DNA of 64,000 bases. Source: Escherichia coli. GTDB taxonomy: Bacteria; Pseudomonadota; Gammaproteobacteria; Enterobacterales; Enterobacteriaceae. This document shows, piece by piece, positions 1 to 64,000 of the stretch. The position numbers and the translations under genes are program-made. The DNA is taken from NCBI RefSeq assembly GCF_044324785.1, contig NZ_CP172127.1, one strand, 5' to 3'. How positions within the stretch are numbered: position 1 is the first letter of the stretch; every line of letters begins with the position of its first letter. The notes beneath the pieces were generated by a model. It was not told the DNA's origin, searched no databases, and saw nothing but the letters and a program-made list of their open reading frames with translations.

Positions 1-1
1 A

Positions 2-682
2 ACGCGCGAGCAACGCTGGAAATACCTTTCCACTGCCAAACTAAAAGCCGCGCCGGGCAGCCAGGCCGCGTACTCCAACCTCGCATTCGATCTGCTGGCA
101 GATGCACTGGCGAATGCGTCCGGCAAGCCTTATACCCAGTTGTTTGAAGAGCAGATTACCCGTCCATTGGGGATGAAAGACACCACCTACACCCCCTCGC
201 CGGATCAGTGCCGCCGTTTAATGGTTGCTGAGCGCGGTGCCAGTCCGTGCAATAACACGCTGGCGGCAATTGGCAGCGGCGGAGTCTATTCCACGCCTGG
301 CGATATGATGCGCTGGATGCAGCAGTATTTGTCATCTGATTTTTATCAGCGCAGTAACCAGGCAGATCGCATGCAGACGTTGATTTATCAGCGAGCGCAG
401 TTTACAAAAGTGATTGGCATGGATGTCCCCGGCAAAGCGGATGCGCTTGGTTTAGGCTGGGTATATATGGCCCCGAAAGAGGGTCGTCCAGGGATTATTC
501 AGAAGACAGGTGGTGGTGGCGGTTTCATTACCTATATGGCGATGATCCCGCAGAAGAACATTGGCGCATTTGTGGTGGTCACTCGTTCGCCATTGACGCG
601 CTTTAAAAATATGAGCGATGGCATCAATGACCTGGTGACCGAACTGAGCGGGAATAAACCGTTGGTCATCCCCGCGTCCTGA
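2..682 (+). CDS. ampH: Penicillin-binding protein AmpH, C-terminal part (5' end lies outside the window)
   Basis: Open frame runs from the window edge to TGA at 680-682; position relative to yaiV/yaiT matches K-12 synteny. Identity rests mainly on synteny. Confidence 0.7.
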   Translation, partial: TREQRWKYLSTAKLKAAPGSQAAYSNLAFDLLADALANASGKPYTQLFEEQITRPLGMKDTTYTPSPDQCRRLMVAERGASPCNNTLAAIGSGGVYSTPGDMMRWMQQYLSSDFYQRSNQADRMQTLIYQRAQFTKVIGMDVPGKADALGLGWVYMAPKEGRPGIIQKTGGGGGFITYMAMIPQKNIGAFVVVTRSPLTRFKNMSDGINDLVTELSGNKPLVIPAS

Positions 683-1365
<683 letters not shown>

Positions 1366-1379
1366 AACCTATTTCTTCA

Positions 1380-4301
<2,922 letters not shown>

Positions 4302-4452
4302 TTGTCATCCCTCCTCAGGGACGTAATAAGTTGATCCATCAATTATCAATGCATAGAAAACATATTATGTTTCGCGTTGACGATTATGCGGCGTTATAGA
4401 GGAATGGTTCAATTATTCTTTCCCCTAAGTCCGATTGCGGACATATATAAAG

Positions 4453-5647
<1,195 letters not shown>

Positions 5648-6025
5648 AAAGCACGTGAACACACACACAGAAAGAAATAACAAAAACACAATATTTCAAT
5701 ACGTTAATGAAAGCGTTAATTTTAAAACATAGACCATGAAAATATAAAACAACCATAACAGACAAATAATGTATCAATAAGCAATGAACTTTAAGTTATT
5801 CACTTTTTGAAAACGTCACCAAATCCCCAAAAACAATAATCTATGGCTATAAATAAAAATTAAAAATATTTTCAATGAATATAAATTTATTGCTATTTCT
5901 ATTACAAAGATGTCCTGGCCTCTCTTTCATTCTCTTCTTGTCAACATCGCGACAACTTTCGTAAAACATCCCCACCCTGCTTCAGGTATACTATGCCCCT
6001 CGATTCCACAAACATCAGGCAGACC

Positions 6026-7000
6026 ATGACAGACTTAATCCAACGCCCTCGTCGCCTGCGCAAATCTCCTGCGCTGCGCGCTATGTTTGAAGAGACAACA
6101 CTTAGCCTTAACGACCTGGTGTTGCCGATCTTTGTTGAAGAAGAAATTGACGACTACAAAGCCGTTGAAGCCATGCCAGGCGTGATGCGCATTCCTGAGA
6201 AACATCTGGCACGCGAAATTGAACGCATCGCCAACGCCGGTATTCGTTCCGTGATGACTTTCGGCATCTCTCACCATACCGATGAAACCGGCAGCGACGC
6301 CTGGCGGGAAGATGGACTGGTGGCGCGTATGTCGCGCATCTGCAAGCAGACTGTGCCAGAAATGATCGTCATGTCAGACACTTGTTTCTGTGAATACACT
6401 TCTCACGGTCACTGCGGTGTGCTGTGCGAGCATGGCGTCGACAACGACGCGACTCTGGAAAATTTAGGCAAGCAAGCCGTGGTTGCAGCTGCTGCAGGCG
6501 CAGACTTCATCGCCCCTTCCGCCGCGATGGACGGCCAGGTACAGGCAATTCGCCAGGCGCTGGACGCTGCGGGCTTTAAAGACACGGCGATTATGTCGTA
6601 TTCGACCAAGTTCGCCTCCTCCTTTTATGGCCCGTTCCGTGAAGCTGCCGGCAGCGCATTAAAAGGCGACCGCAAAAGCTATCAGATGAACCCAATGAAC
6701 CGTCGTGAGGCGATTCGTGAGTCACTGCTGGATGAAGCCCAGGGCGCAGACTGCCTGATGGTTAAACCTGCTGGAGCGTACCTCGACATCGTGCGTGAGC
6801 TGCGTGAACGTACTGAATTGCCGATTGGCGCGTATCAGGTGAGCGGTGAGTACGCGATGATTAAGTTCGCCGCGCTGGCGGGTGCTATAGATGAAGAGAA
6901 AGTCGTGCTCGAAAGCTTAGGTTCGATTAAGCGTGCGGGTGCGGATCTGATTTTCAGCTACTTTGCGCTGGATTTGGCTGAGAAGAAGATTCTGCGTTAA
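6026..7000 (+). CDS. hemB: Porphobilinogen synthase (delta-aminolevulinate dehydratase), 324 aa
   Basis: Protein [27 protein letters not shown]… recognised as HemB. Start placed at ATG 6026 rather than the ORF-track start 5993, giving 324 aa. Confidence 0.9.
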
Positions 7001-7008
7001 TGTTCATT

Positions 7009-7032
7009 ATGCCGGGTTATCCAACCCGGCAT
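7009..7032. terminator. Hairpin between convergent hemB and tauD (possible bidirectional terminator)
   Basis: Perfect inverted repeat ATGCCGGGTT / AACCCGGCAT with 4-nt loop, followed by TTCCCCC; no clean U-tract. Confidence 0.4.
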
Positions 7033-7039
7033 TTCCCCC

Positions 7040-7891
7040 TTACCCCGCCCGATAAAACGGTTTATCCCCAAGGATCGTCGCCCGATGCATTATCCGCCGC
7101 TGTGGCAGGTAATCCGCATTGGCATAGTGCTGGGTTACGCGGTTATCCCAAATCGCAATATCATTTGGTTGCCAGCGCCAGCGCACCTGAAACTCCGGTT
7201 TGGTGATGTGGGCAAACAAAAAACCTAACAAGGCTTCGCTCTCTTTCTCGCTGACATCAACAATTCGCGTGGTAAAGCCTTCATTCACAAACAGCGCCTG
7301 TTTACCGCTCACCGGATGCGTTCGCACCACCGGATGTAGCAACGGCGGATTTTTCGCGACCGCCTCGCGCCAGCGTTGATGCTCCTCCTCCGTTTTGCGG
7401 TATTTGTATTCCGGGAACGATTTACGGAAATCATGCTCCGCACGCAGCCCGCTCAACAGCTGGCGGAAGGGAACAGAGAGCGCCTCATAGGCCGCAATGC
7501 CGCTGGTCCAGAGCGTATCGCCGCCGGTTGAGGGTAACTCTTTCGCCGCCAGAATCGCCCCAGCAGGAGGCGTTTCAATAAATGTCACATCGGTATGCCA
7601 GTTGTCGTTATCCGGCGGATTATCGTTATGAGTATCCAGTACGATAATCTCGTCAACCCCTTCGGCATGAGGGTAAACAGGATGAATATGCAGTTCGCCA
7701 AAACGTTGGGCCAGCGCGCGTTGCTGCTGCGGCGTAATGGCCTGTTCACGCAGAAACACCACCTGATGGCGCAGTACCGCATGGTAAAGCTGTTCAAACT
7801 GGTTATCACTTAACGGGCGCGTCAGGTCAGCACCCGTAATTTGTGCGCCAATATACGGCCCCAGCGGGGTAATGCTCAGACGTTCACTCAT
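7040..7891 (-). CDS. tauD: Taurine dioxygenase (alpha-ketoglutarate dependent), 283 aa
   Basis: Recognised by sequence; last gene of the tauABCD operon. Confidence 0.9.
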
Positions 7892-8715
7892 TGTACTTCT
7901 CCATGCCAGGGCGTCAGGCGGCGCTGTAACGCGCGCAGACCCAGTTCTAAAAGAAAGGCGATAATCGCAATCACCGCGATCCCCGCCAGCACCACGTCAG
8001 TCGCGAGAAATTCACCCGCTGACTGAACCATAAATCCTAAACCGCGCGTCGCGGCAATCAGCTCCGCCGCCACCAGCGTAGACCAGCCCACACCCAGACC
8101 AATACGTAATCCGGTGAGGATTTCCGGCAGCGCGCCGGGCAAAATGACAAACCACAGCACCTGCGCACGGCTGGCACCCAGAGACTGGGCGGCACGAATG
8201 CGAACCTGCTGCGCGCTTTTCACCCCCGCCAGCGCCGACATCGCCACCGGTGCAAAAATCGCTAAATAGATCAGTAAGATCTTCGAGGTTTCGCCAATAC
8301 CAAACCAGATCACCATCAGCGGCAAATAAGCCAGCGGCGGCACCGGACGATAAAGCTCGATTATCGGATCCAGAATGCCGCGCACCGTCGGGCTTAGCCC
8401 CATGGCGATCCCGACCGGAATACCGATCAACACCGCCGCGAGTAGCGCCAGCAAAATGCGCGTCAGGCTGGCGGCCAGATGCTGCCACAAGGTGGCGTCC
8501 ATAAATCCTTGAGGTCCGGCAATAGTAAGCAGTTTTGCCAGTACCTGTTGCGGCGGCGGTAAAAACAGCGGGCTAATCAGTTGCAGCGCCGCCACTGCCC
8601 ACCATACAGTGAGTAAAATCGCTAACGTGCCAATGCTTAAGGTCACCTGACGCGAGAGCGGCCAGCGCCATTTCAGCCGACGCGAATGCAGTTTTTCATT
8701 GATGAGCACACTCAT
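7888..8715 (-). CDS. tauC: Taurine ABC transporter permease, 275 aa
   Basis: Polytopic membrane protein; 4-bp overlap with tauD and tauB typical of the tau operon. Confidence 0.9.
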
Positions 8716-9479
8716 GAGAATGCCTCCCGTTGCTCAAATACGCGGCTTAAAACATATTCGCGCATGGCGATGAATTGTGGATCGGACTTGATGCTGCGGC
8801 TCGGTTCCCCGGCAACAAAGCGGCGGGCGAAGTTGAGCGGCAGCCGCTCCAGCACACGGCCAGGGCCGGGTGAAAGCAGAACCAGTTCGGTTGCCATAAA
8901 CACCGCTTCTTCTATATCGTGGGTAATCAACAGCACCTGCTTACCTGTCTCCTGCCAGAGTTTCAGCAGCAGAGTTTGCATCTGGTCGCGGGTGAAGGCG
9001 TCCAGCGCACCAAACGGTTCGTCGAGTAATAACAGCTGGGGATTCGCCGCCAGCGCGCGGGCAATCCCCACCCGCTGACGTTGACCGCCGGAAAGCTGCC
9101 AGATGTAGCGTTTTTCTGCCCCTTCCAGCCCCACTTTTTTCAGCATATGGTGCGCGATTTCCAGTCGCTGCATTTTCTCAACACCTGCCAGTTGCAGGCC
9201 GAACGCCACGTTGTCCCGTACATTGCGCCACGGTAGCAGCCCTTCATTCTGAAAAACTACGCCACGCTCTGCTCCCGGCCCCTCAATGCGTTTGCCCGCC
9301 AGTTGAATACTGCCGTGCTGATAAGGCACAAAACCGGCAATCAGATTCAGCAGGGTGGTTTTACCGCAGCCGGACGGCCCCAGCACCACCAGTAGCTCGC
9401 CGCTTTCCAGCGTCAGGTTGATATCTTCCAGCGCCGGTTTGCCGCCATAATCGGCATAGAGATGAGAGATTTGCAGCAT
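8712..9479 (-). CDS. tauB: Taurine ABC transporter ATP-binding protein, 255 aa
   Basis: Walker [10 protein letters not shown] and ABC signature LSGGQRQRV visible. Confidence 0.9.
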
Positions 9480-9491
9480 CTGCGCCTCCTT

Positions 9492-10454
9492 TTATTGCAC
9501 GAAGCGCGAGGTAACGTACTGGCTGTAATCGTTCGCTACAGCCGGGACTTTGCCCTGCTCTTTCAAAAACTGCGCGGTGTCGATGATCGCTTTGTTCACC
9601 GGTCCGATCAGTTCTGCCGTTTGCTGCTGCGGCGTCAGATAGGTATTCCCCTTCACCAGCCCCGGAACGTCACCTTCAGGCACGCCGCTTAACCGCGCCA
9701 GTTTGCTGATGTTTTCAGGCTGTTTCAGCCACGCGTCTGGGTTAGCAATGTACGGTTGCTGAGCATCGATGGCGCTTTTGGCGAACGCTTTCACGACCTC
9801 TGGATGTTTCTCGGCAAAATCTTTGCGCACCACCCAGACGTCCAGTGTCGGCGCGCCCCACAGCCCGACCTGTTCAGAATCGGTCAGCACCTTGCCGTCT
9901 TTTTCCAGGGCGTTAACCGCCGGTGCCCAGACATAAGCACCATCAATGTCTCCCCGTTGCCATGCGGCGATAATCGCGGGTGGCTGCAGGTTCACTATCT
10001 CCACTTGTCCGGGTTTTATACCCCAGTGTTTCAGCGCCGCCAGCAGGCTGTAGTGGGTGGTGGAGATAAACGGTACGGCGATGCGTTTGCCAATCAGATC
10101 TTCCGGTTTGCTGATAGTTTTCTTTACCACCAGCGCTTCGGAGTTACCCAGTTTTGACGCCAGCAAGAAGACTTCAATCGGCACCTGTTGGCTGGCTGCA
10201 ACCGCTAATGGGCTGGAACCGAGGTTGCCGATTTGCACGTCGCCTGAAGCCAGCGCCCGCACGATGCTGGCTCCGCTGTCAAACTTACGCCAGTCAACGC
10301 TCGCCCCACTCTCTTTAGCAAAGGTGTTATCAGCCTGAGCCACTTTCGCCGGTTCAGCGGAGGTTTGATAGGCCACGGTGACGTTCACCGCCTGTGCCTG
10401 AAAAGCGATGAATGCCAGTGCGGCAAGAAGTGTGTTACGCGATGAAATTGCCAT
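9492..10454 (-). CDS. tauA: Taurine ABC transporter periplasmic binding protein, 320 aa
   Basis: Start placed at ATG 10454 (MAISSRNTLLAALAFIAFQAQA signal peptide); the ORF-track start 10511 is an upstream extension. Confidence 0.85.
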   Translation of the reverse strand: MAISSRNTLLAALAFIAFQAQAVNVTVAYQTSAEPAKVAQADNTFAKESGASVDWRKFDSGASIVRALASGDVQIGNLGSSPLAVAASQQVPIEVFLLASKLGNSEALVVKKTISKPEDLIGKRIAVPFISTTHYSLLAALKHWGIKPGQVEIVNLQPPAIIAAWQRGDIDGAYVWAPAVNALEKDGKVLTDSEQVGLWGAPTLDVWVVRKDFAEKHPEVVKAFAKSAIDAQQPYIANPDAWLKQPENISKLARLSGVPEGDVPGLVKGNTYLTPQQQTAELIGPVNKAIIDTAQFLKEQGKVPAVANDYSQYVTSRFVQ

Positions 10455-11060
10455 GATTGTCTGCTCCCCTGTCTTGTTATAGGAGCAGTATTCAGGAATA
10501 AAAACATTCATTAAAAGAATTAGTCGTTATCGCACAGATGATTTTATTCTTAGCAAAAAAGCGGCAAAGGAAAGATTAAATATGCAATTACACCCACTCT
10601 GACAATTCAGTAAGTTACTGCACTTCATTTTATTAATGCATAAACAAGCAGATTATAATGTCTTTTATTTTATTAACAGCAATACATATAATGAAACCAT
10701 CATATTCACATCGCATATATAACTGTGTCATTCTCAATCAACCACATAATATATTCACATCATGTATATAATCCATATTTGCGCATAGAACATATTTTTA
10801 AATGTAATTAATTGACAAACTAAATCACATCTAAATACAATATATAAAACAAAATAACTATACAAACCAAACACACAAACACTTAACATATGAACTACAT
10901 AAAAGATTACGCAGTCGTATCCACGTACCTGAAAGCCCCTTATTTTTCAGCTATCAGTAATTTTTAACACTTAAATATTAGCATCTATCTGCGCCAGAGA
11001 TTACGTCTCTGCGGGCATCGTTGTGCTTGTAGTATAATAAATAAAATGGAGTGTCATTAA

Positions 11061-11732
11061 GTGGATAAGGTTTTAGATTCAGCCATCCTTTCTTCAGCAA
11101 ATAAAAGAAAGGGTATCCTTGCTATTGGCGCACATCCTGACGATATAGAATTGGGCTGTGGCGCGTCGCTCGCTCGTCTTGCAAAAAAAGGGTTCTATAT
11201 TGCAGCGGTAGTGATGACATCGGGTAATTCCGGCGTGAGTGAAATAATTAATCGACATCAGGAATCACTCGAAGCATTAAACATTTTGGGGTGTCAACAA
11301 ACTATTCATTTTAATTTTGCTGACACCCGTACTCATTTACAACTTAATGATATGATTTCCGCTCTGGAAGATGTCCTTAAAAAACAAATTCCGTCTGATG
11401 TAGAAATCATTCGTGTATACACCATGCATGATGCTGACCGCCATCAGGATCATCTTGCAGTCTATCAAGCCTCAATGGTTGCCTGTCGCGCTATTCCGCA
11501 AATTCTCGGCTATGAAACGCCAAGTACCTGGCTTTCATTTATGCCACAGGTTTTTGAATCCGTGGAAGAGGAATATTTCACCATTAAACTGGCTGCATTA
11601 AAACAGCATAAGAGCCAGGGCCATCGTGATTATATGCGCCCGGATCGCCTGCGTGCAGTTGCACAATTTCGCGGGCAACAGGTCAATAGCGATCTGGGTG
11701 AAGGCTTTGTAATTCATAAAATGATTCTTTGA
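11061..11732 (+). CDS. yaiS: LmbE/PIG-L-family putative N-acetylglucosaminyl deacetylase, 223 aa
   Basis: Motif AIGAHPDDIELGCG near N-terminus; GTG start at 11061 is the only in-frame start before the domain; TATAAT at 11033-11038 and GGAG at 11047-11050 upstream. Confidence 0.75.
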   Translation: MDKVLDSAILSSANKRKGILAIGAHPDDIELGCGASLARLAKKGFYIAAVVMTSGNSGVSEIINRHQESLEALNILGCQQTIHFNFADTRTHLQLNDMISALEDVLKKQIPSDVEIIRVYTMHDADRHQDHLAVYQASMVACRAIPQILGYETPSTWLSFMPQVFESVEEEYFTIKLAALKQHKSQGHRDYMRPDRLRAVAQFRGQQVNSDLGEGFVIHKMIL

Positions 11733-11741
11733 GCAAATTGC

Positions 11742-12938
11742 ATGAAAACCTGGATATTTATCTGTATGTCCATAGCAATGTTGCTATGGTTTTTAAGTAC
11801 GCTAAAACGTAAACCCAGTCAAAAGAAAGGCTGTATTGACGCCATTATACCTGCGTATAACGAAGGCCCGTGTCTGGCACAGTCACTGGATAATCTGCTG
11901 CGTAACCCTTATTTTTGCCGGGTAATTTGCGTAAACGACGGCTCCACGGACAATACCGAATCGGTCATGGAGGAAGTCAAACGCAAATGGGGCGACCGCT
12001 TTGTTGCCGTCACGCAAAAAAATACCGGTAAAGGTGGTGCGCTGATGAATGGCCTCAATTACGCCACCTGCGACCAGGTTTTTTTAAGTGATGCCGACAC
12101 CTATGTTCCGCCCGATCAAGACGGAATGGGCTATATGCTGGCAGAAATTGAGCGCGGTGCCGATGCCGTAGGCGGCATTCCCTCTACTGCGTTGAAAGGC
12201 GCGGGTCTGTTACCACACATCCGCGCGACCGTAAAGTTGCCGATGATTGTTATGAAGCGCACGCTACAGCAGCTCGTGGGCGGCGCACCGTTTATTATCA
12301 GCGGTGCCTGCGGGATGTTCCGTACTGATGTATTGCGTAAGTTCGGTTTCTCGGATCGTACTAAAGTCGAAGACCTTGATCTCACCTGGACATTGGTGGC
12401 AAACGGCTACCGTATTCGGCAGGCGAATCGCTGCATCGTATACCCGCAGGAATGCAACAGCCCGCGTGAGGAGTGGCGTCGCTGGCGGCGTTGGATTGTG
12501 GGCTACGCGGTCTGTATGCGCCTGCATAAAAGACTTTTATTTAGCCGCTTCGGTATCTTCAGTATATTTCCTATGCTGTTGGTTGTGCTTTATGGCGTTG
12601 GGATTTATCTCACTACCTGGTTTAATGAATTCATCACCACCGGGCCGCATGGTGTGGTGTTGGCAATGTTTCCGCTTATCTGGGTCGGCGTAGTTTGTGT
12701 TATTGGTGCTTTTAGCGCCTGGTTTCATCGTTGCTGGTTGTTGGTGCCTTTAGCGCCGCTTTCCGTTGTGTATGTATTATTAGCTTATGCCATCTGGATT
12801 ATTTATGGACTTATTGCCTTTTTTACTGGACGCGAACCTCAGCGCGACAAACCCACCCGCTATTCCGCACTGGTGGAAGCGTCAACCGCTTATTCCCAAC
12901 CTTCTGCTACAGGAACTGAAAAACTATCTGAAGCTTAA
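11742..12938 (+). CDS. yaiP: Family-2 glycosyltransferase with N-terminal TM helix and C-terminal multi-TM region, 398 aa
   Basis: GT2 motifs NDGSTDNT and SDADTYV; WRRWRRW segment resembling the QxxRW motif of processive synthases; hydrophobic C-terminal third. Confidence 0.8.
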   Translation: MKTWIFICMSIAMLLWFLSTLKRKPSQKKGCIDAIIPAYNEGPCLAQSLDNLLRNPYFCRVICVNDGSTDNTESVMEEVKRKWGDRFVAVTQKNTGKGGALMNGLNYATCDQVFLSDADTYVPPDQDGMGYMLAEIERGADAVGGIPSTALKGAGLLPHIRATVKLPMIVMKRTLQQLVGGAPFIISGACGMFRTDVLRKFGFSDRTKVEDLDLTWTLVANGYRIRQANRCIVYPQECNSPREEWRRWRRWIVGYAVCMRLHKRLLFSRFGIFSIFPMLLVVLYGVGIYLTTWFNEFITTGPHGVVLAMFPLIWVGVVCVIGAFSAWFHRCWLLVPLAPLSVVYVLLAYAIWIIYGLIAFFTGREPQRDKPTRYSALVEASTAYSQPSATGTEKLSEA

Positions 12939-13497
12939 TGTTAAAGAGAAAAACATTCAGATTGCAGACCAGGTAATTATTGATGAAACTGCAGGTGAAG
13001 TTGTTATCGGCGCGAATACCCGTATTTGTCATGGTGCCGTTATTCAGGGTCCGGTAGTGATTGGCGCAAACTGCCTGATAGGTAATTATGCGTTTATTCG
13101 TCCTGACACAATAATCAGCAATGGCGTAAAAATTGGTTTTGCCACCGAAATTAAAAATGCGGTTATTGAAGCGGAATCAACGATTGGTCCGCAATGTTTT
13201 ATTGCTGACTCGGTAGTTGCAAACCAGGCATATTTGGGCGCACAAGTACGTACCAGTAATCATCGTCTGGATGAACAGCCTGTGTCTGTTCGAACTCCAG
13301 AGGGAATTATCGCTACCGGATGCGATAAATTAGGTTGTTATATCGGGCAGCATTCACGCCTTGGCGTACAAGTTATTATTTTGCCCGGGCGAATTATTTC
13401 CCCGAACACGCAACTTGGCCCACGCGTGATTGTAGAACGTAATTTACCTCCCGGAACTTATTCACTCCGACAAGAACTTATCCGTACAGGAGATTAA
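12787..13497 (+). CDS. yaiX: Hexapeptide-repeat (left-handed beta-helix) acyltransferase-like protein, up to 236 aa
   Basis: Repeated [LIV]-G-x4 hexapeptides (VIGANTRICHGAVIQGPVVIGANCLIGNYAFI…). Start uncertain: the only candidate starts (ATG 12787, ATG 12805, TTG 12814) all lie inside the yaiP 3' end in another frame. Confidence 0.65.
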   Translation: MPSGLFMDLLPFLLDANLSATNPPAIPHWWKRQPLIPNLLLQELKNYLKLNVKEKNIQIADQVIIDETAGEVVIGANTRICHGAVIQGPVVIGANCLIGNYAFIRPDTIISNGVKIGFATEIKNAVIEAESTIGPQCFIADSVVANQAYLGAQVRTSNHRLDEQPVSVRTPEGIIATGCDKLGCYIGQHSRLGVQVIILPGRIISPNTQLGPRVIVERNLPPGTYSLRQELIRTGD

Positions 13498-13498
13498 A

Positions 13499-14272
13499 AT
13501 GATAAAACGGACGTTATTAGCGGCGGTCATTTTTAGCGCATTGCCCGCTTATGCCGGGTTAACTTCCATTACCGCGGGCTACGATTTCACCGATTATTCT
13601 GGCGATCATGGCAACCGTAATTTAGCGTATGCTGAACTGGTGGCGAAAGTTGAAAACGCAACGCTGCTTTTTAATCTTTCCCAGGGGCGTCGTGATTATG
13701 AAACTGAACATTTCAATGCCACTCGCGGTCAGGGTGCGGTCTGGTATAAATGGAATAACTGGCTGACAACCCGAACGGGTATTGCCTTTGCGGATAATAC
13801 GCCGGTCTTTGCCCGCCAGGATTTTCGTCAGGATATTAACCTGGCACTGTTGCCAAAAACGCTTTTCACGACCGGTTATCGCTACACGAAATATTACGAT
13901 GATGTCGAAGTCGATGCCTGGCAAGGCGGCGTATCACTCTATACTGGCCCGGTGATCACCAGCTATCGCTATACCCATTATGACTCCAGCGATGCAGGTG
14001 GTAGTTACAGCAATATGATTTCCGTGCGTCTGAATGACCCCCGCGGCACTGGTTATACTCAACTATGGCTAAGCCGCGGCACAGGTGCTTACACCTATGA
14101 CTGGACGCCAGAAACACGCTACGGCAGCATGAAGAGCGTCAGTTTGCAACGTATTCAACCGCTGACTGAGCAACTTAATCTCGGGCTGACGGCAGGTAAA
14201 GTGTGGTACGACACCCCAACCGATGATTATAACGGTCTGCAACTTGCAGCCCATCTGACCTGGAAATTCTGA
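13499..14272 (+). CDS. yaiO: Outer-membrane beta-barrel protein YaiO, 257 aa
   Basis: Signal peptide MIKRTLLAAVIFSALPAYA, C-terminal …LTWKF; AGGAG RBS 7 bp upstream; start 1 bp after yaiX stop. Confidence 0.85.
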   Translation: MIKRTLLAAVIFSALPAYAGLTSITAGYDFTDYSGDHGNRNLAYAELVAKVENATLLFNLSQGRRDYETEHFNATRGQGAVWYKWNNWLTTRTGIAFADNTPVFARQDFRQDINLALLPKTLFTTGYRYTKYYDDVEVDAWQGGVSLYTGPVITSYRYTHYDSSDAGGSYSNMISVRLNDPRGTGYTQLWLSRGTGAYTYDWTPETRYGSMKSVSLQRIQPLTEQLNLGLTAGKVWYDTPTDDYNGLQLAAHLTWKF

Positions 14273-14384
14273 TTCCTTCTGCCGCCCGCTATCCGGGGCG
14301 GCCTTCCCTGCCGATTAGCCCCACCACCTTTCCTCTTTGTTTTCCGACCACATTCACCGGATAAATTTTATTCTCCAGTGTTAT

Positions 14385-14433
14385 ATACTATAGGGGGGTA
14401 TGCATTGACATATAGAATACCCCCCCTATAGTA
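14385..14433 (+). promoter_or_regulatory. frmR promoter and operator: perfect 16-bp inverted repeat with G6/C6 tracts around the -35/-10
   Basis: ATACTATAGGGGGGTA (14385-14400) and TACCCCCCTATAGTAT (14418-14433) are exact reverse complements; TTGACA at 14405-14410 and TATAGT at 14427-14432 lie between/within them. Confidence 0.75.
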
Positions 14434-14460
14434 TATTGCATGCAGATGATGAGGTGCGAA

Positions 14461-14736
14461 ATGCCCAGTACTCCGGAAGAGAAGAAAAAGGTCCTTACTC
14501 GAGTTCGTCGTATTCGGGGGCAGATTGATGCTCTGGAACGGTCGCTGGAGGGTGATGCCGAATGCCGTGCCATACTCCAACAGATCGCTGCCGTTCGGGG
14601 CGCGGCTAACGGGCTGATGGCAGAAGTGCTTGAAAGCCATATCCGGGAAACGTTTGACCGAAATGACTGCTACAGCCGCGAAGTCAGCCAATCCGTTGAC
14701 GACACTATTGAACTGGTTCGTGCCTATCTTAAATAG
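14461..14736 (+). CDS. frmR: Formaldehyde-responsive repressor FrmR (CsoR/RcnR family), 91 aa
   Basis: Protein [30 protein letters not shown]…; RBS GAGGTG 5 bp upstream of ATG 14461. Confidence 0.9.
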
Positions 14737-14740
14737 CTGA

Positions 14741-15880
<1,140 letters not shown>

Positions 15881-15971
15881 TTTCCCGCAGGTTTACCCGT
15901 CCAGTTCAGACGGGGTTCTTAATACTCTCCCCGGGCAGCCGTCCGGGGGATTAACCGTGAGATAATGACTG

Positions 15972-16805
15972 ATGGAACTCATTGAAAAACATGCCAGCTT
16001 TGGCGGCTGGCAAAATGTGTATCGGCATTATTCCCAATCACTGAATTGTGAAATGAATGTCGGCGTCTATCTCCCACCAAAAGCCGCGAATGAAAAATTG
16101 CCGGTACTGTACTGGCTTTCGGGCCTGACCTGTAACGAGCAGAATTTCATTACTAAATCGGGGATGCAGCGTTACGCGGCTGAGCACAACATTATTGTTG
16201 TTGCGCCAGACACCAGTCCACGAGGCAGCCATGTCGCAGATGCCGACCGTTACGATCTCGGGCAAGGTGCCGGGTTTTACCTGAACGCAACGCAAGCGCC
16301 GTGGAATGAACATTACAAAATGTATGATTATATCCACAACGAGCTGCCGGATTTAGTAATGCAACATTTTCCGGCAACGACCAGAAAGTCTATCTCAGGT
16401 CATTCTATGGGTGGGCTGGGCGCGCTGGTGCTGGCGTTACGTAACCCAGATGAATATGTCAGCGTCTCGGCGTTTTCGCCCATTGTCTCCCCATCGCAAG
16501 TACCGTGGGGACAGCAAGCCTTTGCCGCATATCTTGGTGAAAATAAAGATGCCTGGTTGGATTACGATCCGGTGAGTCTTATTTCACAAGGTCAACGCGT
16601 TGCGGAAATCATGGTTGATCAGGGGTTGAGTGATGATTTTTACGCAGAACAGCTGCGGACTCCAAATCTTGAAAAGATCTGCCAGGAGATGAATATCAAG
16701 ACGTTAATCCGTTATCACGAGGGTTACGACCACAGCTATTATTTTGTCTCCAGTTTTATTGGCGAGCATATTGCCTACCACGCCAATAAACTGAATATGC
16801 GTTGA
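15972..16805 (+). CDS. frmB: S-formylglutathione hydrolase, 277 aa
   Basis: Esterase motif GHSMGG; position after frmA. Confidence 0.9.
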   Translation: MELIEKHASFGGWQNVYRHYSQSLNCEMNVGVYLPPKAANEKLPVLYWLSGLTCNEQNFITKSGMQRYAAEHNIIVVAPDTSPRGSHVADADRYDLGQGAGFYLNATQAPWNEHYKMYDYIHNELPDLVMQHFPATTRKSISGHSMGGLGALVLALRNPDEYVSVSAFSPIVSPSQVPWGQQAFAAYLGENKDAWLDYDPVSLISQGQRVAEIMVDQGLSDDFYAEQLRTPNLEKICQEMNIKTLIRYHEGYDHSYYFVSSFIGEHIAYHANKLNMR

Positions 16806-16820
16806 TAATAGTGCACGGCT

Positions 16821-16916
16821 GCCGGATGCGGCGTGAACGCCTTATCCGCCTACATTTCGCCCGCAGGCCGTAGGCATGATAAGACGCGGCAGCGTCGTAT
16901 CAGGCATCTGCGCACG
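16821..16916. repeat. REP/BIME element between frmB and yaiL
   Basis: GCCGGATGCGGCGTGAACGCCTTATCCGCCTAC followed by a second REP-like unit. Confidence 0.8.
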
Positions 16917-16928
16917 ACTTATCTATGT

Positions 16929-17468
16929 TTACCACATCAAATCATCAGGCACTTTGAAGTCGGCATACGGATCGTCTTCATCCTGCTCTTCGGCACTGAG
17001 CGCGCTGTGCAACACAATACTGCTGGCATCACGCTGAGCAATTTTATCGGCAACGCTGGCAGGAATAATGGCGTATTCACCTTCGCTATTGTTATCGACC
17101 AACAAGCGGGCAATCGCCAGACGACCATTAATCAACTGCGCTTGCGTGAGCTTATCGACAAAGATTTTCTTAATCAGATTACCGTCAGTGAAGTTAAAAC
17201 CAATATCGCCATTAGCAATGGTGATTCGGTTCATTTCAATGAGCTGCTTCACCTGAGCTTTATATTCTTTCGCCAACGCCGCTTGTTTTTGCTGCTCGCT
17301 AAGCTGTTTATCACGTTCAAGCTGTGCCTTTTTATTTTCTTCTACCGCCGCCCGAGCTTCACGCGCCTGAACGCGCGATTTTTTCGCCGTTCTCTCGACC
17401 TTCGCCGCTTTTTTGCTGGTGACTAATCCTGCTTTGAGCAACTGCTCTTGTAAGGTAAGTTTTGCCAT
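16929..17468 (-). CDS. yaiL: DUF2058-family protein YaiL, 179 aa
   Basis: Start placed at ATG 17468 (MAKLTLQEQLLKAG…); the ORF-track start 17480 is an upstream TTG. Confidence 0.8.
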   Translation of the reverse strand: MAKLTLQEQLLKAGLVTSKKAAKVERTAKKSRVQAREARAAVEENKKAQLERDKQLSEQQKQAALAKEYKAQVKQLIEMNRITIANGDIGFNFTDGNLIKKIFVDKLTQAQLINGRLAIARLLVDNNSEGEYAIIPASVADKIAQRDASSIVLHSALSAEEQDEDDPYADFKVPDDLMW

Positions 17469-17569
17469 CTTTGTTTCCAAACCCGCTGAATAATTTTTAG
17501 CGAGTATACCTGTAAACGCCGTAGGTGTATTGGGGGCAAGTCCCTTTCGCCCCTACTTAATAAGGCGCG

Positions 17570-18781
17570 TCAGGCATCGGCGCACGGCTGCATTCGTGAT
17601 CTCCGGCTCATCAAAATAAACACCGCCAACCCCGCAACAAGAATACCCGGCGCAGAAGCGGCCATTACGCCAACTGTGCCAGTACCTAATGCCAGCATTT
17701 TCCCGGCCAGTAACGGACCGCTCATAGCCCCCAGACGCCCTACCGCCACGGCTGTTCCCACACCTGTTGCGCGAATCTGCGAACTGTAAAACAACGGTGC
17801 CAGGGCATACAAAACGCTTTGCCCACCTGTCGCAAACAACCCCGCGACGAATCCCGCCAGCAACATACCGTTAAATGACGACACCGTTCCCAGCGCCAGC
17901 AGCGAAGCTAACATGCCGCTATAAATCAGTAGCGACATGGTTACTGGACGCAGCTTATCCATCAATGCGCCCAACATTAACGTCCCGCTTGCCGCACCCA
18001 TTTGCAGTGCAAACATCACCCCTGCCGCCTGCGATGGCTGGAATCCTTGCTCCACCAAAAGCAGCGGTAGCCAGTTGATCAACATGTAGACCACCAGCAG
18101 AGTGAAGAAATAACACAACCACAGCAGCAGCGTCGCGGTTGCCGTTTCTGGCGCAAATAACGCACGCAGTGGTGGCGCAGCCTGTTTTTCGCCAGCGAAA
18201 ACCGCCGACTCCGGCAGCCAGCGCATTAATAGCGGCACCAGAATCAACGGCACCACACCACCTACCCAAAACACCGTTTGCCATGCTAAGTTTGCCCCCG
18301 CGAAACCCAGCGTCGCCGCCAGCGCCGCGCCAATGGGGACACCGCAATACATCAGGCTCACTGCCGTCCCACGAAAACGTGGCCCCGCGGCTTCAGACGT
18401 CAGGGCGATCAGATTCGGCAACGCCGCCCCCAGCCCGACACCGGTCATCAGCCGCGCAAAGACCAGCGAGGGAAAATCCCAGGCAATCGCCGTTGCCAGT
18501 GAGAACAAACCAAACAGCGCAACTGAGCCAATCAAAATTCGCTTGCGACCATAACGGTCCGCCAGCATTCCGCCAACCAACGCGCCGGGTAGCAAACCGA
18601 GTATTCCGGCGCTGAATATCCAGCCCATTTGCATTTTATCGAGTGCAAAAGCCTGGGCGATGCCACCCGCCGCAATGCCAGCCGCCTGAAGATCCAGCCC
18701 TTCCATCAGAGCGACCAAAAAACAAAGCCCGATAGTCAGCATCAGGCGGGATGAAGATGATGAAGGGGTACGAGTCGACAT
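17570..18781 (-). CDS. mhpT: 3-hydroxyphenylpropionate transporter (MFS), 403 aa
   Basis: Start placed at ATG 18781 (MSTRTPSSSSSRL…); 12-TM MFS-like hydrophobicity. Confidence 0.85.
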   Translation of the reverse strand: MSTRTPSSSSSRLMLTIGLCFLVALMEGLDLQAAGIAAGGIAQAFALDKMQMGWIFSAGILGLLPGALVGGMLADRYGRKRILIGSVALFGLFSLATAIAWDFPSLVFARLMTGVGLGAALPNLIALTSEAAGPRFRGTAVSLMYCGVPIGAALAATLGFAGANLAWQTVFWVGGVVPLILVPLLMRWLPESAVFAGEKQAAPPLRALFAPETATATLLLWLCYFFTLLVVYMLINWLPLLLVEQGFQPSQAAGVMFALQMGAASGTLMLGALMDKLRPVTMSLLIYSGMLASLLALGTVSSFNGMLLAGFVAGLFATGGQSVLYALAPLFYSSQIRATGVGTAVAVGRLGAMSGPLLAGKMLALGTGTVGVMAASAPGILVAGLAVFILMSRRSRMQPCADA

Positions 18782-18874
18782 AAGATGAACCTCGTTGCGA
18801 GTGCAGGTGAATCGCGACTGATACATTGCCAGCCACGTAATCAGAACCATTTAATGACTGCCTACGGGCGAAAT

Positions 18875-18909
18875 GTAGGCCGGACAAGACGTTTACGCCG
18901 CATCCGGCA
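18875..18909. repeat. REP element between mhpE and mhpT
   Basis: GTAGGCCGGACAAGACGTTTACGCCGCATCCGGCA. Confidence 0.75.
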
Positions 18910-18956
18910 GTCGTGTTGGGATGGGCATACAAAATGCACGTTCTCGGCAGTCATCA

Positions 18957-19966
18957 TTATTTGTTGTTGCGCAGATCCAGCGCCACGTCGACGATCATAT
19001 CCTCCTGGCCGCCAACCATCCGGCGTTTGCCCAGCTCAACGAGAATATCCACCGCGCTTAAGCCATAACGCGCCGCCGCCGTTTCACAGTGACGCAGGAA
19101 GCTCGAGTAAACACCAGCGTATCCCAGCGCCAGCGTTTCGCGATCGACTCGTACCGGTCGATCCTGCAACGGACGCACCAGGTCGTCAGCGGCATCCATT
19201 AACGCATAGAGATCGGTCCCATGCTGCCAACCCAGTTTATCCGCGGCGGCAATAAACACTTCCAGCGGCGCGTTACCTGCGCCCGCGCCCATTCCCGCGA
19301 GACTGGCATCGATTCGGTCGCAGCCCTCTTCCACCGCCGCGATAGAGTTCGCCACGCCAAGACTCAGGTTATGGTGAGCGTGCATGCCGGTTTGCGTTTC
19401 TGGTTTCAGCACTGCTTTCAGAGCGCGGAAACGGTCACGGATATCGCTCATGTTCATCGCACCGCCAGAATCCACCACATAAATACAGGTCGCACCGTAG
19501 CCTTCCATCAGCTTTGCCTGCTTTGCGAGATTCTCCGGCGTGGTCATATGGCTCATCATCAGAAAACCAACGGTGTCCATTCCGAGCTCGCGGGCATACT
19601 GAATATGCTGGGCGGAAACATCGGCTTCGGTACAGTGCGTTGCCACACGAACCACCCGCGCGCCAGCCTGCCAGGCATTTTTCAAATCGTGAATAGTGCC
19701 GATTCCAGGCAGCAACAACGTCGCGATTTTGGCGTGCTTCACCACATCCGCCGCTGCTTCAATCCATTCAAGGTCGCTATGTGCGCCGAAACCATAGTTA
19801 AAGCTGGACCCCTGCAAACCGTCGCCATGGGCCACTTCAATCGAATCCACGCGGGCATCGTCCAGTGCTTTGGCAATCTGGCGAACGTTTTCCAGCGAAT
19901 ACTGATGACGAATGGCGTGCATACCGTCACGCAACGTGACGTCCGAGATATATAGTTTTTTACCGT

Positions 19967-19970
<4 letters not shown>
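18957..19970 (-). CDS. mhpE: 4-hydroxy-2-oxovalerate aldolase, 337 aa
   Basis: Recognised by sequence and operon position. Confidence 0.9.
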
Positions 19971-21732
<1,762 letters not shown>

Positions 21733-22599
21733 TTAAGGGCGTGCGAGGAAATTCAGCACCAGTTGATTGAAAGCGTCGGCATGTTCCCACTGCGCCCAGT
21801 GACCACAGTCGCGGAAGATATGCAGTTCAGAACCGGCAATGCCGGACAGCAGACGCAGACCCGCATCCATCGGCACAAAGCGGTCGTTGCGCCCCCAGAC
21901 AATCAGGGTTTGCGCTTTGATTTCCGCCAGACGTGGGCCAAAATCCGGGAACTGTTTCGGATTGGCTTCCAGGCTCTTAACGAAGTTTTCCAGGTGATCG
22001 CGGCGCGACAGCATATTATTCAGGCGCGCTTCAAACAGGGCGTCGGTCAAATCGCTGGTATCAAAAACGAAGATATCCATCATCAGCTTCAGGTTTTCGA
22101 TAGTCGGCTGACGATAAAGCTGATTCAGTCGCTTAATACCTTCGGTTGGCATCGGCGTAAACAAACTCATGCCGCCCGTACCACCGCCCATCAGCACCAG
22201 TTTGCCGACGCGCTCCGGCCAGTTAAGGGTGAACGCCACAGAACTATGGCCGCCCATCGAGTTGCCCAGCAGGTGGATTTTGGCGATATCCAGTTGATCC
22301 ACCACGCTTTTCAGGATTCGTGCATTAAGATCCGATCGCGAACCATTATTAACGATCGAATCGCTCTTACCCCAACCCGGGCAATCCAGCAGGATCACCC
22401 GGTAGCCCGCCTCTACCAGCGGATCGATATTGCGGCTGAAGTTCGCCCAGCCAGTAGCACCCGGGCCGGAACCGTGCAGCAGGACAACGGTTTCGTCGCC
22501 TTGTCCGCAGTCATTAAAATGGATGCGCAGCGTTTTACCCGCTTCTTCTACATTCAGAAAACGGCTGGTGGCGGCTTCGGTTTGTGGCTGATAACTCAT
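21733..22599 (-). CDS. mhpC: 2-hydroxy-6-ketonona-2,4-dienedioate hydrolase (alpha/beta hydrolase), 288 aa
   Basis: GNSMGG nucleophile elbow. Start placed at ATG 22599 ([10 protein letters not shown]…); an upstream ATG at 22662 would give 309 aa. Confidence 0.85.
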
Positions 22600-22616
22600 C
22601 ATCTTCTCCTGCATAT

Positions 22617-23561
22617 TCAGTTCTCTGTTCTGGCGCTTAACGAGCCAAATCCGGCAATCCACTCCGGGATTGGGCGGTAATAACGCCCTTCGCTACGCCA
22701 GTTGCCAAACGCAGAAATAGCGGCAAAAGCGGCGACCCAGGTTTTGATTTCATGTGTCGACTTTCCGGCAATGACGGAAAGCTCTTCGTTACTGACGGCA
22801 TCCAGTTCCTGTATGCGTCCCTGCTCCAGCAAAGTCATGAACTGGTTATCCCAAATCGGGTTGAGCGGATGCAGCGTTCTCTGATCCTCAACAAACTTCT
22901 CAGCGGCGCTAATCACCCGTTGCTGACGCAATTCGCGCTCACTGGCGGGTAAATCTTTCCCGCTCCCCAATAGACGGTCGCGCATATGGGCATCGGCTTT
23001 CGCCAGTTCTGGCACCGGCGGCTGATGGGAAAGCCCACCGGACCCAAGGAACAGCACGCGTTTATTGAGAGTGCTGGTGAAACGTCCAATGGCTTCCCCC
23101 AACATGCGGGTACGCTGGAAACCGGGCAACGGCGTGGCGACACCGTTGATGAACACAGGCAGAACCGGCACCTTATCCAGCCCACCGAGCAGGAACTCCA
23201 GCGGCTGGGCGAACCCGTGGTCCACCTGCATACAGTAAGAAACGGCAAGATCGATCCCGCTCTTCATGACGGCATGCGCACAGGCCTCCGCCAGCTCCAC
23301 AGGCACGGGCAGCTCACCTGCCGCACTGCCGAAATCACCAATTGCCGTCGCTCCAACGCCTAAACAGAACGGTGGCATCACGTCATAGAAAAAGCCGTTG
23401 TAGTGATCTGGCGCAAACAGCACCACCAGTTCAGGGGAGAAAGCCGCAATACGCTCGCGGGCGCTGGCAATCACGCCATTGACCTCATCGAGTACCTCTT
23501 GCGCCGGGTCGATATACCCCACCAACGGCGAGTGGGAAAGACAGTGAAGATAAGCGTGCAT
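22617..23561 (-). CDS. mhpB: 3-(2,3-dihydroxyphenyl)propionate extradiol dioxygenase, 314 aa
   Basis: Recognised by sequence and operon position. Confidence 0.9.
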
Positions 23562-23562
23562 A

Positions 23563-25227
23563 TCAGGCTACCTTTTCGACAGAAACGTCGGCATCAGGGC
23601 GGGTCAGCGTCATTACCGACGCCAGTTTATTCAGCGTATTGCCCAGGGTTTGCGGAATGGCGGTGGCGGCAACAAAGCGATCCGGGCGCATCACCACCAG
23701 CGAAGCATTGTGTTGCGCGAACCAGCTACGCAGGCGACCTTGCGTATCGCCCACGCGTAGTACGCCGTCGTGGTTATCCTGTGCGGTATGAATTTGCACT
23801 TCCGGCACCACCTGAATGAAGCGTGTGCCCAACGCGCGCCACTGCTGGATTTGCTCGTCGCTCATCCCCCACAGTGGATTGCATCCCCAGCCAATTACCG
23901 CGAAGTTCGCGCCGATCGCGTTATCGAGCAGCGTCACGTCGCCGTTTTCCAGCGTGACTTTCGGCTGAATAAACATCTTGCCGACCGGAGAGTGCTTCGC
24001 TTCAGCCTCACGCACCAGCGCACCGCCGTAATATTGCGGCATCGGCTTGAAGCGCATTTCGAGGAAGTAGCGTTTTACTGGCGGCAGATAATTCAGCAGC
24101 CAGGAAATGCCGTCACGTAACGTACCCTGCCAGCGTTTCGGCGGAGCCAGCACGTTGCCCGCCGTCACAGACAGGTCAATCATCGCTTTGGCGTGATCGC
24201 GACGTTCTTGTTGATAGGTATCGAGCAGCGCATCGCGGGCTTTCCCCTGGATAACCAACGCCAGTTTCCATGCGAGGTTAAAGGCGTCGCGCATACCACT
24301 GTTATAGCCCTGCCCCTGCCACACCGGCATGATGTGCGCGGCATCGCCCGCCAGCAGTACGCGATCAATACGAAAACGTTGCGCCAGTCGCGCGTTGTGG
24401 GTGTAGACACGCTGGCGAATCAATTCAACATTGTCCGGATTAGGCAGCACTTTGCTTAACAGCTTGCGCATATTTTGCGGCTCACGCAGCTGTTCTTCGG
24501 TTTCTCCCGGCATCACCATAAATTCAAAGCGACGTACCGCATGAGGCAGCGCGGCAGAAACATACGGGCGCACCGGATCACAACACAAATAGATATGCGG
24601 CGTACTTAACGGATCGTTGGCGATATCTACCACAATCCACTGATTTGGCGCAGTTTTACCTTCAAACGGCACATTCAGGGTGCGACGGACAAAACTTGCC
24701 CCACCATCACAGGCCACCAGCCACTGGGCTTTGACCGTTTCCCGCTGCCCTTCTTCCGTTTTCAGGTGCAAGGTCACTTCGTCATCTTGCTGGCTGAAGG
24801 CCTCCAGCTCGCGGGAAAACAGGCAGCGCACATTCGGAAAACGCGACAATCCTTCCAGCATCACCGCATCGACCTGAGGCTGAATAAAGGCGTTACGGCG
24901 CGGCCAGCCAAATTCATCGGTCATTGGCTGAATATCAGCAAAACAGCGACCTTTTGGGGTGAGAAAACGCATCGCGTGCCACGGCGTAGTGTGCGGCAGA
25001 ACATTATCGACCAGGCCAACCGACTGCATGGTGCGCAGCGCCTCGTCATCAATACCAATCGCACGCGGGTAGTCGATCAACTTATCGAGTTTCTCCACCA
25101 CCAGCACGTCAATGCCCATCTGGCCGAGATAGTTCGCCATCATCAGCCCGACCGGACCGGCACCAGCGATCGCCACCTGAACGCTATGGTTAACAGCAGG
25201 CTGGATGTCAGGGTGTTGTATTGCCAT
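23563..25227 (-). CDS. mhpA: 3-(3-hydroxyphenyl)propionate hydroxylase (FAD monooxygenase), 554 aa
   Basis: FAD-binding motif [13 protein letters not shown] near N-terminus. Confidence 0.9.
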
Positions 25228-25417
25228 TTCAGTACCTCACGACTCGGACAAAATGCCGTTGCGCGCACAGTACAGCGCAACTTATTTTGTTAAAAACATG
25301 TAAATGATTTTTTATTGTGCGCTCAGTATAGGAAGGGTGTTTTCGGCTACAATCAAAACATGCCCGAATGTGCACCAGGTGCACCACGTTGTTTTAACTA
25401 TAGAAATGTCAATTAAT

Positions 25418-26251
25418 ATGCAGAACAATGAGCAGACGGAATACAAAACCGTGCGCGGCTTAACCCGCGGTCTAATGTTATTAAATATGTTAAATAAACT
25501 TGACGGCGGTGCCAGCGTCGGGCTGCTGGCGGAACTCAGCGGCCTGCATCGCACCACTGTGCGGCGACTGCTGGAGACGCTGCAGGAAGAGGGATATGTC
25601 CGGCGTAGTCCCTCCGATGACAGTTTCCGTTTGACCATCAAAGTGCGGCAATTAAGCGAAGGATTTCGTGACGAACAGTGGATTTCTGCACTGGCGGCCC
25701 CGCTGCTGGGCGATCTGTTGCGCGAAGTGGTTTGGCCAACAGATGTGTCCACCCTGGATGTTGATGCAATGGTGGTACGCGAAACCACCCACCGTTTCAG
25801 CCGCTTATCCTTTCACCGGGCAATGGTCGGGCGACGGTTACCGCTTCTGAAAACCGCCTCGGGCCTGACCTGGCTGGCCTTTTGCCCGGAACAAGAACGC
25901 AAGGAATTAATCGAAATGTTAGCCACCCGTCCCGGTGATGACTATCAACTGGCACGGGAACCGTTAAAACTGGAAGCCATTCTGGCGCGGGCGCGCAAAG
26001 AGGGGTACGGACAGAACTACCGCGGCTGGGATCAAGAAGAAAAGATCGCCTCTATTGCCGTACCGCTGCGCAGTGAACAACGGGTGATTGGCTGTCTGAA
26101 TCTGGTGTATATGGCGAGCGCAATGACCATTGAACAGGCAGCGGAAAAGCATCTTCCGGCGCTACAACGGGTGGCAAAACAGATCGAAGAAGGGGTTGAA
26201 TCGCAGGCTATTCTGGTGGCCGGACGGCGAAGCGGCGTGCATTTACGTTGA
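25418..26251 (+). CDS. mhpR: IclR-family activator of the mhp operon, 277 aa
   Basis: Start placed at ATG 25418 (MQNNEQTEYKTVRGL…); divergent from mhpA across 25228-25417. Confidence 0.85.
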   Translation: MQNNEQTEYKTVRGLTRGLMLLNMLNKLDGGASVGLLAELSGLHRTTVRRLLETLQEEGYVRRSPSDDSFRLTIKVRQLSEGFRDEQWISALAAPLLGDLLREVVWPTDVSTLDVDAMVVRETTHRFSRLSFHRAMVGRRLPLLKTASGLTWLAFCPEQERKELIEMLATRPGDDYQLAREPLKLEAILARARKEGYGQNYRGWDQEEKIASIAVPLRSEQRVIGCLNLVYMASAMTIEQAAEKHLPALQRVAKQIEEGVESQAILVAGRRSGVHLR

Positions 26252-26327
26252 CACCATCGAATGGCGCAAAACCTTTCGTGGTATGGCATGATAGCGCCCG
26301 GAAGAAAGTCAATTCAGGGTGGTGAAT

Positions 26328-27410
26328 GTGAAACCAGTAACGCTATACGATGTCGCAGAGTATGCCGGTGTCTCTTATCAGACCGTTTCCCGCGTGGTGA
26401 ACCAGGCCAGCCACGTTTCTGCGAAAACGCGGGAAAAAGTGGAAGCGGCGATGGCGGAGCTGAATTACATTCCCAACCGCGTGGCACAACAACTGGCGGG
26501 CAAGCAGTCGTTGCTGATTGGCGTTGCCACCTCCAGTCTGGCCCTGCACGCGCCGTCGCAAATTGTCGCGGCGATTAAATCTCGCGCCGATCAACTGGGT
26601 GCCAGCGTGGTGGTGTCGATGGTAGAACGAAGCGGCGTCGAAGCCTGTAAAGCGGCGGTGCACAATCTTCTCGCGCAACGCGTCAGTGGGCTGATCATTA
26701 ACTATCCGCTGGATGACCAGGATGCCATTGCTGTGGAAGCTGCCTGCACTAATGTTCCGGCTTTATTTCTTGATGTCTCTGACCAGACACCCATCAACAG
26801 TATTATTTTCTCCCATGAAGACGGTACGCGACTGGGCGTGGAGCATCTGGTCGCATTGGGTCACCAGCAAATCGCGCTGTTAGCAGGTCCATTAAGTTCT
26901 GTCTCGGCGCGTCTGCGTCTGGCGGGCTGGCATAAATATCTCACTCGCAATCAAATTCAGCCGATAGCGGAACGGGAAGGCGACTGGAGCGCCATGTCCG
27001 GTTTTCAACAAACCATGCAAATGCTGAATGAGGGCATCGTCCCCACTGCGATGCTGGTTGCCAACGATCAGATGGCGCTGGGCGCAATGCGCGCCATTAC
27101 CGAGTCCGGGCTGCGCGTTGGTGCGGATATCTCGGTAGTGGGATACGACGATACCGAAGACAGCTCGTGTTATATCCCGCCGTTAACCACCATCAAACAG
27201 GATTTTCGCCTGCTGGGGCAAACCAGCGTGGACCGCTTGCTGCAACTCTCTCAGGGCCAGGCGGTGAAGGGCAATCAGCTGTTGCCCGTCTCACTGGTGA
27301 AAAGAAAAACCACCCTTCCGCCCAATACGCAAACCGCTTCTCCCCAGGCGTTGGCAGATTCTTTAATGCAGCTGGCGCGACAAATTTCCCGACTGGAAAG
27401 CGGGCAGTGA
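26328..27410 (+). CDS. lacI: Lactose operon repressor LacI, 360 aa
   Basis: GTG start at 26328 (MKPVTLYDVAEYAGVSYQTVSRVVNQ…). The C-terminus carries substitutions relative to my recollection of K-12. Confidence 0.95.
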   Translation: MKPVTLYDVAEYAGVSYQTVSRVVNQASHVSAKTREKVEAAMAELNYIPNRVAQQLAGKQSLLIGVATSSLALHAPSQIVAAIKSRADQLGASVVVSMVERSGVEACKAAVHNLLAQRVSGLIINYPLDDQDAIAVEAACTNVPALFLDVSDQTPINSIIFSHEDGTRLGVEHLVALGHQQIALLAGPLSSVSARLRLAGWHKYLTRNQIQPIAEREGDWSAMSGFQQTMQMLNEGIVPTAMLVANDQMALGAMRAITESGLRVGADISVVGYDDTEDSSCYIPPLTTIKQDFRLLGQTSVDRLLQLSQGQAVKGNQLLPVSLVKRKTTLPPNTQTASPQALADSLMQLARQISRLESGQ

Positions 27411-27423
27411 GCGCAACGCAATT
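27403..27423 (+). promoter_or_regulatory. lac auxiliary operator O3
   Basis: GGCAGTGAGCGCAACGCAATT overlapping the lacI stop. Confidence 0.8.
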
Positions 27424-27444
27424 AATGTGAGTCAGCTCACTCAT
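27423..27444 (+). promoter_or_regulatory. CAP (CRP) binding site of the lac promoter
   Basis: TAATGTGAGTCAGCTCACTCAT with TGTGA…TCAC half-sites. Confidence 0.85.
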
Positions 27445-27458
27445 TAGGCACCCCAGGC

Positions 27459-27488
27459 TTTACACTTTATGCGTCCGGCTCGTATGTT
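27459..27488 (+). promoter_or_regulatory. lac promoter (-35 TTTACA, -10 TATGTT)
   Basis: TTTACA at 27459-27464 and TATGTT at 27483-27488, 18-bp spacer. Confidence 0.85.
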
Positions 27489-27494
27489 GTGTGG

Positions 27495-30607
<3,113 letters not shown>

Positions 30608-30613
30608 TAATAA

Positions 30614-31912
<1,299 letters not shown>

Positions 31913-31977
31913 GCAATCAATGTCGGATGCGGCGCGAGCGCCTTATCCGACCAACATATCAGGACGGAATGATCGCA

Positions 31978-32589
31978 ATGAACATGCCAATGACCGAAAG
32001 AATAAAAGCAGGCAAGCTATTTACCGATATGTGCGAAGGCTTACCGGAAAAAAGACTTCGTGGGAAAACGTTAATGTATGAGTTTAATCACTCGCATCCA
32101 TCAGAAGTTGAAAAAAGAGAAAGCCTGATTAAAGAAATGTTTGCCACGGTAGGGGAAAACGCCTGGGTAGAACCTCCCGTCTATTTCTCTTACGGTTCCA
32201 ACATCCATATAGGCCGCAATTTTTATGCAAATTTTAATTTAACCATTGTCGATGACTACACGGTAACAATCGGTGATAACGTACTGATTGCACCCAACGT
32301 TACTCTTTCCGTTACGGGACACCCGGTACACCATGAATTAAGAAAAAACGGTGAGATGTACTCTTTTCCGATAACGATTGGCAATAACGTCTGGATCGGA
32401 AGTCATGTGGTTATTAATCCAGGCGTCACCATCGGGGATAATTCTGTTATTGGCGCGGGTAGTGTCGTCACAAAAGACATTCCACCAAACGTCGTGGCTG
32501 CTGGCGTTCCTTGTCGGGTTATTCGCGAAATAAACGACCGGGATAAGCACTATTATTACAAAGATTATAAAGTTGAGCCTTCAGTTTAA
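31978..32589 (+). CDS. lacA: Galactoside O-acetyltransferase, 203 aa
   Basis: Start placed at ATG 31978 (MNMPMTERI…); hexapeptide repeats. The ORF-track start 31927 reads through a REP-like lacY-lacA spacer. Confidence 0.9.
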   Translation: MNMPMTERIKAGKLFTDMCEGLPEKRLRGKTLMYEFNHSHPSEVEKRESLIKEMFATVGENAWVEPPVYFSYGSNIHIGRNFYANFNLTIVDDYTVTIGDNVLIAPNVTLSVTGHPVHHELRKNGEMYSFPITIGNNVWIGSHVVINPGVTIGDNSVIGAGSVVTKDIPPNVVAAGVPCRVIREINDRDKHYYYKDYKVEPSV

Positions 32590-32606
32590 ATAAGCACTGA
32601 AATAAA

Positions 32607-32636
32607 TGTCGGATGCGCCACTGGGCACATCCGACA
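32607..32636. terminator. Hairpin between convergent lacA and cynX
   Basis: TGTCGGATGCGCC / GGCACATCCGACA, 13-bp stem with one mismatch and a 4-nt loop; REP-like. Confidence 0.45.
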
Positions 32637-32676
32637 ATAATTCACTCTTCCAATATCTGGCGAAACAAGCGTCGCA

Positions 32677-33831
32677 TCATGCCTCTTTGACCCACAGCGG
32701 CGGAAAACGTGCTGGTGCAAAACGCAGGGTTATGATCATCAGCCCAACGACGCACAGCGCATGAAATGCCCAGTCCATCAGGTAATTGCCGCTGATACTA
32801 CGCAGCACGCCAGAAAACCACGGGGCAAGCCCGGCGATGATAAAACCGATCCCCTGCATAAACGCCACCAGCTTGCCAGCAATAGTCGGTTGCACAGAGT
32901 GATCGAGAGCCAGCAGCAAACAGAGCGGAAATGCGCCACCCAGACCTAACCCACACACCATCGCCCACAATACCGGCAATTGCAGCGGCAGCCAGATAAG
33001 GCCGCAGAAACCCACCAGTTGTAACGCCAGTGCCAGCATTAAAAGTTTCCGCCGATCCTGATGGCGAGCCATAGCAGGCATCAGCAATGCCCCTGCTGCT
33101 TGCCCAAGCGTCATCAATGCCAGCAAGGAACCGCTGTACTGCGCGCTGGCACCAATCTCAATATAGAAAGCGGGTAACCAGGCAATCAGGCTGGCGTAAC
33201 CGCCGTTAATCAGACCGAAGTAAACACCCAGCGTCCACGCGCGGGGAGTAAATACCACGCGAACCGGAGTGGTTGTTGTCTTGTGAGAAGAGGCGACCTC
33301 GCGGGCGTTTTGCCTCCACCAGGCAAAGAGCGCAACAACGGCAGGCAGCGCCCACCAGGCGAGTGTTTGATACCAGGTTTCGCTATGTTGAACTAACCAG
33401 GGCGTAATGGCGGCACCAAGTCCACCGCCGCCCATCAGAGCCGCGGACCACAGCCCCATCACCAGTGGCGTACGGTGCTGAAACCGCCGCTTAATTACCG
33501 AAGGCATCACCGCCTGAATGATGCCAATCCCCACTCCACCAAGCAGTGCGCTGCTAAGCAGCAGCGCACTTTGGGGGTAAAGCTCACGCATCAATGCACC
33601 GACGGCAATCAGTAACAAACTGATGGCGACGCTGCGACGTTCGCTGACATGCTGATGAAGCCAGCTTCCGGCCAGCGCCAGCCCGCCCATGGTAACCACC
33701 GGCAGAGCGGTCAACAGGGCAGCCACGCTAAAGCTCATTCCGCTTGCCTGGCGCAATTGCGGTAGCAGTGGCCCGACGGAGGTGAGCAGTGGTCGCATAT
33801 TAAGACCAATCAGCACCAGAACCAGCAGCAT
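32677..33831 (-). CDS. cynX: Cyanate transporter (MFS), 384 aa
   Basis: Start placed at ATG 33831 (MLLVLVLIGLNMRP…). Confidence 0.85.
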   Translation of the reverse strand: MLLVLVLIGLNMRPLLTSVGPLLPQLRQASGMSFSVAALLTALPVVTMGGLALAGSWLHQHVSERRSVAISLLLIAVGALMRELYPQSALLLSSALLGGVGIGIIQAVMPSVIKRRFQHRTPLVMGLWSAALMGGGGLGAAITPWLVQHSETWYQTLAWWALPAVVALFAWWRQNAREVASSHKTTTTPVRVVFTPRAWTLGVYFGLINGGYASLIAWLPAFYIEIGASAQYSGSLLALMTLGQAAGALLMPAMARHQDRRKLLMLALALQLVGFCGLIWLPLQLPVLWAMVCGLGLGGAFPLCLLLALDHSVQPTIAGKLVAFMQGIGFIIAGLAPWFSGVLRSISGNYLMDWAFHALCVVGLMIITLRFAPARFPPLWVKEA

Positions 33832-33863
33832 CGTGAACGTCTTTTGATGGTTACGCATGGCTG

Positions 33864-34352
<489 letters not shown>

Positions 34353-34363
34353 TTAAAATAAGG

Positions 34364-35023
34364 TTACGCTGCGGTCGGTTGGCGTAGCGGTATGGCACAA
34401 ACGCGAGGATTAGCGGCCAGTGGCACAAACTGGCGGGTTGCGCCGTCAAAAGCTGCGATGCTGCCGCTTTCAATGTCGTAGACCCAGCCGTGCAGGGCGA
34501 TCCGCCCCTCTTCGAGCGCCAGGCGCACCGATGGATGAGTTTGCAAATTAGCCAACTGAGCAATGACGTTTTCACGTACCATCGCCGCAGCTTTTGACGG
34601 TAAATCGGGAAGCGGGCGCGCCTCATTAACGACGCGGGCTGAATCGGCATAACGCAGCCAGTGGGAGACGGCAGGCATATGGTCCATGCACTGACAGCTG
34701 GCAATGGCGGTCATCGCGCCACAGTTGGAATGACCGCAAATCACAATGTCAGATACCCGAAGCGCAGCGACGGCATACTCCACCGAAGCAGAAACGCCAC
34801 CGGGTTCCGGCCCGTAGGAAGGGACGATATTGCCCGCGTTGCGAATAACGAACAGATCGCCAGGCTCACGTTGCGTCACCAGCTCAGGGACCAGACGGCT
34901 GTCGGAGCAGGAGATAAAAAGGGTGCGCGGGCTTTGCTGTGTCGCCAGCTGTTTAAACAAGGCTTCCCGCTTCGGAAATGCCTCGCGCTGGAATTTAAGG
35001 AATCCATCAATAATCTCTTTCAC
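34364..35023 (-). CDS. cynT: Carbonic anhydrase, 219 aa
   Basis: Beta-carbonic anhydrase motifs (CSDSR, HxxCG). Confidence 0.95.
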
Positions 35024-35132
35024 CGTTAACCTCTGTCTGTCTCTGGAATGAGAGGCAGACTACTCGCCGATTGTCATAAGGTAAAAGTCTCATTTATGAT
35101 GAGTTCTATTGGATTTACTTATAGGTTGGCGA

Positions 35133-36032
35133 ATGCTCTCTCGACATATCAATTATTTTCTTGCCGTGGCTGAACATGGCAGCTTCACCCGTGCAGCCAG
35201 TGCGTTGCACGTCTCCCAGCCAGCACTTTCCCAGCAGATTCGCCAGTTAGAGGAGAGTTTAGGCGTGCCGCTGTTTGACCGTAGCGGGCGAACGATTCGT
35301 CTCACTGATGCAGGAGAAGTCTGGCGACAGTACGCCAGCCGGGCTTTACAGGAACTGGGGGCGGGTAAACGGGCGATTCATGATGTTGCCGATCTGACGC
35401 GAGGATCGCTGCGTATCGCCGTCACTCCCACCTTTACAAGCTACTTTATCGGCCCTTTAATGGCGGATTTCTATGCGCGCTACCCCGGCATCACGCTCCA
35501 GCTACAGGAAATGTCGCAGGAGAAAATCGAAGATCTGCTTTGCCGCGACGAGCTGGACGTTGGGATTGCCTTCGCGCCTGTGCATTCGCCGGAGCTGGAG
35601 GCAATTCCTTTACTGACAGAAAGTTTAGCTTTAGTCGTGGCGCAATATCATCCGCTGGCTGCCTGTGAACAGGTGGCGTTGAGTCGCTTGCATGATGAAA
35701 AACTGGTCCTGCTCAGCGCGGAATTTGCCACCAGAGAGCAAATTGACCACTACTGTGAGAAAGCGGGGCTACATCCACAGGTGGTCATTGAGGCGAACTC
35801 AATTAGCGCGGTTCTGGAGCTGATTCGCCGCACTTCCCTTTCCACATTGTTGCCAGCAGCGATTGCCACACAACATGACGGGCTTAAAGCTATATCCCTT
35901 GCCCCACCGTTACTGGAGAGAACGGCGGTTTTGTTGCGGCGGAAAAATAGCTGGCAGACAGCCGCCGCGAAGGCATTTTTACACATGGCGTTGGAGGAAT
36001 GTGCGGATGTTGGCGAGAATGAATCACGGTAG
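35133..36032 (+). CDS. cynR: LysR-family regulator of the cyn operon, 299 aa
   Basis: Start placed at ATG 35133 ([22 protein letters not shown]…); divergent from cynT. Confidence 0.9.
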
Positions 36033-36054
36033 CCACTGACACAGGTCAGTGGCT
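36031..36054. terminator. Perfect 10-bp stem hairpin between convergent cynR and codA
   Basis: AGCCACTGAC-acag-GTCAGTGGCT; overlaps the cynR TAG stop codon. Confidence 0.5.
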
Positions 36055-36071
36055 CTTCAACGCAGAGGAAA

Positions 36072-37355
36072 TTACCGTTTGTAATCGATGGCTTCTGGCT
36101 GCTCCAGATATACGGTGGTTTGTGCTGGTTGGGTGCTGGCAATCACCTTACCGCCACGTACCGAATAGCGCACCGGAACCTGACGGCGCAGCGCATCAAA
36201 CCCATTTTCAGCCGGCAGGATAATCAGGTTGGCGCTGTTTCCGGCGGCAATGCCGTAATCCTGCAAATTCAACGTCCTGGCGCTATGGTGGGTGATTAAA
36301 TTCAGGCCGTCGTTAATCTGCCCGTAGCCCATCAACTGACAAACATGCAGCCCCATATGCAGCACTTGCAGCATATTCGCCGTTCCCAGTGGATACCACG
36401 GATCGAAGACATCATCGTGACCAAAGCAGACGTTAATGCCGGACTCCAGCATCTCTTTAACGCGCGTGATGCCGCGACGTTTTGGATAGGTATCGAAACG
36501 TCCTTGCAGATGAATATTGACCAGCGGGTTGGCGACAAAGTTAATACCGGACATTTTCAGCAAACGGAACAAGCGTGAGGTATACGCCCCGTTATAGGAG
36601 TGCATTGCCGTAGTGTGGCTAGCGGTGACTCGCGCGCCCATGCCTTCACGGTGCGCCAGGGCAGCAACGGTTTCGACAAAGCGCGACTGCTCGTCATCGA
36701 TCTCATCACAGTGAACGTCGATGAGACGGTCGTATTTTTGCGCCAGGGCGAAGGTTTTATGCAGCGACTCCACGCCGTATTCGCGGGTAAATTCAAAATG
36801 CGGAATCGCCCCCACTACGTCTGCCCCTAAGCGTAACGCCTCTTCCAGCAACGCTTCACCGTTGGGATACGACAAAATCCCTTCCTGCGGGAAGGCGACG
36901 ATTTGCAGATCAATCCACGGCGCGACTTCCTGCTTCACTTCCAGCATTGCTTTCAGCGCGGTCAGCGTTGCATCCGAAACATCGACATGGGTACGTACAT
37001 GCTGAATGCCGTTGGCAATCTGCCATTTCAGCGTTTGCCATGCGCGTTGTTTCACATCGTCATGGGTTAATAACGCTTTGCGCTCGGCCCAGCGTTCAAT
37101 GCCTTCGAACAGCGTGCCGGACTGATTCCAGTTCGGTTGTCCGGCGGTTTGCGTGGTGTCCAGGTGAATATGCGGCTCCACAAACGGCGGTAAAACTAAA
37201 CCTTGTTCGGCATCCAGGCTGTTTTCTGTTACGGGCATCACACCAGATTGCGTATCAATGGCGCTGATTTTTCCGTCGTGAAGATGAATCTGCCACAGCC
37301 CCTCTTTGCCGGGTAACCGGGCGTTAATAATTGTTTGTAAAGCGTTATTCGACAC
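36072..37355 (-). CDS. codA: Cytosine deaminase, 427 aa
   Basis: GTG start at 37355 preceded by GGAGG 6 nt upstream ([16 protein letters not shown]…). Confidence 0.9.
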
Positions 37356-38604
37356 TGTTAGCCTCCACATGCGTCATTGCTGCTGTCGTTTTACGATTCA
37401 AAATCGGGTTAAGGATCAGATAGCTCAGCGCGCCACCTAATACCGCGTTGACCGGAACAATTCCCGGTAACCAGTGGCCTGCGGCAATCCCCAGCGCGAC
37501 CGCCAGAATTGCCACCCAATTGACACTCATCATACGCGTGGTCGCAAAGTGCTCATAGCGGCGACGGTTCATCAGATAGTCAGCGATGATCACGCCCCCT
37601 ACCGGAGGAATAGCTGCCGAAAGGAAGGTCAGCCAGCCGACAAAATTGTTATACAGCCATAGTGCGCAGACCGTACCGATAATACCGTTGATTACCGAAA
37701 GGGTTTTGCTCGACATCCCGGTAATGTTGGCGAAACCTAAGCCCGACGCATAGAGCGCGTTATCGTTGGTGGTCCAGATATTCAGCCCCAGCACCACAAT
37801 CGCAGGCAGCAGCAGACCCTGAGCAATCATCACATCAGAGATATCCGCCATCCCCAGTGCCGCCGCGCCCGCTGCACCGAAAATAAACATCAACGAGTTG
37901 CCGAGGAAAAAGGCCACCATCGCCACCAGCACCGCCAGTTTGGCATTGCGACCAAACCGGACAAAGTCAGCGGTGAGCGTGCCCGCGCTGATAAATGACC
38001 CCACAACCAGCGCCAGTGCGACATTGAAATCTAACGGTTGTGCGGGAACGACCGCTTTTAATGCGTCCAGGCCGCCCATGCCATTAACAGCCAGCCACAC
38101 GGAATAACCGCCAAGGCAGGCGATAGCCGGAACCGCAATCACCGAAAGAACCGTCAGCGCCGAAATGCCAAAGAAGACGGTGACGGTCATCAGTAAACCG
38201 GAGACGGCAATCAGCAAATTAATATCCAGCCCGGTTGCCTTGCCCACCGGAATAGCAAACATCGCCACGCCAACGCCAAACCAGCCGACCTGAGTGCCGC
38301 CCAGCAGCAGTGAAGGCAGCCATGAGCCTTTAACACCAAACGAGAAGCGAGCAAGAAGATGAGTGGTCAGGCCGGTTTTTGCGCCAATGTAACCAAGAAA
38401 TGAAGTGTAAATACCGAGGAGAAGATTACCGATGAGGACTGCGAGGAAGAAATCATGATAGCTAAGACCGGTTCCGAGAGTGCCGCCGGTCCACATACTG
38501 GCGGAAAAGAAGGTTAATCCCAGCATGACGAACGTCAATGCCAATACCCCTTTCCGCGCCGACTGCGGGACTGGCCCCTGGCTAAAGTTGTTATCTTGCG
38601 ACAC
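37345..38604 (-). CDS. codB: Cytosine permease (NCS1 family), 419 aa
   Basis: Polytopic membrane protein; 11-nt overlap with the codA start. Confidence 0.9.
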
Positions 38605-38767
38605 GAAATTCCCCCTTTTTGCTGTTTGAAACCCAAAAAATCCGCCGCATTCTATTCATCTGAAGATAAAAAGCAATCGTTTTCGTGGGGAAATATATTT
38701 TTTATATGAATGAGTGCAAAAAGGTGGGGGAAAAATTATCGGTGTAAAAACAGTGGGTAGCCATAAT

Positions 38768-38836
38768 AAGACGCGGTAAGCGTCGCATCAGGCATCGGCG
38801 CATGGTGTCGGATGCGCCAGGCGACGCATCCGACAA
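38768..38836. repeat. REP-like element(s) between prpE and codB
   Basis: GCGTCGCATCAGGCATCGGCGCATGGTGTCGGATGCGCCAGGCGACGCATCCGACA. Confidence 0.7.
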
Positions 38837-38840
38837 TAAC

Positions 38841-40727
38841 CTACTCTTCCATCGCCTGGCGGATCTGATCCAACGACGCAGGATCATCAATGGTCGTCAG
38901 ATCCCCAGGATCGCGTCCTTCACAAATCGCCTGGATCGTGCGGCGCAGCATTTTTCCGGATCGCGTTTTCGGCAATTGCGAGACAAACCAGACGTGCGCC
39001 GGGCGACCAAAGTTGCCAATCTGGCTGTCCACCAGCGCCATAATCGCCTTCTCTTGCGAATGCGCCACATCACGATCTTCCAGACTGTCGCTCTCTTTCG
39101 GAATGACAAACGCCACCGCCACCTGCCCTTTCAGCGCATCTTTCACCCCAACCACCGCCACTTCGGCAACGCCCGGATGACTGGAGATACTCTCTTCAAT
39201 CTCGCGCGTCCCCAGCCGATGCCCGGCAACGTTAATCACATCGTCAGTGCGCCCGAGAATAAAGTGATAACCGTCAGCATCGCGGATACCCCAGTCAAAA
39301 GTGGCGTACACCGGACGGGAAAACAGCGACCAGTACGTCTTCACAAAGCGGTCGTCGTCGCCCCAAATGGTCTGAATACACCCCGGCGGCAGCGGCCCTT
39401 CCACCACCAGCATCCCTTTCTCGTTGACCCCGCACGGTTCGCCGGTAACTTCATTGAGCAACTGCACGTTGTAGCCATACATCGGCACGCCGGGGCTTCC
39501 CAGACGCGTCGGCCTGTCGTCCAGACCGCGAGCAATCGCCATAATCGGCCAGCCGGATTCGGTCTGCCAGTAGTTGTCGATGACCGGCACATCCAGCGTA
39601 TTGCTCACCCAACTGGCGGTCGGCTCGTCCAGCGGTTCTCCAGCCAGATAGAGCACTTCCAGCGACGAGAGATCGTGTTTGCGAATTTCAGCGGTAGGGA
39701 ATTTTTTCAGCACGCGAATGGCGGTCGGCGCTGAGAACATCCGGCTAACCTGATATTTCTCGACGATTTTCCACCACACACCGCAGTCCGGCCAGGTCGG
39801 CAATCCTTCGTAAACGATAGTCGCCATCCCCGCCAGCAGCGGCGCGTAGACGATATACGAATGCCCCACCACCCAGCCGATATCCGAAGCACAAAAGAAC
39901 ACACCGCCCGCTTTGCCGCCAAAAATGGTTTCCATCGAGGTCGCCAGCGCCACCGCATATCCGCCAACGTCACGCTGCACGCCTTTAGGTTTGCCGGTCG
40001 TGCCGGAGGTGTAGAGAATGCAGGAGGTTTCGTTGGATTCCAGCCACGCCACCGGTACCCGCGCGCCGATGTGTTGATGGCGCAACGACGCGAAATCGAC
40101 ATCCCGCCCGCTGACGCGTGCCATTTTCGCCAGCCCGCGATCCACCAGCAAAACATGGCGTGGCTGGTGCTGCGCCTGACTTATCGCATCGTCGAGCAAT
40201 TTTTTATAGGGAATGATTTTGCCACCGCGCGCTCCGGCATCAGCCGAGACAATCAGCACCGGTTTAGCATCATCAATTCGCGCCGCCACGCTGTGCGAGG
40301 CAAATCCACCAAACACCACCGAGTGAATAGCGCCAATGCGCGCGCAGGCCAGCAGAGTAATATGCGCTTCGGCAATCATCGGCATATACACCAGCACCCG
40401 ATCGCCACGCTGCACGCCCAATGAACGCAACATTGAGGCCACCGCGTTCACTTCGTCATGCAGCTGACGAAAGGTAAAGGTGCGCTCTTCTTCTGTTTCC
40501 GAAGAGACGGCAATCAGCGCCAGCGCCTCTGGCTGTTTCTCCAGCCAGCGGTCGATAGCGTTGTGACACAAGTTGGTTCGGCCTTCACAAAACCAACGGG
40601 CAAACGGCGGGTTGCTGTGGTCGAGCGTTTGCGTAAAGGGCGTCTGCCAGTCAATACGCCGGGCCTGCTCGGCCCAGAACTGCTCCGGTTCGTTAATCGA
40701 ACGCTGATAAAATTCGCTAAAAGACAT
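38841..40727 (-). CDS. prpE: Propionyl-CoA synthetase, 628 aa
   Basis: AMP-binding motif YTSGTTGKPKG. Confidence 0.9.
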   Translation of the reverse strand: MSFSEFYQRSINEPEQFWAEQARRIDWQTPFTQTLDHSNPPFARWFCEGRTNLCHNAIDRWLEKQPEALALIAVSSETEEERTFTFRQLHDEVNAVASMLRSLGVQRGDRVLVYMPMIAEAHITLLACARIGAIHSVVFGGFASHSVAARIDDAKPVLIVSADAGARGGKIIPYKKLLDDAISQAQHQPRHVLLVDRGLAKMARVSGRDVDFASLRHQHIGARVPVAWLESNETSCILYTSGTTGKPKGVQRDVGGYAVALATSMETIFGGKAGGVFFCASDIGWVVGHSYIVYAPLLAGMATIVYEGLPTWPDCGVWWKIVEKYQVSRMFSAPTAIRVLKKFPTAEIRKHDLSSLEVLYLAGEPLDEPTASWVSNTLDVPVIDNYWQTESGWPIMAIARGLDDRPTRLGSPGVPMYGYNVQLLNEVTGEPCGVNEKGMLVVEGPLPPGCIQTIWGDDDRFVKTYWSLFSRPVYATFDWGIRDADGYHFILGRTDDVINVAGHRLGTREIEESISSHPGVAEVAVVGVKDALKGQVAVAFVIPKESDSLEDRDVAHSQEKAIMALVDSQIGNFGRPAHVWFVSQLPKTRSGKMLRRTIQAICEGRDPGDLTTIDDPASLDQIRQAMEE

Positions 40728-40766
40728 AATGCTCTCCTGTTGAACTTACGCCTTACCGCCGTTTAC

Positions 40767-42218
40767 TTAAATGACGTACAGGTCGAGATACTCATTGACC
40801 GGCATCTGTTCCAGGCGAGTTCTGTCGAGAGAAACCTCCAGAATGCGCTGTTGCTGGCGAGTCGGGAACTGGCGCGCGAGATTGATTTTGAATTTATCGA
40901 CCAGTTTCGGAATACCATCCTGACGGCGGCGAGCATGACCAATGGGGTACTCCACCACCACTTCTTCAAATCGTGTGCCGTCGGTGAACTCAAGGGTAAT
41001 GGCATTGGCGATGGCGCGTTTTTCCGGGTCGTGGTAGTCAGCAGTAAATGCCGGATCTTCAAAGCAATTGATCTTCTCGCGCAGGGCGTCAATGCGTTTA
41101 TCTTGCGCAACGTTGTCCTCGTAATCTGCCGCCGTTAAGCGCCCGAATAGCAGCGGGATCGCCACCATGTACTGAATGCAGTGGTCGCGGTCAGCCGGGT
41201 TATTGAGCGGCCCTTTTTTGTCGATGATGCGAATACAGGCTTCGTGGGTGCGAATGGTCACTTTTTCGATATCCGCCGCCGTTTTGCCTGCTGCCTGCAT
41301 CTGTTCATAGAGCGTCATCGCCGCTTCAACTGCCGTCTGGGAGTGGAACTCCGCCGGGAAGGAGATTTTGAACAGCACATTTTCCATGACGTAAGAACCG
41401 TACGGGCGCTGGAAGCGGAACGACTCACCTTTAAAGGAGACGTCGTAGAAGCCCCACACAGGCGCAGTCAGGGCTGACGGGTAACCCATTTCGCCCGTTT
41501 TCGCCATCAGTGCCAGACGTACCGCGCGGGAAGTGGCATCGCCCGCCGCCCAGGATTTACGCGTGCCGGTGTTCGGCGCATGGCGATAGGTGCGCAGCGA
41601 CTGACCGTCCACCCACGCCAGCGAAACGGCGTTGAGAATTTCCTCGCGGGTCAGGCCGAGCATTTCGGCGACCACGGCGGTGGAAGCCACTTTCACTAAC
41701 AGAACATGGTCGAGGCCGACGCGGTTAAAGGAGTTTTCCAGCGCGATGCAGCCCTGAATTTCATGGGCTTTAATCATTGCGGTCAGCACCTGCTTCATGG
41801 TCAACGGCGCTTTGCCGCTGGCGACCGCGTTGCGCGAAAGCCAGTCCGCCGTTGCCAGAATGCCGCCGAGGTTGTCGGAAGGATGGCCCCACTCCGCCGC
41901 CAGCCAGGTATCGTTGAAATCGAGCCAACGGATCATCGCGCCGATGTTAAATGCCGCCTGGACGGGGTCGAGCTGGAACTGAGTTCCGGGGACGCGCACG
42001 CCGTTAGGTACGACGGTGCCAGGAACAATTGGCCCCAGCAGTTTTTTACAGGCCGGGTATTCGAGAGCTTCAAGACCGCAGCCGAGCGTGTCGAGCAGGC
42101 AGTAATGTGCGGTCTCGTAGGCCACTCTGGAGCTGATTTCGTAGTTCATGACGTAATCGACGATATCAACGATTTCACGATCAAATTCCGGGCGGATGTT
42201 GTTGATTTGAGCTGACAT
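40767..42218 (-). CDS. prpD: 2-methylcitrate dehydratase, 483 aa
   Basis: Recognised by sequence and operon position. Confidence 0.9.
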
Positions 42219-42251
42219 TGGGTACGTTTCCTTATTGTTATTCGTAGAGGT

Positions 42252-43421
42252 TTACTGGCGCTTATCCAGCGCGACAAACTGGCGGTCTTCCGGTCCAACA
42301 TAATTGGCGGAAGGACGGATAATTTTGTTGTCCTGACGTTGTTCGATAATGTGCGCAGCCCAGCCAGTGACACGGGCGATAACAAACAGTGGTGTGAACA
42401 TCTCGGTGGGAACACCCATCATGTTGTAGGAAACAGCGGAGAACCAGTCGAGATTGGGGAACATCTTTTTGCTCTCCCACATCACCGTTTCCAGGCGATC
42501 GGCGATGTTGTACATCTTCAGCGAGCCGCCTTCCTGCGAGAGCTGCTTCGCCACGCGTTTGATCACCTGATGACGCGGGTCGGCGATGGTATAAACCGGA
42601 TGACCAAAACCAATGACCACTTCTTTGTTTTCCACCCGCTTGCGGATATCGGCTTCGGCTTCGTCCGGCGTTTCGTAGCGTTGCTGGATCTCCAGCGACA
42701 CTTCATTCGCTCCGCCGTGTTTCGGCCCGCGCAGTGCGCCAATTGCGCCAATAATGGCTGAGTACATATCAGAGCCGGTGCCCGCAATCACCCGGCTGGT
42801 AAAGGTGGAGGCGTTAAACTCGTGTTCGGCGTACAGCACCAGCGAAATATGCATCGCCTTTTCCCAGCTTTGCGACGGCTTTTCGCCATGCAGCAGATGC
42901 AGGAAGTGACCGCCGATGGAGTCGTCATCGGTTTCCGGCTGAATGCGTTCGCCGTTGTGGCTGTAGTGATACCAGTAGAGAAGAATCGAGCTAAGTGACG
43001 CCAGCAGTTTGTCGGCAATATCCCGCGCACCAGAAACGGTGTGCCCCTCTTTTTCTGGCAGCGTGCAGCCGAGCGCGGAAACGCCTGTGCGCATGATATC
43101 CATCGGGTGCGACGCCGCGGGTAAGGCTTCCAGCACGGTACGCACGTTAGCTGGTAAACCGCGCAGGGCTTTCAGTTTTGTTTTGTAAGCGGCGAGTTCG
43201 TCACGGGTCGGCAGTTTGCCGTGGATCAGCAGATGCGCCACTTCTTCAAATTCGCAATGTTCCGCCAGATCAAGAATATCGTAACCACGGTAATGCAAGT
43301 CATTGCCACTTTTACCCACGGTGCAGAGCGCCGTATTGCCCGCCGGAACGCCAGAAAGTGCTACCGATTTTTTCGGTTTAATGACATGGGTACTGTTTTG
43401 CAGGATCGTTGTGTCGCTCAT
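42252..43421 (-). CDS. prpC: 2-methylcitrate synthase, 389 aa
   Basis: Citrate-synthase family; operon position. Confidence 0.9.
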
Positions 43422-43465
43422 ATTGTCCTCGTCATTTGTAGGGTCGAGATATTTTTCGTTGTGTT

Positions 43466-44356
43466 TTATTTCACCTGGCTACGGGCAAACAGGTCGTCGA
43501 GCTTCTCTTCGTACTGGTAGTAGTTGATGCTTTCGTACAGCTCGTTGCGGGTCTGCATGGTGTCGATGACGCTTTTCTGCGTCCCTTCCTGACGCAGGAC
43601 GTTGTAGACATGCTCAGCGGCGCGGTTCATGGCGCGGAACGCTGAAAGTGGGTACAGCGCCATTGCGACATGGGCGCTGCGTAATTCGTCGGTGGTAAAC
43701 AGCGGTGTTGCGCCAAATTCGGTGATGTTGGCGAGGATCGGCACCTGCACCGCATCGGCAAACTGGCGGTACATGGCGAGTTCGGTAATCGCCTCCGGGA
43801 ACAACATCTCGGCACCCGCTTCAACATAGGCCTGCGCACGCTCAATCGCCGCATCCAGCCCCTCTACCGCCAGCGCATCGGTGCGCGCCATGATCACAAA
43901 ATCAGGATCGGTTTTCGCATCCACCGCCGCGCGGATCCGATCCACCATTTCTTCTTTCGAGACGATCGCTTTATTCGGGCGATGACCGCAACGTTTCGCA
44001 CCAACCTGATCTTCAATATGCAATCCTGCCGCACCGGCTTTAATCATCGATTTCACGGTGCGCGCCACGTTAAAAGCAGAAGAACCAAAACCGATATCCG
44101 CATCCACCAGCAGCGGCAGCGAACAAACGTCGGTGATACGGCGAATATCTGTCAGCACGTCATCAAGAGTAGAAATACCGAGATCGGGCAGCCCCAGCGA
44201 CCCTGCCGCCACGCCACCGCCGGAGAGATAAATTGCCTGATATCCGGCACGCTGCGCCAACAGCGCATGGTTGGCGTTGATGGTGCCGACAATCTGTAAT
44301 GGATTTTCTTTAGTCAGTGCAGCGCGAAACGCTTTACCTGGAGAGTGTAGAGACAT
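43466..44356 (-). CDS. prpB: 2-methylisocitrate lyase, 296 aa
   Basis: Recognised by sequence and operon position. Confidence 0.9.
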
Positions 44357-44402
44357 AGCCCATCCTTTGTTATCAACTTGTTATTTGCGTTGATAAACAC
44401 AA

Positions 44403-44418
44403 AGCAAGGGGTGTGCCA
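44403..44418 (-). promoter_or_regulatory. Sigma54 (-24/-12) promoter for prpBCDE
   Basis: Minus strand reads TGGCAC-ACCCC-TTGC, an exact match to TGGCAC-N5-TTGC; sits between prpR and prpB. Confidence 0.7.
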
Positions 44419-44594
44419 CAATTGCCTTAATAAAATTAAATGTTTAATTTCAATTTGTTAGCAATATAGTCATGAAGTAATCCGCAAATATGCGTTTCAG
44501 TTAACGTTTCAGGCAATGTTTCACCGCGTTTCATTGCAACAATTATGAAACAAGACTAAACCCAATATTCGGTTTCTTAACTTTGCGGTGCGCT

Positions 44595-46181
44595 ATGGCA
44601 CATCCACCACGGCTGAATGACGACAAACCGGTTATCTGGACGGTATCTGTAACGCGGCTGTTCGAGCTGTTTCGCGATATCAGCCTCGAGTTTGATCATC
44701 TGGCGAACATTACCCCTATCCAGCTTGGCTTTGAAAAAGCGGTGACCTACATCCGCAAGAAACTGGCAAGCGAACGCTGTGACGCCATCATCGCTGCTGG
44801 CTCTAACGGCGCATATCTTAAAAGCCGCCTGTCAGTGCCAGTTATTTTGATTAAACCGAGCGGCTACGATGTGTTACAGGCACTGGCAAAAGCCGGAAAA
44901 CTCACCTCTTCTATCGGCGTTGTGACTTATCAGGAAACTATTCCGTCGCTGGTGGCGTTTCAAAAAACCTTTAATTTGCGCCTCGACCAACGTAGCTACA
45001 TTACCGAAGAAGACGCGCGCGGGCAGATTAACGAGCTGAAAGCTAACGGCACCGAAGCGGTGGTCGGCGCGGGGCTGATTACCGATTTGGCAGAAGAAGC
45101 CGGAATGACCGGAATTTTTATCTATTCCGCCGCCACCGTGCGCCAGGCATTCAGCGATGCGCTGGATATGACGCGCATGTCGTTACGCCATAACACTCAC
45201 AATGCCACCCGTAACGCCCTGCGTACTCGTTACGTGCTGGGCGATATGCTCGGTCAATCATCACAGATGGAACAGGTACGGCAGACTATTATGCTGTATG
45301 CCCGCTCCAGTGCGGCGGTGTTGATTGAAGGGGAAACGGGGACGGGCAAAGAGCTGGCGGCCCAGGCGATTCATCGGGAATATTTTGCCCGCCACGATGC
45401 GCGACAGGGCAAAAAGTCGCATCCGTTTGTTGCCGTCAACTGCGGGGCGATTGCCGAATCGCTGCTGGAAGCAGAGCTGTTTGGCTATGAGGAAGGGGCG
45501 TTTACCGGCTCGCGACGCGGAGGACGCGCCGGACTGTTCGAAATTGCCCACGGCGGCACGCTGTTTCTTGACGAGATAGGCGAAATGCCTCTGCCATTGC
45601 AGACTCGGCTGTTACGAGTGCTGGAAGAAAAAGAGGTCACTCGCGTCGGCGGGCATCAGCCTGTTCCGGTGGATGTGCGGGTCATTAGCGCCACCCACTG
45701 CAATCTGGAAGAAGATATGCGGCAAGGGAAGTTTCGCCGTGACCTGTTTTATCGGCTGAGTATTTTGCGTCTGCAATTGCCACCACTGCGCGAGCGGGTG
45801 GCGGATATTCTTCCGCTGGCGGAAAGCTTTTTGAAAGTGTCTCTGGCGGCGCTCTCCGCCCCGTTTTCTGCCGCATTACGCCAGGGATTACAGGCAAGCG
45901 AAACCGTGCTGGTGCACTACGACTGGCCGGGCAATATTCGTGAACTGCGCAATATGATGGAGCGACTGGCGCTGTTTTTAAGTGTGGAACCGACGCCGGA
46001 TTTAACGCCGCAATTTTTGCAGCTGCTACTGCCGGAGCTGGCGCGCGAGTCGGCGAAAATTCCCGCTCCACGCTTACTGACACCACAACAGGCACTGGAG
46101 AAATTTAAAGGCGATAAAACAGCAGCGGCGAATTATTTAGGCATAAGCCGGACGACGTTCTGGCGGCGGCTGAAAAACTGA
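44595..46181 (+). CDS. prpR: Sigma54-dependent activator of the prp operon, 528 aa
   Basis: AAA+ sigma54-interaction motifs ([14 protein letters not shown]); start placed at ATG 44595. Confidence 0.9.
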
Positions 46182-46184
46182 ACT

Positions 46185-46216
46185 GCCGAATGCAGCGCGA
46201 ACGCTTTATCCGGCAT
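46185..46216. repeat. REP element downstream of prpR
   Basis: GCCGAATGCAGCGCGAACGCTTTATCCGGCAT. Confidence 0.7.
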
Positions 46217-46281
46217 AAATTTCAATAGATGATGATCACCGATAAACTTACGCATCGGGGATGTTTACATAGGTTTCAGAA

Positions 46282-46557
46282 TTACTTCTTCTTATAAATA
46301 TTTGCCGTACCGTGAATCTTATTGTCAGTTTGACCAGAGGTCAGCACCAACACATCAGCCCCTTTTTCATCGGCTTTTTTGATTAAATCTTCTTTTGCAT
46401 CTGCAGTCGACATTTCATTACTGGTTGAAATATCACCTATTTTTTCATATTGCGATTCAACTTTTTCAAATTCCGCTTTGGTCATCAATTCAGCGGCATA
46501 GACATTGGTAACGGCAAACGCTAACGCACCGACTAACATTTTAGAGATTATTTTCAT
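46282..46557 (-). CDS. yahO: DUF1471-family periplasmic protein YahO, 91 aa
   Basis: Signal peptide [21 protein letters not shown]. Confidence 0.85.
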
Positions 46558-46703
46558 ATTACGGCTCCAGAGTTGTTATCACACTATCACCCACCGACAT
46601 TATTGGGTTGATTAATAATTAGTTCAGTCAGGGCATAAACGCCAGTAACCGGAAATAAGACACTTTGTGATCTCTCTCGCACCCCATTATTTTTGGTAGA
46701 AAT

Positions 46704-47375
46704 ATGATGCAGTTAGTTCACTTATTTATGGATGAAATCACTATGGATCCTTTGCATGCCGTTTACCTGACCGTAGGACTGTTCGTGATTACTTTTTTTA
46801 ATCCGGGAGCCAATCTCTTTGTGGTAGTACAAACCAGCCTGGCTTCCGGTCGACGCGCAGGAGTGCTGACCGGACTGGGCGTGGCGCTGGGCGATGCATT
46901 TTATTCCGGGTTGGGTTTGTTTGGTCTTGCAACGCTAATTACGCAGTGTGAGGAGATTTTTTCGCTTATCAGAATCGTCGGCGGCGCTTATCTCTTATGG
47001 TTTGCGTGGTGCAGCATGCGCCGCCAGTCAACACCGCAAATGAGCACACTACAACAACCGATTAACGCCCCCTGGTATGTCTTTTTTCGCCGCGGATTAA
47101 TTACCGATCTCTCTAACCCGCAAACCGTTTTATTTTTTATCAGTATTTTCTCAGTAACATTAAATGCCGAAACACCAACATGGGCACGTTTAATGGCCTG
47201 GGCGGGGATTGTGCTCGCATCAGTTATCTGGCGCGTTTTTCTTAGTCAGGCGTTTTCTTTGCCCGCAGTGCGTCGTGCTTATGGGCGTATGCAACGCGTT
47301 GCCAGTCGGGTTATTGGTGCAATTATTGGTGTATTCGCGCTACGCCTGATTTACGAAGGGGTGACGCAGCGGTGA
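46704..47375 (+). CDS. yahN: LysE/RhtB-family amino-acid exporter, 223 aa
   Basis: Six-TM hydrophobic profile typical of the family. Confidence 0.85.
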   Translation: MMQLVHLFMDEITMDPLHAVYLTVGLFVITFFNPGANLFVVVQTSLASGRRAGVLTGLGVALGDAFYSGLGLFGLATLITQCEEIFSLIRIVGGAYLLWFAWCSMRRQSTPQMSTLQQPINAPWYVFFRRGLITDLSNPQTVLFFISIFSVTLNAETPTWARLMAWAGIVLASVIWRVFLSQAFSLPAVRRAYGRMQRVASRVIGAIIGVFALRLIYEGVTQR

Positions 47376-47391
47376 GCAGATAATTTACTCT

Positions 47392-47637
47392 CTACGTAAT
47401 CAACCTGATTTGCCGAATCCCGACCATCGGCGATGATAGCCCCCGTAATGCGTGGTCCTTATTTCCGATAAGTTTACTTGAGTCTTTAGCTTCCCATTTC
47501 AGCCCACTCTCCCCTGTGTGGGCTTTTTTCATTGCTCTGACCCGTCCTGAATAGCCAAACAATGGCAATGTTCCACTTTGCAGGGATGATAATAAGGGGA
47601 TCTGATTCAGAAGAGTTTTGAAAAGTTGGACCGCCAT
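47392..47637 (-). CDS. yahM: Small uncharacterised protein, about 81 aa (YahM-like)
   Basis: Short ORF at the K-12 yahM position; start (47637 versus 47667) and coding status not established. Confidence 0.4.
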   Translation of the reverse strand: MAVQLFKTLLNQIPLLSSLQSGTLPLFGYSGRVRAMKKAHTGESGLKWEAKDSSKLIGNKDHALRGLSSPMVGIRQIRLIT

Positions 47638-48049
47638 CGAGGCCTCGAACCCCGTACCATACAACAATCCTGGTTGTCGTCTGCTCTTCCTGATGAGCTA
47701 ATGGCGGTTTTTGATATGAGCCTTACAGCATATTTTCTGTCAGGCTTGAGTGCGATGCGTAAGATACAGAAAAGACCCCACACAAACATGATGGAATTAT
47801 GATTTTTTTCATATGAATGTCAACCCACACATTCACAAAACATCTGCATGAGATCATTTTTTATACACCGTATAGCTGCGAAACCACTGCTGATGCTTTT
47901 TTAAGCGAAGTGTCGCCGATCACAACAAAATATCGGCGAAAAAAGAGATGGAATGCCAGTTGGCATACAGATATACAGATGAAATGATTACCTGCATTGC
48001 GATTCACTCTCTGGTGGAATAACAACTTGCAGGTGGAACCCTTTCTGAA

Positions 48050-48865
48050 CTAAAGAGTGTAGCGGATTTTAACGTGCTTATTTACAGGATAATATCTGTC
48101 ACCTAATTCCTGCACTCTATTAGATATCCATTCATTTAATCGCGCATCATCTCTGTATGTTTTTACGTCCAGAACAGAGAGCAATAACCTCACCAGTGAT
48201 TCAGGAAAAACAGGGTAGATATTTTTTAAGTGTAATAATAATCCATGCGCAAGCGCCTGCTTAATGGGCGCGTCGGTCTCCGGGATAGACGACATTTCGC
48301 TAAGCCACTTTTCCACATGCATACACTCTTTCCCTTTAGGGAAAAGTCTCAGCAAAGGCATATGGTGTTCAAGAAGAATACATTTGCAATCTGTTCGCAC
48401 TGAATCGATAAACTGCACTAATTTCTTAAGCCCGGTAAAGCGTCCAGCCTGCACGTTTGCTTTAATATCAAGAAACGCATCATCCTGGTCATATACCCAA
48501 ACTGTCCCTTTTTGATTTTCAAGTATGCGAAAAACAAACTTAACCGGGTGATCAGGGTAATCCATCCAGTCATAAAACCCAGGGAAATCATTAAACTGCA
48601 CATTTATGGTGAGTGCGTTATCGTCTGACCACTCACAGTCTCGTACGGCAGCCATGAGATGAATGAGTTTGTCGTCATCGACTAAATCATCACGACAATC
48701 ATAAGGATAATCATAATATTGTTTAATCAAAACCTTGAATATATCGACACAGGAGACCAGGGAGCTTTTGATATCCTCTGATAACTGATTGTTTTTAACC
48801 GTATTAAGTATGCTTTGTTGCGTATATGGCATCAAATTATTGTGCGGAGCTTTTAATGATATCAT
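48050..48865 (-). CDS. yahL: Uncharacterised protein YahL, 271 aa, low-GC gene
   Basis: 271-aa ORF with no domain I recognise; markedly AT-rich coding sequence. Confidence 0.75.
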   Translation of the reverse strand: MISLKAPHNNLMPYTQQSILNTVKNNQLSEDIKSSLVSCVDIFKVLIKQYYDYPYDCRDDLVDDDKLIHLMAAVRDCEWSDDNALTINVQFNDFPGFYDWMDYPDHPVKFVFRILENQKGTVWVYDQDDAFLDIKANVQAGRFTGLKKLVQFIDSVRTDCKCILLEHHMPLLRLFPKGKECMHVEKWLSEMSSIPETDAPIKQALAHGLLLHLKNIYPVFPESLVRLLLSVLDVKTYRDDARLNEWISNRVQELGDRYYPVNKHVKIRYTL

Positions 48866-49107
48866 CGCGATCTCTCTTAAATAAAAATAAACGTCGCAGA
48901 TAATAAAGCCCTGATTAAACCAGGCACTATCAGAAATCGCTCATAACGAACGTGTGAAGTATTGTGTACTGGAGGGAGTTAATTTAACAATTTGAATTTA
49001 CGTTATAGGTTTTACTGCTACTTTGATATTATTTCGCTCTCCTTAACTAAAAAGTTAAGTGGAGAGCGAAGTTAATATGTTAAACCACAGGGTATTTATT
49101 AATTTTT

Positions 49108-50157
49108 TCAGTCTGTTAGTGTGCGATTATCGATAACAAAACGATATTTCACATCTCCTCGCAGCATTCGCTCATAGGCTTCATTAATTTGATCGGCCCG
49201 AATCATCTCTATATCAGCCACGATGCCATGTTCGGCGCAAAAATCGAGCATCTCCTGTGTTTCTGGAATGCCGCCAATCATAGAACCGGCTATCGCACGG
49301 CGTTTCATGATCAGGTTGAAAACTTCCGGTGATTTATGCGGTGTCGCAGGCGCACCAACCAGCGTCATGGTGCCATCACGCTTCAGCAAGGTGGTAAAAT
49401 CGTCGAGATTATGTGGCGCAGCTACTGTATTCAAAATGAAATCGAAACTCTTGAGATGAGCCGCCATCTCATCGGCATTGCGTGAGTTAACAACTTCATC
49501 GGCCCCCAGGGCTTTTGCCGCTTCGCGTTTTGCCTCAGAAGTGGTAAATGCCACCACATGCGCCCCCATCGCGTGGGCCAGCTTAATCCCCATATGTCCC
49601 AGACCGCCGATGCCAACCACGCCCACTTTTTTACCCGGCCCGGCCTGCCAGTGACGTAGCGGCGAGTATGTGGTGATCCCTGCACACAATAAAGGAGCCA
49701 CCGCCGCCAGCTGCTCTTGCGGGTGACGAATACGCAGAACATATCGCTCATGAACGACGATCTGTTGTGAGTAGCCGCCCAGCGTATGGCCCGGTTCGTC
49801 CGGCGTCGGCGAGTTATAGGTGCCGGTCATGTGATCACAGTAGTTTTCCAGCCCGTCTTCACACTCTTCGCAATGTTTACAACTGTCGACAATACAGCCG
49901 ACACCGACCAGATCGCCCGGCGCATATTTTTCTACCTGATCACCAACGGCTACCACGCGCCCTACAATTTCATGGCCCGGCACGCAGGGATAAACCGTCC
50001 CCGCCCACTCGGAACGGACCTGGTGGAGATCGGAATGGCAGACGCCACAGTAAGCGATTTCGATTTTGACATCATTCGGTCCCGGTTCACGCCGGGTGAT
50101 ATCCATCGGTTCAAGTGGTTGTTTAGCGGAATATGCACCAACAGCTTTGATCTTCAT
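49108..50157 (-). CDS. yahK: NADPH-dependent aldehyde reductase (zinc-type ADH), 349 aa
   Basis: Motifs GHEIVG and GVVGIGGLGH. Confidence 0.9.
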   Translation of the reverse strand: MKIKAVGAYSAKQPLEPMDITRREPGPNDVKIEIAYCGVCHSDLHQVRSEWAGTVYPCVPGHEIVGRVVAVGDQVEKYAPGDLVGVGCIVDSCKHCEECEDGLENYCDHMTGTYNSPTPDEPGHTLGGYSQQIVVHERYVLRIRHPQEQLAAVAPLLCAGITTYSPLRHWQAGPGKKVGVVGIGGLGHMGIKLAHAMGAHVVAFTTSEAKREAAKALGADEVVNSRNADEMAAHLKSFDFILNTVAAPHNLDDFTTLLKRDGTMTLVGAPATPHKSPEVFNLIMKRRAIAGSMIGGIPETQEMLDFCAEHGIVADIEMIRADQINEAYERMLRGDVKYRFVIDNRTLTD

Positions 50158-50243
50158 TGTGTTTACTCCTGATTAGCTATGTGTATTTGGCGACGCCTGA
50201 TATGTCATCGCGGCAAAACGCGTCCATTGAATATAGCCAATAT

Positions 50244-51230
50244 TTAAACCACCCGATCCAGCCCCAACATGCCGCGAGCCTGAATGAAACAGAGCAGCAA
50301 CGTTCCCCATAAGGCCATCGTCAGGTAGGGGCTTATACCGAGAATATTGAAGCCGCTTTCAATAATTTGCAGAAGAAACAGCGCCAGCACCATACCAATT
50401 ATCCGCCCGCTGCCGCCGTCCGGATTAACCCCGCCGAGTACTGCCGCGAGGATTGACACCAGCAAGTACGATTCGCCATAAGAGGCCTTAGCCGAGTTGA
50501 GTTTCGACATCATCAAAAATGCCGCTACCGCACAAAGCAAGGCGGAAATGACATACACCCATATCAGCACCCGACGAGTGTTAATACCGGAGTAAAGTGT
50601 TGCTCGTTCGTTAGAACCAATCAGATAAATGGCTTTACCGAGCGGCGTTTTCTCCAGCAATATCCACAGTCCCAGCGCCACTGCGGTAAACAACCACATC
50701 GGTAGCGGAATACCGAACCACTGTGCATGATTCAACCACAGCACCCATGAGGGATAATTGGCAATGGCGCTACCACCTGTCACCAGAATATTTATCCCTT
50801 TGAGCAACGTCATCATCCCAAGCGTTGCAAGAATTGGCGACACTCGAATACCAGCAATCAATACGCCGTTACATAAACCGATTATCACCGCCGCGCCAGC
50901 GCCCGCCAGTAACGTAGCGACAACCGTAGCAATACCCGGTGGATACTGAGTCGCCACCCACGCCATCACCAGTGAACAGGCGTTAGCAGTGGCTATAATT
51001 GACAAGTTAATGCCACCGCAAAGCATGGTCACCGCCATAGCCAACGCCAGAATGCCCAGCACGGGCATTTGCGAAGCGACGGACTGGAAATTACTTATCG
51101 ACCAGAAAATCTCCGGCATAGTAATGCTGAAGGCGGCAACAGTTAGCACCAGCAGGCCGATCAAGTAAAACTCAACGTTATTACGCCACGATTTTTTCAT
51201 AGCAGACTCCGGTTCTGATGCTGACTCCAC
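50244..51230 (-). CDS. Sugar-type ABC transporter permease (RbsC/LsrD-like), 328 aa
   Basis: Polytopic hydrophobic protein of the monosaccharide-permease type; overlaps the upstream permease by 34 nt. Confidence 0.75.
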   Translation of the reverse strand: MESASEPESAMKKSWRNNVEFYLIGLLVLTVAAFSITMPEIFWSISNFQSVASQMPVLGILALAMAVTMLCGGINLSIIATANACSLVMAWVATQYPPGIATVVATLLAGAGAAVIIGLCNGVLIAGIRVSPILATLGMMTLLKGINILVTGGSAIANYPSWVLWLNHAQWFGIPLPMWLFTAVALGLWILLEKTPLGKAIYLIGSNERATLYSGINTRRVLIWVYVISALLCAVAAFLMMSKLNSAKASYGESYLLVSILAAVLGGVNPDGGSGRIIGMVLALFLLQIIESGFNILGISPYLTMALWGTLLLCFIQARGMLGLDRVV

Positions 51231-52168
51231 GCCGTGGCGCTAATGCTGGCAACGATGATGATGCCGGTGATCAATGTTTGCCAGTAAGACGAGACTCCCA
51301 ATAAATTTAGCCCGTTTTGCATTACTGCCAACAACACCACGCCGAGCAAAGTACCGGTTAACGTGCCGCGCCCGCCGAGCAAACTAGTGCCGCCAAGCAC
51401 CACCGCAGCCAGTACTGTCAGCTCATAACCCAGAAGAGAATCGGGGGCGACAGTCATCACCGTCCACGACTGCACTACACCCGCAGCACCAGACATCAAT
51501 CCCATATAGCCGTAGACGAAAAGTTGCAGTTTCAGCACGCTAAAGCCGATGCGACTGGCTGATTCACGGTTCCCGCCAAGGGCATAAATTTTGCGCCCTA
51601 CACTGGTGAAATTCATGATAAACGCTGTTAGCAGCACCACCGTAATCATGGCGATCAGCGGTAGACCAAGGCCATAGTCATAGCCATCAGCATCGGTGTA
51701 CTTGAACAACATTACCCCCTGCTCAAACCACGGCGGAAAGTCGTACAGCCACACACCTTTACTCAACCATAACAGCAGGCCATAGAAAATATTCAGCGTC
51801 GAGATAGTGATGATGATAGAAGGCACCCGTAGGCGATTAACCAGTAAGGCGTTTATTAAGCCAAGTAAAATGCCGATGCCGCCCGCCAGTGCAAACGCGA
51901 CAGCGAAGTTGCCACCAATTTTTTGCAGCAACAGCACCATGCCGTATTGCGCAATGATGGTCATTGCCGGAAACGAAATATCAATTCCACCGGAAATCAA
52001 CACCACAAACAAACCACAGGCGAGAATAGTCAACATGGCATAGTTATTGGCGAGATCGTACAAATTACCGAATGTCAGAAACTCGTCGCTGCGCCAGGCA
52101 AGGCCGACAAACAGCCCCACAATCAGTAATGCCAGCCAGAATTCATGACGTTTTTTCAGTTCAGCCAT
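51197..52168 (-). CDS. Sugar-type ABC transporter permease (RbsC/LsrC-like), 323 aa
   Basis: Polytopic hydrophobic protein; 8-nt overlap with the ATPase gene. Confidence 0.75.
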   Translation of the reverse strand: MAELKKRHEFWLALLIVGLFVGLAWRSDEFLTFGNLYDLANNYAMLTILACGLFVVLISGGIDISFPAMTIIAQYGMVLLLQKIGGNFAVAFALAGGIGILLGLINALLVNRLRVPSIIITISTLNIFYGLLLWLSKGVWLYDFPPWFEQGVMLFKYTDADGYDYGLGLPLIAMITVVLLTAFIMNFTSVGRKIYALGGNRESASRIGFSVLKLQLFVYGYMGLMSGAAGVVQSWTVMTVAPDSLLGYELTVLAAVVLGGTSLLGGRGTLTGTLLGVVLLAVMQNGLNLLGVSSYWQTLITGIIIVASISATAWSQHQNRSLL

Positions 52169-53660
52169 TTACCACCTCCGCAATCCTGGCCTGAGAACTG
52201 CTGTCAGGCAGGAAGCTATGGGTGATCTGACCTTTCTGCATTACCAAAATCCGGTGGCTTTGATACCACGCTTCTTCAATTTCATCGCAGATCATCAATA
52301 CCGCAATGCCATGAGCCGCCAGATCGCTGATAATGCCGTATATTCCTGCTTTGTTGGCGATATCAACACCGACTGTCGGGCTATCGAGAATCAACAGTCG
52401 TGGCCCAATCGCCAGCCATTTGGCGATCGATACTCGCTGCGCGTTACCCCCGGAAAGCGTACTCACCGGGAGATGTGGGTCAGAGACTTTGATGGTCAAT
52501 GCCTTGATTAGCCTGTCCACCAGGTCACGCACTTTAGCTTCACTCAGAAAGCCGAAGCGATCTTTTACCTTGTGAAAAACAGTGCTAATGATGTTGTCTT
52601 CAATAGATTGCGCCATCACCAAACCGCGCGACATGCGATCTTCCGAAACATAACCAATACCGTGGCGGATGGCGTCCTGGTTACTATGCAGTGTAACCGG
52701 CTGACCGTTGATGAGGATCTCACCAGCATCCGGTCGGGTCATACCAAACAGACTCAGACATAATTCCGTGCGCCCCGCACCAAGCAGGCCAACAATCGAC
52801 ACCACTTCGCCCGCTTCCACCCGCAAGTTAATATTTTGATATTCCCCATGACGACTTAAATTACGCACCTCCAGCACTGGGGTGCTGGATTTTCCCTGCC
52901 ACAACTCTCGTACCTGATATTCGAACTCCTGGCCGGTCATCAGAAAACTGAGTTGTTTTGTGGTCATCTCTGCGGCCGGAAAGGTCCCGACCAGCTCACC
53001 ATCTTTCAGCACTGAAATACGGTCGGAAACTTCCATCACTTCTTCCAGACGATGACTGACGAAGACCACGCAGATCCCGCGTTCCCGCAATTGATGCACC
53101 ACCTGTAATAACCCTTGCACTTCCTGATGGGTCAGCGAAGCGGTTGGTTCATCCATCACGATCAACCGTGCGTCCTGCGCCAGTGCACGGCAAATTGCCA
53201 CCAGCTGACAGCGGGCAATTGAAAGCTCAGAAACGAGCGTATCCAGAGGCAATGTGACGTTAATACTGGTCATTGCCGCCTGCGCCACCTCACGCAGACG
53301 ACGTCGGTTAACAAACAGACCGTGGTGATAGTGATTCACGGCGATATTCTCCCAGACACTCAGGTTAGGAAATAAAGAGAGGTCCTGATAAATCACCTGA
53401 ATCCCCTGCGCCACCGAAGCGGCGGGTGTCAGCTTTGACCAGTTTTTCCCACCAAGCGTAATTTCCGCCCCCTCATCCGGGCGATAAACACCGGACATAA
53501 TTTTAATCAACGTCGATTTACCACAGCCGTTTTGCCCGGCAAGGCAGTGCACCTCACCCGACATAAAGTCGAGAGAAACATCGCGCAGCGCTCGCGTGGC
53601 ATGAAACGTTTTGTTGATATGACGAAGGGAAAGGAAGGTTTCCATAGCATCCCCTGGCAA
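52161..53660 (-). CDS. Two-domain ABC transporter ATP-binding protein (RbsA/LsrA-like), 499 aa
   Basis: Two Walker A motifs (GQNGCGKST and GLLGAGRTE) and signature LSGGNAQRV. Confidence 0.85.
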   Translation of the reverse strand: MPGDAMETFLSLRHINKTFHATRALRDVSLDFMSGEVHCLAGQNGCGKSTLIKIMSGVYRPDEGAEITLGGKNWSKLTPAASVAQGIQVIYQDLSLFPNLSVWENIAVNHYHHGLFVNRRRLREVAQAAMTSINVTLPLDTLVSELSIARCQLVAICRALAQDARLIVMDEPTASLTHQEVQGLLQVVHQLRERGICVVFVSHRLEEVMEVSDRISVLKDGELVGTFPAAEMTTKQLSFLMTGQEFEYQVRELWQGKSSTPVLEVRNLSRHGEYQNINLRVEAGEVVSIVGLLGAGRTELCLSLFGMTRPDAGEILINGQPVTLHSNQDAIRHGIGYVSEDRMSRGLVMAQSIEDNIISTVFHKVKDRFGFLSEAKVRDLVDRLIKALTIKVSDPHLPVSTLSGGNAQRVSIAKWLAIGPRLLILDSPTVGVDIANKAGIYGIISDLAAHGIAVLMICDEIEEAWYQSHRILVMQKGQITHSFLPDSSSQARIAEVVNG

Positions 53661-53693
53661 TAAGAATCGGGGCTTTCGCCCCGAAGAAATGGA

Positions 53694-54680
53694 TTAATAA
53701 AGTGAGTCGATATTGTCTTTGTTGACCAGTAATACCTTATGGAAACGGATAATTCGCTTATCCATATCTACGTCGGCCTTACCGAGATTCTCCATTTCTA
53801 ATCCAGGTTTGATCTCTTCACCCTTCAGCAACGTGCTGGCGACGGCCGCGAGTGCGTAACCTGCAGAGGCCGGATCGTAAGTAATCCCTTCGGTGATATC
53901 ACCACTTTTAATCAGTGATGCCGCCTGTGAAGGGATCATCATGCCATAGACTGCGACTTTATTTTTCGCCCGTTTCTCTTTCACTGCACGTCCCGCGCCA
54001 ATCGGACCGTTTGAACCAAAGGAGACAACCGCTTTCAAGTCAGGATAGGTTTTCATGAGGTCCAGTGTGGTACGACGTGAGTCATCCACACTCTCGGCAA
54101 CCGGCATGCGGCGGGTAACTTCATGCATATCCGGGTAATGCTCTTTCTGGTATTTCACCAGCAAGTCAGCCCATAAGTTATGCTGCGGCACGGTCAAACT
54201 ACCCACGTAAATCACATAGCCGCCCTTGCCACCCATGCGTTTCGCCATATGCTCAACATATTCAGCGGCAAATTTTTCGTTATCAATGATTTCGATATCC
54301 CAGTTAGCACTTGGCTGACCGGGGGATTCGTTGGTCAGAACCACAATTCCGGCATCTCGCGCTTTTTTGAATACCGGTTCCAGCACGTTGGCATCGTTTG
54401 GCACAATTGTAATTGCATTAACCTTACGGGCGATTAAATCCTCAATAATTTTAACTTGTTGCGGAGCATCAGTACTTGAAGGCCCCACCTGTGACGCATT
54501 AACACCAAAGGCTTTACCCGCCTCAACCACACCTTCGCCCATGCGATTAAACCACGGCATACCATCGACTTTAGAGATATTCACCACGACTTTTTCCGCT
54601 GCCTGGAGCGGCGCAGAAATTAGCGCAGCGCCTAATAACAGCGAAGACACCATATTGATAACAAAACGTTTATTCATCAT
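53694..54680 (-). CDS. Periplasmic sugar-binding protein (LsrB/RbsB-type), 328 aa
   Basis: Signal peptide MMNKRFVINMVSSLLLGAALISAPLQA; C-terminus …FHKVLLVNKDNIDSLY resembles the LsrB C-terminus as I recall it. Confidence 0.7.
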   Translation of the reverse strand: MMNKRFVINMVSSLLLGAALISAPLQAAEKVVVNISKVDGMPWFNRMGEGVVEAGKAFGVNASQVGPSSTDAPQQVKIIEDLIARKVNAITIVPNDANVLEPVFKKARDAGIVVLTNESPGQPSANWDIEIIDNEKFAAEYVEHMAKRMGGKGGYVIYVGSLTVPQHNLWADLLVKYQKEHYPDMHEVTRRMPVAESVDDSRRTTLDLMKTYPDLKAVVSFGSNGPIGAGRAVKEKRAKNKVAVYGMMIPSQAASLIKSGDITEGITYDPASAGYALAAVASTLLKGEEIKPGLEMENLGKADVDMDKRIIRFHKVLLVNKDNIDSLY

Positions 54681-54930
54681 TTCAGCCTCATTGCAGGGTA
54701 GTCAGGAAGTGTTCGCCCAAATTAGCGCGCTGGAGAGAATAAGAATTTTCGAATATTTTTATGCAGAATAAACAGCCCTATTTCAGGCAGCTATTAAAAA
54801 TTTGGTTATAAATATGGACAAAACGGGCAGCAATAATAAGTGTGACACTCATCACGTAAAAAATAGCAAAATAAACAAAATTAGCGATATTTTATGTTTG
54901 TGAGCTTATTTCGCGTAGAAAAATAGTTAT

Positions 54931-55341
54931 CTACACAACGTCAATAAGGGCATATTCTTCAAAGATAACGTCCATTTCGGGTGAATAGCATCCTTCTGCC
55001 TGGAAAAAACGACGGTGTTCATTACGCCAATATTCAAGACTGAGGTCACCTTCACCTTCCTTACGGGCAAGCTCCGCGGTGACATCAGAAAAGCGCAGTA
55101 AATGCAGGCCAATCACTCTGATAACACAGACAGGCTCACCACGGCTATTTTCTACAATCTTATACTCACCAATCATCGGAAATGCGTTGTCTTCAATACA
55201 TCCCGCCAGCGAACCACAGGAAGCTGTTTTAACACCTGTCGCAATCAACGTTGCGAGGTGATCGGCCAACGCTGCTGAATCGCCAAAAGTACAAAAGGAA
55301 GCATGGGGATATTTTTGTGAGATTTTTTCTTTTATGGTCAT
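54931..55341 (-). CDS. Small cytoplasmic protein, possible ASCH/PUA-like domain, about 136 aa
   Basis: Segment TGVKTASCGSL resembles the ASCH G-x-K-T motif; start (55341 versus 55374) uncertain. Confidence 0.45.
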   Translation of the reverse strand: MTIKEKISQKYPHASFCTFGDSAALADHLATLIATGVKTASCGSLAGCIEDNAFPMIGEYKIVENSRGEPVCVIRVIGLHLLRFSDVTAELARKEGEGDLSLEYWRNEHRRFFQAEGCYSPEMDVIFEEYALIDVV

Positions 55342-55637
55342 GAGAATATTTTCGCGATTACGGAAAAAAATCACATCTTAATTACTGTAGATAACCATCA
55401 GCAAGAGGATCATTGGTTTTCCTATGTTTAATCTTTTTTATCCGAAGCAGGTCACATTTATGGCTTGATAAATACCTTTGTTAAAACTCACTTTTGTGTA
55501 TTTCTCTCAAATAATCCCCTGGAAATTATGCCGGGAGATTATAAAGTTCAGGATCATTCATTAACAAACCATTCCCGCCCCACTCCCTGGGGCTTAAATC
55601 TCTTACGATTCACCGTTGCAGACATATCAAATGCGCA

Positions 55638-57020
55638 TCAACCTGCCACACTCCCCCACACCAGTTGCCCTTTATGGAACGTCGCCGTTCTCGGCGAGAT
55701 ACGCGCCACCGCCTCGGCGGAACAGGAGGCGTCCACCAGCACAAAGCTGGCGTCATCCTGCGCTTTAGGCCACACACGCTCGCCTTTTTCGTTGAGCGGC
55801 AATACATCGCCAGTGGCTAAAAACAGCGAACGGGAGAGGTTCTGTTCGTTAGGACGAATATAGAGCTGCGCGTAGAGATTGGCTTTTTCCAGCATGTCGC
55901 CCAGGCCGTAAGGCGACCAGTGGTCGATAACGCTGTCGGTGCCGGTCATCACTTTTACGCCTTTGTCGTGCAGTTGTTTAAGCGGCATATGTAGCGTGCC
56001 GATCGGCACCGTCGAGGCGATAGAAATTTGCTGCGCCGCCATCCGGTGCGCCAGTTCATCTACCTGTTGCTCATTGAGCGTTGCCAACGCAAAGGCGTGA
56101 CTGATGGTCAGCTTGCCCTTCAGTTGCGGCGTTTTCTCCACTGTTTCAACCATATAATTGATGGCCGCCACGCCTGCCGGAGTGGTTTCATGCAGGTGAA
56201 TATCGACGCCTTTGTCGTAGTCCAGCGCAATCTGGAACATGGTGTCGAGGGATTTTTCCATCGCGCCATCAACACTGGTTGGGTCCAGCCCGCCGACGTA
56301 ATGCGCCCCTGCCTGCATCGCTTCGCGCATTAAGGGTTCCGATTTCGACAGCAGCAAACCGTGCTGCGGGAAGGCGACGATTTCACACTCGAAGCCCGCC
56401 TGACGTCGCGCCAGCACCGCCTGCAAATTTTGCAGATTTTTCAGGCCGGAAACCGGTTCGATATTGCAGTGGCTGCGGGCAATGGTAGTGCCTTTCGACT
56501 GCAATAAATCGATCAGTTTTTCCGCCCTTTCCTGAGTGTACGGTTGCAACTCCGGCAGCATTTTCTGCTCGAGTTTGATCATGTCCTGGATGGTGGTGCC
56601 TGCCGGGCGATTGAGCGAGCGCCACGGCCCGCCGTAAAAGGTTTTGTCGAGATGAATATGCATGTCGCGGGTGGTGGGCAGCATCAGCTTACCGCCAGCG
56701 TCATAGTGCGGCAGCGTGGCGTCCGGATGCTGCTTGTTCTCGCGCAGGGCAACAATTTTGCCGTTCTGAATCTCTACGGTCTGGTGCGCCGTGCGGGTCT
56801 GTACCGCCACACCGTTTTCGTAGTCAAAACCGGTTTCCAGCAGCACGTTGTCGAGATAGTAGTGCGGGTCAGTGATTTTCATGGTGTTATTCGCGTCGCA
56901 GTTTAGGGTGCCAGAGACTGCCGCATGGGCGAGCGGCACAGAGGTACCAAACAGCGCGGCGGCGGTGACCATCTTACCGCTCTGGCTCAGAAACTCACGG
57001 CGGCTATTGTTTTTTTTCAT
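55638..57020 (-). CDS. yahJ: Amidohydrolase-superfamily deaminase with Tat signal peptide, 460 aa
   Basis: Twin-arginine motif SRREFLSQ followed by a hydrophobic stretch and AHA; metal-dependent hydrolase features (HIHLDKT, HLHE). Confidence 0.85.
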   Translation of the reverse strand: MKKNNSRREFLSQSGKMVTAAALFGTSVPLAHAAVSGTLNCDANNTMKITDPHYYLDNVLLETGFDYENGVAVQTRTAHQTVEIQNGKIVALRENKQHPDATLPHYDAGGKLMLPTTRDMHIHLDKTFYGGPWRSLNRPAGTTIQDMIKLEQKMLPELQPYTQERAEKLIDLLQSKGTTIARSHCNIEPVSGLKNLQNLQAVLARRQAGFECEIVAFPQHGLLLSKSEPLMREAMQAGAHYVGGLDPTSVDGAMEKSLDTMFQIALDYDKGVDIHLHETTPAGVAAINYMVETVEKTPQLKGKLTISHAFALATLNEQQVDELAHRMAAQQISIASTVPIGTLHMPLKQLHDKGVKVMTGTDSVIDHWSPYGLGDMLEKANLYAQLYIRPNEQNLSRSLFLATGDVLPLNEKGERVWPKAQDDASFVLVDASCSAEAVARISPRTATFHKGQLVWGSVAG

Positions 57021-57029
57021 CTTACGTCC

Positions 57030-57980
57030 TTACGTTTTAATAATATGTGTGCCTGTTTCGCCGCGCAGCGCCGCAGGCAGGCATTCCGGCGTGGTGATAA
57101 TCACTTCTTTGCCGCCCTGCTCCAGGAACGTCAGGCTGGCGATGATTTTTGGCAACATGCTGCCAGGCGGGAAATGCCCTTCCTGCATATAGCGGGTCAT
57201 GGTGGCAATATCCACCCGATCCAGCGCCTGCTGCTGCGGCTTGCCAAAGTGAATACACACTTTTTCGACGCCGGTGGTGATCACCAGAATGTCGGCGTGA
57301 ATTTCACGGGCCAATAGCGCGGTAGAGAGATCTTTGTCGATAACCGCGTCCACGCTTTGGTAATCCCCCGCTTCACTGCACACCACCGGAATTCCACCGC
57401 CGCCCGCGCCAATCACCACAAAACCTTGTTGGATCAGCGCCTTAATGGCAGGTGCTTCGACAATACGTTTCGGTTCCGGCGAGGCGACCACGCGGCGATA
57501 GCCCCGTCCGGCATCTTCAACAAAACGCCAGTCAGGATTTGCCTTTTGTAATTCGTCACGCTGGCTGTCACTAAAGAATGCGCCGATGGGCTTGGTGGGA
57601 TGAGCAAATCCCGGATCGTTTTTATCCACTTCCACCTGAGTCACCACGGTGACGGCTTTTTTCTCGCCGTGACGCGCCAGCCGGTTGTTCAGCGCCTGTT
57701 GGATCAGATAGCCAATGCCGCCTTGCGTATCCGCCACACAGTTCGCCAGCGGCGTTAAGGGCAGCCCTTCGCGCTCGTGGGCAATCTCCGCGCGGCGTAA
57801 ATCCAAACCGACCTGCGGCCCGTTGCCGTGGGTCAGCACAATGTCGTAATCGGAAGCCAGCATTTCCAGCACCGTATCGGCCACGGCTTTCACCGCCTCC
57901 GCCTGATGCTCAATCGACTGGCTGGCGTTATCTTTGATAATGCTGTTGCCACCAATGGCAACGACCACAAGTTCTTTCAT
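57030..57980 (-). CDS. yahI: Carbamate kinase-like protein, 316 aa
   Basis: Amino-acid-kinase fold motifs (VVAIGGNS, ITHGNGPQVG). Confidence 0.85.
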   Translation of the reverse strand: MKELVVVAIGGNSIIKDNASQSIEHQAEAVKAVADTVLEMLASDYDIVLTHGNGPQVGLDLRRAEIAHEREGLPLTPLANCVADTQGGIGYLIQQALNNRLARHGEKKAVTVVTQVEVDKNDPGFAHPTKPIGAFFSDSQRDELQKANPDWRFVEDAGRGYRRVVASPEPKRIVEAPAIKALIQQGFVVIGAGGGGIPVVCSEAGDYQSVDAVIDKDLSTALLAREIHADILVITTGVEKVCIHFGKPQQQALDRVDIATMTRYMQEGHFPPGSMLPKIIASLTFLEQGGKEVIITTPECLPAALRGETGTHIIKT

Positions 57981-58028
57981 GTTGTTATGTCCGCTACAGA
58001 GGGTGATGGGGTTATGACCAACGCCAGA

Positions 58029-58204
58029 CTGCCTGATGCGCTACGCTTATCAGGCCTAGAATTCTCGTGCCATTCGTAGGCCGGATAAGGCGTTCACGCC
58101 GCATCCGGCAATGGTGACAAATGCCTGATGCGCTACGCTTATCAGGCCTACAGATTCTCGCGCCACTCGTAGGCCGGATAAGGCGTTCACGCCGCATCCG
58201 GCAA
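58029..58204. repeat. BIME: tandem pair of about 95-bp units, each with two REP sequences
   Basis: Two near-identical units containing GCCTGATGCGCTACGCTTATCAGGCCTA and GTAGGCCGGATAAGGCGTTCACGCCGCATCCGGCA. Confidence 0.85.
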
Positions 58205-58225
58205 AGACAACGCGCACTTTGCAGG

Positions 58226-59503
58226 TCAGACGCCGTAACGTTCGCACCAGCCAAGAATGGCTTTTTCGAAGCAGGCGAATGGTGGATGCACAATGCCCGC
58301 GCCAATCATGCCGATGCCCGCATCTTTATGAGCGATGGCGGTGTTGATCACTGGCAGAATGCCGCTACTGCCCACGCGGGTGATGTCGATTGCCGACGGC
58401 ACGCCCATAAAACCGAGCAGCGGAATGGTGACGTTGGGGTTTTCGCCGAGAGTGATTTCGCGCATCTGACGGGAGAAATCGATAGCTTCTTCCACCGTAC
58501 CGCCCACCAGCGCGACGATTGCAGGCGCGGTCGCCATAGCAAATCCGCCAATACCGTAGGTTTCGGTGATGGCACTGTCGCCAATATCCAATCCAGAATC
58601 TTCCGGCTTATAACCGGCAAACATCGGGCCGATCACCTGCTGCGCCGGACCGGAGAAGTAGTCGCTGCTGGCGACAAACTCAAACACTTCGCGCTGTTGC
58701 TCGACGGAATAGCCCGCCTGAATAATCCCCGGCGTCAGCGCCTGAATCAGCAACGTAGTCCCGGCGTTATTGCGGTTATGGCATTCATCGCCCATATGCA
58801 GCGCCTGCGCCAGCATCAAGCGCAGATCGATCTCGCCGATAATTTTCATTGCGTCACGCAGCATTGGCCCCTGCACATCGCGCATCCAGTTGAGGCGGTC
58901 AATCACGCTCTGGTCGTTAGCGCCCATACGCAAAATCTTCGCCATCTGCTCGCTCATGTTGGTATAAGCGATGTTGCCGTAGGTTTTGTTTTTTACGATG
59001 TGCATAAACATCGAGGCCGAGGTAACACCCGCCATCGATCCCACACAGTCGTGTTCGTGGCACGGCGAGAAGGTGATCTCCCCGGAGGCCGCCAGGTCAG
59101 CCGCCTCGTCGAGATCTTTCGCCAGTCCTTCGAACACCAGCGCTCCGGTGACCGCGCCTTTCATCGCGCCGCACATTTTTTCCCAGGTGATCGGCGGCCC
59201 GGCGTGAAGAATGGTTTTCGGCGTCATGCCCGGCACCACGTTAATCGCCTGATCAAAACCAATCAGCACCGGATGTGACTGAATAATGCGCTCCAGAGCC
59301 TGCTGATTAGCGGCGGCGATTTTGTCTGCCAGCGGCGAATCGGCAATGTTATCCAGCGCCTGCACCACCTGCATATTGCCCTGCCCCGGCGGCGTCCAGT
59401 CGAGTTGGGTCACTTCTACATGCTGCTTTTTCAGGTCATCGCTAAACATGGCGATGCCGACGTTAATAACGTTCAACGGTTGGCTAAACAGTGACTGGCT
59501 CAT
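58226..59503 (-). CDS. yahG: DUF1116-family protein YahG, 425 aa
   Basis: Start ATG overlaps the yahF stop (ATGA); I recall the K-12 protein as longer, so the N-terminus is uncertain. Confidence 0.75.
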   Translation of the reverse strand: MSQSLFSQPLNVINVGIAMFSDDLKKQHVEVTQLDWTPPGQGNMQVVQALDNIADSPLADKIAAANQQALERIIQSHPVLIGFDQAINVVPGMTPKTILHAGPPITWEKMCGAMKGAVTGALVFEGLAKDLDEAADLAASGEITFSPCHEHDCVGSMAGVTSASMFMHIVKNKTYGNIAYTNMSEQMAKILRMGANDQSVIDRLNWMRDVQGPMLRDAMKIIGEIDLRLMLAQALHMGDECHNRNNAGTTLLIQALTPGIIQAGYSVEQQREVFEFVASSDYFSGPAQQVIGPMFAGYKPEDSGLDIGDSAITETYGIGGFAMATAPAIVALVGGTVEEAIDFSRQMREITLGENPNVTIPLLGFMGVPSAIDITRVGSSGILPVINTAIAHKDAGIGMIGAGIVHPPFACFEKAILGWCERYGV

Positions 59504-61050
59504 CAGGCTTCCTCCCCTTTGCAGATAAATTCACGCGCCAGCAATCCGGTATTGGTGCTACTGCTGGCCAGAATCACTCCGCCATCAAGCAGCATCTGGC
59601 TTTGTTGTTCTAACGATGGCGTATCGAGATCGGTACCCAGAACATAGGCGAGAATGATCAACTCGCGCCCTTCGGCAGCGGCGATCGCTTTCGCCTCTTT
59701 GATCGCCTCGATGGTGGAACCGACCGGATCTTCATGCGATCCAAACCCGAGCACAAAATCCATCACGATCACCGCCACTTCTGGATCGCGCGCTTCTTCG
59801 ATCAACCGGCTGATACGGTTGGTGGGGTCAATCATTGGATGCGGCTTGCCGTTGGTGAAGTCGTCATCGCCAAAGTCGAGGAAGGTGTGTTTGATGCTGC
59901 GGTTGATATCTTGCAGGCGGAATTCAGGATCGGGCTGAATGTTGCTGTAGACATCGCCATGTTTTTCCATCACCGCGAACATGGTTTCGTCACACAGCGT
60001 ACCGCCGCAGAACAGGCCACGAATGTATTTCTGTTGCGGCTTCAGGCGAGCGCGCACGTCAGCAATCAATGGCTGGTTCAGGGTATGCAGATCGAGATGT
60101 TCCTGTTTCACGCCGGAGAGCATCACCGCTTTCAGCGCCGCTTCTTTGCTGCCGCGGGCAAACTTTAGCCCCTGCTCATCCACTGGCGTTTCGCCACGAC
60201 CGAGGAAGCAGACCACCACCGGCTTGCGGCAGGCGCGTGCGCGTTCCAGCACTTTGCGGGCCACCGCAGGCGCAGGCGGTTTGGAGATAAGCACAATAAT
60301 TTCAGTTTGCGGATCGTTTTCCAGCATCCCGATGGCGTCGAGCATCATCAGGCCGCCGATTTTCTCGCTCAGGTCGCGCCCGCCGGTGCCGATCAGTTGC
60401 GAAACGCCGCCGCCAAATTCATGGATACGGACGCTCAGCTCCTGGCTACCGGTGCCGGATGCGCCAACAATGCCGATGTTGCCGCGACGCACGGCGTTAC
60501 CAAAGCAGAGCGCCGCGCCGTTGATAATCGCCGTACCGCAGTCTGGCCCCATCATCAGCAGCCCTTTTTCGTGGGCCAACTGTTTGAGCGCCAGTTCATC
60601 TTCAACTGAGACGTTATCGGAAAACAGCATCACGTTAAGATCGTTTTGCAGCGCCTGACGCGCTTCGCGAGCGGCAAACAGACCGTTGACCGAAATCACC
60701 GCCAGGTTACTTTCCGGGATATGCTTTTTGGCGCTGGCAATAGTGGCATAGCGTGCTTCATGTGAACCAGTTTGAGCTTTGCTGTTGAACAGTTCTTCAA
60801 TCTCCACCAGCAACTGCTCGTTGTCCGCACCCGCTTTGCCGTTGATGACAATCATCAGGTCACCGTTTTTCGCCTGCTCCAGTTCCGGCGTCAGCAGTCC
60901 TAAATTCTTCAGCACGCCTTTGTTCATTTCGGTCGCCATCGCCACAAATGCCTGCTCGACGCCGTCGAGTTTATTTGCACGCGTGGAGATAGACATCAGC
61001 GAGACAGAATCAAAATAGGTATTCGGTTTAATGACTATTTTAACTGACAT
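59503..61050 (-). CDS. yahF: FdrA-family protein (NDP-forming acyl-CoA synthetase-like), 515 aa
   Basis: CoA-binding/succinyl-CoA-ligase-alpha-like features. Confidence 0.85.
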   Translation of the reverse strand: MSVKIVIKPNTYFDSVSLMSISTRANKLDGVEQAFVAMATEMNKGVLKNLGLLTPELEQAKNGDLMIVINGKAGADNEQLLVEIEELFNSKAQTGSHEARYATIASAKKHIPESNLAVISVNGLFAAREARQALQNDLNVMLFSDNVSVEDELALKQLAHEKGLLMMGPDCGTAIINGAALCFGNAVRRGNIGIVGASGTGSQELSVRIHEFGGGVSQLIGTGGRDLSEKIGGLMMLDAIGMLENDPQTEIIVLISKPPAPAVARKVLERARACRKPVVVCFLGRGETPVDEQGLKFARGSKEAALKAVMLSGVKQEHLDLHTLNQPLIADVRARLKPQQKYIRGLFCGGTLCDETMFAVMEKHGDVYSNIQPDPEFRLQDINRSIKHTFLDFGDDDFTNGKPHPMIDPTNRISRLIEEARDPEVAVIVMDFVLGFGSHEDPVGSTIEAIKEAKAIAAAEGRELIILAYVLGTDLDTPSLEQQSQMLLDGGVILASSSTNTGLLAREFICKGEEA

Positions 61051-61903
61051 AATTCCCTCCGTAGGTTTGGCTCAGCGCACAACCATCGGCCATGCCATAC
61101 AGCATGTCGCAGCCGGAACTGGAGCCAATATGTTTAATTTTTTCTATTGCCTGAGTTGCGTTCCCAGGGATGTCATAAATAATGTTATGAATAAAACGAT
61201 GAATATTTTCCCGGCAGCGTTGTTGTAATGCGGCTTCCAGCGTTATGGCACTTAATAACGTGGTATTATTTCTGCCGCGTTGCAGACCGAGATAAAATTC
61301 CTCTTTGTATTTTTCCGCCGGATGTCCGGAAATAAATAAAATAAGCGCCAGACCTGTTAAATAATCGTCAGCTGATGGCGTAAGGCCAATCCCTAAGCCC
61401 ATCATACTGGCGACTGCTGAGGCGATATTTTGTTTATCGTTTACGGCCTGAATAACTGCCCGTCGTTTAATATGTAATTCTTTATTTAACGCCTGATAAA
61501 ACGGATTATCGCCGCAATAATTAAACAGGGTTTCATTTTCCCCCAGGTGCTGATGAATAATGTCATGCCACTGTTGCCAGGCGATAAGGTGAAAATTCAC
61601 AGCGGTCATTTGCAAGGTTGGGGACAGCCAACGCCGACAACGACTCATCTCTATATGAAGATGTTGACCAACCGTAATGCCTTGATCGTCAAACTGAACC
61701 TTATCACCATGCCGGAACAGACCATCAAAGTGAGTGAGTGCCAACCGACAACTGTTTGGCGCATTGTCATACTCTTCACAAAGCAGCGTCAGCAACTGCT
61801 GGCGGGCCGGAAGTGCGATATTTACCGCTCTGGCAAAGACCTGTTCAACCTGTCCTTGCCCCCGCTGTGCCAGAAAATCCGCATCCGCAGTTAGCGCCCA
61901 CAC
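61040..61903 (-). CDS. yahE: DUF2877-family protein YahE, 287 aa
   Basis: 11-nt overlap with yahF; synteny. Confidence 0.8.
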   Translation of the reverse strand: MWALTADADFLAQRGQGQVEQVFARAVNIALPARQQLLTLLCEEYDNAPNSCRLALTHFDGLFRHGDKVQFDDQGITVGQHLHIEMSRCRRWLSPTLQMTAVNFHLIAWQQWHDIIHQHLGENETLFNYCGDNPFYQALNKELHIKRRAVIQAVNDKQNIASAVASMMGLGIGLTPSADDYLTGLALILFISGHPAEKYKEEFYLGLQRGRNNTTLLSAITLEAALQQRCRENIHRFIHNIIYDIPGNATQAIEKIKHIGSSSGCDMLYGMADGCALSQTYGGNYVS

Positions 61904-61942
61904 ACACCGTCTTTCTGGTGTGTCGATAACAAGCCTCCCGGT

Positions 61943-62548
61943 TTATGCACCTGCGGCAATCAGCAACTGCGCAATCTCTTCAAAGCCTCGTTCCCGCGCC
62001 AGTTCCAGCGGCGTTTTGCCATATTTATCCGTCATGTGCGGGCTGGCACCGTGTTCAAGCAATAACTGGACAATCGCCTGCTGTTTAATCCCGCCATCAT
62101 TAAGCACAATTGCTTCCAGTAGCGGCGTCCAGCCAACATAGTTGGTCTGGTTAACGTTAATCTCCGTATGCGCCAAAAGCTCTTTTACAATACTTAAATG
62201 GCCTTTTTCACAGGCAGGCGTCAGGCCGACACCGCCAAAACGGGTGACGCAATTAAGATCGGGTTTAGCCGGTAAAATAATCCGTAACAGGGTTAAATCG
62301 CCGGTCAGGCAGCTAATTAAAAAAGGATTTGAACATATTTGATCTTGCTTATTAATATCCGCTCCGGCATCAATTAATGCCTGAACGCAAGCATATTGCT
62401 GATATAAACTTGCCAGCGTAATTGCCGTTTTTCCCTGACGATCGCAGGTATTAATATCGACACCCAGCGCAAGGCAGGTTTTTACTTTATCGATATCACC
62501 CTGTTGCGCAGCCAATAAATAGTCGGCAGGTAGATTTTTTATAGTCAT
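61943..62548 (-). CDS. yahD: Ankyrin-repeat protein, 201 aa
   Basis: Repeated ankyrin signatures (G-TPL…A…GH…V…LL..GAD/GAS). Confidence 0.85.
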   Translation of the reverse strand: MTIKNLPADYLLAAQQGDIDKVKTCLALGVDINTCDRQGKTAITLASLYQQYACVQALIDAGADINKQDQICSNPFLISCLTGDLTLLRIILPAKPDLNCVTRFGGVGLTPACEKGHLSIVKELLAHTEINVNQTNYVGWTPLLEAIVLNDGGIKQQAIVQLLLEHGASPHMTDKYGKTPLELARERGFEEIAQLLIAAGA

Positions 62549-62805
62549 TCACATTCCCCTGGTTTTTGTGGCTGTTTTCGATGAATTGAGAATAGCAACG
62601 ATAATCTGATAAAAGAACCCGCTTAAATTTAATTCGCCGTATTTCGCCTTTTTGTTGAATGATGTTCAACAATCTTTTCGCAGTGTGCGGTAGTGCAATA
62701 TTTGTTTCTTTGACCCGATACCCTTTCACTCAATCAGGTTTTATTTCTCTATAGTCTGCACATGTAAGAGTAGCTTTCGTCCATGTCTAACCAGAGGGGA
62801 ACAAG

Positions 62806-63303
62806 ATGAACGGACTCACGGCAACGGGTGTCACCGTCGGTATTTGTGCAGGGCTTTGGCAGTTAGTGTCTTCACATGTTGGGCTCTCTCAGGGATGGGA
62901 ATTATTAGGAACCATTGGCTTCGTCGCCTTTTGCAGTTTTTATGCCGCAGGCGGCGGTAAATCGGGGTTTATCAGAAGTCTGGCGGTTAATTATTCCGGG
63001 ATGGTGTGGGCGTTTTTCGCCGCGCTGGCTGCCGGCTGGCTGGCCTCGGTGAGTGGATTGTCCACGTTCTGGGCGAGCGTGATTATGACTGTACCCTTCT
63101 CGGCGGTGGTGGTCTGGCAAGGACGTTTCGGTTTATTGTCTTTTATTCCCGGAGGCTTTCTCGGCATGACGCTATTTTTTGCCAGCGGGATGAACTGGAC
63201 AGTGACATTACTGGGTTTTCTGGCGGGTAACTGCGTGGGGATAATTTCAGAATATGGCGGACAAAAATTAAGCGAAGCGACGACTAAACGCGACGGGTAT
63301 TAA
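62806..63303 (+). CDS. yahC: Inner-membrane protein YahC, 165 aa
   Basis: Four to five hydrophobic helices; divergent from yahD. Confidence 0.8.
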   Translation: MNGLTATGVTVGICAGLWQLVSSHVGLSQGWELLGTIGFVAFCSFYAAGGGKSGFIRSLAVNYSGMVWAFFAALAAGWLASVSGLSTFWASVIMTVPFSAVVVWQGRFGLLSFIPGGFLGMTLFFASGMNWTVTLLGFLAGNCVGIISEYGGQKLSEATTKRDGY

Positions 63304-63394
63304 AAGTTATTCAAAAATGATTATCTATCTTTAACCGATACCTCTACAGTCATGGCTGGAGAAATTCATATTCGATAATGGCGGGAATGGTTTA

Positions 63395-64000
63395 ATGAAC
63401 TCAATTTTTACCGAAGAGAATCTGTTGGCATTTACTACCGCTGCGCGTTTTGGCAGTTTCAGTAAAGCCGCAGAAGAGTTGGGTTTAACCACTTCCGCCA
63501 TTAGCTACACCATCAAGCGAATGGAAACAGGGCTGGATGTGGTGCTGTTCACTCGCAGTACCCGAAGCATTGAGTTAACGGAGTCCGGGCGTTATTTTTT
63601 CCGCAAAGCTACCGACCTGCTGAATGATTTTCACGCCATCAAACGCAGCATCGATACTATTTCGCAGGGTATAGAAGCACGGGTGCGCATTTGTATTAAC
63701 CAACTGCTTTATACGCCCAAACACACCGCACGCTTATTACAGGTACTGAAAAAGCAGTTTCCAACCTGCCAGATTACCGTGACGACCGAAGTGTATAACG
63801 GCGTCTGGGATGCGATTATTAATAATCAGGCGAATATTGCTATCGGCGCGCCCGACACACTGCTGGACGGCGGCGGCATTGATTACACGGAGATTGGCGC
63901 AATTCGCTGGGCTTTTGCTATCGCCCCGGATCACCCATTAGCCTTTGTGCCGGAGCCGATCGCCGAAAGCCAACTGCGTCTCTATCCTAATATCATGGTG
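63395..64000 (+). CDS. yahB: LysR-family transcriptional regulator, N-terminal part (3' end lies outside the window)
   Basis: ATG 63395; N-terminal LysR HTH (FTTAARFGSFSKAAEELGLTTSAISYTIKRME); open to the window end. Confidence 0.8.
   Translation, partial: MNSIFTEENLLAFTTAARFGSFSKAAEELGLTTSAISYTIKRMETGLDVVLFTRSTRSIELTESGRYFFRKATDLLNDFHAIKRSIDTISQGIEARVRICINQLLYTPKHTARLLQVLKKQFPTCQITVTTEVYNGVWDAIINNQANIAIGAPDTLLDGGGIDYTEIGAIRWAFAIAPDHPLAFVPEPIAESQLRLYPNIMV

What the first reader, a model, noticed from the sequence alone, without database searches (positions are those of the whole stretch)
680..685. ampH and iprA (yaiV) converge with directly abutting stop codons
TGA (680-682, plus strand) is immediately followed by TTA (683-685, the minus-strand TAA). 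With no intergenic space there is no room for separate terminators, so the 3' ends of the two transcripts must overlap, allowing mutual antisense effects.
Basis: seen in the sequence. Interest (0 to 1): 0.2.

Follow-up and report, generated by a model that had tools for sequence, protein, structure and literature searches.

The report
ampH 3' hairpin hidden inside iprA
Two facing E. coli genes, ampH and iprA, do end on adjacent bases, which is already in public annotation; the new point is that a conserved RNA hairpin for the ampH transcript is written into the last 15 codons of iprA, so a shared gene end still carries its own stop signal.

Summary
ampH stops at TGA 680-682 (+) and iprA/yaiV at TAA 685-683 (-). 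RefSeq annotates the same abutment in E. coli, including K-12, so this is not new. The tight junction is old: in 80 Enterobacteriaceae species the stop-to-stop gap is -4 to +5 nt in 70.

Ten nt past the ampH stop, inside iprA's last 15 codons, lies a hairpin (692-728, -20 kcal/mol) with a U-rich tail (726-736).
- Its 8-bp core pairs in 99.5% of cells across 76 distinct sequences.
- Synonymous compensatory switches recur (AAA/CGT<->AAG/CGC, AAA/CCT<->AAG|CGG/CCC, GGC/TTG<->GGT/TTA), with G.U intermediates only in the ampH sense.
- It beats 99.8% of synonymous recodings.
- It is missing from iprA paralogs not next to ampH.
- It has decayed where a stand-alone hairpin sits in a wider spacer.

I read it as the 3'-end-forming hairpin of ampH mRNA: an intrinsic terminator or exonuclease stop. 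iprA has no convincing conserved terminator, so its transcript probably does run into ampH. Mutual antisense regulation is untested. This is a new member of a known kind, of modest interest.

The parts
1..682 (+). 3' part of ampH (DD-carboxypeptidase/endopeptidase, PBP family); stop codon TGA at 680-682
   Evidence: ORF list; Pfam Beta-lactamase E=7e-40; RefSeq annotation of near-identical E. coli loci
683..1306 (-). iprA (yaiV), a winged-helix regulator; stop codon TAA at 685-683; annotated start ATG at 1306-1304 (207 aa)
   Evidence: ORF list; Pfam HTH_46 E=6e-31; RefSeq annotation; homologs all begin at M-L-S and end at the invariant ...LPxEY
680..685 (.). The reported junction: TGA immediately followed by TTA (the complement of TAA), with zero intergenic bases
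   Evidence: Read directly in the sequence; same layout annotated in RefSeq; gap of -4 to +5 nt in 70 of 80 species
692..728 (+). Hairpin 1, acting in the ampH-sense RNA. Conserved 8-bp core AGGCAAAC (695-702) / GUUUGCCU (718-725), an inner 5-bp stem with loop AUAG, and 3 outer pairs in E. coli. It is encoded by iprA codons K-G-K-L-V-A-I-N-R-L-P-S.
   Evidence: Fold: -20.2 kcal/mol, z -6.0, 0 of 200 shuffles as good. Perfect 9-nt inverted repeat. Covariation. Repeated independent switches on a tree. Strand asymmetry. Synonymous-recoding null p=0.002. Identical in 5388 of 5411 E. coli records. Single copy in the window.
726..736 (+). U-rich tail UUAUUCAUUUC after the hairpin core (5 U in the first 8 nt). 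The predicted ampH 3' end is about 732-737, which is K-12 395080-395075 on the - strand.
   Evidence: Sequence. Tail census across species: U-rich in Escherichia, Citrobacter, Salmonella and Kluyvera types; U-poor (CGGCUCAU) in the Enterobacter/Lelliottia/Leclercia clade. The 3' end position is an inference, not a measurement.
648..675 (-). Hairpin 2, a weak candidate in the iprA-sense RNA: GCGGGGAU...AUUCCCGC, 7 nt after the iprA stop, inside ampH codons S-G-N...I-P-A
   Evidence: -16.7 kcal/mol in the iprA sense versus -10.3 in the ampH sense. Present in Escherichia and some Citrobacter only; mean z across 81 loci is -0.68. Not significant against synonymous recoding, p=0.065. The tail UCAGUUCGGU is not U-rich.
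400..600 (-). C-rich, G-poor stretch of the iprA-sense RNA downstream of the iprA stop; a possible Rho loading region (inference)
   Evidence: + strand GC skew of +0.2 to +0.29 over 401-600, so C exceeds G on the - strand. No experiment addresses this strand.

Best explanation
ampH and iprA are an anciently linked convergent pair with essentially no spacer. The ampH transcript still has its own 3'-end signal: an RNA hairpin (692-728) with a U-rich tail (726-736). It starts 10 nt after the ampH stop and is encoded on the opposite strand by the last 15 codons of iprA, so it is a dual-coding element.

In Escherichia it most likely works as a Rho-independent terminator. At the least it acts as a pause site and 3'-exonuclease barrier that fixes the ampH mRNA 3' end about 50 nt inside iprA. 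That limits antisense transcription across iprA and stabilises ampH mRNA.

iprA has no comparable conserved signal. Its transcript probably runs into antisense ampH and is ended by the weak Escherichia-specific hairpin 2 and/or by Rho.

Shown here: the abutment, the hairpin, its conservation and covariation, its strand preference, and its dependence on ampH adjacency. Inferred: that it ends or protects the ampH transcript, and everything about iprA termination.
For: Anatomy:
- -20.2 kcal/mol, z -6, with tail UUAUUCAU.

Selection on structure:
- The core 8 bp are paired in 605 of 608 cells over 76 distinct sequences. Pair 13-43 is AU:42 / GC:31. Pair 19-37 is AU:55 / GC:17. Pair 16-40 is CG:74 / UA:2.
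- RNAalifold independently predicts the same stem.
- Parsimony on an ampH-based NJ tree needs at least 11, 6 and 2 state changes at these three pairs.
- Only 0.2% of codon-usage-weighted synonymous recodings of the same peptide fold as well. The stem uses the minor codons TTG and CCT.
- Within E. coli the 50-nt element is invariant in 5388 of 5411 records. The adjacent 50 nt of iprA are >=99% identical in only 542 of 4263.

Strand of action:
- Non-Watson-Crick cells are 144 G.U and 173 mismatches in the ampH sense, against 7 G.U and 310 mismatches in the iprA sense.
- Intermediates of the compensatory switches are always the ampH-sense G.U type.

Link to ampH:
- iprA-like paralogs that follow an autotransporter but are not next to ampH keep the G-K-L...L-P residues yet have no hairpin (-5.7 to -9.1 against a mean of -20.0 kcal/mol).
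- The three weakest embedded cores of 82 loci are Cronobacter (-1.6), S. arizonae (-5.2) and Buttiauxella (-6.6). These are three of the four lineages with a stand-alone hairpin in an enlarged spacer. The other 78 loci average -11.7, with the worst at -8.3.
- Kosakonia cowanii lacks iprA and has a strong stand-alone hairpin 7 nt after the ampH stop.
Against: No measured 3' end supports it. Adams et al. 2021 Term-seq tables list none at the junction, though the genes are weakly expressed.

The same study reports a Rho termination region at K-12 395316 (-), which is window ~496. Its 800-nt downstream window spans the junction and antisense iprA: reads go from 57 to 247 with bicyclomycin, Rho score 2.48. 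Part of ampH-sense transcription here is therefore Rho-limited, and the hairpin is not a complete stop.

The U-tract is only moderate in E. coli. It is poor in the Enterobacter/Lelliottia/Leclercia clade, where the hairpin nevertheless still covaries. Canonical intrinsic termination therefore cannot be its universal mode of action.

The consensus terminator scan reported only the inner 5-bp stem.

Part of the G.U asymmetry is forced by the coding constraints of iprA: at pair 18-38 only one direction of change is synonymous.

S. enterica diarizonae keeps the embedded core despite having a stand-alone terminator.
Confidence: 0.55

Rival explanations
1. The hairpin does not terminate transcription. 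ampH-sense transcription is ended further downstream by Rho (or by collision with RNA polymerase coming from iprA). The conserved hairpin only stops 3'-to-5' exonucleases or pauses polymerase, defining a processed, stable ampH 3' end.
For: - There is a Rho termination region around the ampH 3' end and antisense iprA in K-12.
- The hairpin is conserved with covariation in the Enterobacter clade, where the tail CGGCUCAU is not U-rich.
- K. cowanii's stand-alone ampH hairpin also has a poor U tail, GGCUUAAC.
- Rho-terminated transcripts are known to be trimmed back to stem-loops (Dar & Sorek 2018, as summarised in Adams et al.).
- Hairpins act as pause elements at bidirectional terminators (Wang et al. 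preprint).
Against: In Escherichia, Citrobacter, Salmonella and Kluyvera types the tail has 4-6 U in 8 nt directly after a stable stem, which is the layout of an intrinsic terminator. The stand-alone replacements in Salmonella and Cronobacter carry U runs, UUUUUG and GUUU. The Rho data have 800-nt resolution and low counts.
Confidence: 0.3
2. One reading: neither gene has a usable terminator, both transcripts run well into the partner gene, and the complementary 3' regions regulate each other through an RNA duplex, RNase III cleavage or transcriptional interference.
For: Overlap of each transcript with the partner's coding sequence is geometrically unavoidable. No conserved iprA terminator was found. 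If both hairpins mark the 3' ends, the two RNAs would share about 95 complementary nt (about 640-735). A precedent exists for convergent 3' overlap regulation in E. coli, mscL/arfA (PMC10070815, listed). The ampH-iprA adjacency is kept in all 80 species sampled.
Against: A selected ampH-sense hairpin right after the ampH stop argues that read-through is being limited, not exploited. No expression or 3'-end data show either antisense RNA. Read counts are low. Lineages that gained a 33-44 nt spacer with a stand-alone hairpin keep both genes, so zero spacing is not required.
Confidence: 0.15
3. The hairpin acts on iprA itself, either as a structure in iprA mRNA (stability, or ribosome pausing before the stop) or as a DNA palindrome bound by a protein. 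It has nothing to do with ampH.
For: It lies inside iprA. It also folds in the iprA sense (-14.8 kcal/mol, z -4.7). The Watson-Crick covariation alone is symmetric between strands.
Against: Wobble and mismatch asymmetry favours the ampH sense: core 20 G.U and 3 mismatches, against 1 G.U and 22 mismatches. The ampH sense is more stable in 59 of 76 sequences. The iprA-sense fold is only marginal against synonymous recoding, p=0.048. Paralogs of iprA elsewhere in the genome lack it. It decays when a stand-alone hairpin appears next to ampH.
Confidence: 0.07
4. There is no function. The inverted repeat is a by-product of a conserved peptide (GKL...RLP) and codon usage.
For: The residues encoded by the stem are invariant or nearly so, which by itself conserves many stem bases.
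Against: Paired third-codon positions switch together repeatedly. Minor codons are retained. Only 0.2% of synonymous recodings do as well. Paralogs with the same residues have no hairpin. Synonymous sites are frozen across about 5400 E. coli genomes.
Confidence: 0.03

Closest known systems
Rho-independent terminators lying inside the coding sequence of a convergently overlapping gene (Lillo & Krakauer 2007, Biol Direct, PMC2174442)
   Same: The logic is the same. When convergent genes leave no spacer, the hairpin and U-tract of one gene must be encoded within the partner's CDS. They found predicted terminators for 23 of 116 genes in 58 E. coli convergent overlaps.
   Different: That was a genome-wide count of predictions without evolutionary support. 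Here a single case is documented with synonymous compensatory covariation, strand assignment, and loss or replacement patterns. In E. coli this pair abuts rather than overlaps.
Overlapping bidirectional terminators between convergent genes, and collision-driven termination (Ju et al. 2019; Wang et al. preprint 10.1101/2022.10.23.513370; the ynaJ-uspE example)
   Same: A convergent pair, with a hairpin-encoding element at the meeting point that can act as a pause site. Such sites do not always resemble intrinsic terminators.
   Different: Those elements sit in intergenic spacers and serve both transcripts. Here the hairpin is inside one CDS, is asymmetric (ampH sense favoured), and cannot be iprA's 3' end. 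The iprA stop codon lies 9-11 nt beyond the stem, so a 3' end at the usual distance would truncate the stop codon.
Stable stem-loops that define processed 3' ends of Rho-terminated mRNAs (Dar & Sorek 2018, NAR, PMC6061677)
   Same: A hairpin shortly after the stop codon without a strong U-tract in many lineages, and a Rho termination region reported nearby in K-12.
   Different: Not shown for ampH. In Escherichia the tail is U-rich enough for intrinsic termination.
mscL-arfA convergent 3' overlap in E. coli (PMC10070815)
   Same: Convergent genes whose 3' regions are complementary. A hairpin near the end of one ORF matters for expression.
   Different: For arfA, cleavage in the hairpin and antisense crosstalk are experimentally shown. 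For ampH/iprA nothing of this kind has been tested.

Membership tests
Canonical intrinsic (Rho-independent) terminator | Stable G+C-containing RNA hairpin a short distance downstream of the stop codon | tested here: met
   The hairpin at 692-728 starts 10 nt after TGA. It folds at -20.2 kcal/mol, z -6.0, with an 8-bp core containing 4 G-C pairs plus a 5-bp inner stem.
Canonical intrinsic (Rho-independent) terminator | U-rich tract immediately 3' of the stem | tested here: inconclusive
   In the window the tail is UUAUUCAUUUC, with 5 U in the first 8 nt. This is moderate, not a clean U run. The tail is poor (CGGCUCAU, 2 of 8) in the Enterobacter/Lelliottia/Leclercia clade. The simple consensus scan reported only the inner stem.
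Canonical intrinsic (Rho-independent) terminator | RNA 3' ends map in the U-tract and are independent of Rho | tested here: inconclusive
   No 3' end is listed at the junction in the Adams et al. 2021 tables. A Rho termination region (score 2.48, 800-nt windows) is reported at K-12 395316 (-), nearby. Other data sets are not held.
Evolutionarily conserved RNA secondary structure | Base pairs maintained by compensatory (both-sides) substitutions in independent lineages | tested here: met
   Three core pairs show double changes: 31, 17 and 2 sequences. At least 11, 6 and 2 state changes are needed on the tree. 0 of 500 shuffles reach the observed covariation score or percentage paired.
Overlapping bidirectional terminator (Ju et al. 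2019 type) | One hairpin element serves as the 3' end for both convergent transcripts | tested here: not met
   By geometry, the iprA stop codon (685-683) lies 9-11 nt beyond the stem on the iprA-sense RNA. An iprA 3' end at the hairpin would therefore lack an intact stop codon. The iprA-sense tail CAGAGUAUUAA is not U-rich, and the structure is weaker in that sense.
Convergent overlapping genes | The coding sequences share nucleotides | tested here: not met
   Overlap is zero in the window and in Escherichia. A 4-nt overlap (TTAA-type shared stops) occurs in 15 of 80 other species.
cis-antisense / excludon-type regulation | Overlapping transcripts demonstrably alter each other's level or processing | not testable with these tools
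   No strand-specific expression, RNase III or promoter-perturbation data could be retrieved.

The most novel reading that the evidence does not exclude
The embedded hairpin is a coupling device rather than only an insulator. When ampH is transcribed, polymerase pausing or collision at the hairpin, or RNase III cleavage of the roughly 50-95 nt duplex formed by the two 3' regions, cuts iprA mRNA upstream of its stop codon. The resulting non-stop, tmRNA-targeted iprA message (arfA-like) would link expression of a cell-wall enzyme to the level of the peroxide-resistance regulator IprA. This would explain why the convergent adjacency is kept in every species sampled.
Probability: 0.08. Interest if true: 0.55.

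Novelty: new member of a known kind. Interest (0 to 1): 0.3.

Why it matters
The abutting stop codons are ordinary and already annotated. The useful result is a clean, comparatively supported example of dual coding: about 37 nt that specify a conserved protein C-terminus on one strand and a selected RNA hairpin for the neighbouring gene on the other, kept by synonymous compensatory changes.

There are three practical consequences.
- Terminator and 3'-UTR annotation should look inside the partner's CDS at tight convergent junctions.
- Synonymous sites at the iprA 3' end are not neutral, which matters for recoding and dN/dS work.
- Deleting iprA/yaiV in E. coli is expected to remove ampH's 3' hairpin. 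From my own knowledge of the Keio design, which leaves only the last six codons, the Keio-type deletion would do this. Phenotypes assigned to iprA could then include an effect on ampH. In Salmonella, where iprA was characterised, a stand-alone hairpin in the 44-nt spacer makes this less likely.

Tried and rejected
- **Hairpin 2 (648-675) as a conserved iprA terminator.** It is present in Escherichia and some Citrobacter and is better in the iprA sense. It is not general (mean z -0.68 over 81 loci) and not significant against synonymous recoding (p=0.065). I kept it only as a weak candidate.
- **Known RNA family.** Rfam gives only chance-level hits (E > 4).
- **Repeated element (REP-like).** The motif occurs once in the window.
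- **Experimental 3' ends.**
  - The Adams 2021 supplements list none at the junction. I first searched with outdated K-12 coordinates and repeated the search after one search gave the current ones.
  - The TERMITe supplements have no entry.
  - The Dar & Sorek, Choe 2022 and 3'-seq comparison supplements are not held.
  - Herman 2016 (the iprA paper) and Lesnik 2001 (terminator predictions) are not held.
- **HusR SELEX peak 'in yaiV'**. It lies mid-gene, not at the hairpin, so it is irrelevant.
- **Built-in terminator scan.** It found only the inner 5-bp stem, because the full stem has a bulge.
- **Genome-wide count of zero-gap convergent pairs.** Not feasible with these tools. I used the local window and literature numbers instead.

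Full report
**Observation.** The window reads ...GCG TCC TGA TTA ATA CTC... at 674-691. The + strand ORF ending in TGA at 680-682 is the 3' part of ampH (Pfam Beta-lactamase, E=7e-40). The - strand ORF 683..1351 ends in TAA at 685-683 and is iprA/yaiV (Pfam HTH_46, E=6e-31).

It is also already public. PGAP annotates ampH and iprA with abutting coordinates in a 99.7%-identical E. coli genome and in K-12 MG1655 (iprA 394506-395129 +, ampH 395130-396287 -). The locus is present in 5418 of 5426 complete E. coli genomes. One small correction applies. The annotated iprA start is the ATG at 1306 (207 aa), which agrees with all homologs. The ORF's first ATG at 1351 lies inside an intergenic hairpin.

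**How unusual is it?** Among the eight convergent pairs in the first 50 kb of this window the gaps are 0, 16, 39, 39, 87, 100, 125 and 174 nt, so this is the tightest. Tight convergent junctions are still not rare: Lillo & Krakauer counted 58 convergent overlaps in E. coli.

More telling is conservation. I retrieved 80 species-representative loci encoding IprA relatives. In every one, ampH converges on iprA. The stop-to-stop gaps are:

| Gap (nt) | Loci |
|---|---|
| -4 | 15 |
| 0 | 14 |
| +1 | 13 |
| +2 | 16 |
| +3 to +5 | 12 |
| 13-17 | 6 |
| 33-44 | 3 |
| 157 | 1 |

The AmpH C-terminus varies in length by a few residues, so the exact stop positions drift. The lack of a spacer is ancestral.

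**What is in the 'missing' spacer.** Ten nt after the ampH stop, on the ampH-sense strand, lies a hairpin. Its parts are UGA-AGGCAAAC (695-702), an inner stem GGUUG/CGACC with loop AUAG, a bulged A, and GUUUGCCU (718-725), followed by UUAUUCAUUUC. It folds at -20.2 kcal/mol (z -6.0, 0 of 200 shuffles as good). It contains a perfect 9-nt inverted repeat. It is a single copy in the window and matches no Rfam family. On the other strand these bases encode IprA residues K-G-K-L-V-A-I-N-R-L-P-S. The stem pairs the K-G-K-L codons with the R-L-P codons.

**Is the hairpin selected, or a by-product of a conserved peptide?** Six lines of evidence favour selection.
- Over 76 distinct sequences the 8-bp core is paired in 605 of 608 cells. 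Three pairs made of third-codon positions switch on both sides: AAA/CCT <-> AAG or CGG/CCC (AU:42, GC:31), AAA/CGT <-> AAG/CGC (AU:55, GC:17), and GGC/TTG <-> GGT/TTA (CG:74, UA:2). 0 of 500 shuffles reach the observed covariation score or percentage paired.
- RNAalifold predicts the same core independently.
- On an NJ tree built from the flanking ampH sequence, parsimony needs at least 11, 6 and 2 state changes at these pairs. The switches are therefore repeated, not one inherited event.
- I recoded the same 20 residues with the window's own codon usage. This gives -9.7 +/- 3.2 kcal/mol against -20.9 observed, and only 0.2% of recodings do as well.
- The stem keeps the minor codons TTG (Leu) and CCT (Pro).
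- Within E. coli the 50 nt covering hairpin and tail are identical in 5388 of 5411 records. The next 50 nt of iprA are >=99% identical in only 542 of 4263 records that match at all.

**Which strand does it serve?** Watson-Crick covariation is strand-symmetric, but wobble pairs are not. Non-canonical cells are 144 G.U and 173 mismatches in the ampH sense, against 7 G.U and 310 mismatches in the iprA sense. In the core the counts are 20 G.U and 3 mismatches against 1 and 22. The ampH-sense fold is the more stable in 59 of 76 sequences.

The observed intermediates of the compensatory switches (AAA+CGC, AAA+CCC) are all G.U in the ampH sense. The opposite intermediates never occur. Part of this asymmetry is imposed by iprA's coding constraints. 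The pairs where both directions are synonymous still point the same way, about 4-5 cases to 0.

**Is it tied to ampH?** Three natural experiments say yes.
- iprA-like paralogs sit after an autotransporter gene but not next to ampH (L084, L086, L087/88, L089). They keep G-K-L...L-P but have no hairpin: -5.7 to -9.1 kcal/mol against a mean of -20.0 for the ampH-adjacent orthologs.
- Four lineages have an enlarged spacer with a stand-alone hairpin.
  - These are Salmonella (43-44 nt, with UUUUUG in the ampH sense), Buttiauxella (33 nt) and Cronobacter (34 nt, AUAACGGCGCC...GGCGCCGUUAU-GUUU).
  - The three weakest embedded cores among all 82 loci are Cronobacter (-1.6), S. arizonae (-5.2) and Buttiauxella (-6.6).
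  - The other 78 loci average -11.7 +/- 1.6, with the worst at -8.3.
  - S. enterica diarizonae still keeps the core.
- Kosakonia cowanii has no iprA, and ampH is followed by hemB. It carries a strong stand-alone hairpin 7 nt after the ampH stop.

In every context, then, ampH has a hairpin just past its stop codon. Where there is no spacer, the hairpin is written into iprA.

**Mechanism.** I commit to this: the hairpin forms the 3' end of ampH mRNA. In Escherichia, Citrobacter, Salmonella and Kluyvera types the tail has 4-6 U in the first 8 nt. That is the layout of an intrinsic terminator and predicts 3' ends at about 732-737 (K-12 395080-395075, - strand). This amounts to a 50-55 nt intrusion into iprA.

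Two facts keep the alternative alive, namely Rho or collision termination with the hairpin acting as pause site and exonuclease barrier. First, the Enterobacter/Lelliottia/Leclercia clade has a U-poor tail (CGGCUCAU), yet its hairpin still covaries. Second, Adams et al. 2021 list a Rho termination region at K-12 395316 (-), equal to window ~496. Its 800-nt downstream window spans the junction: 57 reads without bicyclomycin, 247 with it, score 2.48. The same tables contain no Term-seq 3' end at the junction, which is uninformative given the low counts.

**iprA's own end.** Hairpin 2 lies at 648-675 in the iprA sense, 7 nt after the TAA. It folds at -16.7 kcal/mol against -10.3 in the ampH sense. 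In Escherichia and several Citrobacter its non-canonical pairs are G.U only in the iprA sense. It is not conserved across the family (mean z -0.68), is not significant against synonymous recoding (p=0.065), and lacks a U-tract. Downstream, the iprA-sense RNA is C-rich and G-poor over about 400-600. This is compatible with Rho loading, but that is inference only. iprA transcripts therefore probably do extend into antisense ampH.

It is partly supported. Overlap of each transcript with the partner's CDS is unavoidable, and for iprA it may be substantial. 'No room for terminators' is refuted for ampH by a selected, embedded hairpin whose likely role is to limit the overlap. 'Mutual antisense effects' have no evidence for or against.

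**Comparison with what is known.** Terminators inside the partner's CDS at convergent overlaps have been counted before in E. coli (23 of 116 genes). Hairpin elements at convergent junctions are known as bidirectional terminators or pause sites. Trimming of Rho-terminated RNAs to stem-loops is also known. This case is a member of that kind, but not of the bidirectional class. The iprA stop codon lies beyond the stem, so the hairpin cannot be iprA's 3' end without destroying the stop. No paper I could search mentions this junction.

Novelty: a new member of a known kind. Interest is modest at about 0.3. It is a tidy dual-coding example, with a practical warning for iprA deletions and for treating these synonymous sites as neutral.

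**Limits.** All functional statements are inferred from sequence comparison. No 3'-end mapping, expression or mutant data were available. The NJ and parsimony counts are approximate. The paralog and replacement tests rest on 2 and 4 lineages respectively.

Noticed in passing
window 1324-1353: A perfect 13-15 bp hairpin (UAAUGCCCGUCAA-AUCC-UUGACGGGCAUUA) lies between the ehaB stop (1392-1394, - strand) and the annotated iprA start (1306). It folds at -23 kcal/mol, z -7.3 on the + strand. The tail is U-rich on the + strand (AUUUAGAUU) but not on the - strand (CUGCAAAGG). iprA is therefore bracketed by two hairpins that look better as terminators for ampH-sense (antisense-to-iprA) transcription. 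The ORF's first ATG (1351) lies inside this hairpin.
   Followed up: partly
L084, L086, L087-L089, L090; window 1392-4340: Every IprA-like (HTH_46) gene examined sits immediately downstream of, and co-directional with, an autotransporter adhesin gene. This includes paralogs that are elsewhere in the genome and not next to ampH. It suggests a conserved autotransporter + IprA-like regulator module (ehaB/yaiT + iprA here).
   Followed up: partly
window 1392-4340 versus K-12 (L082): The autotransporter ehaB/yaiT is intact in this window (PGAP 1392..4340; ORF 969 aa from the ATG at 4301). In K-12 MG1655 yaiT is a pseudogene split by IS3.
   Followed up: no
window ~496 (+ strand), equal to K-12 395316 (-): Adams et al. 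2021 list a Rho termination region internal to ampH, 186 nt before its stop. The Rho score is 2.48 with low read counts. ampH-sense transcription near its 3' end is partly Rho-limited in K-12.
   Followed up: partly
window 683-1400 versus 1-650: iprA is markedly AT-rich (GC 0.35-0.47 in 100-nt windows) next to ampH (0.47-0.62). This is compatible with a foreign or H-NS-type region together with ehaB.
   Followed up: no
L002-L081, last codons of ampH: The AmpH C-terminus is plastic: ...VIPAS*, ...LTASN*, ...IPASLD*, and others. The ampH stop codon wanders by a few nt and in 15 species overlaps the iprA stop as TTAA-type shared stops. The iprA C-terminus (...LPxEY*) is fixed in length.
   Followed up: partly
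L062 (Salmonella enterica subsp. arizonae): iprA looks decayed here. The match begins only at residue 34 with 60% identity, and the RLP motif has a P->L change. The embedded hairpin has a mismatch, next to a very strong stand-alone spacer hairpin (-27 kcal/mol, z -7.8).
   Followed up: no
L009 (Citrobacter amalonaticus S646): The ampH C-terminal match stops at residue 219 of 226 of the query fragment, and the stop-to-stop gap is 157 nt. This may be a rearrangement or insertion at the junction. The embedded hairpin is still intact (-10.5 core).
   Followed up: no
L074 versus L075: A contig labelled 'Chryseobacterium sp. 18061' carries an enterobacterial ampH-iprA locus. Its sequence is almost the same as that of 'Citrobacter sp. 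18056' from the same study. This is probably a mislabelled or contaminated assembly.
   Followed up: no
P0070: This is a 259-aa ENA protein with a Beta-lactamase Pfam hit that nevertheless matches 61% of IprA at 100% identity. It is probably a gene call running through the junction on a frameshifted or misassembled contig.
   Followed up: no

What the first reader, a model, noticed from the sequence alone, without database searches (positions are those of the whole stretch)
10512..11060. 550-bp AT-rich divergent region between tauA and yaiS with a repeated ATATTCACATC motif
The spacer is much more AT-rich than the flanking genes and low in complexity (ACA/CAT runs). An exact 11-bp motif ATATTCACATC occurs twice about 40 bp apart (near 10711 and 10751), with a related AAATCACATC about 70 bp further on. 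A consensus TATAAT (11033-11038) lies just upstream of yaiS. The arrangement suggests repeated regulator binding sites and possibly H-NS silencing of the yaiS operon; it could equally be part of the sulfur-starvation control of tauA.
Basis: seen in the sequence. Interest (0 to 1): 0.4.

Follow-up and report, generated by a model that had tools for sequence, protein, structure and literature searches.

The report
AT-rich H-NS-bound tauA–yaiS spacer
The AT-rich DNA between the E. coli taurine-uptake operon and the yaiS gene cluster is real, but it is an already catalogued H-NS-bound "promoter island", and the repeated 11-base motif in it is a strain-private, near-chance feature rather than a demonstrable regulator site.

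Summary
The window is E. coli. The gene calls are right: tauA on the minus strand, yaiS on the plus strand. The spacer is 606 bp (10455-11060), not 550 bp, because the annotated tauA start is at 10454. It has 30.5% GC against 51.9% for the window.

The exact 11-mer ATATTCACATC does occur twice, at 10702 and 10751. However:
- 16% of composition-matched shuffles of the spacer contain an exact repeat at least that long.
- The exact pair depends on SNPs seen in none of 5,426 complete E. coli genomes.
- Other alleles share only a looser core, ATTCACAT-N4-TATATAA.
- The motif is absent upstream of the one non-E. coli yaiS orthologue (Citrobacter), from O157-type tauA upstream regions, and from the ssuE control region, which is also Cbl-dependent.

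The K-12 counterpart of 10609-10906 is published as one of 78 "promoter islands". It is listed as H-NS-bound in all ChIP-chip studies compared and as associated with foreign genes. Genomic SELEX places RNA polymerase sites at TTGACA-18-TACAAT (10812-10841) and near the TATAAT at 11033.

The H-NS idea is therefore supported but already known. The repeated-operator and sulphur-control readings of the motif are not supported. Interest is low.

The parts
9492..10454 (-). tauA coding sequence (taurine ABC transporter substrate-binding protein). The annotated ATG is at 10454-10452.
   Evidence: RefSeq annotation of strains N3 and K-12 mapped onto the window. The mechanical ORF runs on to 10511.
10476..10481 (-). 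Candidate tauA -10 hexamer: TATAAC here, in N3, 5283 and SJC33; CATAAC in the other alleles. The transcription start inferred from it is about 10468-10470.
   Evidence: Read from the sequence and alignment A3. This is an inference; no start-site data were available.
10511..10570 (-). tauA-proximal activator region. Blocks TTAAAAGAATTA (10511-10522) and TTAGCAAAAAAGCGGCAAAGG (10550-10570) are the only upstream stretches also kept in the deeply diverged O157-type allele. This is the presumed Cbl/CysB binding region.
   Evidence: Alignment A2. In A3, 95% of columns are invariant in 10455-10549. The Cbl footprint at -112 to -68 is recalled from van der Ploeg et al. 1997, which was not re-read.
10609..10906 (.). 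AT-rich core (75.5% AT, TpA 0.141). It is the counterpart of the published K-12 'promoter island' 383994-384302, which is H-NS-bound in published ChIP-chip data.
   Evidence: Coordinate mapping through alignment A1. PMC3661553 Table 1. Composition.
10699..10722 (+). Repeat copy 1, ATCATATTCACATCGCATATATAA. The consensus of the other alleles is ATTATATTCACATTGCATATATAA.
10748..10771 (+). Repeat copy 2, AATATATTCACATCATGTATATAA. It contains a perfect TATAAT at 10767-10772.
10812..10841 (+). Near-consensus sigma-70 promoter TTGACA-18-TACAAT facing yaiS. The third, related motif AAATCACATC (10822-10831) is simply its spacer. The promoter is conserved in all 10 alleles.
   Evidence: Promoter scan, 11 of 12 matches. 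The same hexamers are listed for yaiS in the RpoD genomic SELEX table (PMC3946193). Alignment A3.
10842..10889 (+). G-free, CA-rich 48-nt tract (A29 C11 G0 T8) just downstream of that promoter. It lies in the best conserved central block (10800-10889, 90% invariant columns).
   Evidence: (GC skew -0.6).
10890..10967 (+). 25-codon ORF (MNYIKDYAVVSTYLKAPYFSAISNF), open in all 10 alleles. It has no Shine-Dalgarno sequence and the peptide sequence is not conserved.
10995..11011 (.). Conserved palindrome CAGAGA-TTACG-TCTCTG, about 22 bp upstream of the proximal -10 hexamer.
   Evidence: Read from the sequence. Conserved in A1 and A3.
11033..11038 (+). Consensus TATAAT with no recognisable -35 hexamer, in a block invariant across alleles. 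The RpoS-holoenzyme genomic SELEX peak (K-12 383868) maps here.
   Evidence: PMC5493296.
11061..11732 (+). yaiS (PIG-L/LmbE-family deacetylase). It starts at GTG, with GGAG at 11048-11051. It is an intact 223 aa here and is followed by yaiP, an acetyltransferase gene and yaiO.

Best explanation
This is the shared control region of two divergent transcription units. It is built of three modules.

(1) tauA-proximal module, about 150 bp (10455 to about 10600). It is conserved and carries the activator-dependent tauA promoter and its Cbl/CysB sites. This module alone accounts for sulphate-starvation control.

(2) AT-rich, TpA-rich core, about 300-400 bp (about 10600-10990). It belongs to the horizontally acquired yaiS-yaiP-acetyltransferase-yaiO cluster. 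It behaves as a 'promoter island': many -10-like hexamers arise simply from the base composition, RNA polymerase binds in vitro, and H-NS coats the tract in vivo. The result is that the yaiS-side promoters are kept silent or nearly so. Those promoters are the near-consensus TTGACA-18-TACAAT at 10812-10841 and the proximal TATAAT at 11033.

(3) yaiS-proximal module (10990-11060), invariant across alleles, with a palindrome, a -10 hexamer and a Shine-Dalgarno sequence.

The repeated ATATTCACATC is low-complexity TA-rich sequence inside module 2. Each copy is a cluster of -10-like hexamers on both strands. An old, loose 24-nt similarity (18/24) exists in all alleles. It looks like an exact 11-mer here only because of two private substitutions to C, at 10712 and 10761.

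Shown here: the anatomy, the composition, the conservation pattern, the strain-private nature of the exact repeat, and its chance level.
Taken from the literature on the K-12 allele (88.8% identical): H-NS occupancy and RNA polymerase binding in vitro.
Inferred: silencing of yaiS in this strain, the position of the tauA start, and the positions of the Cbl/CysB sites.
For: - The flanks are annotated tauA and PIG-L deacetylase (yaiS) in near-identical E. coli records.
- Spacer GC is 30.5% against 51.9% for the window. TpA frequency is 0.119, against a tile mean of 0.044 and a tile maximum of 0.098. It is the longest AT-rich tract in the window.
- The K-12 counterpart is a listed promoter island, H-NS-bound in all ChIP-chip studies compared and linked to predicted foreign genes (PMC3661553; mapped).
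- Genomic SELEX lists yaiS TTGACA-18-TACAAT, 'HNS', and tauA TTGAGA-16-TACAAT in this spacer (PMC3946193). An RpoS-holoenzyme peak maps to window 11033 (PMC5493296).
- There are 19 -10-like hexamers in the spacer against a mean of 3.3 in other 606-bp tiles. Shuffles of the spacer give 20.3, so this is a composition effect.
- Foreign origin of the yaiS side: the only close yaiS relative found among the representative genomes of 100,044 species is one Citrobacter, at 78%. About 22% of complete E. coli genomes lack the region. O157:H7 carries a different gene set there, with a 44%-GC spacer.
- The exact repeat is not special. A repeat of 11 nt or more arises in 16% of shuffles. The 91-bp segment has no match above 95.6% in 5,426 genomes. 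The other nine alleles share only ATTCACAT or shorter words between the two copies.
- Conservation peaks at 10455-10549 (95% invariant columns), 10800-10889 (90%) and 10990-11048 (88%). The stretches 10600-10699 and 10700-10799 have 67% and 76%.
Against: - H-NS binding, RNA polymerase binding and silencing were not measured in this strain. They rest on data for the K-12 allele, which is only 74-82% identical across 10600-10799.
- The core columns of the repeat (ATTCACAT plus TATATAA, both copies) are invariant at 27 of 30 positions, against 105 of 152 in the surrounding 10600-10799. All ten alleles keep 18/24 identity between the copies. This is a weak hint of constraint that a pure by-product model does not predict.
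- -35/-10 pairs are fewer than composition predicts: 4 against 10.7 in shuffles. By my simple scan, therefore, the 'island of promoters' label is not supported beyond AT-richness.
- Only one 2-mismatch match to the H-NS high-affinity motif TCGATAAATT lies in the spacer.
- The primary tauA footprinting paper could not be read.
Confidence: 0.72

Rival explanations
1. The two (or three) ATTCACAT-N4-TATATAA elements are operators for a sequence-specific regulator, such as an anti-silencer or repressor, of the yaiS-yaiO cluster. The regulator has not yet been identified.
For: - The degenerate 21-24-nt repeat is marginally beyond chance (1.8% and 3.6% of shuffles).
- The loose repeat is present in all ten alleles at 18/24 identity, so it predates the divergence of the alleles.
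- The core columns are invariant at 27 of 30 positions, against 69% of the neighbouring columns.
Against: - The exact 11-mer is private to this strain and within chance.
- The K-12 group has ATTCGCAT...TATATCA in copy 1.
- There is no such motif upstream of the Citrobacter yaiS orthologue.
- No regulator gene lies in the cluster.
- The spacings of 49 and 71 bp are not in helical phase.
- There is no full CRP-type partner half-site next to any TCACA (read).
- The third copy has different internal spacing and is just the spacer of a promoter.
- The conservation test was chosen after seeing the motif, and the ten alleles represent only about three lineages.
Confidence: 0.12
2. The motif copies are distal CysB sites, or sites for another LysR-type regulator, that take part in sulphate-starvation control of tauABCD.
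For: - CysB is reported to occupy multiple sites upstream of tauA (van der Ploeg et al. 1997, recalled from memory, not re-read).
- CysB sites are AT-rich and poorly defined.
- Genomic SELEX proposed a tauA-directed promoter, TTGAGA-16-TACAAT, that overlaps copy 1 in K-12 (PMC3946193).
Against: - The motif lies about 230-290 bp upstream of the inferred tauA start, well outside the recalled Cbl footprint at -112 to -68.
- O157-type genomes have lost everything beyond about 10600 but keep the proximal blocks 10511-10522 and 10550-10570.
- No ATTCACAT with one mismatch or fewer occurs in the ssuE-elfA control region, which is also Cbl/CysB-dependent.
- The tauA-proximal 100 bp are 95% invariant, whereas the motif region is among the more variable.
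- In this strain the K-12 TACAAT is TGCGAT.
Confidence: 0.06
3. The functional element in the centre of the spacer is not the repeat. It is a long regulatory leader for yaiS. The conserved promoter at 10812-10841 would give a transcript that starts with a G-free, C-rich, rut-like tract (10842-10889), followed by a 25-codon upstream ORF (10890-10967). Translation of that ORF would gate Rho-dependent termination ahead of yaiS.
For: - 10800-10889 is the best conserved central block, with 90% invariant columns.
- The promoter matches the consensus at 11 of 12 positions.
- The 48-nt tract has no G, and GC skew is -0.6.
- The ORF is open in 10 of 10 alleles. In the K-12 group this is through a +1/-1 pair of indels.
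Against: - The ORF has no Shine-Dalgarno sequence, and its peptide sequence is not conserved.
- One allele (GPEC1035) is frameshifted yet still open, which shows that the region is poor in stop codons in two frames. Openness is therefore largely compositional.
- By a rough estimate, a 25-codon open frame has a chance of about 10% at this composition.
- No transcript, start-site or ribosome data were available.
- Rfam finds nothing here.
Confidence: 0.08

Closest known systems
E. coli 'promoter islands' (Shavkunov et al. 2009; Panyukov & Ozoline 2013, PMC3661553), specifically island 383994_309 yaiS(-)/tauA(+)
   Same: It is the same locus in another E. coli strain: window 10609-10906 aligns to K-12 383994-384302. 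It is AT-rich and dense in -10-like hexamers relative to ordinary DNA. It lies next to horizontally acquired genes. The published record lists it as H-NS-bound.
   Different: The allele here is only 74-82% identical to K-12 across 10600-10799. By my simple scan the promoter-like density does not exceed what the base composition gives, and full -35/-10 pairs are under-represented.
H-NS xenogeneic silencing of AT-rich horizontally acquired DNA
   Same: Low GC, a high frequency of TpA steps, a patchy distribution of the gene cluster among strains and species, and decay of yaiS in many strains.
   Different: No occupancy or derepression data exist for this strain. The high-affinity nucleation motif is barely represented, with one 2-mismatch hit at 10806-10815.
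Cbl/CysB (LysR-type) activation of tauABCD and ssuEADCB under sulphate starvation
   Same: The tauA-proximal 150 bp are conserved. They retain two blocks even in the deeply diverged O157-type allele, at the distance expected for the Cbl site.
   Different: It is missing from O157-type tauA upstream regions and from the ssuE control region.
Iterated operator arrays (repeated regulator sites in divergent control regions)
   Same: There are two to three direct copies of a short word within 130 bp of a divergent spacer.
   Different: The copies are only 75-79% alike over 24 nt. The exact word is strain-private. The spacing is irregular. No cognate regulator is known, and there is no counterpart at the orthologous Citrobacter locus.

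Membership tests
Promoter island (Panyukov & Ozoline) | A stretch of 300 bp or more with an exceptionally high density of promoter-like signals or potential start points | tested here: inconclusive
   There are 19 -10-like hexamers against a mean of 3.3 in other 606-bp tiles, the highest in the window. Shuffles of the spacer give 20.3, and -35/-10 pairs number 4 against 10.7 in shuffles. The original PlatProm scoring was not available. The K-12 orthologue is on the published list.
Promoter island (Panyukov & Ozoline) | Association with horizontally acquired genes | tested here: met
   The yaiS cluster has 38-47% GC. About 22% of E. coli genomes lack it. In O157 it is replaced by other genes. 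The only close relative outside E. coli is one Citrobacter.
Promoter island (Panyukov & Ozoline) | RNA polymerase binds but full-length transcription is low; H-NS occupancy in vivo | not testable with these tools
   Literature on K-12 only: H-NS 'according to all studies' (PMC3661553), and RpoD and RpoS holoenzyme SELEX peaks.
H-NS-silenced xenogeneic DNA | AT content well above the genome average, with frequent TpA steps, over hundreds of bp | tested here: met
   69.5% AT over 606 bp and 75.5% over 10609-10906. TpA frequency is 0.119-0.141 against a mean of 0.044.
H-NS-silenced xenogeneic DNA | High-affinity nucleation motif (TCGATAAATT-like) | tested here: inconclusive
   There is one 2-mismatch match in the spacer, at 10806-10815 on the - strand, overlapping the -35 hexamer. 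The repeat copies do not match the motif.
Cbl/CysB activator sites of the sulphate-starvation regulon | Position within the footprinted region upstream of the tauA start (Cbl at -112 to -68, from memory) | tested here: not met
   The motif at 10702-10761 lies about 230-290 bp upstream of the inferred start at about 10470. The start itself is inferred, not mapped.
Cbl/CysB activator sites of the sulphate-starvation regulon | Retained wherever tauA is retained, and shared with the other Cbl-dependent promoter (ssuE) | tested here: not met
   It is absent from the O157-type tauA upstream region. There is no ATTCACAT with one mismatch or fewer in the ssuE-elfA spacer.
Repeated operators for a specific regulator | The copies are more alike than chance allows in the local composition | tested here: inconclusive
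   The exact 11-mer has p of about 0.16. The 18/21 match has p of about 0.018 and the 19/24 match about 0.036. No correction was made for choosing the motif after the fact.
Repeated operators for a specific regulator | The motif is conserved at orthologous loci | tested here: inconclusive
   Within E. coli, only the loose core ATTCACAT-N4-TATATAA is kept (27 of 30 columns invariant). The exact word is private to this strain. The motif is absent upstream of the Citrobacter orthologue.
CRP site | TGTGA-N6-TCACA dyad | tested here: not met
   Each TCACA (10706, 10755, 10825) lacks a TGTGA-like partner 6 nt upstream (read).
Sigma-54 promoter (yaiS appears in a list of sigma-54 promoters retrieved from RegulonDB, PMC3118216) | TGGCAC-N5-TTGCW upstream of yaiS on the + strand | tested here: not met
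   There is no match with 3 mismatches or fewer on the + strand within 10455-11060.

The most novel reading that the evidence does not exclude
Either of two readings remains open.

(a) The loosely conserved ATTCACAT-N4-TATATAA pair is the binding site of an unidentified regulator or anti-silencer of the yaiS-yaiO cluster. The cluster appears, from its annotated products, to act on surface glycans.

(b) The conserved central block forms a Rho/translation-gated leader that controls escape of the cluster from H-NS silencing. That block comprises the near-consensus promoter at 10812-10841, the 48-nt G-free C-rich tract, and the 25-codon ORF that is open in every allele.

The evidence excludes neither reading. 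The core columns of the repeat and the 10800-10889 block are both more conserved than their surroundings.
Probability: 0.12. Interest if true: 0.4.

Novelty: already known. Interest (0 to 1): 0.12.

Why it matters
It matters little. The locus illustrates how an AT-rich, H-NS-coated tract that arrived with foreign genes can sit directly against a well-regulated core operon without being part of that operon's control.

It also shows how private SNPs in low-complexity DNA can create a 'motif' that looks convincing in a single genome.

If the minority reading were true, it would give a handle on when the otherwise silent and uncharacterised yaiS-yaiP-yaiX-yaiO cluster is expressed.

Tried and rejected
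- Rfam scan of 10300-11300 at a permissive threshold: only a chance snoRNA hit inside yaiS. No known RNA.
- Sigma-54 consensus: no match on the yaiS strand in the spacer.
- H-NS high-affinity motif: the repeat copies do not match it.
- CRP, ArgR, Nac/LysR-box, PhoB and Fur consensus sequences, compared by eye from memory with the repeat: no convincing full site.
- Minus-strand 44-aa ORF at 10755-10889: rejected. It arises because that strand is G/T-rich, and a 1-nt indel at about 10806 breaks the frame in the other alleles.
- SNP clustering: 4 of the 5 window-versus-N3 differences in the spacer fall in the two repeat copies. This is not remarkable, because the two strains differ by 1.5% overall.
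- 30-nt inverted repeat 10621-10650 / 11024-11053 as the ends of a mobile element: 22/30 complementarity is reached in 2.5% of shuffles, which is marginal, and there are no multiple copies in genomes.
- Primary tauA promoter paper (PMID 9401024 / PMC179728): not held. Literature searches for the tauA promoter or CysB ChIP gave nothing usable.

Full report
**What is at the coordinates**

The window is Escherichia coli. The 751 bases around the finding match 5,418 of 5,426 complete E. coli genomes, and 4,251 of them hold a match covering at least 80% of the query. The best match is strain N3 at 99.3%.

RefSeq annotation of N3 and K-12 W3110, mapped onto the window, gives this layout:
- tauD-tauC-tauB-tauA on the minus strand.
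- On the plus strand, a PIG-L-family deacetylase (yaiS), the glycosyltransferase gene yaiP, an acetyltransferase gene (yaiX in K-12) and yaiO.

The left boundary is not. 10511 is only the end of the longest mechanical ORF. The annotated tauA ATG is at 10454-10452. The spacer is therefore 10455-11060, which is 606 bp.

Composition:
- GC is 30.5% over the spacer, 25-30% in 200-bp windows across 10500-10999, and 51.9% for the window as a whole.
- TpA steps run at 0.119, against a tile mean of 0.044.
- It is the longest AT-rich tract in the window.

**The motif**

ATATTCACATC occurs exactly twice in the window, at 10702-10712 and 10751-10761. The copies are 49 bp apart start to start. The similarity extends to 18/21 and 19/24 matches. 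AAATCACATC is at 10822-10831. TATAAT is at 11033-11038, but it is one of four on that strand.

*Is it more than chance?*
- Against shuffles of the whole 52%-GC window, this word is unexpected.
- That is the wrong null for a motif noticed after the fact in a 30%-GC tract.
- In 2,000 dinucleotide-preserving shuffles of the spacer itself, 16% contain an exact non-overlapping repeat of 11 nt or more.
- The 18/21 match is reached in 1.8% of shuffles and the 19/24 match in 3.6%.
- The exact 11-mer is unremarkable. The longer loose repeat is marginal.

*Is it conserved?* I aligned ten E. coli alleles: window, N3, 5283, SJC33, GPEC1035, ChlosBP-23-1, UTI89, K-12, O26 RM10386 and EC2341.
- Every allele keeps 18/24 identity between the two copies, so the loose repeat is old.
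- The longest word shared by the two copies is the 11-mer only in the window. Elsewhere it is 8 or 9 nt: ATTCACAT, TATTCACAT or TATATTCA in six alleles, and an off-register TGTATATA in the three K-12-group alleles.
- The C at 10712 and the C at 10761, which create the exact match, are private. The 91-bp segment 10690-10780 has no match above 95.6% in 5,426 complete genomes.
- What is shared is ATTCACAT-N4-TATATAA. The K-12 group has ATTCGCAT...TATATCA in copy 1.
- Those core columns are invariant at 27 of 30 positions, against 105 of 152 in the rest of 10600-10799. This is a weak, post hoc hint of constraint, drawn from about three independent lineages.

*Orthologous loci outside these alleles*
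- A scan of representative genomes of 100,044 species with the YaiS protein found one close relative, Citrobacter sp. FP75, at 78%.
- There the same four-gene cluster sits in a different neighbourhood. It lies behind a 412-bp, 35%-GC spacer with no ATTCACAT, TCACAT or TATAAT.
- O157:H7-type genomes carry a response regulator, a histidine kinase and uhpC in place of the yaiS cluster.
- Their tauA upstream region has 44% GC. It shares with the window only the first ~38 bp upstream of the ATG plus two blocks, 10511-10522 and 10550-10570.
- tauA therefore exists without the AT-rich tract and without the motif.
- The ssuE-elfA control region of K-12, the other Cbl-dependent operon, has no ATTCACAT with one mismatch or fewer.

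**What the region is**

The literature already describes it.
- Panyukov & Ozoline (PMC3661553, Table 1) list 383994_309, yaiS(-)/tauA(+), among 78 'promoter islands' of K-12.
- They mark it as associated with foreign genes by three predictors and as H-NS-bound 'according to all studies' (Grainger, Kahramanoglou, Oshima).
- Through alignment A1, that interval maps to window 10609-10906. The motif copies lie in its centre.
- Shimada et al. (PMC3946193) list this spacer among constitutive RpoD-holoenzyme SELEX sites. They give yaiS TTGACA-18-TACAAT, an 'HNS' flag, and tauA TTGAGA-16-TACAAT.
- The first of these is window 10812-10841, an 11-of-12 match to consensus, conserved in all ten alleles.
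- The second overlaps copy 1 in K-12 but is degraded here, with TGCGAT in place of TACAAT.
- The RpoS-holoenzyme SELEX peak at K-12 383868 (PMC5493296) maps to window 11033, the proximal TATAAT.

My own counts agree with the description but temper it.
- The spacer has 19 -10-like hexamers, against a mean of 3.3 in other tiles.
- Shuffles of the spacer give 20.3.
- -35/-10 pairs are fewer than composition predicts (4 against 10.7).
- The 'island' is therefore a composition effect.

**Conservation pattern**

Invariant columns across the ten alleles:

| Segment | Invariant columns |
|---|---|
| 10455-10549 | 95% |
| 10550-10599 | 84% |
| 10600-10699 | 67% |
| 10700-10799 | 76% |
| 10800-10889 | 90% |
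| 10890-10989 | 65% |
| 10990-11048 | 88% |

Against K-12, a hyper-divergent patch runs from 10600 to 11700, at 69-94% identity in 100-bp bins. Most bins are between 79% and 92%. It covers the central spacer and yaiS itself. yaiP is 97-100% identical.

The constrained parts are therefore:
- the tauA-proximal module;
- the distal yaiS promoter with its leader;
- the yaiS-proximal module: palindrome CAGAGA-TTACG-TCTCTG at 10995-11011, TATAAT, GGAG and GTG.

**How it most likely works**

*tauA side (inference).* The promoter is activator-dependent. The candidate -10 hexamer is TATAAC at 10481-10476, with a poor -35 hexamer. The Cbl footprint, which I recall from van der Ploeg et al. 1997 as -112 to -68, would fall at about 10538-10582. 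That interval contains the block 10550-10570, which is retained in O157-type alleles. I could not re-read that paper. The start site is inferred to within about 10 bp.

*yaiS side.* H-NS polymerises over the AT-rich tract and the adjoining low-GC genes. RNA polymerase can bind at 10812-10841 and 11033 but productive transcription is suppressed. This is the published behaviour of promoter islands (PMC3661553; PMC7054387; PMC11661796). It is inferred, not shown, for this strain.

Side evidence fits a silenced island:
- An antisense promoter inside yaiP was used as a control fusion by the Wade laboratory (PMC4666370).
- yaiP transcripts rise 2.9-fold in an rpoZ mutant (PMC5811629).

*The motif.* It is most simply TA-rich low-complexity sequence carrying -10-like hexamers on both strands.

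**Rivals**

- *A specific unknown regulator binding ATTCACAT-N4-TATATAA.* Not excluded, because the core columns are somewhat more conserved and the loose repeat is old. It lacks a cognate gene, phasing, orthologue support and statistical weight. Confidence about 0.12.
- *Distal CysB sites.* Unlikely for the reasons given above, though not formally excluded without the footprints. Confidence about 0.06.
- *A leader model.* The near-consensus promoter would be followed by a 48-nt G-free, C-rich, rut-like tract and then a 25-codon ORF that is open in all ten alleles. This is suggested by the conservation of 10800-10889 and by the compensating +1/-1 indels in the K-12 group. Against it, the ORF has no Shine-Dalgarno sequence and no peptide conservation, and a frameshifted allele is still open. 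Openness is therefore largely compositional. Confidence about 0.08.

**Verdict**

The region and the two exact copies are real. The boundary and the significance are not as stated.
H-NS binding is supported, but it is already known and does not depend on the motif. The repeated-operator and sulphur-control readings are not supported.
- Novelty: already known. Interest: 0.12.

Noticed in passing
window 10890-10967 (+): A 25-codon ORF (MNYIKDYAVVSTYLKAPYFSAISNF) starts right after a G-free leader. It is open in all 10 E. coli alleles examined. In the K-12 group, a +1/-1 pair of indels recodes the middle yet restores the same stop codon. GPEC1035 is frameshifted to 27 aa. There is no Shine-Dalgarno sequence, and the openness is probably compositional.
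   Followed up: partly
window 10842-10889 (+): A 48-nt tract with no G at all (A29 C11 T8) lies immediately downstream of the near-consensus TTGACA-18-TACAAT promoter. It falls in the most conserved block of the central spacer. If transcribed, its composition is like that of a Rho-utilisation (rut) site.
   Followed up: partly
window 10621-10650 and 11024-11053: A 30-nt imperfect inverted repeat (22/30) brackets the AT-rich core. The right arm is the invariant yaiS -10/Shine-Dalgarno block. The left arm, read towards tauA, mimics it and opens a 33-aa ORF (10628-10527, - strand). A match this good is reached in 2.5% of shuffles.
   Followed up: partly
window 10995-11011: A perfect 6-bp palindrome, CAGAGA-TTACG-TCTCTG, lies about 22 bp upstream of the proximal TATAAT. 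It is conserved in all alleles (the B2-type alleles have CAGAGG). It is a possible operator for the proximal yaiS promoter.
   Followed up: no
window 11061-11732; loci L001, L002, L004, L005, L007, L090-L093: yaiS is an intact 223-aa ORF here, as in Citrobacter sp. FP75. It is annotated as truncated (185 aa in K-12) or as a pseudogene in N3, UTI89, GPEC1035, ChlosBP-23-1, 5283, SJC33, O26 RM10386 and EC2341. The gene is decaying in many lineages.
   Followed up: partly
window 10600-11700 against K-12 (L001): A hyper-divergent patch (69-94% identity in 100-bp bins, mostly 79-92%) covers the central spacer and yaiS. yaiP is 97-100% identical and tauA mostly 94-100%. This is far above the usual divergence within E. 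coli. It suggests an old recombined allele, or relaxed constraint together with raised mutation.
   Followed up: partly
L003 (O157:H7 MB41-1) 4056-8093; L006 (NCTC11023) 3256-4058: The spacer is a junction of genome plasticity. O157:H7-type genomes carry a response regulator, a MASE1 histidine kinase and uhpC instead of yaiS-yaiO. NCTC11023 has an IS1 in the AT-rich tract with yaiS-yaiX deleted. Strain NDM5 also has an IS1 inside the spacer (H7).
   Followed up: partly
window 10480: The window, N3, 5283 and SJC33 have A here, giving a TATAAC candidate -10 hexamer for tauA. The six other alleles have G, giving CATAAC. This may be an up-promoter polymorphism.
   Followed up: no
window 5601-5900: A second strongly AT-rich tract (up to 77% AT) lies in the divergent spacer between the autotransporter gene ehaB and hemB. 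It is probably another H-NS-type tract.
   Followed up: no
literature: PMC3661553, Table 1: Three of the 78 published promoter islands abut sulphur-regulon genes: yaiS/tauA, ssuE/elfA and cysB/ymiA. Both Cbl-dependent operons (tau and ssu) therefore share a divergent spacer with an AT-rich tract that is listed there as H-NS-bound.
   Followed up: partly
window 1-5650 against N3 (L088): The window and its closest complete genome are only 98.5% identical overall. They are not collinear over the ampH-iprA-ehaB segment: BLAST pieces are offset by about 1.2 kb, and 2694-4218 has no match. The ehaB region differs structurally.
   Followed up: no

What the first reader, a model, noticed from the sequence alone, without database searches (positions are those of the whole stretch)
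11061..14272. yaiS-yaiP-yaiX-yaiO reads as an intact, cryptic synthase-dependent polysaccharide export module
Four co-directional, tightly packed genes (9-bp gap, an overlap, then a 1-bp gap) encode an LmbE/PIG-L-type deacetylase (AHPDD motif), a membrane GT2 with DxD and a QxxRW-like WRRWRRW motif plus a C-terminal multi-TM region, a hexapeptide acyltransferase, and a signal-peptide outer-membrane beta-barrel. That parts list parallels PNAG (pgaABCD) and cellulose-type systems: polymerise at the inner membrane, modify by deacetylation or acylation, and export through an outer-membrane barrel. As I recall, yaiX is split by IS2 in K-12, so any such function would be lost there; here all four frames are open. 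No product is known for this locus to my knowledge.
Basis: partly seen in the sequence, partly recalled or inferred. Interest (0 to 1): 0.72.

Follow-up and report, generated by a model that had tools for sequence, protein, structure and literature searches.

The report
Uncharacterised four-gene surface-glycan cassette (yaiSPXO)
Four tightly packed E. coli genes form a self-contained, horizontally mobile cassette that most likely makes a glucosamine-based surface sugar and passes it through its own outer-membrane pore; the lab strain K-12 carries a broken copy, so the product has never been identified.

Summary
Four co-directional open frames sit at 11061-14272: a PIG-L deacetylase, a membrane GT2, a hexapeptide (LbH) transferase and a YaiO barrel. 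Spacing and motifs are as described, and IS2 splits yaiX in K-12.

What I add:
- K-12 also has a nonsense codon in yaiS.
- All four frames are open in 15 of 15 other sampled E. coli, so the intact state is normal.
- The same S-P-X-O order occurs in 24 of 24 loci from Escherichia to Sphingomonas, with unrelated flanks.
- dN/dS is 0.06-0.33.

YaiP is a clear PgaC homologue with every catalytic motif, and its fold is closest to hyaluronan and cellulose synthases. YaiO is a confident 14-stranded barrel of the CymA/OmpG class.

The PNAG analogy is only partly right:
- No TPR scaffold and no c-di-GMP receptor.
- YaiP has four membrane helices and no PgaD-like partner.
- Both tailoring enzymes are cytoplasmic, so modification must come before export.

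Short modified oligosaccharide and glycolipid products remain possible.

One line in EcoGene 3.0 (2013, citing a meeting abstract) reports that repairing yaiX in K-12 causes YaiP-dependent clumping. No product is known.

Verdict: a real, functional, under-studied variant of a known kind.

The parts
10512..11060 (.). AT-rich tauA/yaiS divergent spacer; probable H-NS-silenced regulatory region of the cassette
   Evidence: GC falls to 0.29-0.36 here, against about 0.55 in the flanks. The K-12 equivalent is listed as an H-NS site in genomic SELEX (PMC3946193). It is part of a divergent tract, 75-85% identical to other E. coli.
10812..10841 (+). sigma70-like promoter TTGACA-18-TACAAT (11/12 match), candidate yaiS promoter
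   Evidence: Found by the consensus scan. The same hexamer pair is assigned to yaiS in PMC3946193. The scan as a whole found no more sites than the shuffled controls, so this is a lead, not proof.
11061..11732 (+). yaiS: cytoplasmic PIG-L/LmbE (CE14) zinc de-N-acetylase, 223 aa
   Evidence: PF02585 E 9e-23. Best NCBIfam match is BshB1, 74 bits, below the cutoff of 182.5. Best solved relative is archaeal diacetylchitobiose deacetylase, aligned over the full length. AHPDD, HQDH and seven C-terminal residues are invariant. No hydrophobic segment. dN/dS about 0.12.
11742..12938 (+). yaiP: inner-membrane GT2 of the PgaC/IcaA/HAS (processive-type) branch, 398 aa; 1 N-terminal + 3 C-terminal TM segments; conserved C-terminal tail TGREPxRDKPTRY
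   Evidence: Pfam. NCBIfam PgaC_IcaA at 102 bits, below the cutoff of 422. hhalign against E. coli PgaC gives 99.4% probability. AF2 model pLDDT 82.6. Fold matches. Hydropathy. Conservation.
12805..13497 (+). yaiX: cytoplasmic left-handed beta-helix (hexapeptide) acyltransferase-like protein. The frame is open from 12787 and the start is uncertain (12787, 12805, 12916 or 12973). It overlaps the yaiP 3' end.
   Evidence: Hexapep/LbH Pfam hits. Best NCBIfam match is the C-terminal acetyltransferase domain of archaeal GlmU, E 2.5e-38. Best PDB match is Sulfolobus ST0452 residues 241-397, E 3e-24. Start-codon comparison. Invariant residues. The K-12 IS2 insertion maps to about 13085-13089.
13499..14272 (+). 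yaiO: Sec-signal outer-membrane 14-stranded beta-barrel, 257 aa, short loops, no plug or TPR domain

Best explanation
yaiS-yaiP-yaiX-yaiO is a self-contained, horizontally mobile operon. It most likely builds a GlcNAc/GlcN-based glycan at the inner membrane and delivers it to the cell surface, where it promotes cell-cell aggregation.

Proposed mechanism:
- YaiP is a PgaC/IcaA/HAS-type GT2 with its catalytic domain in the cytoplasm. It uses a UDP-HexNAc donor (UDP-GlcNAc or a derivative) to make a beta-linked chain and threads it through its own TM region, probably as an oligomer.
- YaiS (CE14 de-N-acetylase) and YaiX (GlmU-like LbH N-acyltransferase) are soluble cytoplasmic enzymes. They therefore act before or at polymerisation, not on the exported polymer. 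Together they would remove an N-acetyl group from a GlcNAc-containing precursor, primer or chain end and re-acylate the free amine, setting the N-substituent of the product.
- YaiO is a 14-stranded monomeric barrel that provides the outer-membrane conduit.

The operon is normally kept low by an AT-rich, H-NS-type upstream region.

Shown: gene integrity, domain and motif assignments, cytoplasmic versus envelope location, PgaC homology, the barrel fold, module conservation and purifying selection.

Inferred: the sugar identity, chain length, order of the YaiS and YaiX steps, the acyl group, translocation by YaiP, and passage through YaiO.
For: Module:
- Same S-P-X-O order and strand in 24/24 loci. 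These span Escherichia, Citrobacter, Superficieibacter, Ignatzschineria, Stenotrophomonas, Lysobacter, Acinetobacter, Pseudomonas and Sphingomonas-type genomes.
- No other gene family is shared across genera within +/-5 kb.
- Some E. coli carry an extra island-borne copy.
- dN/dS is 0.06-0.33 for all four genes.
- All frames are open in 15/15 sampled non-K-12 native loci.

YaiP:
- Best family match is PgaC_IcaA, E 3.7e-29.
- hhalign against PgaC gives probability 99.4% at 29% identity. NDGSTD is identical, and DAD/DGD, EDLDLTW/EDIDISW and RWRRW/QRLRW are aligned.
- PDB fold matches: hyaluronan synthases TMq 0.65-0.67 over about 400 columns and BcsA 0.55, against 0.35-0.38 for GtrB and ArnC.
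- AFDB50 neighbours (TMq 0.72-0.78) are PNAG-synthase-like GT2s, many fused to NodB-type deacetylases.
- The TM region carries invariant W314 and W352 and near-invariant Y344, Y349 and H329.

GlcNAc chemistry: the closest solved relative of YaiS is diacetylchitobiose deacetylase. The closest solved relative of YaiX is the GlcN-1-P N-acetyltransferase domain of ST0452/GlmU.

YaiO: a confident 14-stranded barrel whose best matches are carbohydrate channels.

Phenotype: repairing yaiX' in K-12 gave vegetative clumping that required YaiP (PMC3531124).

Silencing: AT-rich spacer, listed as an H-NS site with the same promoter hexamers.
Against: - No periplasmic TPR scaffold, no c-di-GMP receptor and no PgaD/IcaD-like partner was found in the four proteins or their conserved neighbours.
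- YaiP has only 4 hydrophobic segments, against 5+2 for PgaCD. By my recollection this is fewer than any structurally characterised translocating synthase, so a channel is unproven.
- The cytoplasmic location of both tailoring enzymes fits oligosaccharide or lipid-linked pathways (Nod factor, lipid A, GPI, NaxD, teicoplanin) better than a polymer that is extruded as it is made.
- AFDB50 neighbours of equal similarity include proteins named 'beta-monoglucosyldiacylglycerol synthase'.
- YaiO is no closer to PgaA, BcsC or PelB than to generic 12-16-stranded barrels.
- In YaiX the position matching ST0452 H308 in the alignment is an invariant Pro. That this His (GlmU H363) is the catalytic base is from my memory.
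- The only phenotype is one line citing a meeting abstract.
- No sugar composition exists.
Confidence: 0.5

Rival explanations
1. Nod-factor-like logic built from non-homologous parts. YaiP makes a short GlcNAc oligosaccharide that stays at the cytoplasmic face, as NodC does. YaiS removes the N-acetyl group of the non-reducing terminal residue, as NodB and archaeal Dac do. YaiX N-acylates the freed amine. The small modified oligosaccharide or lipo-oligosaccharide then leaves through the OmpG/CymA-like YaiO pore.
For: - Both tailoring enzymes are cytoplasmic.
- The best solved relative of YaiS is diacetylchitobiose deacetylase, aligned over its full length.
- YaiP has a 1+3 TM layout and is 398 aa with no partner subunit. 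By my recollection this is the NodC layout.
- YaiO is closest to the oligosaccharide channels CymA and OmpG.
Against: - NodC family score is only 29 bits and covers only the N-terminal half, against 102 bits for PgaC_IcaA.
- There is no inner-membrane exporter in the cassette, whereas Nod factors use NodIJ.
- Clumping is more typical of a polymer.
- YaiX resembles acetyl-CoA-dependent GlmU-type enzymes more than acyl-ACP-dependent ones: 132 bits against 46 for LpxD.
Confidence: 0.2
2. Lipid-linked amino-sugar or glycolipid pathway. YaiP transfers a single GlcNAc (or a few) to a lipid acceptor such as undecaprenyl phosphate or diacylglycerol. YaiS de-N-acetylates the lipid-linked sugar, as in PIG-L, NaxD, LgmC or ArnD logic. 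YaiX N-acylates it, as in LpxD logic. YaiO handles the amphiphile at the outer membrane, FadL-like.
For: - PIG-L enzymes characteristically act on a GlcNAc-aglycone just made by a glycosyltransferase. This is established for GPI, mycothiol, bacillithiol, aminoglycosides and teicoplanin (from memory).
- Glyco_transf_21 (ceramide glucosyltransferase family) hit, E 1e-7.
- AFDB50 neighbours named beta-monoglucosyldiacylglycerol synthase at TMq 0.76-0.77.
- The tailoring enzymes are cytoplasmic.
Against: - The cassette and its conserved flanks contain no flippase and no GT-C (ArnT-type) transferase.
- YaiP matches the solved polyprenyl-phosphate GT2s (GtrB, ArnC, DPMS) only through the generic GT domain, TMq 0.35-0.38.
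- The model of YaiO shows no FadL-type N-terminal hatch.
- AFDB names are automatic annotations.
Confidence: 0.17
3. The locus is a decaying or silent relic with no current function in E. coli. The open frames are incidental.
For: - Independent losses: IS2 plus a nonsense codon in K-12, an IS1 deletion in BL21, IS1 in strain ES1, and absence in O157:H7.
- Many truncated YaiO entries appear in databases.
- The upstream region is H-NS-type.
- yaiP and yaiX have weak or absent Shine-Dalgarno sequences (PMC13058169).
Against: - dN/dS is 0.06-0.33 in all four genes.
- All frames are open in 15/15 sampled non-K-12 native loci.
- YaiP keeps 60-69% identity with unchanged gene order across gammaproteobacterial orders, and still 52-54% in Sphingomonas-type genomes.
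- Catalytic motifs are invariant.
- Repair in K-12 gave a phenotype.
Confidence: 0.03
4. Soluble small-molecule glycoside pathway of the bacillithiol or mycothiol type: a glycosyltransferase, then a PIG-L deacetylase, then an amine-modifying enzyme.
For: The best NCBIfam hits of YaiS are BshB1, BshB2, Mca and MshB.
Against: - All those scores are far below their cutoffs.
- The glycosyltransferase here is a polytopic membrane GT2, not a soluble GT4.
- A dedicated outer-membrane barrel is always present.
- There is no cysteine ligase.
Confidence: 0.03

Closest known systems
PNAG system pgaABCD (E. coli) / hmsHFRS / icaADBC
   Same: YaiP is a true homologue of PgaC (hhalign 99.4%, all catalytic motifs aligned), and PgaC_IcaA is its best NCBIfam match. 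Both systems have four genes that include a de-N-acetylase and an outer-membrane barrel. The aggregation phenotype is similar.
   Different: - YaiP scores 102 bits against the equivalog cutoff of 422.
- There is no PgaD partner, and YaiP has one TM segment fewer than PgaC.
- The deacetylase is cytoplasmic CE14 (PIG-L), not the periplasmic CE4 lipoprotein PgaB.
- The cassette has an extra LbH transferase.
- No c-di-GMP module is recognisable.
Class I hyaluronan synthases and BcsA (membrane-integrated processive GT2 synthase-translocases)
   Same: These are the best solved-structure fold matches, and the alignment includes the interface helix and TM region (TMq 0.65-0.67 and 0.55). The D, DxD, ED and (Q/R)xxRW signature is shared.
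   Different: Sequence similarity is undetectable beyond the nucleotide-binding half. YaiP has fewer TM helices and no PilZ domain. Its donor and acceptor specificity are unknown.
Nod factor core pathway NodC-NodB-NodA (+NodIJ)
   Same: The logic is the same: a GT2 oligomerises GlcNAc, a cytoplasmic deacetylase frees one amine, and an acyltransferase re-acylates it. All three steps happen before export. The GT2 has a 1+3 TM layout (NodC topology from memory).
   Different: None of the parts is orthologous. NodC scores 29 bits against a cutoff of 550. The deacetylase is CE14 rather than CE4. The acyltransferase is LbH rather than NodA fold. There is no ABC exporter, and an outer-membrane barrel is present instead.
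GlcNAc-glycoside -> PIG-L deacetylase -> N-acylation pathways (teicoplanin Orf2*/Orf11*, GPI PIG-A/PIG-L/PIG-W, mycothiol, bacillithiol) and lipid A LpxC/LpxD, NaxD/LgmC, ArnC/ArnD
   Same: These share the order of chemistry (attach HexNAc, de-N-acetylate, derivatise the amine), the use of a PIG-L family enzyme, and (for LpxD) an LbH N-acyltransferase. The enzymes are cytoplasmic or act at the cytoplasmic face.
   Different: The glycosyltransferase here is a PgaC-type polytopic GT2, not a GT4 or an ArnC-type enzyme. The cassette has no flippase, GT-C transferase or ligase. A dedicated outer-membrane barrel is an invariant member.
Monomeric 14-stranded sugar channels CymA and OmpG
   Different: Sequence identity is 7-11%. 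YaiO lacks the CymA N-terminal plug and has very short loops. It is encoded in a biosynthetic rather than a catabolic operon, which implies export rather than uptake.

Membership tests
Gram-negative synthase-dependent exopolysaccharide secretion systems (PNAG, cellulose, alginate, Pel) | Inner-membrane-embedded processive glycosyltransferase (GT2 with D, DxD, ED, QxxRW) | tested here: met
   Motifs align with those of PgaC. PF13632 and PF13641 match. Best PDB folds are HAS and BcsA. Processivity itself was not testable.
Gram-negative synthase-dependent exopolysaccharide secretion systems (PNAG, cellulose, alginate, Pel) | c-di-GMP-binding co-polymerase or receptor (PilZ, PgaD, Alg44, PelD) | tested here: not met
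   None of the four proteins has such a Pfam or NCBIfam domain. No additional conserved gene lies within +/-5 kb across genera. A cryptic site, for example in the Arg-rich YaiP tail, cannot be excluded.
Gram-negative synthase-dependent exopolysaccharide secretion systems (PNAG, cellulose, alginate, Pel) | Periplasmic TPR-containing scaffold, fused to or partnered with the porin | tested here: not met
   YaiO is 257 aa and consists only of a barrel. Almost all full-length homologues in two large searches are stand-alone proteins of about 250-290 aa, and none carried a TPR domain. No TPR gene is conserved nearby.
Gram-negative synthase-dependent exopolysaccharide secretion systems (PNAG, cellulose, alginate, Pel) | Outer-membrane beta-barrel export porin | tested here: inconclusive
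Gram-negative synthase-dependent exopolysaccharide secretion systems (PNAG, cellulose, alginate, Pel) | Polymer-modifying enzymes acting in the periplasm after polymerisation | tested here: not met
   YaiS and YaiX have no signal peptide or hydrophobic segment. Both families are cytoplasmic enzymes.
PgaC/IcaA equivalog (TIGR03937) | Whole-protein score at or above the curated cutoff of 422.3 bits | tested here: not met
   The score is 101.9 bits, covering residues 22-286. YaiP is a homologue, not an orthologue.
NodC equivalog (TIGR04242) | Score at or above the cutoff of 550 bits | tested here: not met
   29 bits, N-terminal region only.
PIG-L / LmbE (CE14) zinc de-N-acetylases | PF02585 domain with the AHPDD and HxxH metal and catalytic motifs | tested here: met
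   PF02585 E 9e-23. A24-H25-P26-D27-D28 and H128-Q-D-H131 are invariant in 18 orthologues. The assignment of these residues as ligands is from memory of the MshB and Dac structures.
BshB1 equivalog (TIGR04001) | Score at or above the cutoff of 182.5 bits | tested here: not met
   73.7 bits.
GlmU-type LbH amino-sugar-1-phosphate N-acetyltransferases | LbH fold with phosphate-binding Arg/Lys and a catalytic His (E. coli GlmU R333, K351, H363; ST0452 H308) | tested here: inconclusive
   The LbH domain and the closest relatives are confirmed. R105, E121 and K123 are invariant, but the position aligned with ST0452 H308 is an invariant Pro135. Residue roles are from memory. Some LbH N-acetyltransferases lack a catalytic base.
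YaiO family outer-membrane beta-barrel (TIGR04390 / PF19413) | Score above the curated cutoff of 32 bits | tested here: met
   184.3 bits, covering the full length of the model. PF19413 E 5e-26.

The most novel reading that the evidence does not exclude
The cassette is not a polymer secretion system. It is a compact pathway for a cytoplasmically tailored, N-re-acylated glucosamine oligosaccharide or glycolipid. This would be a Nod-factor- or lipid-X-like molecule built from non-homologous parts (PgaC-type GT2, CE14 deacetylase, GlmU-type LbH transferase) and released or displayed through a dedicated 14-stranded barrel. It would be a previously unrecognised class of surface or signal molecule, spread by horizontal transfer among enteric and environmental Proteobacteria.
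Probability: 0.2. Interest if true: 0.8.

Novelty: new variant of a known kind. Interest (0 to 1): 0.55.

Why it matters
E. coli is credited with a short list of matrix glycans: cellulose, PNAG, colanic acid, and the capsule, O-antigen and ECA. This cassette would add another. About three quarters of complete genomes carry at least 80% of the locus region (4250 of 5426). K-12 has two lesions, BL21 a deletion, and O157:H7 lacks the locus, which explains why the product was missed.

Its architecture is a PgaC-type synthase with no TPR scaffold, no c-di-GMP receptor and cytoplasmic tailoring enzymes. That makes it a minimal test case for what a Gram-negative glycan export route really needs.

There are also practical consequences:
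- yaiO is used as an E. coli PCR marker, yet it is absent from O157:H7 and present in Citrobacter and E. whittamii.
- RefSeq mis-flags yaiS as a pseudogene in most of the genomes sampled.
- A 2026 report of drug tolerance from the 71-aa K-12 YaiX fragment should be read knowing that this fragment comes from a gene split by IS2.

Tried and rejected
- A profile scan of genome contigs with the YaiO alignment failed because no stretch was conserved enough. I used the YaiP alignment instead.
- I looked for TPR-fused YaiO-domain proteins, as in PgaA, BcsC and PelB. A 1.84-billion-protein phmmer search and a profile search found none. Almost all full-length hits are stand-alone proteins of about 250-290 aa.
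- Sequence searches of YaiP and its profile against PDB reach only the generic GT2 nucleotide-binding half. The link to HAS and BcsA is by fold only.
- An Rfam scan of 10400-14500 found no riboswitch, including no c-di-GMP riboswitch. The only hit was a chance miRNA match at E 0.08.
- The promoter and terminator scan found no more sites than shuffled controls.
- A crude estimate of the YaiO lumen charge from strand parity gave about +3, close to neutral and Tyr/Ser/Thr-rich. It is too weak to infer the charge of the polymer.
- RefSeq 'pseudogene' flags on yaiS suggested widespread decay. I rejected this because the 223-codon frame is open in all 15 sampled non-K-12 native loci.
- I considered and set aside a thiol-cofactor pathway and a decaying relic (see rivals).
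- Literature searches for yaiS with PIG-L, YaiO family, PF19413 and TIGR04390 found no functional study.

Full report
**Observation**

The window carries tauCBA on the minus strand. This is followed by a 550-bp AT-rich spacer (GC about 0.29-0.36, against about 0.55 in the flanks). Four plus-strand ORFs come next, then frmRAB.

| Gene | Coordinates | Length | Note |
|---|---|---|---|
| yaiS | 11061-11732 | 223 aa | GTG start |
| yaiP | 11742-12938 | 398 aa | |
| yaiX | 12787-13497 | frame open from 12787 | start uncertain |
| yaiO | 13499-14272 | 257 aa | |

Domain assignments hold:
- PIG-L, E 9e-23.
- GT2 families PF00535, PF13641, PF13632 and PF13506.
- Hexapeptide/LbH.
- YaiO barrel, PF19413 and TIGR04390 at 184 bits against a cutoff of 32.

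A Kyte-Doolittle scan gives four hydrophobic segments in YaiP (about 3-23, 264-294, 301-329 and 330-364). YaiS and YaiX have none. YaiO has only an N-terminal signal segment.

**K-12 and other E. coli**

In K-12 derivatives an IS2 sits inside yaiX, at about window 13085-13089. K-12 yaiS also has a stop at codon 186 (window 11616-11618). That stop removes seven residues that are invariant across 18 orthologues.

Of 5426 complete E. coli genomes, 4250 carry at least 80% of the 10400-14500 region. O157:H7-type genomes lack it. BL21 has an IS1-associated deletion. One sampled strain has an IS1 insertion. Some strains carry only a second, 90.7%-identical copy on an island beside IbrB-like and PAPS-reductase genes.

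I sampled 15 non-K-12 native loci spread down the ranking. All four frames are full-length and stop-free in all 15, and also in the island copy. RefSeq nevertheless flags yaiS as 'pseudogene, missing C-terminus' in 13 of the 15. In those 13 it also annotates the 39-aa antisense YkiC ORF that lies inside the yaiS 3' end. In the two genomes without the flag no YkiC is annotated, which suggests that the YkiC call causes the flag. So the intact state is the rule and K-12 is the exception.

**Are they functional genes?**

Pairwise Nei-Gojobori dN/dS is 0.06-0.33 for all four genes, compared with frmA at about 0.01.

YaiP orthologues at 60-69% identity occur in Stenotrophomonas, Lysobacter, Pseudoxanthomonas, Acinetobacter and Pseudomonas. 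Sphingomonas-type genomes have them at 52-54%, and Citrobacter, Salmonella and Yersinia at about 65-85%.

Every one of the 24 loci examined has the same four genes in the same order and on the same strand. No other ORF family is shared across genera within +/-5 kb. This is strong evidence for a self-contained, horizontally mobile four-gene module. The lower GC content and the extra island copy in E. coli agree with that.

**YaiP**

- The best NCBIfam match is PgaC_IcaA (E 3.7e-29, residues 22-286), far below the equivalog cutoff.
- A profile-sequence comparison with E. coli PgaC gives probability 99.4%, E 7e-22 and 29% identity. NDGSTD is identical. DAD aligns with DGD, SGACGMFR with SGVIAAFR, EDLDLTW with EDIDISW, and R247-W-R-R250-W251-IVG with QRLRWAQG.
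- The AF2 model (pLDDT 82.6) has one N-terminal TM helix, a GT-A domain, an interface helix carrying RWRRW, three C-terminal TM helices and a disordered tail.
- Among solved structures the best fold matches are hyaluronan synthases (TMq 0.65-0.67, about 400 aligned columns) and BcsA (0.55). GtrB and ArnC match only through the GT domain (0.35-0.38).
- In AFDB50 the nearest neighbours (TMq 0.72-0.78) are 'cellulose synthase/PNAG synthase-like' GT2s. Many of them are fused to NodB-type deacetylases. Proteins auto-named beta-monoglucosyldiacylglycerol synthase also appear at similar scores.
- The TM region has invariant W314 and W352 and near-invariant Y344, Y349 and H329. The tail TGREPxRDKPTRY is almost invariant.
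- By the same crude scan PgaC has 5 hydrophobic segments and its partner PgaD has 2. YaiP has 4 and no partner.

YaiP therefore belongs to the processive-type branch. Its chain length and its ability to translocate the product are not established.

**YaiS and YaiX**

The closest solved relatives of YaiS are archaeal diacetylchitobiose deacetylases, aligned over the full length. AHPDD and HQDH are invariant.

The closest relatives of YaiX are the C-terminal GlcN-1-P N-acetyltransferase domains of archaeal-type GlmU and Sulfolobus ST0452. R105, E121 and K123 are invariant. By my recollection of GlmU these correspond to sugar-phosphate ligands. The position aligned with the catalytic His of ST0452 is an invariant Pro.

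Both proteins are soluble and lack export signals. All three enzymes therefore point to GlcNAc/GlcN chemistry, but deacetylation and acylation must occur in the cytoplasm. This is the main departure from the PNAG, cellulose and alginate model, where tailoring is periplasmic.

The same compartment logic is seen in Nod factor, lipid A, GPI, NaxD/Lgm and teicoplanin pathways: attach HexNAc, de-N-acetylate, then re-acylate (established knowledge, from memory).

**YaiO**

Homologues in two large searches are almost all stand-alone proteins of about 250-290 aa, and no TPR fusions were seen. YaiO was experimentally placed in the outer membrane by Marani et al. 2006, as cited in PMC4453288.

**Regulation**

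A TTGACA-18-TACAAT element at 10812-10841 is the same hexamer pair assigned to yaiS in a genomic SELEX study, which marks the spacer as an H-NS site (PMC3946193). An antisense RNA inside yaiP is also on record (PMC4666370). No Rfam element was found. This fits a silenced ('cryptic') foreign operon but does not prove it.

**Prior knowledge**

- EcoGene 3.0 reports in one sentence, citing a 2011 meeting abstract, that repairing yaiX' in K-12 facilitates 'clumping during vegetative growth' and that YaiP is required (PMC3531124).
- A 2026 paper shows that overexpressing the 71-aa K-12 YaiX fragment gives multidrug tolerance. It notes a 236-aa form in other strains and says nothing about glycans (PMC13058169).
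- yaiO is used as an E. coli PCR marker, and O157:H7 is negative for it (PMC4453288).
- I found no paper identifying a product.

**Interpretation**

The best-supported reading (about 0.5) is a minimal PgaC-type system for a GlcNAc/GlcN-derived surface glycan. The N-substituent would be set in the cytoplasm by YaiS and YaiX, and the glycan would cross the outer membrane through YaiO.

The main rivals keep the same enzymes but change the product:
- A short, terminally de-acetylated and re-acylated oligosaccharide, by Nod-factor logic (about 0.2).
- A lipid-linked or glycolipid N-acyl-glucosamine (about 0.17).

These rivals are favoured by the cytoplasmic tailoring, the small TM complement and the OmpG/CymA/FadL-like barrel. 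They are disfavoured by the closer kinship to PgaC than to NodC, ArnC or GtrB, by the missing exporter, flippase and GT-C transferase, and by the aggregation phenotype. A decaying relic or a soluble thiol-type glycoside is unlikely.

**Novelty and interest**

The genes, their families and a phenotype hint are already on record, so this is not categorically new. The system fails three of five defining features of synthase-dependent secretion systems: no TPR scaffold, no c-di-GMP receptor, and no periplasmic tailoring. It also combines part families not seen together in any characterised pathway that I know of. I therefore rate it a new variant of a known kind.

It is directly testable with a single expression construct, and it bears on the inventory of E. 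coli matrix components. Interest 0.55.

Noticed in passing
window 11598-11717 (minus strand): An intact 39-aa YkiC-like ORF (MNYKAFTQIAIDLLPAKLCNCTQAIRAHIITMALALMLF) lies antisense and wholly inside the 3' end of full-length yaiS. In K-12 this stretch is 'intergenic' only because yaiS is truncated. YkiC was detected there by epitope tagging (PMC6001520).
   Followed up: partly
yaiS in RefSeq E. coli genomes (loci L002, L011-L015, L038-L042, L044, L045): PGAP flags the PIG-L gene as 'pseudogene, missing C-terminus' in 13 of 15 sampled non-K-12 genomes. The 223-codon frame is open in all 15. In the 13 flagged genomes the antisense YkiC ORF is also annotated, and in the two unflagged genomes it is not, so this looks like an annotation artefact tied to that call.
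   Followed up: yes
window 10550-11740: A sharply bounded divergent tract, 75-91% identical to a typical E. coli allele while the flanks are 97-100%. It covers the AT-rich promoter region and all of yaiS, and it ends exactly at the yaiP start. YaiS here is 88% identical to most E. coli (dS about 0.5) and 100% identical to strain N3. The island copy has YaiS at 62% identity but YaiP at 96%. The promoter-plus-yaiS segment therefore behaves as an exchangeable, hypervariable unit.
   Followed up: partly
L009 (E. coli C8, NZ_CP192626.1) 5824-9030; L019 and L022 (Citrobacter braakii ATCC 51113): Some E. coli carry the cassette on a genomic island beside IbrB-like and PAPS-reductase genes and IS66/ISL3 remnants. 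One Citrobacter genome has two copies. This is direct evidence that the cassette is mobile.
   Followed up: partly
window 12787-12940 (yaiP/yaiX overlap): Non-enteric orthologues start yaiX at a conserved ATG 14 nt inside yaiP ('MWW...'). Enterobacterial copies have His at that codon ('HWW'), a longer YaiP tail, and a conserved in-frame ATG 134 nt inside yaiP (window 12805). RefSeq starts vary, equivalent to 12916 or 12973. The real enteric start and its translational coupling to yaiP are unresolved.
   Followed up: partly
YaiP residues 362-374 (window about 12825-12863): The tail TGREPxRDKPTRY, which follows the last TM helix, is nearly invariant but predicted disordered. By helix count it should be periplasmic, although it is Arg/Lys-rich. 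It could be a docking or regulatory element.
   Followed up: no
YaiX residue 135 (window about 13189-13191, numbering from 12787): The position aligned with the catalytic His308 of ST0452 (GlmU H363, by recollection) is an invariant Pro in 18 YaiX orthologues. The neighbouring putative sugar-phosphate ligands R105, E121 and K123 are invariant. YaiX may use a base-independent mechanism, or it may be non-catalytic.
   Followed up: partly
E. coli genomes H27-H30 (BL21; O157:H7-type), L010: O157:H7-type genomes have a different gene set (an ABC transporter and a uhpC-like gene) where yaiSPXO lies in this window. BL21 has an IS1-linked deletion that leaves only yaiO. yaiO-based 'E. coli-specific' PCR therefore misses O157:H7, as PMC4453288 itself notes. 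Close yaiO homologues also exist in E. whittamii and Citrobacter.
   Followed up: partly
window 14405-14432: A near-consensus TTGACA-16-TATAGT element lies upstream of frmR. It matches the frmR promoter hexamers listed for K-12 (PMC3946193).
   Followed up: no

What the first reader, a model, noticed from the sequence alone, without database searches (positions are those of the whole stretch)
12787..12938. yaiX has no independent start downstream of yaiP: at least 125 nt of out-of-frame overlap
The hexapeptide-repeat frame stays open back into the yaiP 3' end. The only in-frame start candidates (ATG 12787, ATG 12805, TTG 12814) all lie inside yaiP, and there is no ATG, GTG or TTG in the yaiX frame between the yaiP stop (12938) and the first hexapeptide repeats. 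This could reflect translational coupling, a frameshift event, or an ancestral GT2-acyltransferase fusion.
Basis: seen in the sequence. Interest (0 to 1): 0.4.

Follow-up and report, generated by a model that had tools for sequence, protein, structure and literature searches.

The report
Real 134-base yaiP–yaiX gene overlap
The acetyltransferase gene yaiX most likely starts at an ATG 134 bases inside the preceding glycosyltransferase gene yaiP, because enterobacteria lost the gene's original start signals and adopted an upstream one; this is an ordinary gene overlap, but an unusually long one.

Summary
The yaiX frame is open from 12784. Its only canonical starts are ATG 12787, ATG 12805 and TTG 12814, all inside yaiP, which stops at 12936-12938. 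The next canonical start is GTG 13057, inside the hexapeptide repeats.

Comparison of 24 orthologous loci explains this. Outside Enterobacteriaceae, yaiX starts at an A/GTG directly before an invariant Trp-Trp. An AGG/AGA Shine-Dalgarno sits in yaiP's Arg codon, and yaiP stops 10 nt after the Trp-Trp begins, giving a 14-nt coupled overlap. In all 17 enterobacterial loci that start, the Shine-Dalgarno and the stop are gone. All 17 instead have an ATG 63-69 nt upstream of Trp-Trp, which is window 12805.

Synonymous variation in yaiP falls from 0.58 to 0.16 (z = -8.4) exactly from -10 to +25 around this ATG, and only in enterobacteria. The curated K-12 record already starts yaiX' here. RefSeq's automatic annotation of intact alleles uses CTG 12916 or 12904, which removes the conserved Trp-Trp segment.

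No support was found for a frameshift or an ancestral fusion. The start is inferred from comparison, not shown experimentally. This is a genuine long co-directional overlap of a known kind, of modest interest.

The parts
11742..12938 (+). yaiP, a membrane GT2 glycosyltransferase of 398 aa; stop TAA at 12936-12938
   Evidence: ORF. Pfam PF00535, 7e-28. Weak PgaC/IcaA-like match. Annotated as yaiP in RefSeq.
12805..13497 (+). yaiX, best-supported coding sequence: a 230-aa hexapeptide-repeat (left-handed beta-helix) acetyltransferase starting at ATG 12805
   Evidence: Pfam Hexapep, 5e-18. The ATG is conserved in 17 of 17 enterobacterial loci. It is the same start as curated K-12 b4579. AF2 mean pLDDT is 92.6. 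Codon-position diversity of 0.28/0.18/0.62 indicates purifying selection.
12805..12938 (+). Overlap of 134 nt between yaiP and yaiX, with yaiX in the +1 frame
   Evidence: Coordinates. The MG1655 record has the same 134-nt overlap (382739..382872).
12795..12830 (+). Inferred yaiX translation-initiation region inside yaiP codons W352-G363: weak GGA Shine-Dalgarno-like triplet, U-rich spacer, ATG, and the first 8 codons
   Evidence: Synonymous diversity in the yaiP frame is 0.16 here against 0.58 +/- 0.05 in 327 background windows (z = -8.4), and there is no dip in the 7 non-enterobacterial loci. G356 is always GGA and Y/H355 always NAT. This start has the least local RNA structure of the candidates and a Shine-Dalgarno duplex of -3.1 kcal/mol. 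The surrounding 60 nt (12783-12842) are identical in 4839 of 4854 E. coli records, against 866 of 4841 and 3199 of 4840 for two control 60-mers.
12787..12789 (+). Upstream in-frame ATG found only in Escherichia; a possible minor alternative start giving 236 aa
   Evidence: Present in E. coli and E. whittamii, and otherwise only in L023 of the remaining enterobacterial loci. Shine-Dalgarno duplex -1.6 kcal/mol.
12814..12816 (+). In-frame TTG three codons after ATG 12805, formed by YaiP I358-A359 (ATT GCC)
12858..12860 (+). Former Shine-Dalgarno position: YaiP Arg373 codon, CGC here
   Evidence: AGG or AGA in 7 of 7 non-enterobacterial loci, about 8 nt before their start. CGN in 17 of 17 enterobacterial loci.
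12868..12870 (+). Former yaiX start-codon position, now CAC (His)
   Evidence: ATG or GTG in all 7 non-enterobacterial loci and in the two candidate-phyla-radiation loci. Never a start codon in the enterobacterial loci.
12871..12876 (+). Invariant Trp-Trp codons (TGGTGG), the conserved N-terminus of the YaiX family
   Evidence: W23 and W24 are invariant in all 56 aligned sequences. They are present where no yaiP lies upstream. Model pLDDT is about 89-92 for residues 21-40.
12879..12881 (+). Former yaiP stop-codon position, now GCG (Ala380)
   Evidence: In non-enterobacterial loci yaiP stops at Trp-Trp +8..+10.
12879..12935 (+). New 19-aa YaiP tail, a read-through extension that is poorly conserved and varies in length
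   Evidence: The yaiP stop ends at +16, +28, +31, +52, +67, +76 or +82 relative to Trp-Trp in enterobacterial loci. After Trp-Trp, amino-acid identity is 0.29 in the YaiP frame against 0.49 in the YaiX frame, and variation peaks at the yaiX third codon position.
12916..12918 (+). CTG used as the yaiX start by RefSeq's automatic annotation (193-aa product); judged a truncating call
   Evidence: The equivalent codon is GTA, GTT, GAA, TCT or GCA in five enterobacterial loci.
11061..11732 (+). yaiS, a PIG-L family deacetylase in the same gene cluster
13499..14272 (+). yaiO, an outer-membrane beta-barrel protein in the same cluster; good Shine-Dalgarno, starts 1 nt after the yaiX stop

Best explanation
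This is a genuine long same-strand gene overlap created by relocation of the yaiX start.

Ancestrally, yaiX began at an A/GTG immediately before a conserved Trp-Trp. It was served by an AGG/AGA Shine-Dalgarno inside yaiP's ...Thr-Arg-Tyr codons. yaiP terminated 10 nt into yaiX, giving a 14-nt overlap suited to termination-reinitiation coupling.

In the enterobacterial lineage that start, its Shine-Dalgarno and the yaiP stop were all lost by substitution. yaiX is now translated by de novo initiation at an ATG 66 nt upstream (window 12805). That ATG is formed by the conserved YaiP Tyr/His-Gly codons (NAT GGA).

The result is a 22-residue N-terminal extension on YaiX (230 aa in total), a variable read-through tail on YaiP, and a 134-nt overlap.

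Shown here: the sequence anatomy, the contrast between the two clades, and the selection signatures. Inferred: that ribosomes actually initiate at ATG 12805.
For: 1. The conserved YaiX N-terminus lies inside the overlap. Trp-Trp is invariant in 56 of 56 sequences, and distant homologues start at Met-Trp-Trp. The start must therefore lie upstream of 12871.
2. The two clades differ cleanly. All 7 non-enterobacterial loci have AGG/AGA, then A/GTG, then Trp-Trp, with the stop at +10. All 17 enterobacterial loci have CGN, no start at that position, and an ATG at -63, -66 or -69.
3. yaiP synonymous-site diversity is 0.16 across -10..+25 around the ATG, against a background of 0.58 +/- 0.05 (z = -8.4). 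This is lower than all 327 background windows and is not seen in the non-enterobacterial set.
4. The joint chance of keeping the ATG and an open frame in 13 lineages under YaiP-only constraint is about 1e-5.
5. The codon-position pattern of variation switches from the yaiP frame to the yaiX frame at Trp-Trp.
6. The start region is unstructured and AU-rich.
7. The 60 nt around the ATG are identical in 99.7% of E. coli records, against 18% and 66% for two control segments.
8. The curated MG1655 record uses this same ATG.
9. The AF2 model is confident from residue 21 onward, so the Trp-Trp segment is part of the fold.
10. Repairing yaiX' in K-12 gave a YaiP-dependent clumping phenotype (reported in PMC3531124 from a meeting abstract), so the intact gene is expressed and functional.
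Against: There is no direct evidence of initiation, such as ribosome profiling or N-terminal proteomics. The Shine-Dalgarno match is weak (a GGA triplet, -3.1 kcal/mol).

The ATG and much of the extension's sequence follow from conserved YaiP residues, and 3 of 7 non-enterobacterial loci also have an ATG there without needing it.

The enterobacterial loci share ancestry, so the lineage-based probabilities are overstated. The two control 60-mers in E. coli are a small control set.

Several lineages also carry a nearer ATG or TTG (-6, -9, -12 or +6) that could be used instead in those species.
Confidence: 0.75

Rival explanations
1. yaiX starts at a non-canonical CTG near the yaiP stop (12916, or 12904 in other strains), as RefSeq's automatic pipeline annotates it. 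This gives a 193-197-aa protein with a 23-35-nt overlap, possibly through reinitiation by ribosomes terminating at the yaiP stop.
For: RefSeq annotation. The equivalent codon is NTG (CTG, GTG, ATG or TTG) in 12 of 17 enterobacterial loci. CTG 12916 lies 20 nt before the yaiP stop.
Against: This start would delete the invariant Trp-Trp and a confidently modelled segment. The stretch from Trp-Trp to +42 shows yaiX-frame purifying selection (0.29/0.29/0.54). The codon is GTA, GTT, GAA, TCT or GCA in five loci, and in those five loci yaiP stops before this position. From general knowledge, CTG initiates at roughly 1% or less of ATG efficiency. This model does not explain the constraint around ATG 12805.
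Confidence: 0.07
2. In Escherichia the first ATG (12787) is the start, giving 236 aa and a 152-nt overlap, either alone or together with ATG 12805.
For: It is the first ATG of the ORF, two codons after the in-frame TAG. It lies in an AU-rich, weakly structured region. Some gene callers used it (P0121).
Against: Among the loci outside Escherichia it is present only in L023. YaiP codons Y349-A350, which form this ATG, show normal synonymous variation (0.53-0.66). It has the weakest Shine-Dalgarno match of the upstream candidates (-1.6).
Confidence: 0.1
3. yaiX has no initiation of its own. It is made as a YaiP-YaiX fusion by +1 ribosomal frameshifting, or by transcriptional slippage, within the overlap, for example at the T6 run at 12819-12824 or at CCC-A at 12852-12855.
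For: yaiX is in the +1 frame of yaiP and lacks a strong Shine-Dalgarno. A run of six T is present in most enterobacterial loci.
Against: The T6 run is interrupted in E. whittamii (TTTGTT), and TTC variants occur at both Phe codons. No stop or rare codon and no upstream Shine-Dalgarno stimulator accompanies either site. A fusion model would not require the ATG to be conserved or an initiation-like constraint footprint. No fused homologues were found. Ancestrally the two proteins are separate.
Confidence: 0.02
4. Initiation occurs at the near-cognate ATT 12862, 9 nt before Trp-Trp. This codon is ATG in several other enterobacterial lineages.
For: YaiP Tyr374 is always TAT, so this yaiX codon is ATT, ATA or ATG in 16 loci and TTG in L020. 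It is an ATG in Superficieibacter, Enterobacter sp. PGRG2, and the Salmonella / E. bugandensis clade, and annotators used it as the start in the first two.
Against: There is no Shine-Dalgarno (+0.4 kcal/mol). The context is GC-rich and is the most structured of all candidates (MFE -16.8, opening cost 12.1). From general knowledge, ATT is a very weak start codon. The pattern is equally explained by a conserved hydrophobic residue.
Confidence: 0.04

Closest known systems
Co-directional overlapping gene pairs formed by loss and replacement of a start or stop codon (model of Fonseca et al. 2013, PMC3887535; class v, '5' and 3' end extension', of Palleja et al. 2008, PMC2478687)
   Same: The two genes are on the same strand, with the downstream gene in the +1 frame. 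The downstream gene was extended at its 5' end to an upstream ATG, and the upstream gene was extended at its 3' end to the next stop. In each half of the overlap an old, constrained frame is paired with a new, weakly constrained one.
   Different: Palleja et al. found no genuine co-directional overlap longer than 60 bp. The longest they accepted was holD-rimI at 32-56 bp, and they treated this class as annotation error. Here the 83-150-nt overlap is conserved across 17 enterobacterial loci, with selection signatures at the new start.
Translational coupling by termination-reinitiation at short overlaps (reviewed in PMC10666635)
   Same: The non-enterobacterial yaiP-yaiX pairs fit this pattern. 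They have a 14-nt overlap, a Shine-Dalgarno within the upstream gene, and a start close to the upstream stop.
   Different: In this window the start is 134 nt upstream of the yaiP stop and the old Shine-Dalgarno is gone. Initiation must be independent of yaiP termination.
C-terminal acetyltransferase domain of archaeal bifunctional sugar-1-phosphate nucleotidylyltransferase/acetyltransferase (ST0452; PDB 2ggo, 5z09) and of GlmU
   Same: YaiX shares the left-handed beta-helix hexapeptide domain. The family profile matches residues 234-399 of 5z09 at 1e-34, and TIGR03992 at 2e-38.
   Different: YaiX lacks the nucleotidyltransferase domain and scores far below the family cut-offs (132 against 292 bits). 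The Trp-Trp N-terminal segment has no counterpart in those matches. YaiX is encoded with a PgaC-like GT2 enzyme, a PIG-L deacetylase and the YaiO barrel.
prfB-type programmed +1 ribosomal frameshifting
   Same: The downstream frame is +1 and there is no strong Shine-Dalgarno-led start after the upstream stop.
   Different: There is no conserved slippery codon followed by a stop or rare codon, and no stimulatory Shine-Dalgarno. An ATG with an initiation-like constraint footprint is conserved instead.

Membership tests
Genuine same-strand overlapping gene pair | Both reading frames encode proteins under purifying selection | tested here: met
   yaiP: amino-acid identity 0.7-0.9 with synonymous diversity 0.58. 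yaiX: codon-position diversity 0.28/0.18/0.62. Both have Pfam domains.
Genuine same-strand overlapping gene pair | The overlap and the start codon inside it are conserved in orthologues | tested here: met
   ATG at -63, -66 or -69 in 17 of 17 enterobacterial loci, with overlaps of 83-150 nt.
Genuine same-strand overlapping gene pair | Extra constraint on synonymous sites within the overlap | tested here: met
   Diversity 0.16 against 0.58, z = -8.4, at 12795-12830.
Genuine same-strand overlapping gene pair | The start site is verified experimentally | not testable with these tools
   No ribosome-profiling or N-terminal proteomic data were found.
Termination-reinitiation translational coupling | The downstream start lies within a few nucleotides of the upstream stop | tested here: not met
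   The distance is 134 nt in this window. The feature is met, at 14 nt, only in non-enterobacterial homologues.
Programmed +1 frameshift fusion | A conserved slippery site with a stimulator, and no independent start | tested here: not met
   The T6 run is not conserved. A conserved ATG is present. No fused homologues were found.
Ancestral GT2-LbH fusion protein | Homologues exist with the GT2 and LbH domains in one polypeptide | tested here: not met
   None of the best 120 hits or the best 150 cluster representatives has the LbH domain following a GT2 domain of about 380 aa. The longer hits carry N-terminal segments of about 120 aa or about 230-270 aa ahead of the LbH domain. The ~400-aa archaeal bifunctional enzymes that match best have a nucleotidyltransferase there, but the domains of the individual hits were not examined.
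Hexapeptide-repeat (left-handed beta-helix) acyltransferase | Hexapeptide repeats and a left-handed beta-helix fold | tested here: met
   PF00132 at 5e-18. The AF2 model shows short regularly spaced strands with pLDDT 97-99. PDB profile matches to GlmU and ST0452.
Hexapeptide-repeat (left-handed beta-helix) acyltransferase | Acetyl-CoA-dependent transferase activity and a defined substrate | not testable with these tools
   The only functional data are a clumping phenotype of repaired yaiX (PMC3531124) and overexpression effects of the 71-aa K-12 fragment (PMC13058169).

The most novel reading that the evidence does not exclude
The relocated start may be functional rather than a neutral repair. 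Placing the yaiX initiation site inside translated yaiP codons could make YaiX synthesis depend on, or be throttled by, ribosome traffic on yaiP. This would replace 1:1 termination-reinitiation coupling with a different stoichiometry control. Alternatively, the new 22-residue YaiX extension (a short helix, pLDDT about 80) and the new YaiP tail could be co-opted to tether the acetyltransferase to the synthase. If so, this would be a validated, conserved, co-directional overlap of more than 100 nt with dual constraint. Palleja et al. (2008) found no genuine example of that class.
Probability: 0.12. Interest if true: 0.55.

Novelty: new member of a known kind. Interest (0 to 1): 0.3.

Why it matters
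1. It corrects an annotation problem. RefSeq's automatic pipeline gives intact E. coli yaiX alleles a CTG start (193 or 197 aa), and some records a GTG start (174 aa). These calls remove the family's invariant Trp-Trp N-terminus. The curated K-12 record and the comparative data both point to the 230-aa form.

2. It is a well-documented case of a start site migrating. A complete coupling cassette (Shine-Dalgarno, start and stop) was lost and replaced by an ATG that already existed as a by-product of conserved codons in the upstream gene. The result is a conserved co-directional overlap longer than the 56 bp that one survey found to be the longest real one.

3. It gives a clean experimental handle on an uncharacterised exopolysaccharide-like cluster (yaiS-yaiP-yaiX-yaiO, linked to cell clumping). 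A single change that is silent in yaiP (TAT to TAC) should abolish YaiX.

Tried and rejected
- Frameshift or indel origin: rejected. The spacing between the conserved YaiP Y/H-G codons and the Trp-Trp is the same in both clades, and the relative frame is the same in all overlapping loci.
- Fusion origin: rejected. No fused homologues were found, and the gene starts independently at Met-Trp-Trp in candidate-phyla-radiation loci.
- Slippery-site scan: only a T6 run and a CCC-A were found. Neither is conserved together with a stimulator.
- Known RNA element or stable structure in the overlap: none. Rfam gave 0 hits at E <= 1, and the fold z-score is +0.6.
- Internal sigma-70 promoter in 12500-13100: none found.
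- Literature searches for yaiX and yaiP gave no start-site data. They gave only the EcoGene note on the repaired yaiX' and a 2026 overexpression study of the 71-aa K-12 fragment.
- One look-up (P0069) returned no contig.
- Open frame upstream of Trp-Trp as evidence on its own: discounted. GC-rich non-enterobacterial loci also have long open stretches there.
Full report
**What is in the window.** Positions 11061-14272 carry four same-strand genes. They are yaiS (a PIG-L deacetylase, 11061-11732), yaiP (a membrane GT2 glycosyltransferase, 11742-12938), a hexapeptide-repeat acetyltransferase ORF (yaiX, open from 12784 to 13497) and yaiO (an outer-membrane barrel, 13499-14272). The window is an E. 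coli allele with intact yaiX. K-12 has IS2 inserted in this gene.

**Checking the observation.** In the yaiX frame an upstream TAG lies at 12781-12783. The canonical start codons are ATG 12787, ATG 12805 and TTG 12814. The next canonical start is GTG 13057 (residue 91), inside the repeats. yaiP stops at 12936-12938, and yaiX is in the +1 frame relative to it.

**How databases treat the start.** Annotation is inconsistent.
- RefSeq's automatic pipeline starts intact alleles at CTG 12916 (193 aa), or at CTG 12904 in a divergent strain (197 aa).
- Other records use a GTG that exists in some strains (174 aa).
- ENA gene calls use ATG 12805 (230 aa; a cluster of 1737 members).
- The curated MG1655 record places the yaiX' start at exactly this ATG. 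That gives a 134-nt overlap with yaiP (382739..382872).

**The conserved N-terminus lies inside the overlap.** Distant homologues of about 206 aa begin at Met-Trp-Trp. This aligns with E. coli His28-Trp29-Trp30 in the 236-aa numbering, and the Trp-Trp codons are 12871-12876. In a 56-sequence full-length alignment the two Trp residues are invariant. In two candidate-phyla-radiation genomes the gene stands alone. There it has its own AAGGA Shine-Dalgarno and ATG-TGG-TGG, and the GT2 gene lies downstream rather than upstream. Trp-Trp conservation therefore comes from YaiX, not from YaiP. An AF2 model has mean pLDDT 92.6. It is confident from residue 21 onward (block means 89, 92 and 85 for residues 21-50), less so for residues 11-20 (60), and shows a short helix at residues 3-7 (block mean 80). 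A start at CTG 12916 would remove 37 residues, including this segment.

**Ancestral versus enterobacterial junction.** I compared 7 non-enterobacterial loci where yaiP lies upstream (L010-13, L016-18) with 17 enterobacterial loci (the window, L003-9 and L019-27).
- Non-enterobacterial loci: YaiP ends ...DKP(T/E)RYxxVVx*. yaiX starts at an ATG or GTG directly before TGGTGG. The yaiP stop ends 10 nt after the first base of the Trp-Trp codons, so the overlap is 14 nt. The Arg of T-R-Y is always AGG or AGA, which places a Shine-Dalgarno about 8 nt before the start.
- Enterobacterial loci: the codon before Trp-Trp is never a start (CAC, TAC, CCT, CGG, CGT, CCG, GCA, CTA, CGA, CAT or CCA). The Arg codon is always CGN. 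The yaiP stop has moved to +16, +28, +31, +52, +67, +76 or +82.
- All 17 enterobacterial loci have an ATG at -66 (-63 or -69 where there is a one-codon indel). It is formed by the YaiP codons Tyr/His355-Gly356 (NAT GGA).
- Only 3 of the 7 non-enterobacterial loci happen to have an ATG at that position.
- The spacing from the Tyr/His-Gly codons to the Trp-Trp is the same in both clades, so substitutions, not a frameshift, removed the old signals.

**Selection signatures.**
- Upstream of Trp-Trp, variation peaks at the yaiP third codon position, and amino-acid identity is 0.82 for YaiP against 0.57 for the yaiX frame.
- Downstream of Trp-Trp, variation peaks at the yaiX third codon position. Diversity by yaiX codon position is 0.29/0.29/0.54 from Trp-Trp to +42. 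Over the first 13 codons after Trp-Trp begins, identity is 0.49 for YaiX against 0.29 for the YaiP tail.
- Each half of the overlap therefore pairs an old, constrained frame with a new, weakly constrained one.
- Synonymous diversity in the yaiP frame is 0.58 +/- 0.05 across the gene. It falls to 0.16 over W352-G363 (12795-12830), which is -10 to +25 around ATG 12805. That is z = -8.4 and lower than every one of 327 background windows.
- Within that zone Gly356 is always GGA, Tyr/His355 always NAT and Ile358 always ATT. From Arg364 onward synonymous variation returns to near normal.
- The footprint therefore looks like an initiation region rather than a constrained peptide. The non-enterobacterial set shows no dip there. 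Its constraint sits at the AGG/AGA codon and the start next to Trp-Trp.
- Randomising synonymous codons with each gene's own usage gives a joint probability of about 1e-5 that 13 lineages keep both the ATG and an open frame up to Trp-Trp. Lineage independence is assumed, so this overstates the significance.
- Within E. coli, the 60 nt at 12783-12842 are identical in 4839 of 4854 records. Two control 60-mers in yaiP are identical in 866 of 4841 and 3199 of 4840 records, and the Trp-Trp-to-stop segment in 167 of 4654.

**Initiation context.**
- ATG 12805 has only a weak Shine-Dalgarno match (a GGA triplet, -3.1 kcal/mol), but the least local structure of all candidates and a U-rich spacer.
- yaiP itself has a weak Shine-Dalgarno (-1.9).
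- ATT 12862 lies in a GC-rich, structured stretch with no Shine-Dalgarno.
- There is no Rfam match, no significant RNA fold and no sigma-70-like promoter in the region.

**Rival explanations.**
- The CTG start near the yaiP stop is contradicted by yaiX-frame selection between Trp-Trp and +42. It is also contradicted by the five loci in which the equivalent codon is GTA, GTT, GAA, TCT or GCA, because yaiP stops before that position in those loci.
- ATG 12787 is found outside Escherichia only in L023, and the codons that form it vary normally at synonymous sites.
- A +1 frameshift fusion lacks a conserved slippery site. The T6 run is TTTGTT in E. whittamii. A fusion also would not explain the conserved ATG.
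- No GT2-LbH fusions appear among the best 120 hits of one search or the best 150 cluster representatives of another.

**Comparison with what is known.** The origin matches the start/stop displacement model for unidirectional overlaps (PMC3887535). It falls in the '5' and 3' extension' class, which Palleja et al. regarded as misannotation. They found no genuine co-directional overlap above 60 bp, and the longest they accepted was holD-rimI at 32-56 bp. Here the overlap is 83-150 nt and is conserved with selection signatures, so it appears to be real.

Functionally, YaiX is a hexapeptide acetyltransferase. It is closest to the C-terminal domain of archaeal bifunctional sugar-1-phosphate nucleotidylyltransferase/acetyltransferases. 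EcoGene reported that repairing yaiX' in K-12 produces clumping that depends on YaiP. This suggests an exopolysaccharide module comprising a GT2 synthase-like enzyme, a deacetylase, an acetyltransferase and an outer-membrane barrel.

**Verdict.** The best explanation is a plain but unusually long gene overlap, with yaiX starting at ATG 12805. The curated K-12 annotation already implies this, and comparative evidence now supports it. The start is inferred, not experimentally shown. Interest is modest.

Noticed in passing
window 12904-12918, and RefSeq loci L001-L003: RefSeq's automatic annotation gives intact E. coli yaiX a CTG start (193 or 197 aa). Some records use a strain-specific GTG (174 aa). 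The curated MG1655 record and ENA gene calls use ATG 12805 (230 aa). The short forms lack the invariant Trp-Trp.
   Followed up: yes
window 12861-12863 (YaiP Tyr374; yaiX codon ATT at 12862-12864): Where YaiP residue 374 is Tyr (16 of the 17 enterobacterial loci) its codon is always TAT, so the overlapping yaiX codon is ATT, ATA or ATG; in L020 the residue is Leu (CTT) and the yaiX codon is TTG. This could be a conserved hydrophobic residue or a secondary near-cognate start 9 nt before Trp-Trp. It is unresolved.
   Followed up: partly
window 12765-12773 (YaiP V342-Y344): A second, smaller dip in yaiP synonymous variation (0.13-0.32) lies 32-40 nt upstream of ATG 12805. It may be part of an extended initiation region. 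It is unexplained.
   Followed up: no
window 11598-11717 (- strand): A 39-aa ykiC-like small ORF lies antisense within the 3' end of yaiS. RefSeq annotates it as YkiC or as a hypothetical protein in other strains.
   Followed up: partly
window 11061-11732 (yaiS), with a divergence boundary near 11700: yaiS is an intact 223-aa ORF here, whereas K-12 has a TAG in place of a CAG near 11620. Identity to K-12 is about 0.87-0.90 across 11300-11699 and rises to 0.97-1.00 from 11700 on. This suggests a recombination boundary at the yaiS/yaiP junction.
   Followed up: partly
L019:2444-3226 (Enterobacter sp. PGRG2): In this locus yaiX has lost its usual stop and runs on to 260 aa (241 aa as annotated). 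It overlaps yaiO by 86 nt, a second long overlap in the same cluster.
   Followed up: no
yaiP stop position in the window, L003-L008, L019 and L027: In 9 of 17 enterobacterial loci the yaiP stop ends at exactly +67 after Trp-Trp, but the stop codon differs (TAA, TGA or TAG). This could be chance or selection on the stop position.
   Followed up: no
P0039 (348 aa, a single Logan contig): This predicted protein joins TauA-like substrate-binding domains to the C-terminal half of YaiX. It is probably a deletion or rearrangement, or an assembly artefact, between tauA and yaiX.
   Followed up: no
L005 and L007 (Citrobacter braakii); P0051 (E. coli plasmid); L009 (Ignatzschineria metagenome-assembled genome): The yaiS-P-X-O cluster occurs twice in one Citrobacter genome, on E. 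coli plasmids, and in a non-enterobacterial metagenome-assembled genome that has the enterobacterial-type junction. This indicates horizontal spread of the cluster.
   Followed up: no

Follow-up and report, generated by a model that had tools for sequence, protein, structure and literature searches.

The large inverted repeat in the frmR promoter is, we hold with high confidence, the operator-promoter of the frmRAB operon. It comprises two CsoR/RcnR type-1 sites in mirror orientation, at which FrmR would repress transcription until formaldehyde releases it. The repeat lies in the window, by which we mean the whole 64-kb stretch of Escherichia coli DNA that was analysed. In this element the recognition unit is each arm rather than the whole palindrome. 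The feature is already known, as had been surmised when it was noticed in the sequence: it occupies the same locus as the published tandem sites of the E. coli frm promoter (Pfrm), and both Denby 2016 (Fig. 6a) and Osman 2016 (Fig. 2D) describe the same operator.

A repeat finder returned a perfect 16-nt inverted repeat formed by 14383-14398 (ATATACTATAGGGGGG) and 14421-14436 (CCCCCCTATAGTATAT), with 22 nt between the arms, and a second register in which GGGGGGTAT and ATACCCCCC pair at 14393-14401 and 14417-14425. Two registers exist because the left tract is G6 (14393-14398) and the right tract is C7 (14420-14426). The original prediction had placed a perfect 16-bp repeat with G6 and C6 tracts at 14385-14433. 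A perfect 16-bp repeat does exist, 2 bases to the left of the one claimed, and the left tract is indeed G6. The quoted arm, ATACTATAGGGGGGTA (14385-14400), has no exact reverse complement because the right tract is C7 in the window rather than C6 (the length in MG1655 and most E. coli), and its best ungapped match on the opposite strand carries 2 mismatches. The true extent of the repeat is 14383-14436. The prediction seemingly described the canonical C6 form: in MG1655, CFSAN061763, WCHEC4533 and an O157:H7 strain, C6 makes the repeat perfect over 19 nt, with 15 bp between the arms.

A chance origin of the repeat is excluded. With loops of up to 40 allowed, the 64-kb window contains no other perfect inverted repeat that reaches 14 nt, a 16-nt perfect inverted repeat appeared in 0 of 100 Markov-simulated windows, and the operator's two tracts are the only runs of six or more G or C in the window. 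Significance resides in the full arms, and the half-sites alone are insufficient. A loose half-site motif gave 1 match against 1.2 expected and is statistically undistinctive by itself; ATAC-N9-GTAT and ATAC-N10-GTAT each occur once, against about 0.5 expected for each. A motif search found no further FrmR-type sites elsewhere in the window. The parts of the element and the genes that follow it are listed in Table 1.

Table 1. Parts of the frmRAB operator-promoter and the downstream genes, in window coordinates
Feature	Position	Strand	Remarks
Conserved AT-rich block, TTATTCTCCAGTGTT	14368-14382	+	directly upstream of the repeat; invariant columns in a five-strain alignment
Left arm, distal FrmR site 1, ATATACTATAGGGGGGTAT	14383-14401	.	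core ATAC-TATAGGGGG-GTAT at 14385-14401
Inter-site spacer, 15 bp, GCATTGACATATAGA	14402-14416	+	contains the -35 hexamer TTGACA at 14405-14410
Right arm, proximal FrmR site 2, ATACCCCCCCTATAGTATAT	14417-14436	.	core ATAC-CCCCCCTATA-GTAT at 14417-14434
-10 region within site 2	14427-14434	+	TATAGT at 14427-14432 or TAGTAT at 14429-14434
Shine-Dalgarno-like GAGGTG	14451-14456	+	4 nt before the frmR start codon; GAGGT kept in relatives
frmR	14461-14736	+	91 aa; Pro2, Cys35 and His60 present in the translation; same start in the MG1655 RefSeq annotation
frmA, S-(hydroxymethyl)glutathione dehydrogenase	14771-15880	+	TIGR02818, 743 bits
frmB, S-formylglutathione hydrolase	15972-16805	+	TIGR02821, 400 bits

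A type-1 site is defined as a single G/C tract, 3-8 bp long, between AT-rich inverted flanks that are spaced 6-9 bp apart (PMC3902906). The CsoR/RcnR-family architecture first proposed for the repeat holds for each arm separately, in that each is a complete type-1 site (ATAC-N9-GTAT, core TACT-N7-RGTA). Each arm contains one uninterrupted tract of permitted length, G6 in the left and C7 in the right, and both are flanked by inverted ATAC and GTAT half-sites. Site 1 also reads TACT-N7-GGTA at 14386-14400, so that its half-site spacing is 7 (TACT/GGTA) or 9 (ATAC/GTAT). This site is invariant in 16 Escherichia sequences and agrees with the site drawn in Denby 2016 (Fig. 6a). Site 2 takes the form ATAC-N10-GTAT here owing to C7, where most E. 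coli have N9 with C6; its spacing of 8 or 10 is one above the 7/9 of MG1655 and 70 related loci, and we counted this departure from canonical N9 against the two-site model. Two further marks of the class are also present. The repeat spans the -35 and -10 of an operon headed by a DUF156 regulator, and sites of this kind recur upstream of orthologous regulators (70 of 81 loci).

The promoter hexamers lie where they had been placed, with TTGACA bracketed by the repeat and TATAGT overlapped by it. The TTGACA-TATAGT spacer is 16 bp here and 15 in K-12, while the alternative TTGACA-TAGTAT pair is separated by 18 bp here and 17 in K-12. Converting the repeat centre at -29 (Denby 2016) to window coordinates predicts a transcription start at about 14439-14441. 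Counted from this start, site 1 extends from about -55 to -39, ahead of the -35, and site 2 from about -23 to -6, across the spacer and the -10. The repeat ends 25 bp before frmR. Genomic SELEX with sigma-70 holoenzyme yielded a peak in the frmR-yaiO spacer, with the promoter given as TTGACA-15-TATAGT (Shimada 2014, PMC3946193); that the holoenzyme alone binds this spacer counts in favour of an operator-promoter. On the upstream side, O157 and some other strains (seen in O157:H7 strain 611 and at locus L006) differ from window positions 14330-14370, with fbpC instead of yaiO, and become homologous again some 25-30 bp before the left arm. The AT-rich block is retained in O157, where fbpC replaces yaiO. 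What is conserved is hence the operator together with this short AT-rich block.

The adjacent gene encodes FrmR. Its product matches the NCBIfam equivalog NF008464 at 189 bits (cutoff 133) and PDB 5LBM over residues 1-91 (4e-55), scores 68 bits against the RcnR model, and combines this full-length match above a curated cutoff with the three residues noted in Table 1. With frmA and frmB following, and with published binding and repression at Pfrm, the proposal that the repeat is the FrmR operator controlling frmRAB is well founded. The gene yaiO lies upstream of the operator on the same strand, and the MG1655 RefSeq annotation agrees on this context. Translation from an in-frame ATG at 14440 would make frmR 7 codons longer (a 98-aa ORF); this ATG has no Shine-Dalgarno sequence and roughly coincides with the predicted transcription start. 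The start annotated at 14461 yields the N-terminal Pro2 that the sensing chemistry requires, and by mass spectrometry mature FrmR has no N-terminal Met (Denby 2016, PMC5146963).

Published experiments bear directly on this locus. Denby 2016 (Sci Rep 6:38879, PMC5146963) interpreted the large Pfrm inverted repeat as tandem type-I FrmR sites, with ATAC and GTAT around G/C-rich tracts, and reported that FrmR binds Pfrm DNA with a Kd of about 220 nM, that formaldehyde dissociates the complex, that FrmR represses in vitro, and that sensing occurs through a Pro2-Cys35 methylene bridge. The window shares with that promoter the locus, a repeat centred near -29 and two ATAC/GTAT-flanked G/C-rich sites; it differs in having C7 rather than C6, N10 rather than N9, two registers, and a -35/-10 spacer longer by 1 bp. 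A 2024 study (PMC11127321) equipped the promoter J23100 with ATAC-N9-GTAT sites, both in its spacer and upstream of its -35, and these conferred FrmR-dependent repression that aldehyde relieved. In the same study, a truncated PfrmR that kept both sites and had the upstream DNA removed lost repression.

The closest relatives of this operator are those of Salmonella FrmR and of RcnR. Osman 2016 (PMC5016687) aligned the E. coli and Salmonella frm promoters and marked their G/C tracts and T/A-rich repeats. Salmonella Typhimurium frmRA (Osman 2015, 2016) likewise has a C6 tract within a T/A-rich inverted repeat upstream of frmR. There, too, formaldehyde weakens binding and the flank is required, since mutation of one flank of the Salmonella site abolished binding (Osman 2016, PMC5016687). 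Salmonella differs in that it has a single site that takes two FrmR tetramers (Osman 2015), an FrmR that is 52% identical, another genomic position, and no frmB (PMC5016687). The RcnR operator, as Iwig and Chivers 2009 are summarized in PMC3902906 and PMC5146963, consists of tandem TACT-G6-N-AGTA sites, each bound by a single tetramer. E. coli RcnR (rcnR-rcnA) shares with the present element TACT-N7-AGTA half-sites and their spacing, a G6 tract, a tandem arrangement over the promoter and a DUF156 regulator. The FrmR sites, however, are mirrored and about 32 bp apart centre to centre, whereas the RcnR sites are direct and 19 bp apart; the inner sequence is TATAG plus a G-tract for FrmR and G6-N for RcnR; and the effector is formaldehyde for FrmR and Ni/Co for RcnR.

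Footprint data exist for RcnR, whereas our literature search found no base-resolution footprint of FrmR, and the PDB sequence matches included no complex of FrmR or of another CsoR-family protein with DNA. The assignment of the FrmR sites consequently draws on binding to Pfrm fragments, on transplanted sites and on conservation, and we infer the exact base contacts and the stoichiometry on E. coli Pfrm. Base-level mutational data would come from the sort-seq work on Pfrm of Rohlhill et al. 2017 and from Woolston et al. 2018.

In the mechanism that we propose, one FrmR tetramer probably sits on each site, the G/C tract being recognized, we infer, by DNA shape. Site 1 would be occupied just upstream of the -35, and the protein on site 2 would fill the spacer and cover the -10, so that bound FrmR may exclude sigma-70 RNA polymerase from the promoter by occlusion. 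Formaldehyde would cross-link Pro2 to Cys35 between subunits and reshape the DNA-binding face; FrmR would then depart, and frmR-frmA-frmB would be transcribed. Since the repressor's own gene comes first in the operon, this amounts to negative autoregulation. One tetramer per arm is uncertain, since Salmonella FrmR puts two tetramers on a single C6 site. Flanking DNA may also be needed, as in RcnR wrapping, given that the truncated PfrmR lost repression (PMC11127321).

Conservation indicates which part of the palindrome is the recognized object. We scanned one genome per species and read 130 bp upstream of each of 80 loci with FrmR relatives (52-100% identity; 81 loci with the window included), ranging from Escherichia to Brucella, Lysobacter and Pseudorhodoferax. 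TACY-N7-RGTA occurs within 200 bp upstream of the initiation codon in 70 of the 81, usually 27-56 bp before the ATG, and in several of the others the spacing is N6 or the half-sites are altered. The typical proximal site reads ATACT-C4/5-N-ATAGTAT, has the geometry of the RcnR site and overlaps the likely -10. This proximal site is near-universal upstream of frmR relatives across Proteobacteria, while a distal second site is restricted to one set of Enterobacterales, Aeromonas and Deefgea (some 19-22 loci, according to half-site strictness). In these tandem loci TTGAC, TTGAT or TTGCA always begins 3-4 nt past site 1, and the sites lie 32-35 bp apart centre to centre, or 39.5 bp in one group (Citrobacter, Klebsiella and Maribrevibacterium). 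The arms are fully complementary in most Escherichia and in the Edwardsiella-plasmid type (GTGGAG/CTCCAC); complementarity falls to 10/17 in Erwinia and 11/17 in Deefgea, both with intact half-sites. Since the half-sites stay intact where the arms are not complementary, what is conserved is each site by itself. The large palindrome consists of two such sites placed as mirror images, and its perfection is a property of particular lineages.

These comparisons also bear on how the two arms are bound. One tetramer, or a fixed higher-order complex, could bridge both arms with two faces, making the whole palindrome the unit and bending the spacer around the protein. Denby 2016 (PMC5146963) raised this idea for sites about 31 bp apart, compared with 19 bp at rcnR-rcnA, and the perfect symmetry of the arms in E. 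coli would suit it. We nevertheless regard bridging as very unlikely. Most frmR-type promoters carry the proximal site only, so that one site suffices in most lineages; the range of centre-to-centre distances among tandem loci amounts to roughly one third of a helical turn, which argues against a rigid bridged geometry; and a 15-bp spacer would have to bend to an extreme degree.

Several relatives have unusual upstream regions. Near-identical or identical sequences precede frmR in unrelated genera and on a plasmid, namely in a Citrobacter freundii MAG, Klebsiella grimontii and Maribrevibacterium harenarium (L010, L013 and L015), on an Edwardsiella anguillarum plasmid (L012), and at loci L014 and L022. 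This sharing suggests mobile formaldehyde-resistance modules. In the Citrobacter freundii group the distal site reads ATAC-N10-GTAT and the two sites are separated by 22 bp, and the 39.5-bp variant of Citrobacter, Klebsiella and Maribrevibacterium is apparently mobile. In relatives from Lysobacter and other Xanthomonadales (L034, L038-L040, L057, L060 and L082), ATACTCCCCCCCACT directly abuts the ATG (ATACTCCCCCCCACTATGCC). A site so placed would overlap the start codon, which may indicate that the frmR mRNA is leaderless or has a very short leader, the right half-site being a variant one.

An inverted repeat of this size could also act as a nucleic-acid structure rather than a protein site, either as a cruciform or as an RNA hairpin causing termination or attenuation of transcripts that run on from yaiO. 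Folding of the single strand gives -15.4 kcal/mol (z = -4.0 relative to shuffled sequences), and the repeat lies 111 bp downstream of the yaiO stop. We found no terminator-like site in 14100-14900, however. The right arm is followed by TGCATGCAGATG and not by a T-run, so that the combination of G+C-rich stem-loop and T-run that marks an intrinsic terminator is absent; most of the repeat lies upstream of the predicted transcription start; and the Rfam matches are sub-threshold miRNA precursors, an artefact of any long hairpin. Covariation is weak, with 3 double-change pairs that all fall inside Escherichia and a score reached by 24 of 500 shuffles, and we rejected the arms as a base-paired helix on this ground. 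Because Erwinia and Deefgea retain the motif without arm complementarity, the evidence favours protein recognition of each site over a hairpin, which we consider highly improbable. Just past the yaiO stop, at 14283-14304, a separate G+C-rich sequence (GCCGCCCGCTATCCGGGGCGGC) is hairpin-like and has no T-run, and the terminator scan made no call there; it may form a structure at the 3' end of yaiO.

Within E. coli, the arms of the operator-promoter are invariant and the spacer is polymorphic. The region is matched in 5,415 of 5,426 complete genomes. Over 231 bp no complete genome is identical to the window, the best reaching 99.1%, and the window's 70-bp operator is found exactly in 3 of 5,152 genomes (WP5-S17-ESBL-10, ETEC1716 and B-2207). 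G6/C6 is retained in about 99.5% of genomes. E1620 carries C7 on another background, and other tract variants comprise G7 in at least 9 records (including strain 536), G5 in at least 11 and C5 in at least 2 (including K-12 DHB4), all lower bounds that come from exact-match queries with one sequence background each. C7 lengthens both site 2 and the -35/-10 spacer by 1 bp, a change predicted to weaken repression and perhaps to strengthen the promoter. This allele may be a real product of slippage or a homopolymer sequencing error.

In one genome, FJ_Ec_21 (NZ_CP143627.1, 3528725-3528897; 1 of 5,153 records), the 15-bp spacer is precisely inverted (TCTATATGTCAATGC), which places the TTGACA -35 on the opposite strand of the segment equivalent to window positions 14402-14416. 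Because the arms are identical, TTGACA-15-TATAGT here points away from frmRAB and towards yaiO. The inversion looks like a template switch at the palindrome.

With perfect arms built around homopolymer tracts, the operator-promoter could be mutationally labile, with ±1 slippage and template-switch inversion of the spacer producing rare heritable variants of altered formaldehyde detoxification. We give this proposal a small chance of being correct. If it were true, a single ±1 slippage would shift half-site and -35/-10 spacing together, a spacer inversion would turn TTGACA-15-TATAGT away from frmRAB, and natural variants such as the window's C7 allele would differ in basal or inducible detoxification.

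A further step would be to see in the same variants a heritable switch, in which tract slippage or inversion of the -35-bearing spacer sets frmRAB up, down or off in subpopulations. The rare ±1 variants at both tracts (G7, G5, C5 and C7) and the precise inversion in FJ_Ec_21 speak for a switch, but such variants make up about 0.5% of some 5,000 genomes, some of them perhaps being sequencing errors in homopolymers, a tract of 6-7 is short by the standards of phase variation, the adjoining genes are yaiO and frmRAB with no recombinase, and the inversion is a single event in 5,153 records; we give the switch next to no weight. A recombinase-driven invertible promoter of the fimS type was considered and rejected, there being no recombinase among the adjoining genes and the segment measuring only 15 bp.

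The formaldehyde-detoxification operon of E. coli is controlled at this operator-promoter of two mirrored type-1 sites, and widely used formaldehyde biosensors are built on it; for both reasons its anatomy matters in practice. To the published description our analysis adds the corrected G6/C7 sequence for this window. It adds population data that show strong retention of G6/C6, rare ±1 variants and one spacer inversion. It also adds a survey in which the proximal TACT-N7-AGTA site is near-universal for FrmR-type regulators, the mirrored second site being a lineage-specific addition.

Follow-up and report, generated by a model that had tools for sequence, protein, structure and literature searches.

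The codB–codA junction of Escherichia coli: a GTG start for CodA placed by a Shine–Dalgarno sequence inside codB

The codBA operon of Escherichia coli K-12 (codB, b0336; codA, b0337, UniProt P25524) was described by Danielsen et al. (1992, Mol Microbiol 6:1335), as cited in PMC9508425. Its gene order, prpE, codB, codA and cynR, is common to K-12 and to the window, by which we mean the whole 64-kb stretch of E. coli DNA analysed here. CodB of the window is 100% identical to its K-12 counterpart at the amino-acid level and CodA 98.4%, with a few substitutions such as E17K, Q26H, A36T and I43V; K-12 differs from the window in that a small remnant of a pseudogene separates codA from cynR. The closest described class of arrangement comprises the coupled same-strand overlapping gene pairs, which, like codBA, are co-directional and place the start codon and the Shine–Dalgarno sequence of the downstream gene inside the upstream one (PMC12548453, PMC10666635, PMC6728339). 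Typical pairs of this kind overlap by 4 or 1 nt (ATGA, TAATG), whereas codB and codA overlap by 11 nt, which lies in a range for which reduced coupling efficiency is reported (PMC12548453).

Among related organisms, codBA of Salmonella enterica subsp. arizonae, Citrobacter, Proteus, Budvicia, Edwardsiella and Hafnia has the same 11-nt overlap, with the codB TAA lying across codA codons 3 and 4, and these junctions carry a GGAG/GAGG core 6–7 nt upstream of the start, as in the window. Most of these junctions begin codA with ATG rather than GTG, without the ATG that E. coli has at position −15. The overlaps of Providencia are 8, 20 or 32 nt, and Pasteurellaceae have a short, non-overlapping spacer between codB and codA. 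The GTG start of codA and the codBA junction are already known, and GTG is the start annotated in databases. We put the probability at about 0.96 that the junction in the window is the standard E. coli codBA junction, at which CodA starts at a GGAGG-positioned GTG (37355–37353) and an in-frame ATG further upstream is unused.

Gene identity and anatomy of the junction

Both genes were recognized as full-length members of their families. The CodA reading frame scored 896.6 bits against NCBIfam NF006685 (PRK09230; cut-off 483), and the match spanned residues 8–432 of the 432-aa open reading frame and profile positions 2–426, while the CodB frame scored 695.5 bits against NF008241 (PRK11017, NCS1 family; cut-off 326) over residues 1–414. 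The PDB CodA chains 1k6w and 3o7u align from Ser2 (E ~1e-291), and PDB chains of native CodA open with SNNALQ. The gene pair is flanked by prpE and, at its other end, by cynR/cynT, which is the E. coli arrangement. A 701-nt region around the junction was matched in 5225 of 5426 complete E. coli genomes, and all 101 of 101 nt across the junction are identical to K-12 and Nissle 1917, which places it among E. coli codBA junctions. In the K-12 and Nissle loci, RefSeq annotates codB at 597–1856 and codA at 1846–3129, that is, with the GTG start and the 11-nt overlap.

The codB–codA junction lies on the minus strand of the window, and its elements are as follows (window coordinates, read from the sequence except where a further basis is given):

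38604..37345, minus strand: codB, cytosine permease, 419 aa, with a GTG start at 38602–38604 and a TAA stop at 37347–37345
37355..36072, minus strand: codA, cytosine/isoguanine deaminase, 427 aa from GTG, coordinates including the stop
37376–37374, minus strand: TGA in the codA frame, upstream of the ATG
37370–37368, minus strand: in-frame upstream ATG, a longest-ORF artefact, five codons 5' of the GTG
37366–37362, minus strand: Shine–Dalgarno core GGAGG, inside the codB codons GTG-GAG-GCT
37361–37356, minus strand: 6-nt spacer CTAACA between the Shine–Dalgarno core and the codA start
37355–37353, minus strand: GTG initiation codon of codA (conservation, annotation and published K-12 data)
37355..37345, minus strand: codB/codA overlap GTGTCGAATAA, 11 nt (RefSeq annotates the same overlap)
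37347–37345, minus strand: codB stop TAA, across codA codons 3 and 4 (the same in all 15 junctions that overlap by 11 nt)

At its 3' end the codB frame reads AAT CGT AAA ACG ACA GCA GCA ATG ACG CAT GTG GAG GCT AAC AGT GTC GAA TAA. The codA frame runs from TGA through ATG TGG AGG CTA ACA to GTG TCG AAT AAC GCT, and the codB stop sits 8 nt downstream of the codA GTG. The first-pass annotation had described an 11-nt overlap and a GTG at 37355 lying 6 nt after a GGAGG within the codB 3' end, and its coordinates proved right to the base. Because the in-frame TGA (37376–37374) precedes the ATG, the longest-ORF call for codA in the program-made list begins at ATG 37370 and gives 432 aa. The motif GGAGG-N5-8-GTG occurs twice in the 64-kb window, against 5.4 occurrences expected from shuffles, so that there is no enrichment; since this count is within chance, motif statistics were dropped as evidence, and the case rests on where the elements lie and in which frame, on their conservation and on experiment.

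Both genes of the operon have GTG starts, and the codB GTG (38602–38604) is preceded by a purine run, GGGGG/GGGGGAA. In K-12, the codB and codA starts each give INRI-seq and Ribo-RET peaks (PMC9825163).

The start of CodA

Ribosomes begin CodA at GTG 37355–37353, placed there by the GGAGG 6 nt upstream within the last codons of codB, and removal of the initiator Met leaves Ser as the mature CodA N-terminus. ATG 37370, which lies upstream of this Shine–Dalgarno sequence and has none of its own, goes unused, so that the five residues gained in the longest-ORF call (MWRLT) are spurious. With the 16S 3' end, the 20 nt preceding each candidate form a best duplex of −9.3 kcal/mol for the GTG versus +0.3 kcal/mol for the ATG. 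GGAGG and its 6-nt spacer supply a purine core within the 5–9 nt upstream that characterize Shine–Dalgarno-led non-ATG initiation. Being located downstream of ATG 37370, this GGAGG cannot serve that ATG. No argument against the GTG start was found in the analysis.

Conservation was assessed in a scan with one genome per species, which returned 80 loci, and loci were anchored on the CodA alignment; the 80 loci entered in the counts are the window and 79 fetched loci, three further E. coli copies being left out. The column aligned with the GTG of the window holds ATG in 49 of the 80 loci and GTG in 16, and thus a start codon in 65, and a GGAG/GAGG/AGGA core lies upstream in 56 of those 65, with a Shine–Dalgarno-to-start spacing of 6–7 nt in the orthologues. 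In 22 of the 80 loci, a stop codon in the codA frame falls within the 15 nt before the start and forbids a start at −15 or beyond there. codB is found upstream in 26 loci, and the overlap is exactly 11 nt in 15 of these, the taxa concerned being those named above for this overlap and Zophobihabitans. The remaining codB-linked Enterobacterales have overlaps of 8, 14, 20 or 32 nt with a constant frame relation, so that every codB-linked locus of the order overlaps, within a range of 8–32 nt. Across the 15 junctions with the 11-nt overlap, three elements stand out as peaks of information content: the Shine–Dalgarno core (−11 to −6), in which the A at −9 and the G at −8 never vary, the start codon of codA and the TAA of codB. 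The columns from −15 to −13 are the least conserved of the junction (0.17–0.25 bit).

These patterns bear directly on the competing reading in which CodA is made from ATG 37370 as a 432-aa protein (MWRLTV...) and the GTG is an internal valine codon. ATG 37370 is the first start codon past the in-frame TGA and is of the commonest start type, but it has no Shine–Dalgarno sequence (+0.3 kcal/mol, with GGAGG lying on its downstream side), it falls in the least conserved columns, and a start at that position is forbidden by the in-frame stop in 22 loci. Among the 80 loci, an ATG at −15 is confined to Escherichia, a Yersinia group and the closely related cassette of Hafnia paralvei, where its retention speaks for the ATG. 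The five stand-alone codA homologues of the Yersinia group (around locus positions 1986–2003) do start five codons 5' of the aligned column; their case differs, however, in that TTA or GTA, neither of them a start codon, stands where E. coli has the GTG, and the −15 ATG is served by a GGAG of its own. Judged from these letters, the −15 ATG is the real start in that group, and such a start, five codons upstream, implies that a five-residue N-terminal extension is tolerated in the CodA family. The 432-aa form of CodA is also present in public protein sets, where it is a minority (K-12-type on 36 contigs, window-type on 5), each of the two 427-aa forms, K-12-type and window-type, being found on at least 1000 contigs.

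In their work of 1992, Danielsen and colleagues reportedly determined the GTG start of codA by N-terminal sequencing. Further published experiments weigh on the choice of start, and these were made in K-12, whose junction is identical to that of the window over the 101 nt compared. In the TRAINSPOTTER N-terminomics data, Table S1 (rows 70–71) lists for codA (b0337) a 13-residue peptide beginning at position 1 and a 12-residue peptide beginning at position 2, both assigned to the database start at NC_000913:356171-356173, where GTG is labelled ‘near-cognate’ (PMC13245402). As listed in those rows, the peptide has Met, not Val, at the GTG-encoded position, which is a signature of initiation, since internal reading of the codon would give Val (PMC13245402). 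With INRI-seq, for which the synthetic transcript has its 5' end 30 nt before the GTG and therefore includes the ATG, retapamulin-arrested ribosomes were found at 356171 in all five of five replicates (peaks of 230, 160, 242, 226 and 165; PMC9825163 Table S2). The in vivo Ribo-RET data of Meydan et al. give a codA peak of 17.9, scored as identified (PMC9825163 Table S2). The complete INRI-seq Table S3 of non-annotated starts holds no alternative start for codA, although sites at −15 are reported there for other genes, e.g. fixA and yaeI (PMC9825163). Taken with the Met at the GTG position, this makes a CodA produced from ATG 37370 in place of the GTG barely credible.

A softer version, in which the GTG yields the main product and the ATG a minor proteoform with five additional residues, is somewhat less far-fetched and still very improbable. 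The N-terminomics data are blind to an ATG-initiated form, as its Arg-C type N-terminal peptide, deduced from the sequence, would be MWR only, and the block from ATG to GTG is kept between E. coli and Hafnia, the codB tail upstream of it having diverged. Such a proteoform would nevertheless have to be initiated at an ATG that lacks a Shine–Dalgarno sequence, that is not conserved beyond these two closely related cassettes and that gives no peak in INRI-seq or Ribo-RET at the thresholds of those methods (PMC9825163). The GTG start thus agrees with the RefSeq annotation of the identical sequence, with the K-12 N-terminal peptides, with the initiation footprints and with conservation across species. 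The first-pass annotation had taken this GTG as the CodA start and the ATG-based call at 37370 as over-extended, and had named initiation at the ATG as the finding that would speak against it. Both positions held: the ATG has no Shine–Dalgarno sequence, is unconserved and shows no initiation signal in the published K-12 INRI-seq and Ribo-RET data.

Coupling of codA to codB translation

Translational coupling at the codB–codA junction is plausible, because short overlaps are conserved. The first-pass annotation had gone no further than to call the arrangement consistent with such coupling, and this reading holds. The two genes are co-directional and overlap by 11 nt, as expected of a coupled pair. 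Ribosomes that terminate on codB, 8 nt past the GTG, may contribute to codA initiation, and they could do so by re-initiation or through a higher local ribosome concentration, on top of de novo initiation at a strong ribosome-binding site. In favour of such a contribution, the Shine–Dalgarno sequence and the codA start both lie inside codB, short overlaps are conserved across Enterobacterales, and no promoter-like or terminator-like site was found at the junction. The only sigma-70-like match in a consensus scan of positions 35900–39000 lies upstream of codB, with none inside the codB 3' end:

38692..38720, minus strand: candidate operon promoter, sigma-70-like consensus at 9 of 12 positions (pattern match only)

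An internal promoter or terminator at the junction was rejected, as the search turned up neither there.

The quantitative data come from the same K-12 study. Also in favour of a contribution, the codB:codA peak ratio is 28:1 in the in vivo Ribo-RET data, where retapamulin leaves no ribosome traversing codB, versus ~1.15–1.2:1 on isolated fragments, where it becomes ~2:1 after transcript normalization (44.7 and 75.9 CPM) (PMC9825163). Polarity and mRNA decay confound the in vivo ratio when codB goes untranslated. Coupling is not obligatory: taken out of its codB context, the codA initiation region still initiates efficiently in vitro (PMC9825163). Coupling is reported to lose efficiency once overlaps go beyond 4 nt and to be absent at 25 nt (reviewed in PMC12548453; see also PMC10666635). 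A literature search found no published test of coupling in codBA. On balance, we consider the odds of a partial contribution of coupling to codA expression to be close to even, if slightly on the lower side.

A stricter alternative is obligatory coupling by RNA unfolding, in which structure would occlude the codA ribosome-binding site until codB is translated. The position of the Shine–Dalgarno sequence and start within codB, with the codB stop 8 nt downstream, would suit such a device, and so would a small predicted hairpin that pairs the GTG with an upstream GCGUCA-type sequence and the in vivo Ribo-RET peak of codA, 28 times below that of codB (PMC9825163). In the predicted hairpin, however, the Shine–Dalgarno sequence sits in the loop, and the fold is no stabler than shuffled sequences (MFE −22.5 versus a mean of −23.4 kcal/mol, z = 0.27; equal or greater stability in 122 of 200 shuffles). 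RNAalifold returned an empty consensus structure for 13 aligned junctions. Moreover, the isolated codA fragment forms initiation complexes in five of five INRI-seq replicates, at about the codB level (PMC9825163). An occluding RNA structure as the basis of coupling was thus rejected, the single fold being unremarkable and the alignment fold empty, with no sign of the structure that an RNA-unfolding mechanism calls for, and obligatory coupling of this kind appears improbable.

In a more speculative extension of partial coupling, the 11-nt overlap, held as it is across distant Enterobacterales, would be a selected re-initiation device, in which ribosomes step back 8 nt to a Shine–Dalgarno-tethered start. 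We regard this as unlikely. If it were true, the ratio of permease to deaminase would be fixed by the overlap, de novo initiation would be held down by the weak GTG and leave coupling as the main route in vivo, and the contrast between 28:1 and roughly 1–2:1 in the codB:codA ratio would be its signature. As a natural example, the conserved 11-nt overlap would be of modest use for studying how coupling works at overlaps longer than 4 nt.

Variation, transfer and annotation

Variation at the junction within E. coli leaves its main elements in place, as the ATG, the Shine–Dalgarno sequence and the GTG were all retained in the three variant genomes inspected. A 66-nt junction query returned 2626 of 5226 records at 95–99% identity. 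A common E. coli polymorphism at window position 37361, seen in strain WCHEC020032, turns GGAGGC into GGAGGT, which changes Ala to Val in the CodB tail and lengthens the complementarity to the anti-Shine–Dalgarno sequence. Strain Z1323HEC0067 carries a 6-bp deletion (CGAATA) after GTGT, homologous to window positions 37346–37351, by which two CodA codons are lost together with the stop of codB; in this strain RefSeq annotates a longer codB, an overlap of 26 nt and codA still from the GTG. The region 28000–48000 of the window is at most 98.4% identical to its best match among the 5426 complete E. coli genomes, with the synteny of prp, codBA, cyn and lac unchanged. Among complete E. coli genomes, codA of strain N3 is the only one that reaches 99.5% identity, and the exact CodA protein of the window occurs on at least 1000 public contigs. 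The window may thus come from a lineage, or from a Shigella-type genome, that the set of complete genomes lacks.

In Hafnia paralvei ATCC 29927 (locus positions 572–3284), CodB and CodA are 94% and 91% identical to those of the window, versus ~83% for Salmonella/Citrobacter. There the codBA genes are without prpE and cynR as neighbours, and downstream of them lie genes for a LacI-type regulator and a TsgA-like MFS transporter. This suggests that the codBA cassette was transferred horizontally between the Escherichia and Hafnia lineages.

For annotation, the value of the analysis is that the 427-aa, GTG-initiated CodA is right and the 432-aa longest-ORF call wrong. Since codA finds wide use in counter-selection and as a suicide gene, its true start and embedded ribosome-binding site matter in cloning, and gene-therapy constructs swap the codA GTG for ATG. 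The 90%-identity protein cluster that includes CodA of the window (36075–37355, minus strand) also holds 208-aa uracil phosphoribosyltransferases, and this mixture is probably an artefact of the clustering, with synthetic codA::upp fusions linking the two families.

Several minor observations concern other parts of the window. Table S3 of the INRI-seq study lists reproducible non-annotated K-12 initiation sites for homologues of three window genes, namely lacA (−9, GTG, in frame, 5/5 replicates), cynT (+9, ATT, 5/5) and cynR (+132, GTG, 4/5) (PMC9825163). Rfam gives a single match above its gathering score in the window, to naRNA4 (RF02564) with 78 bits, at 58079–58148 on the plus strand.
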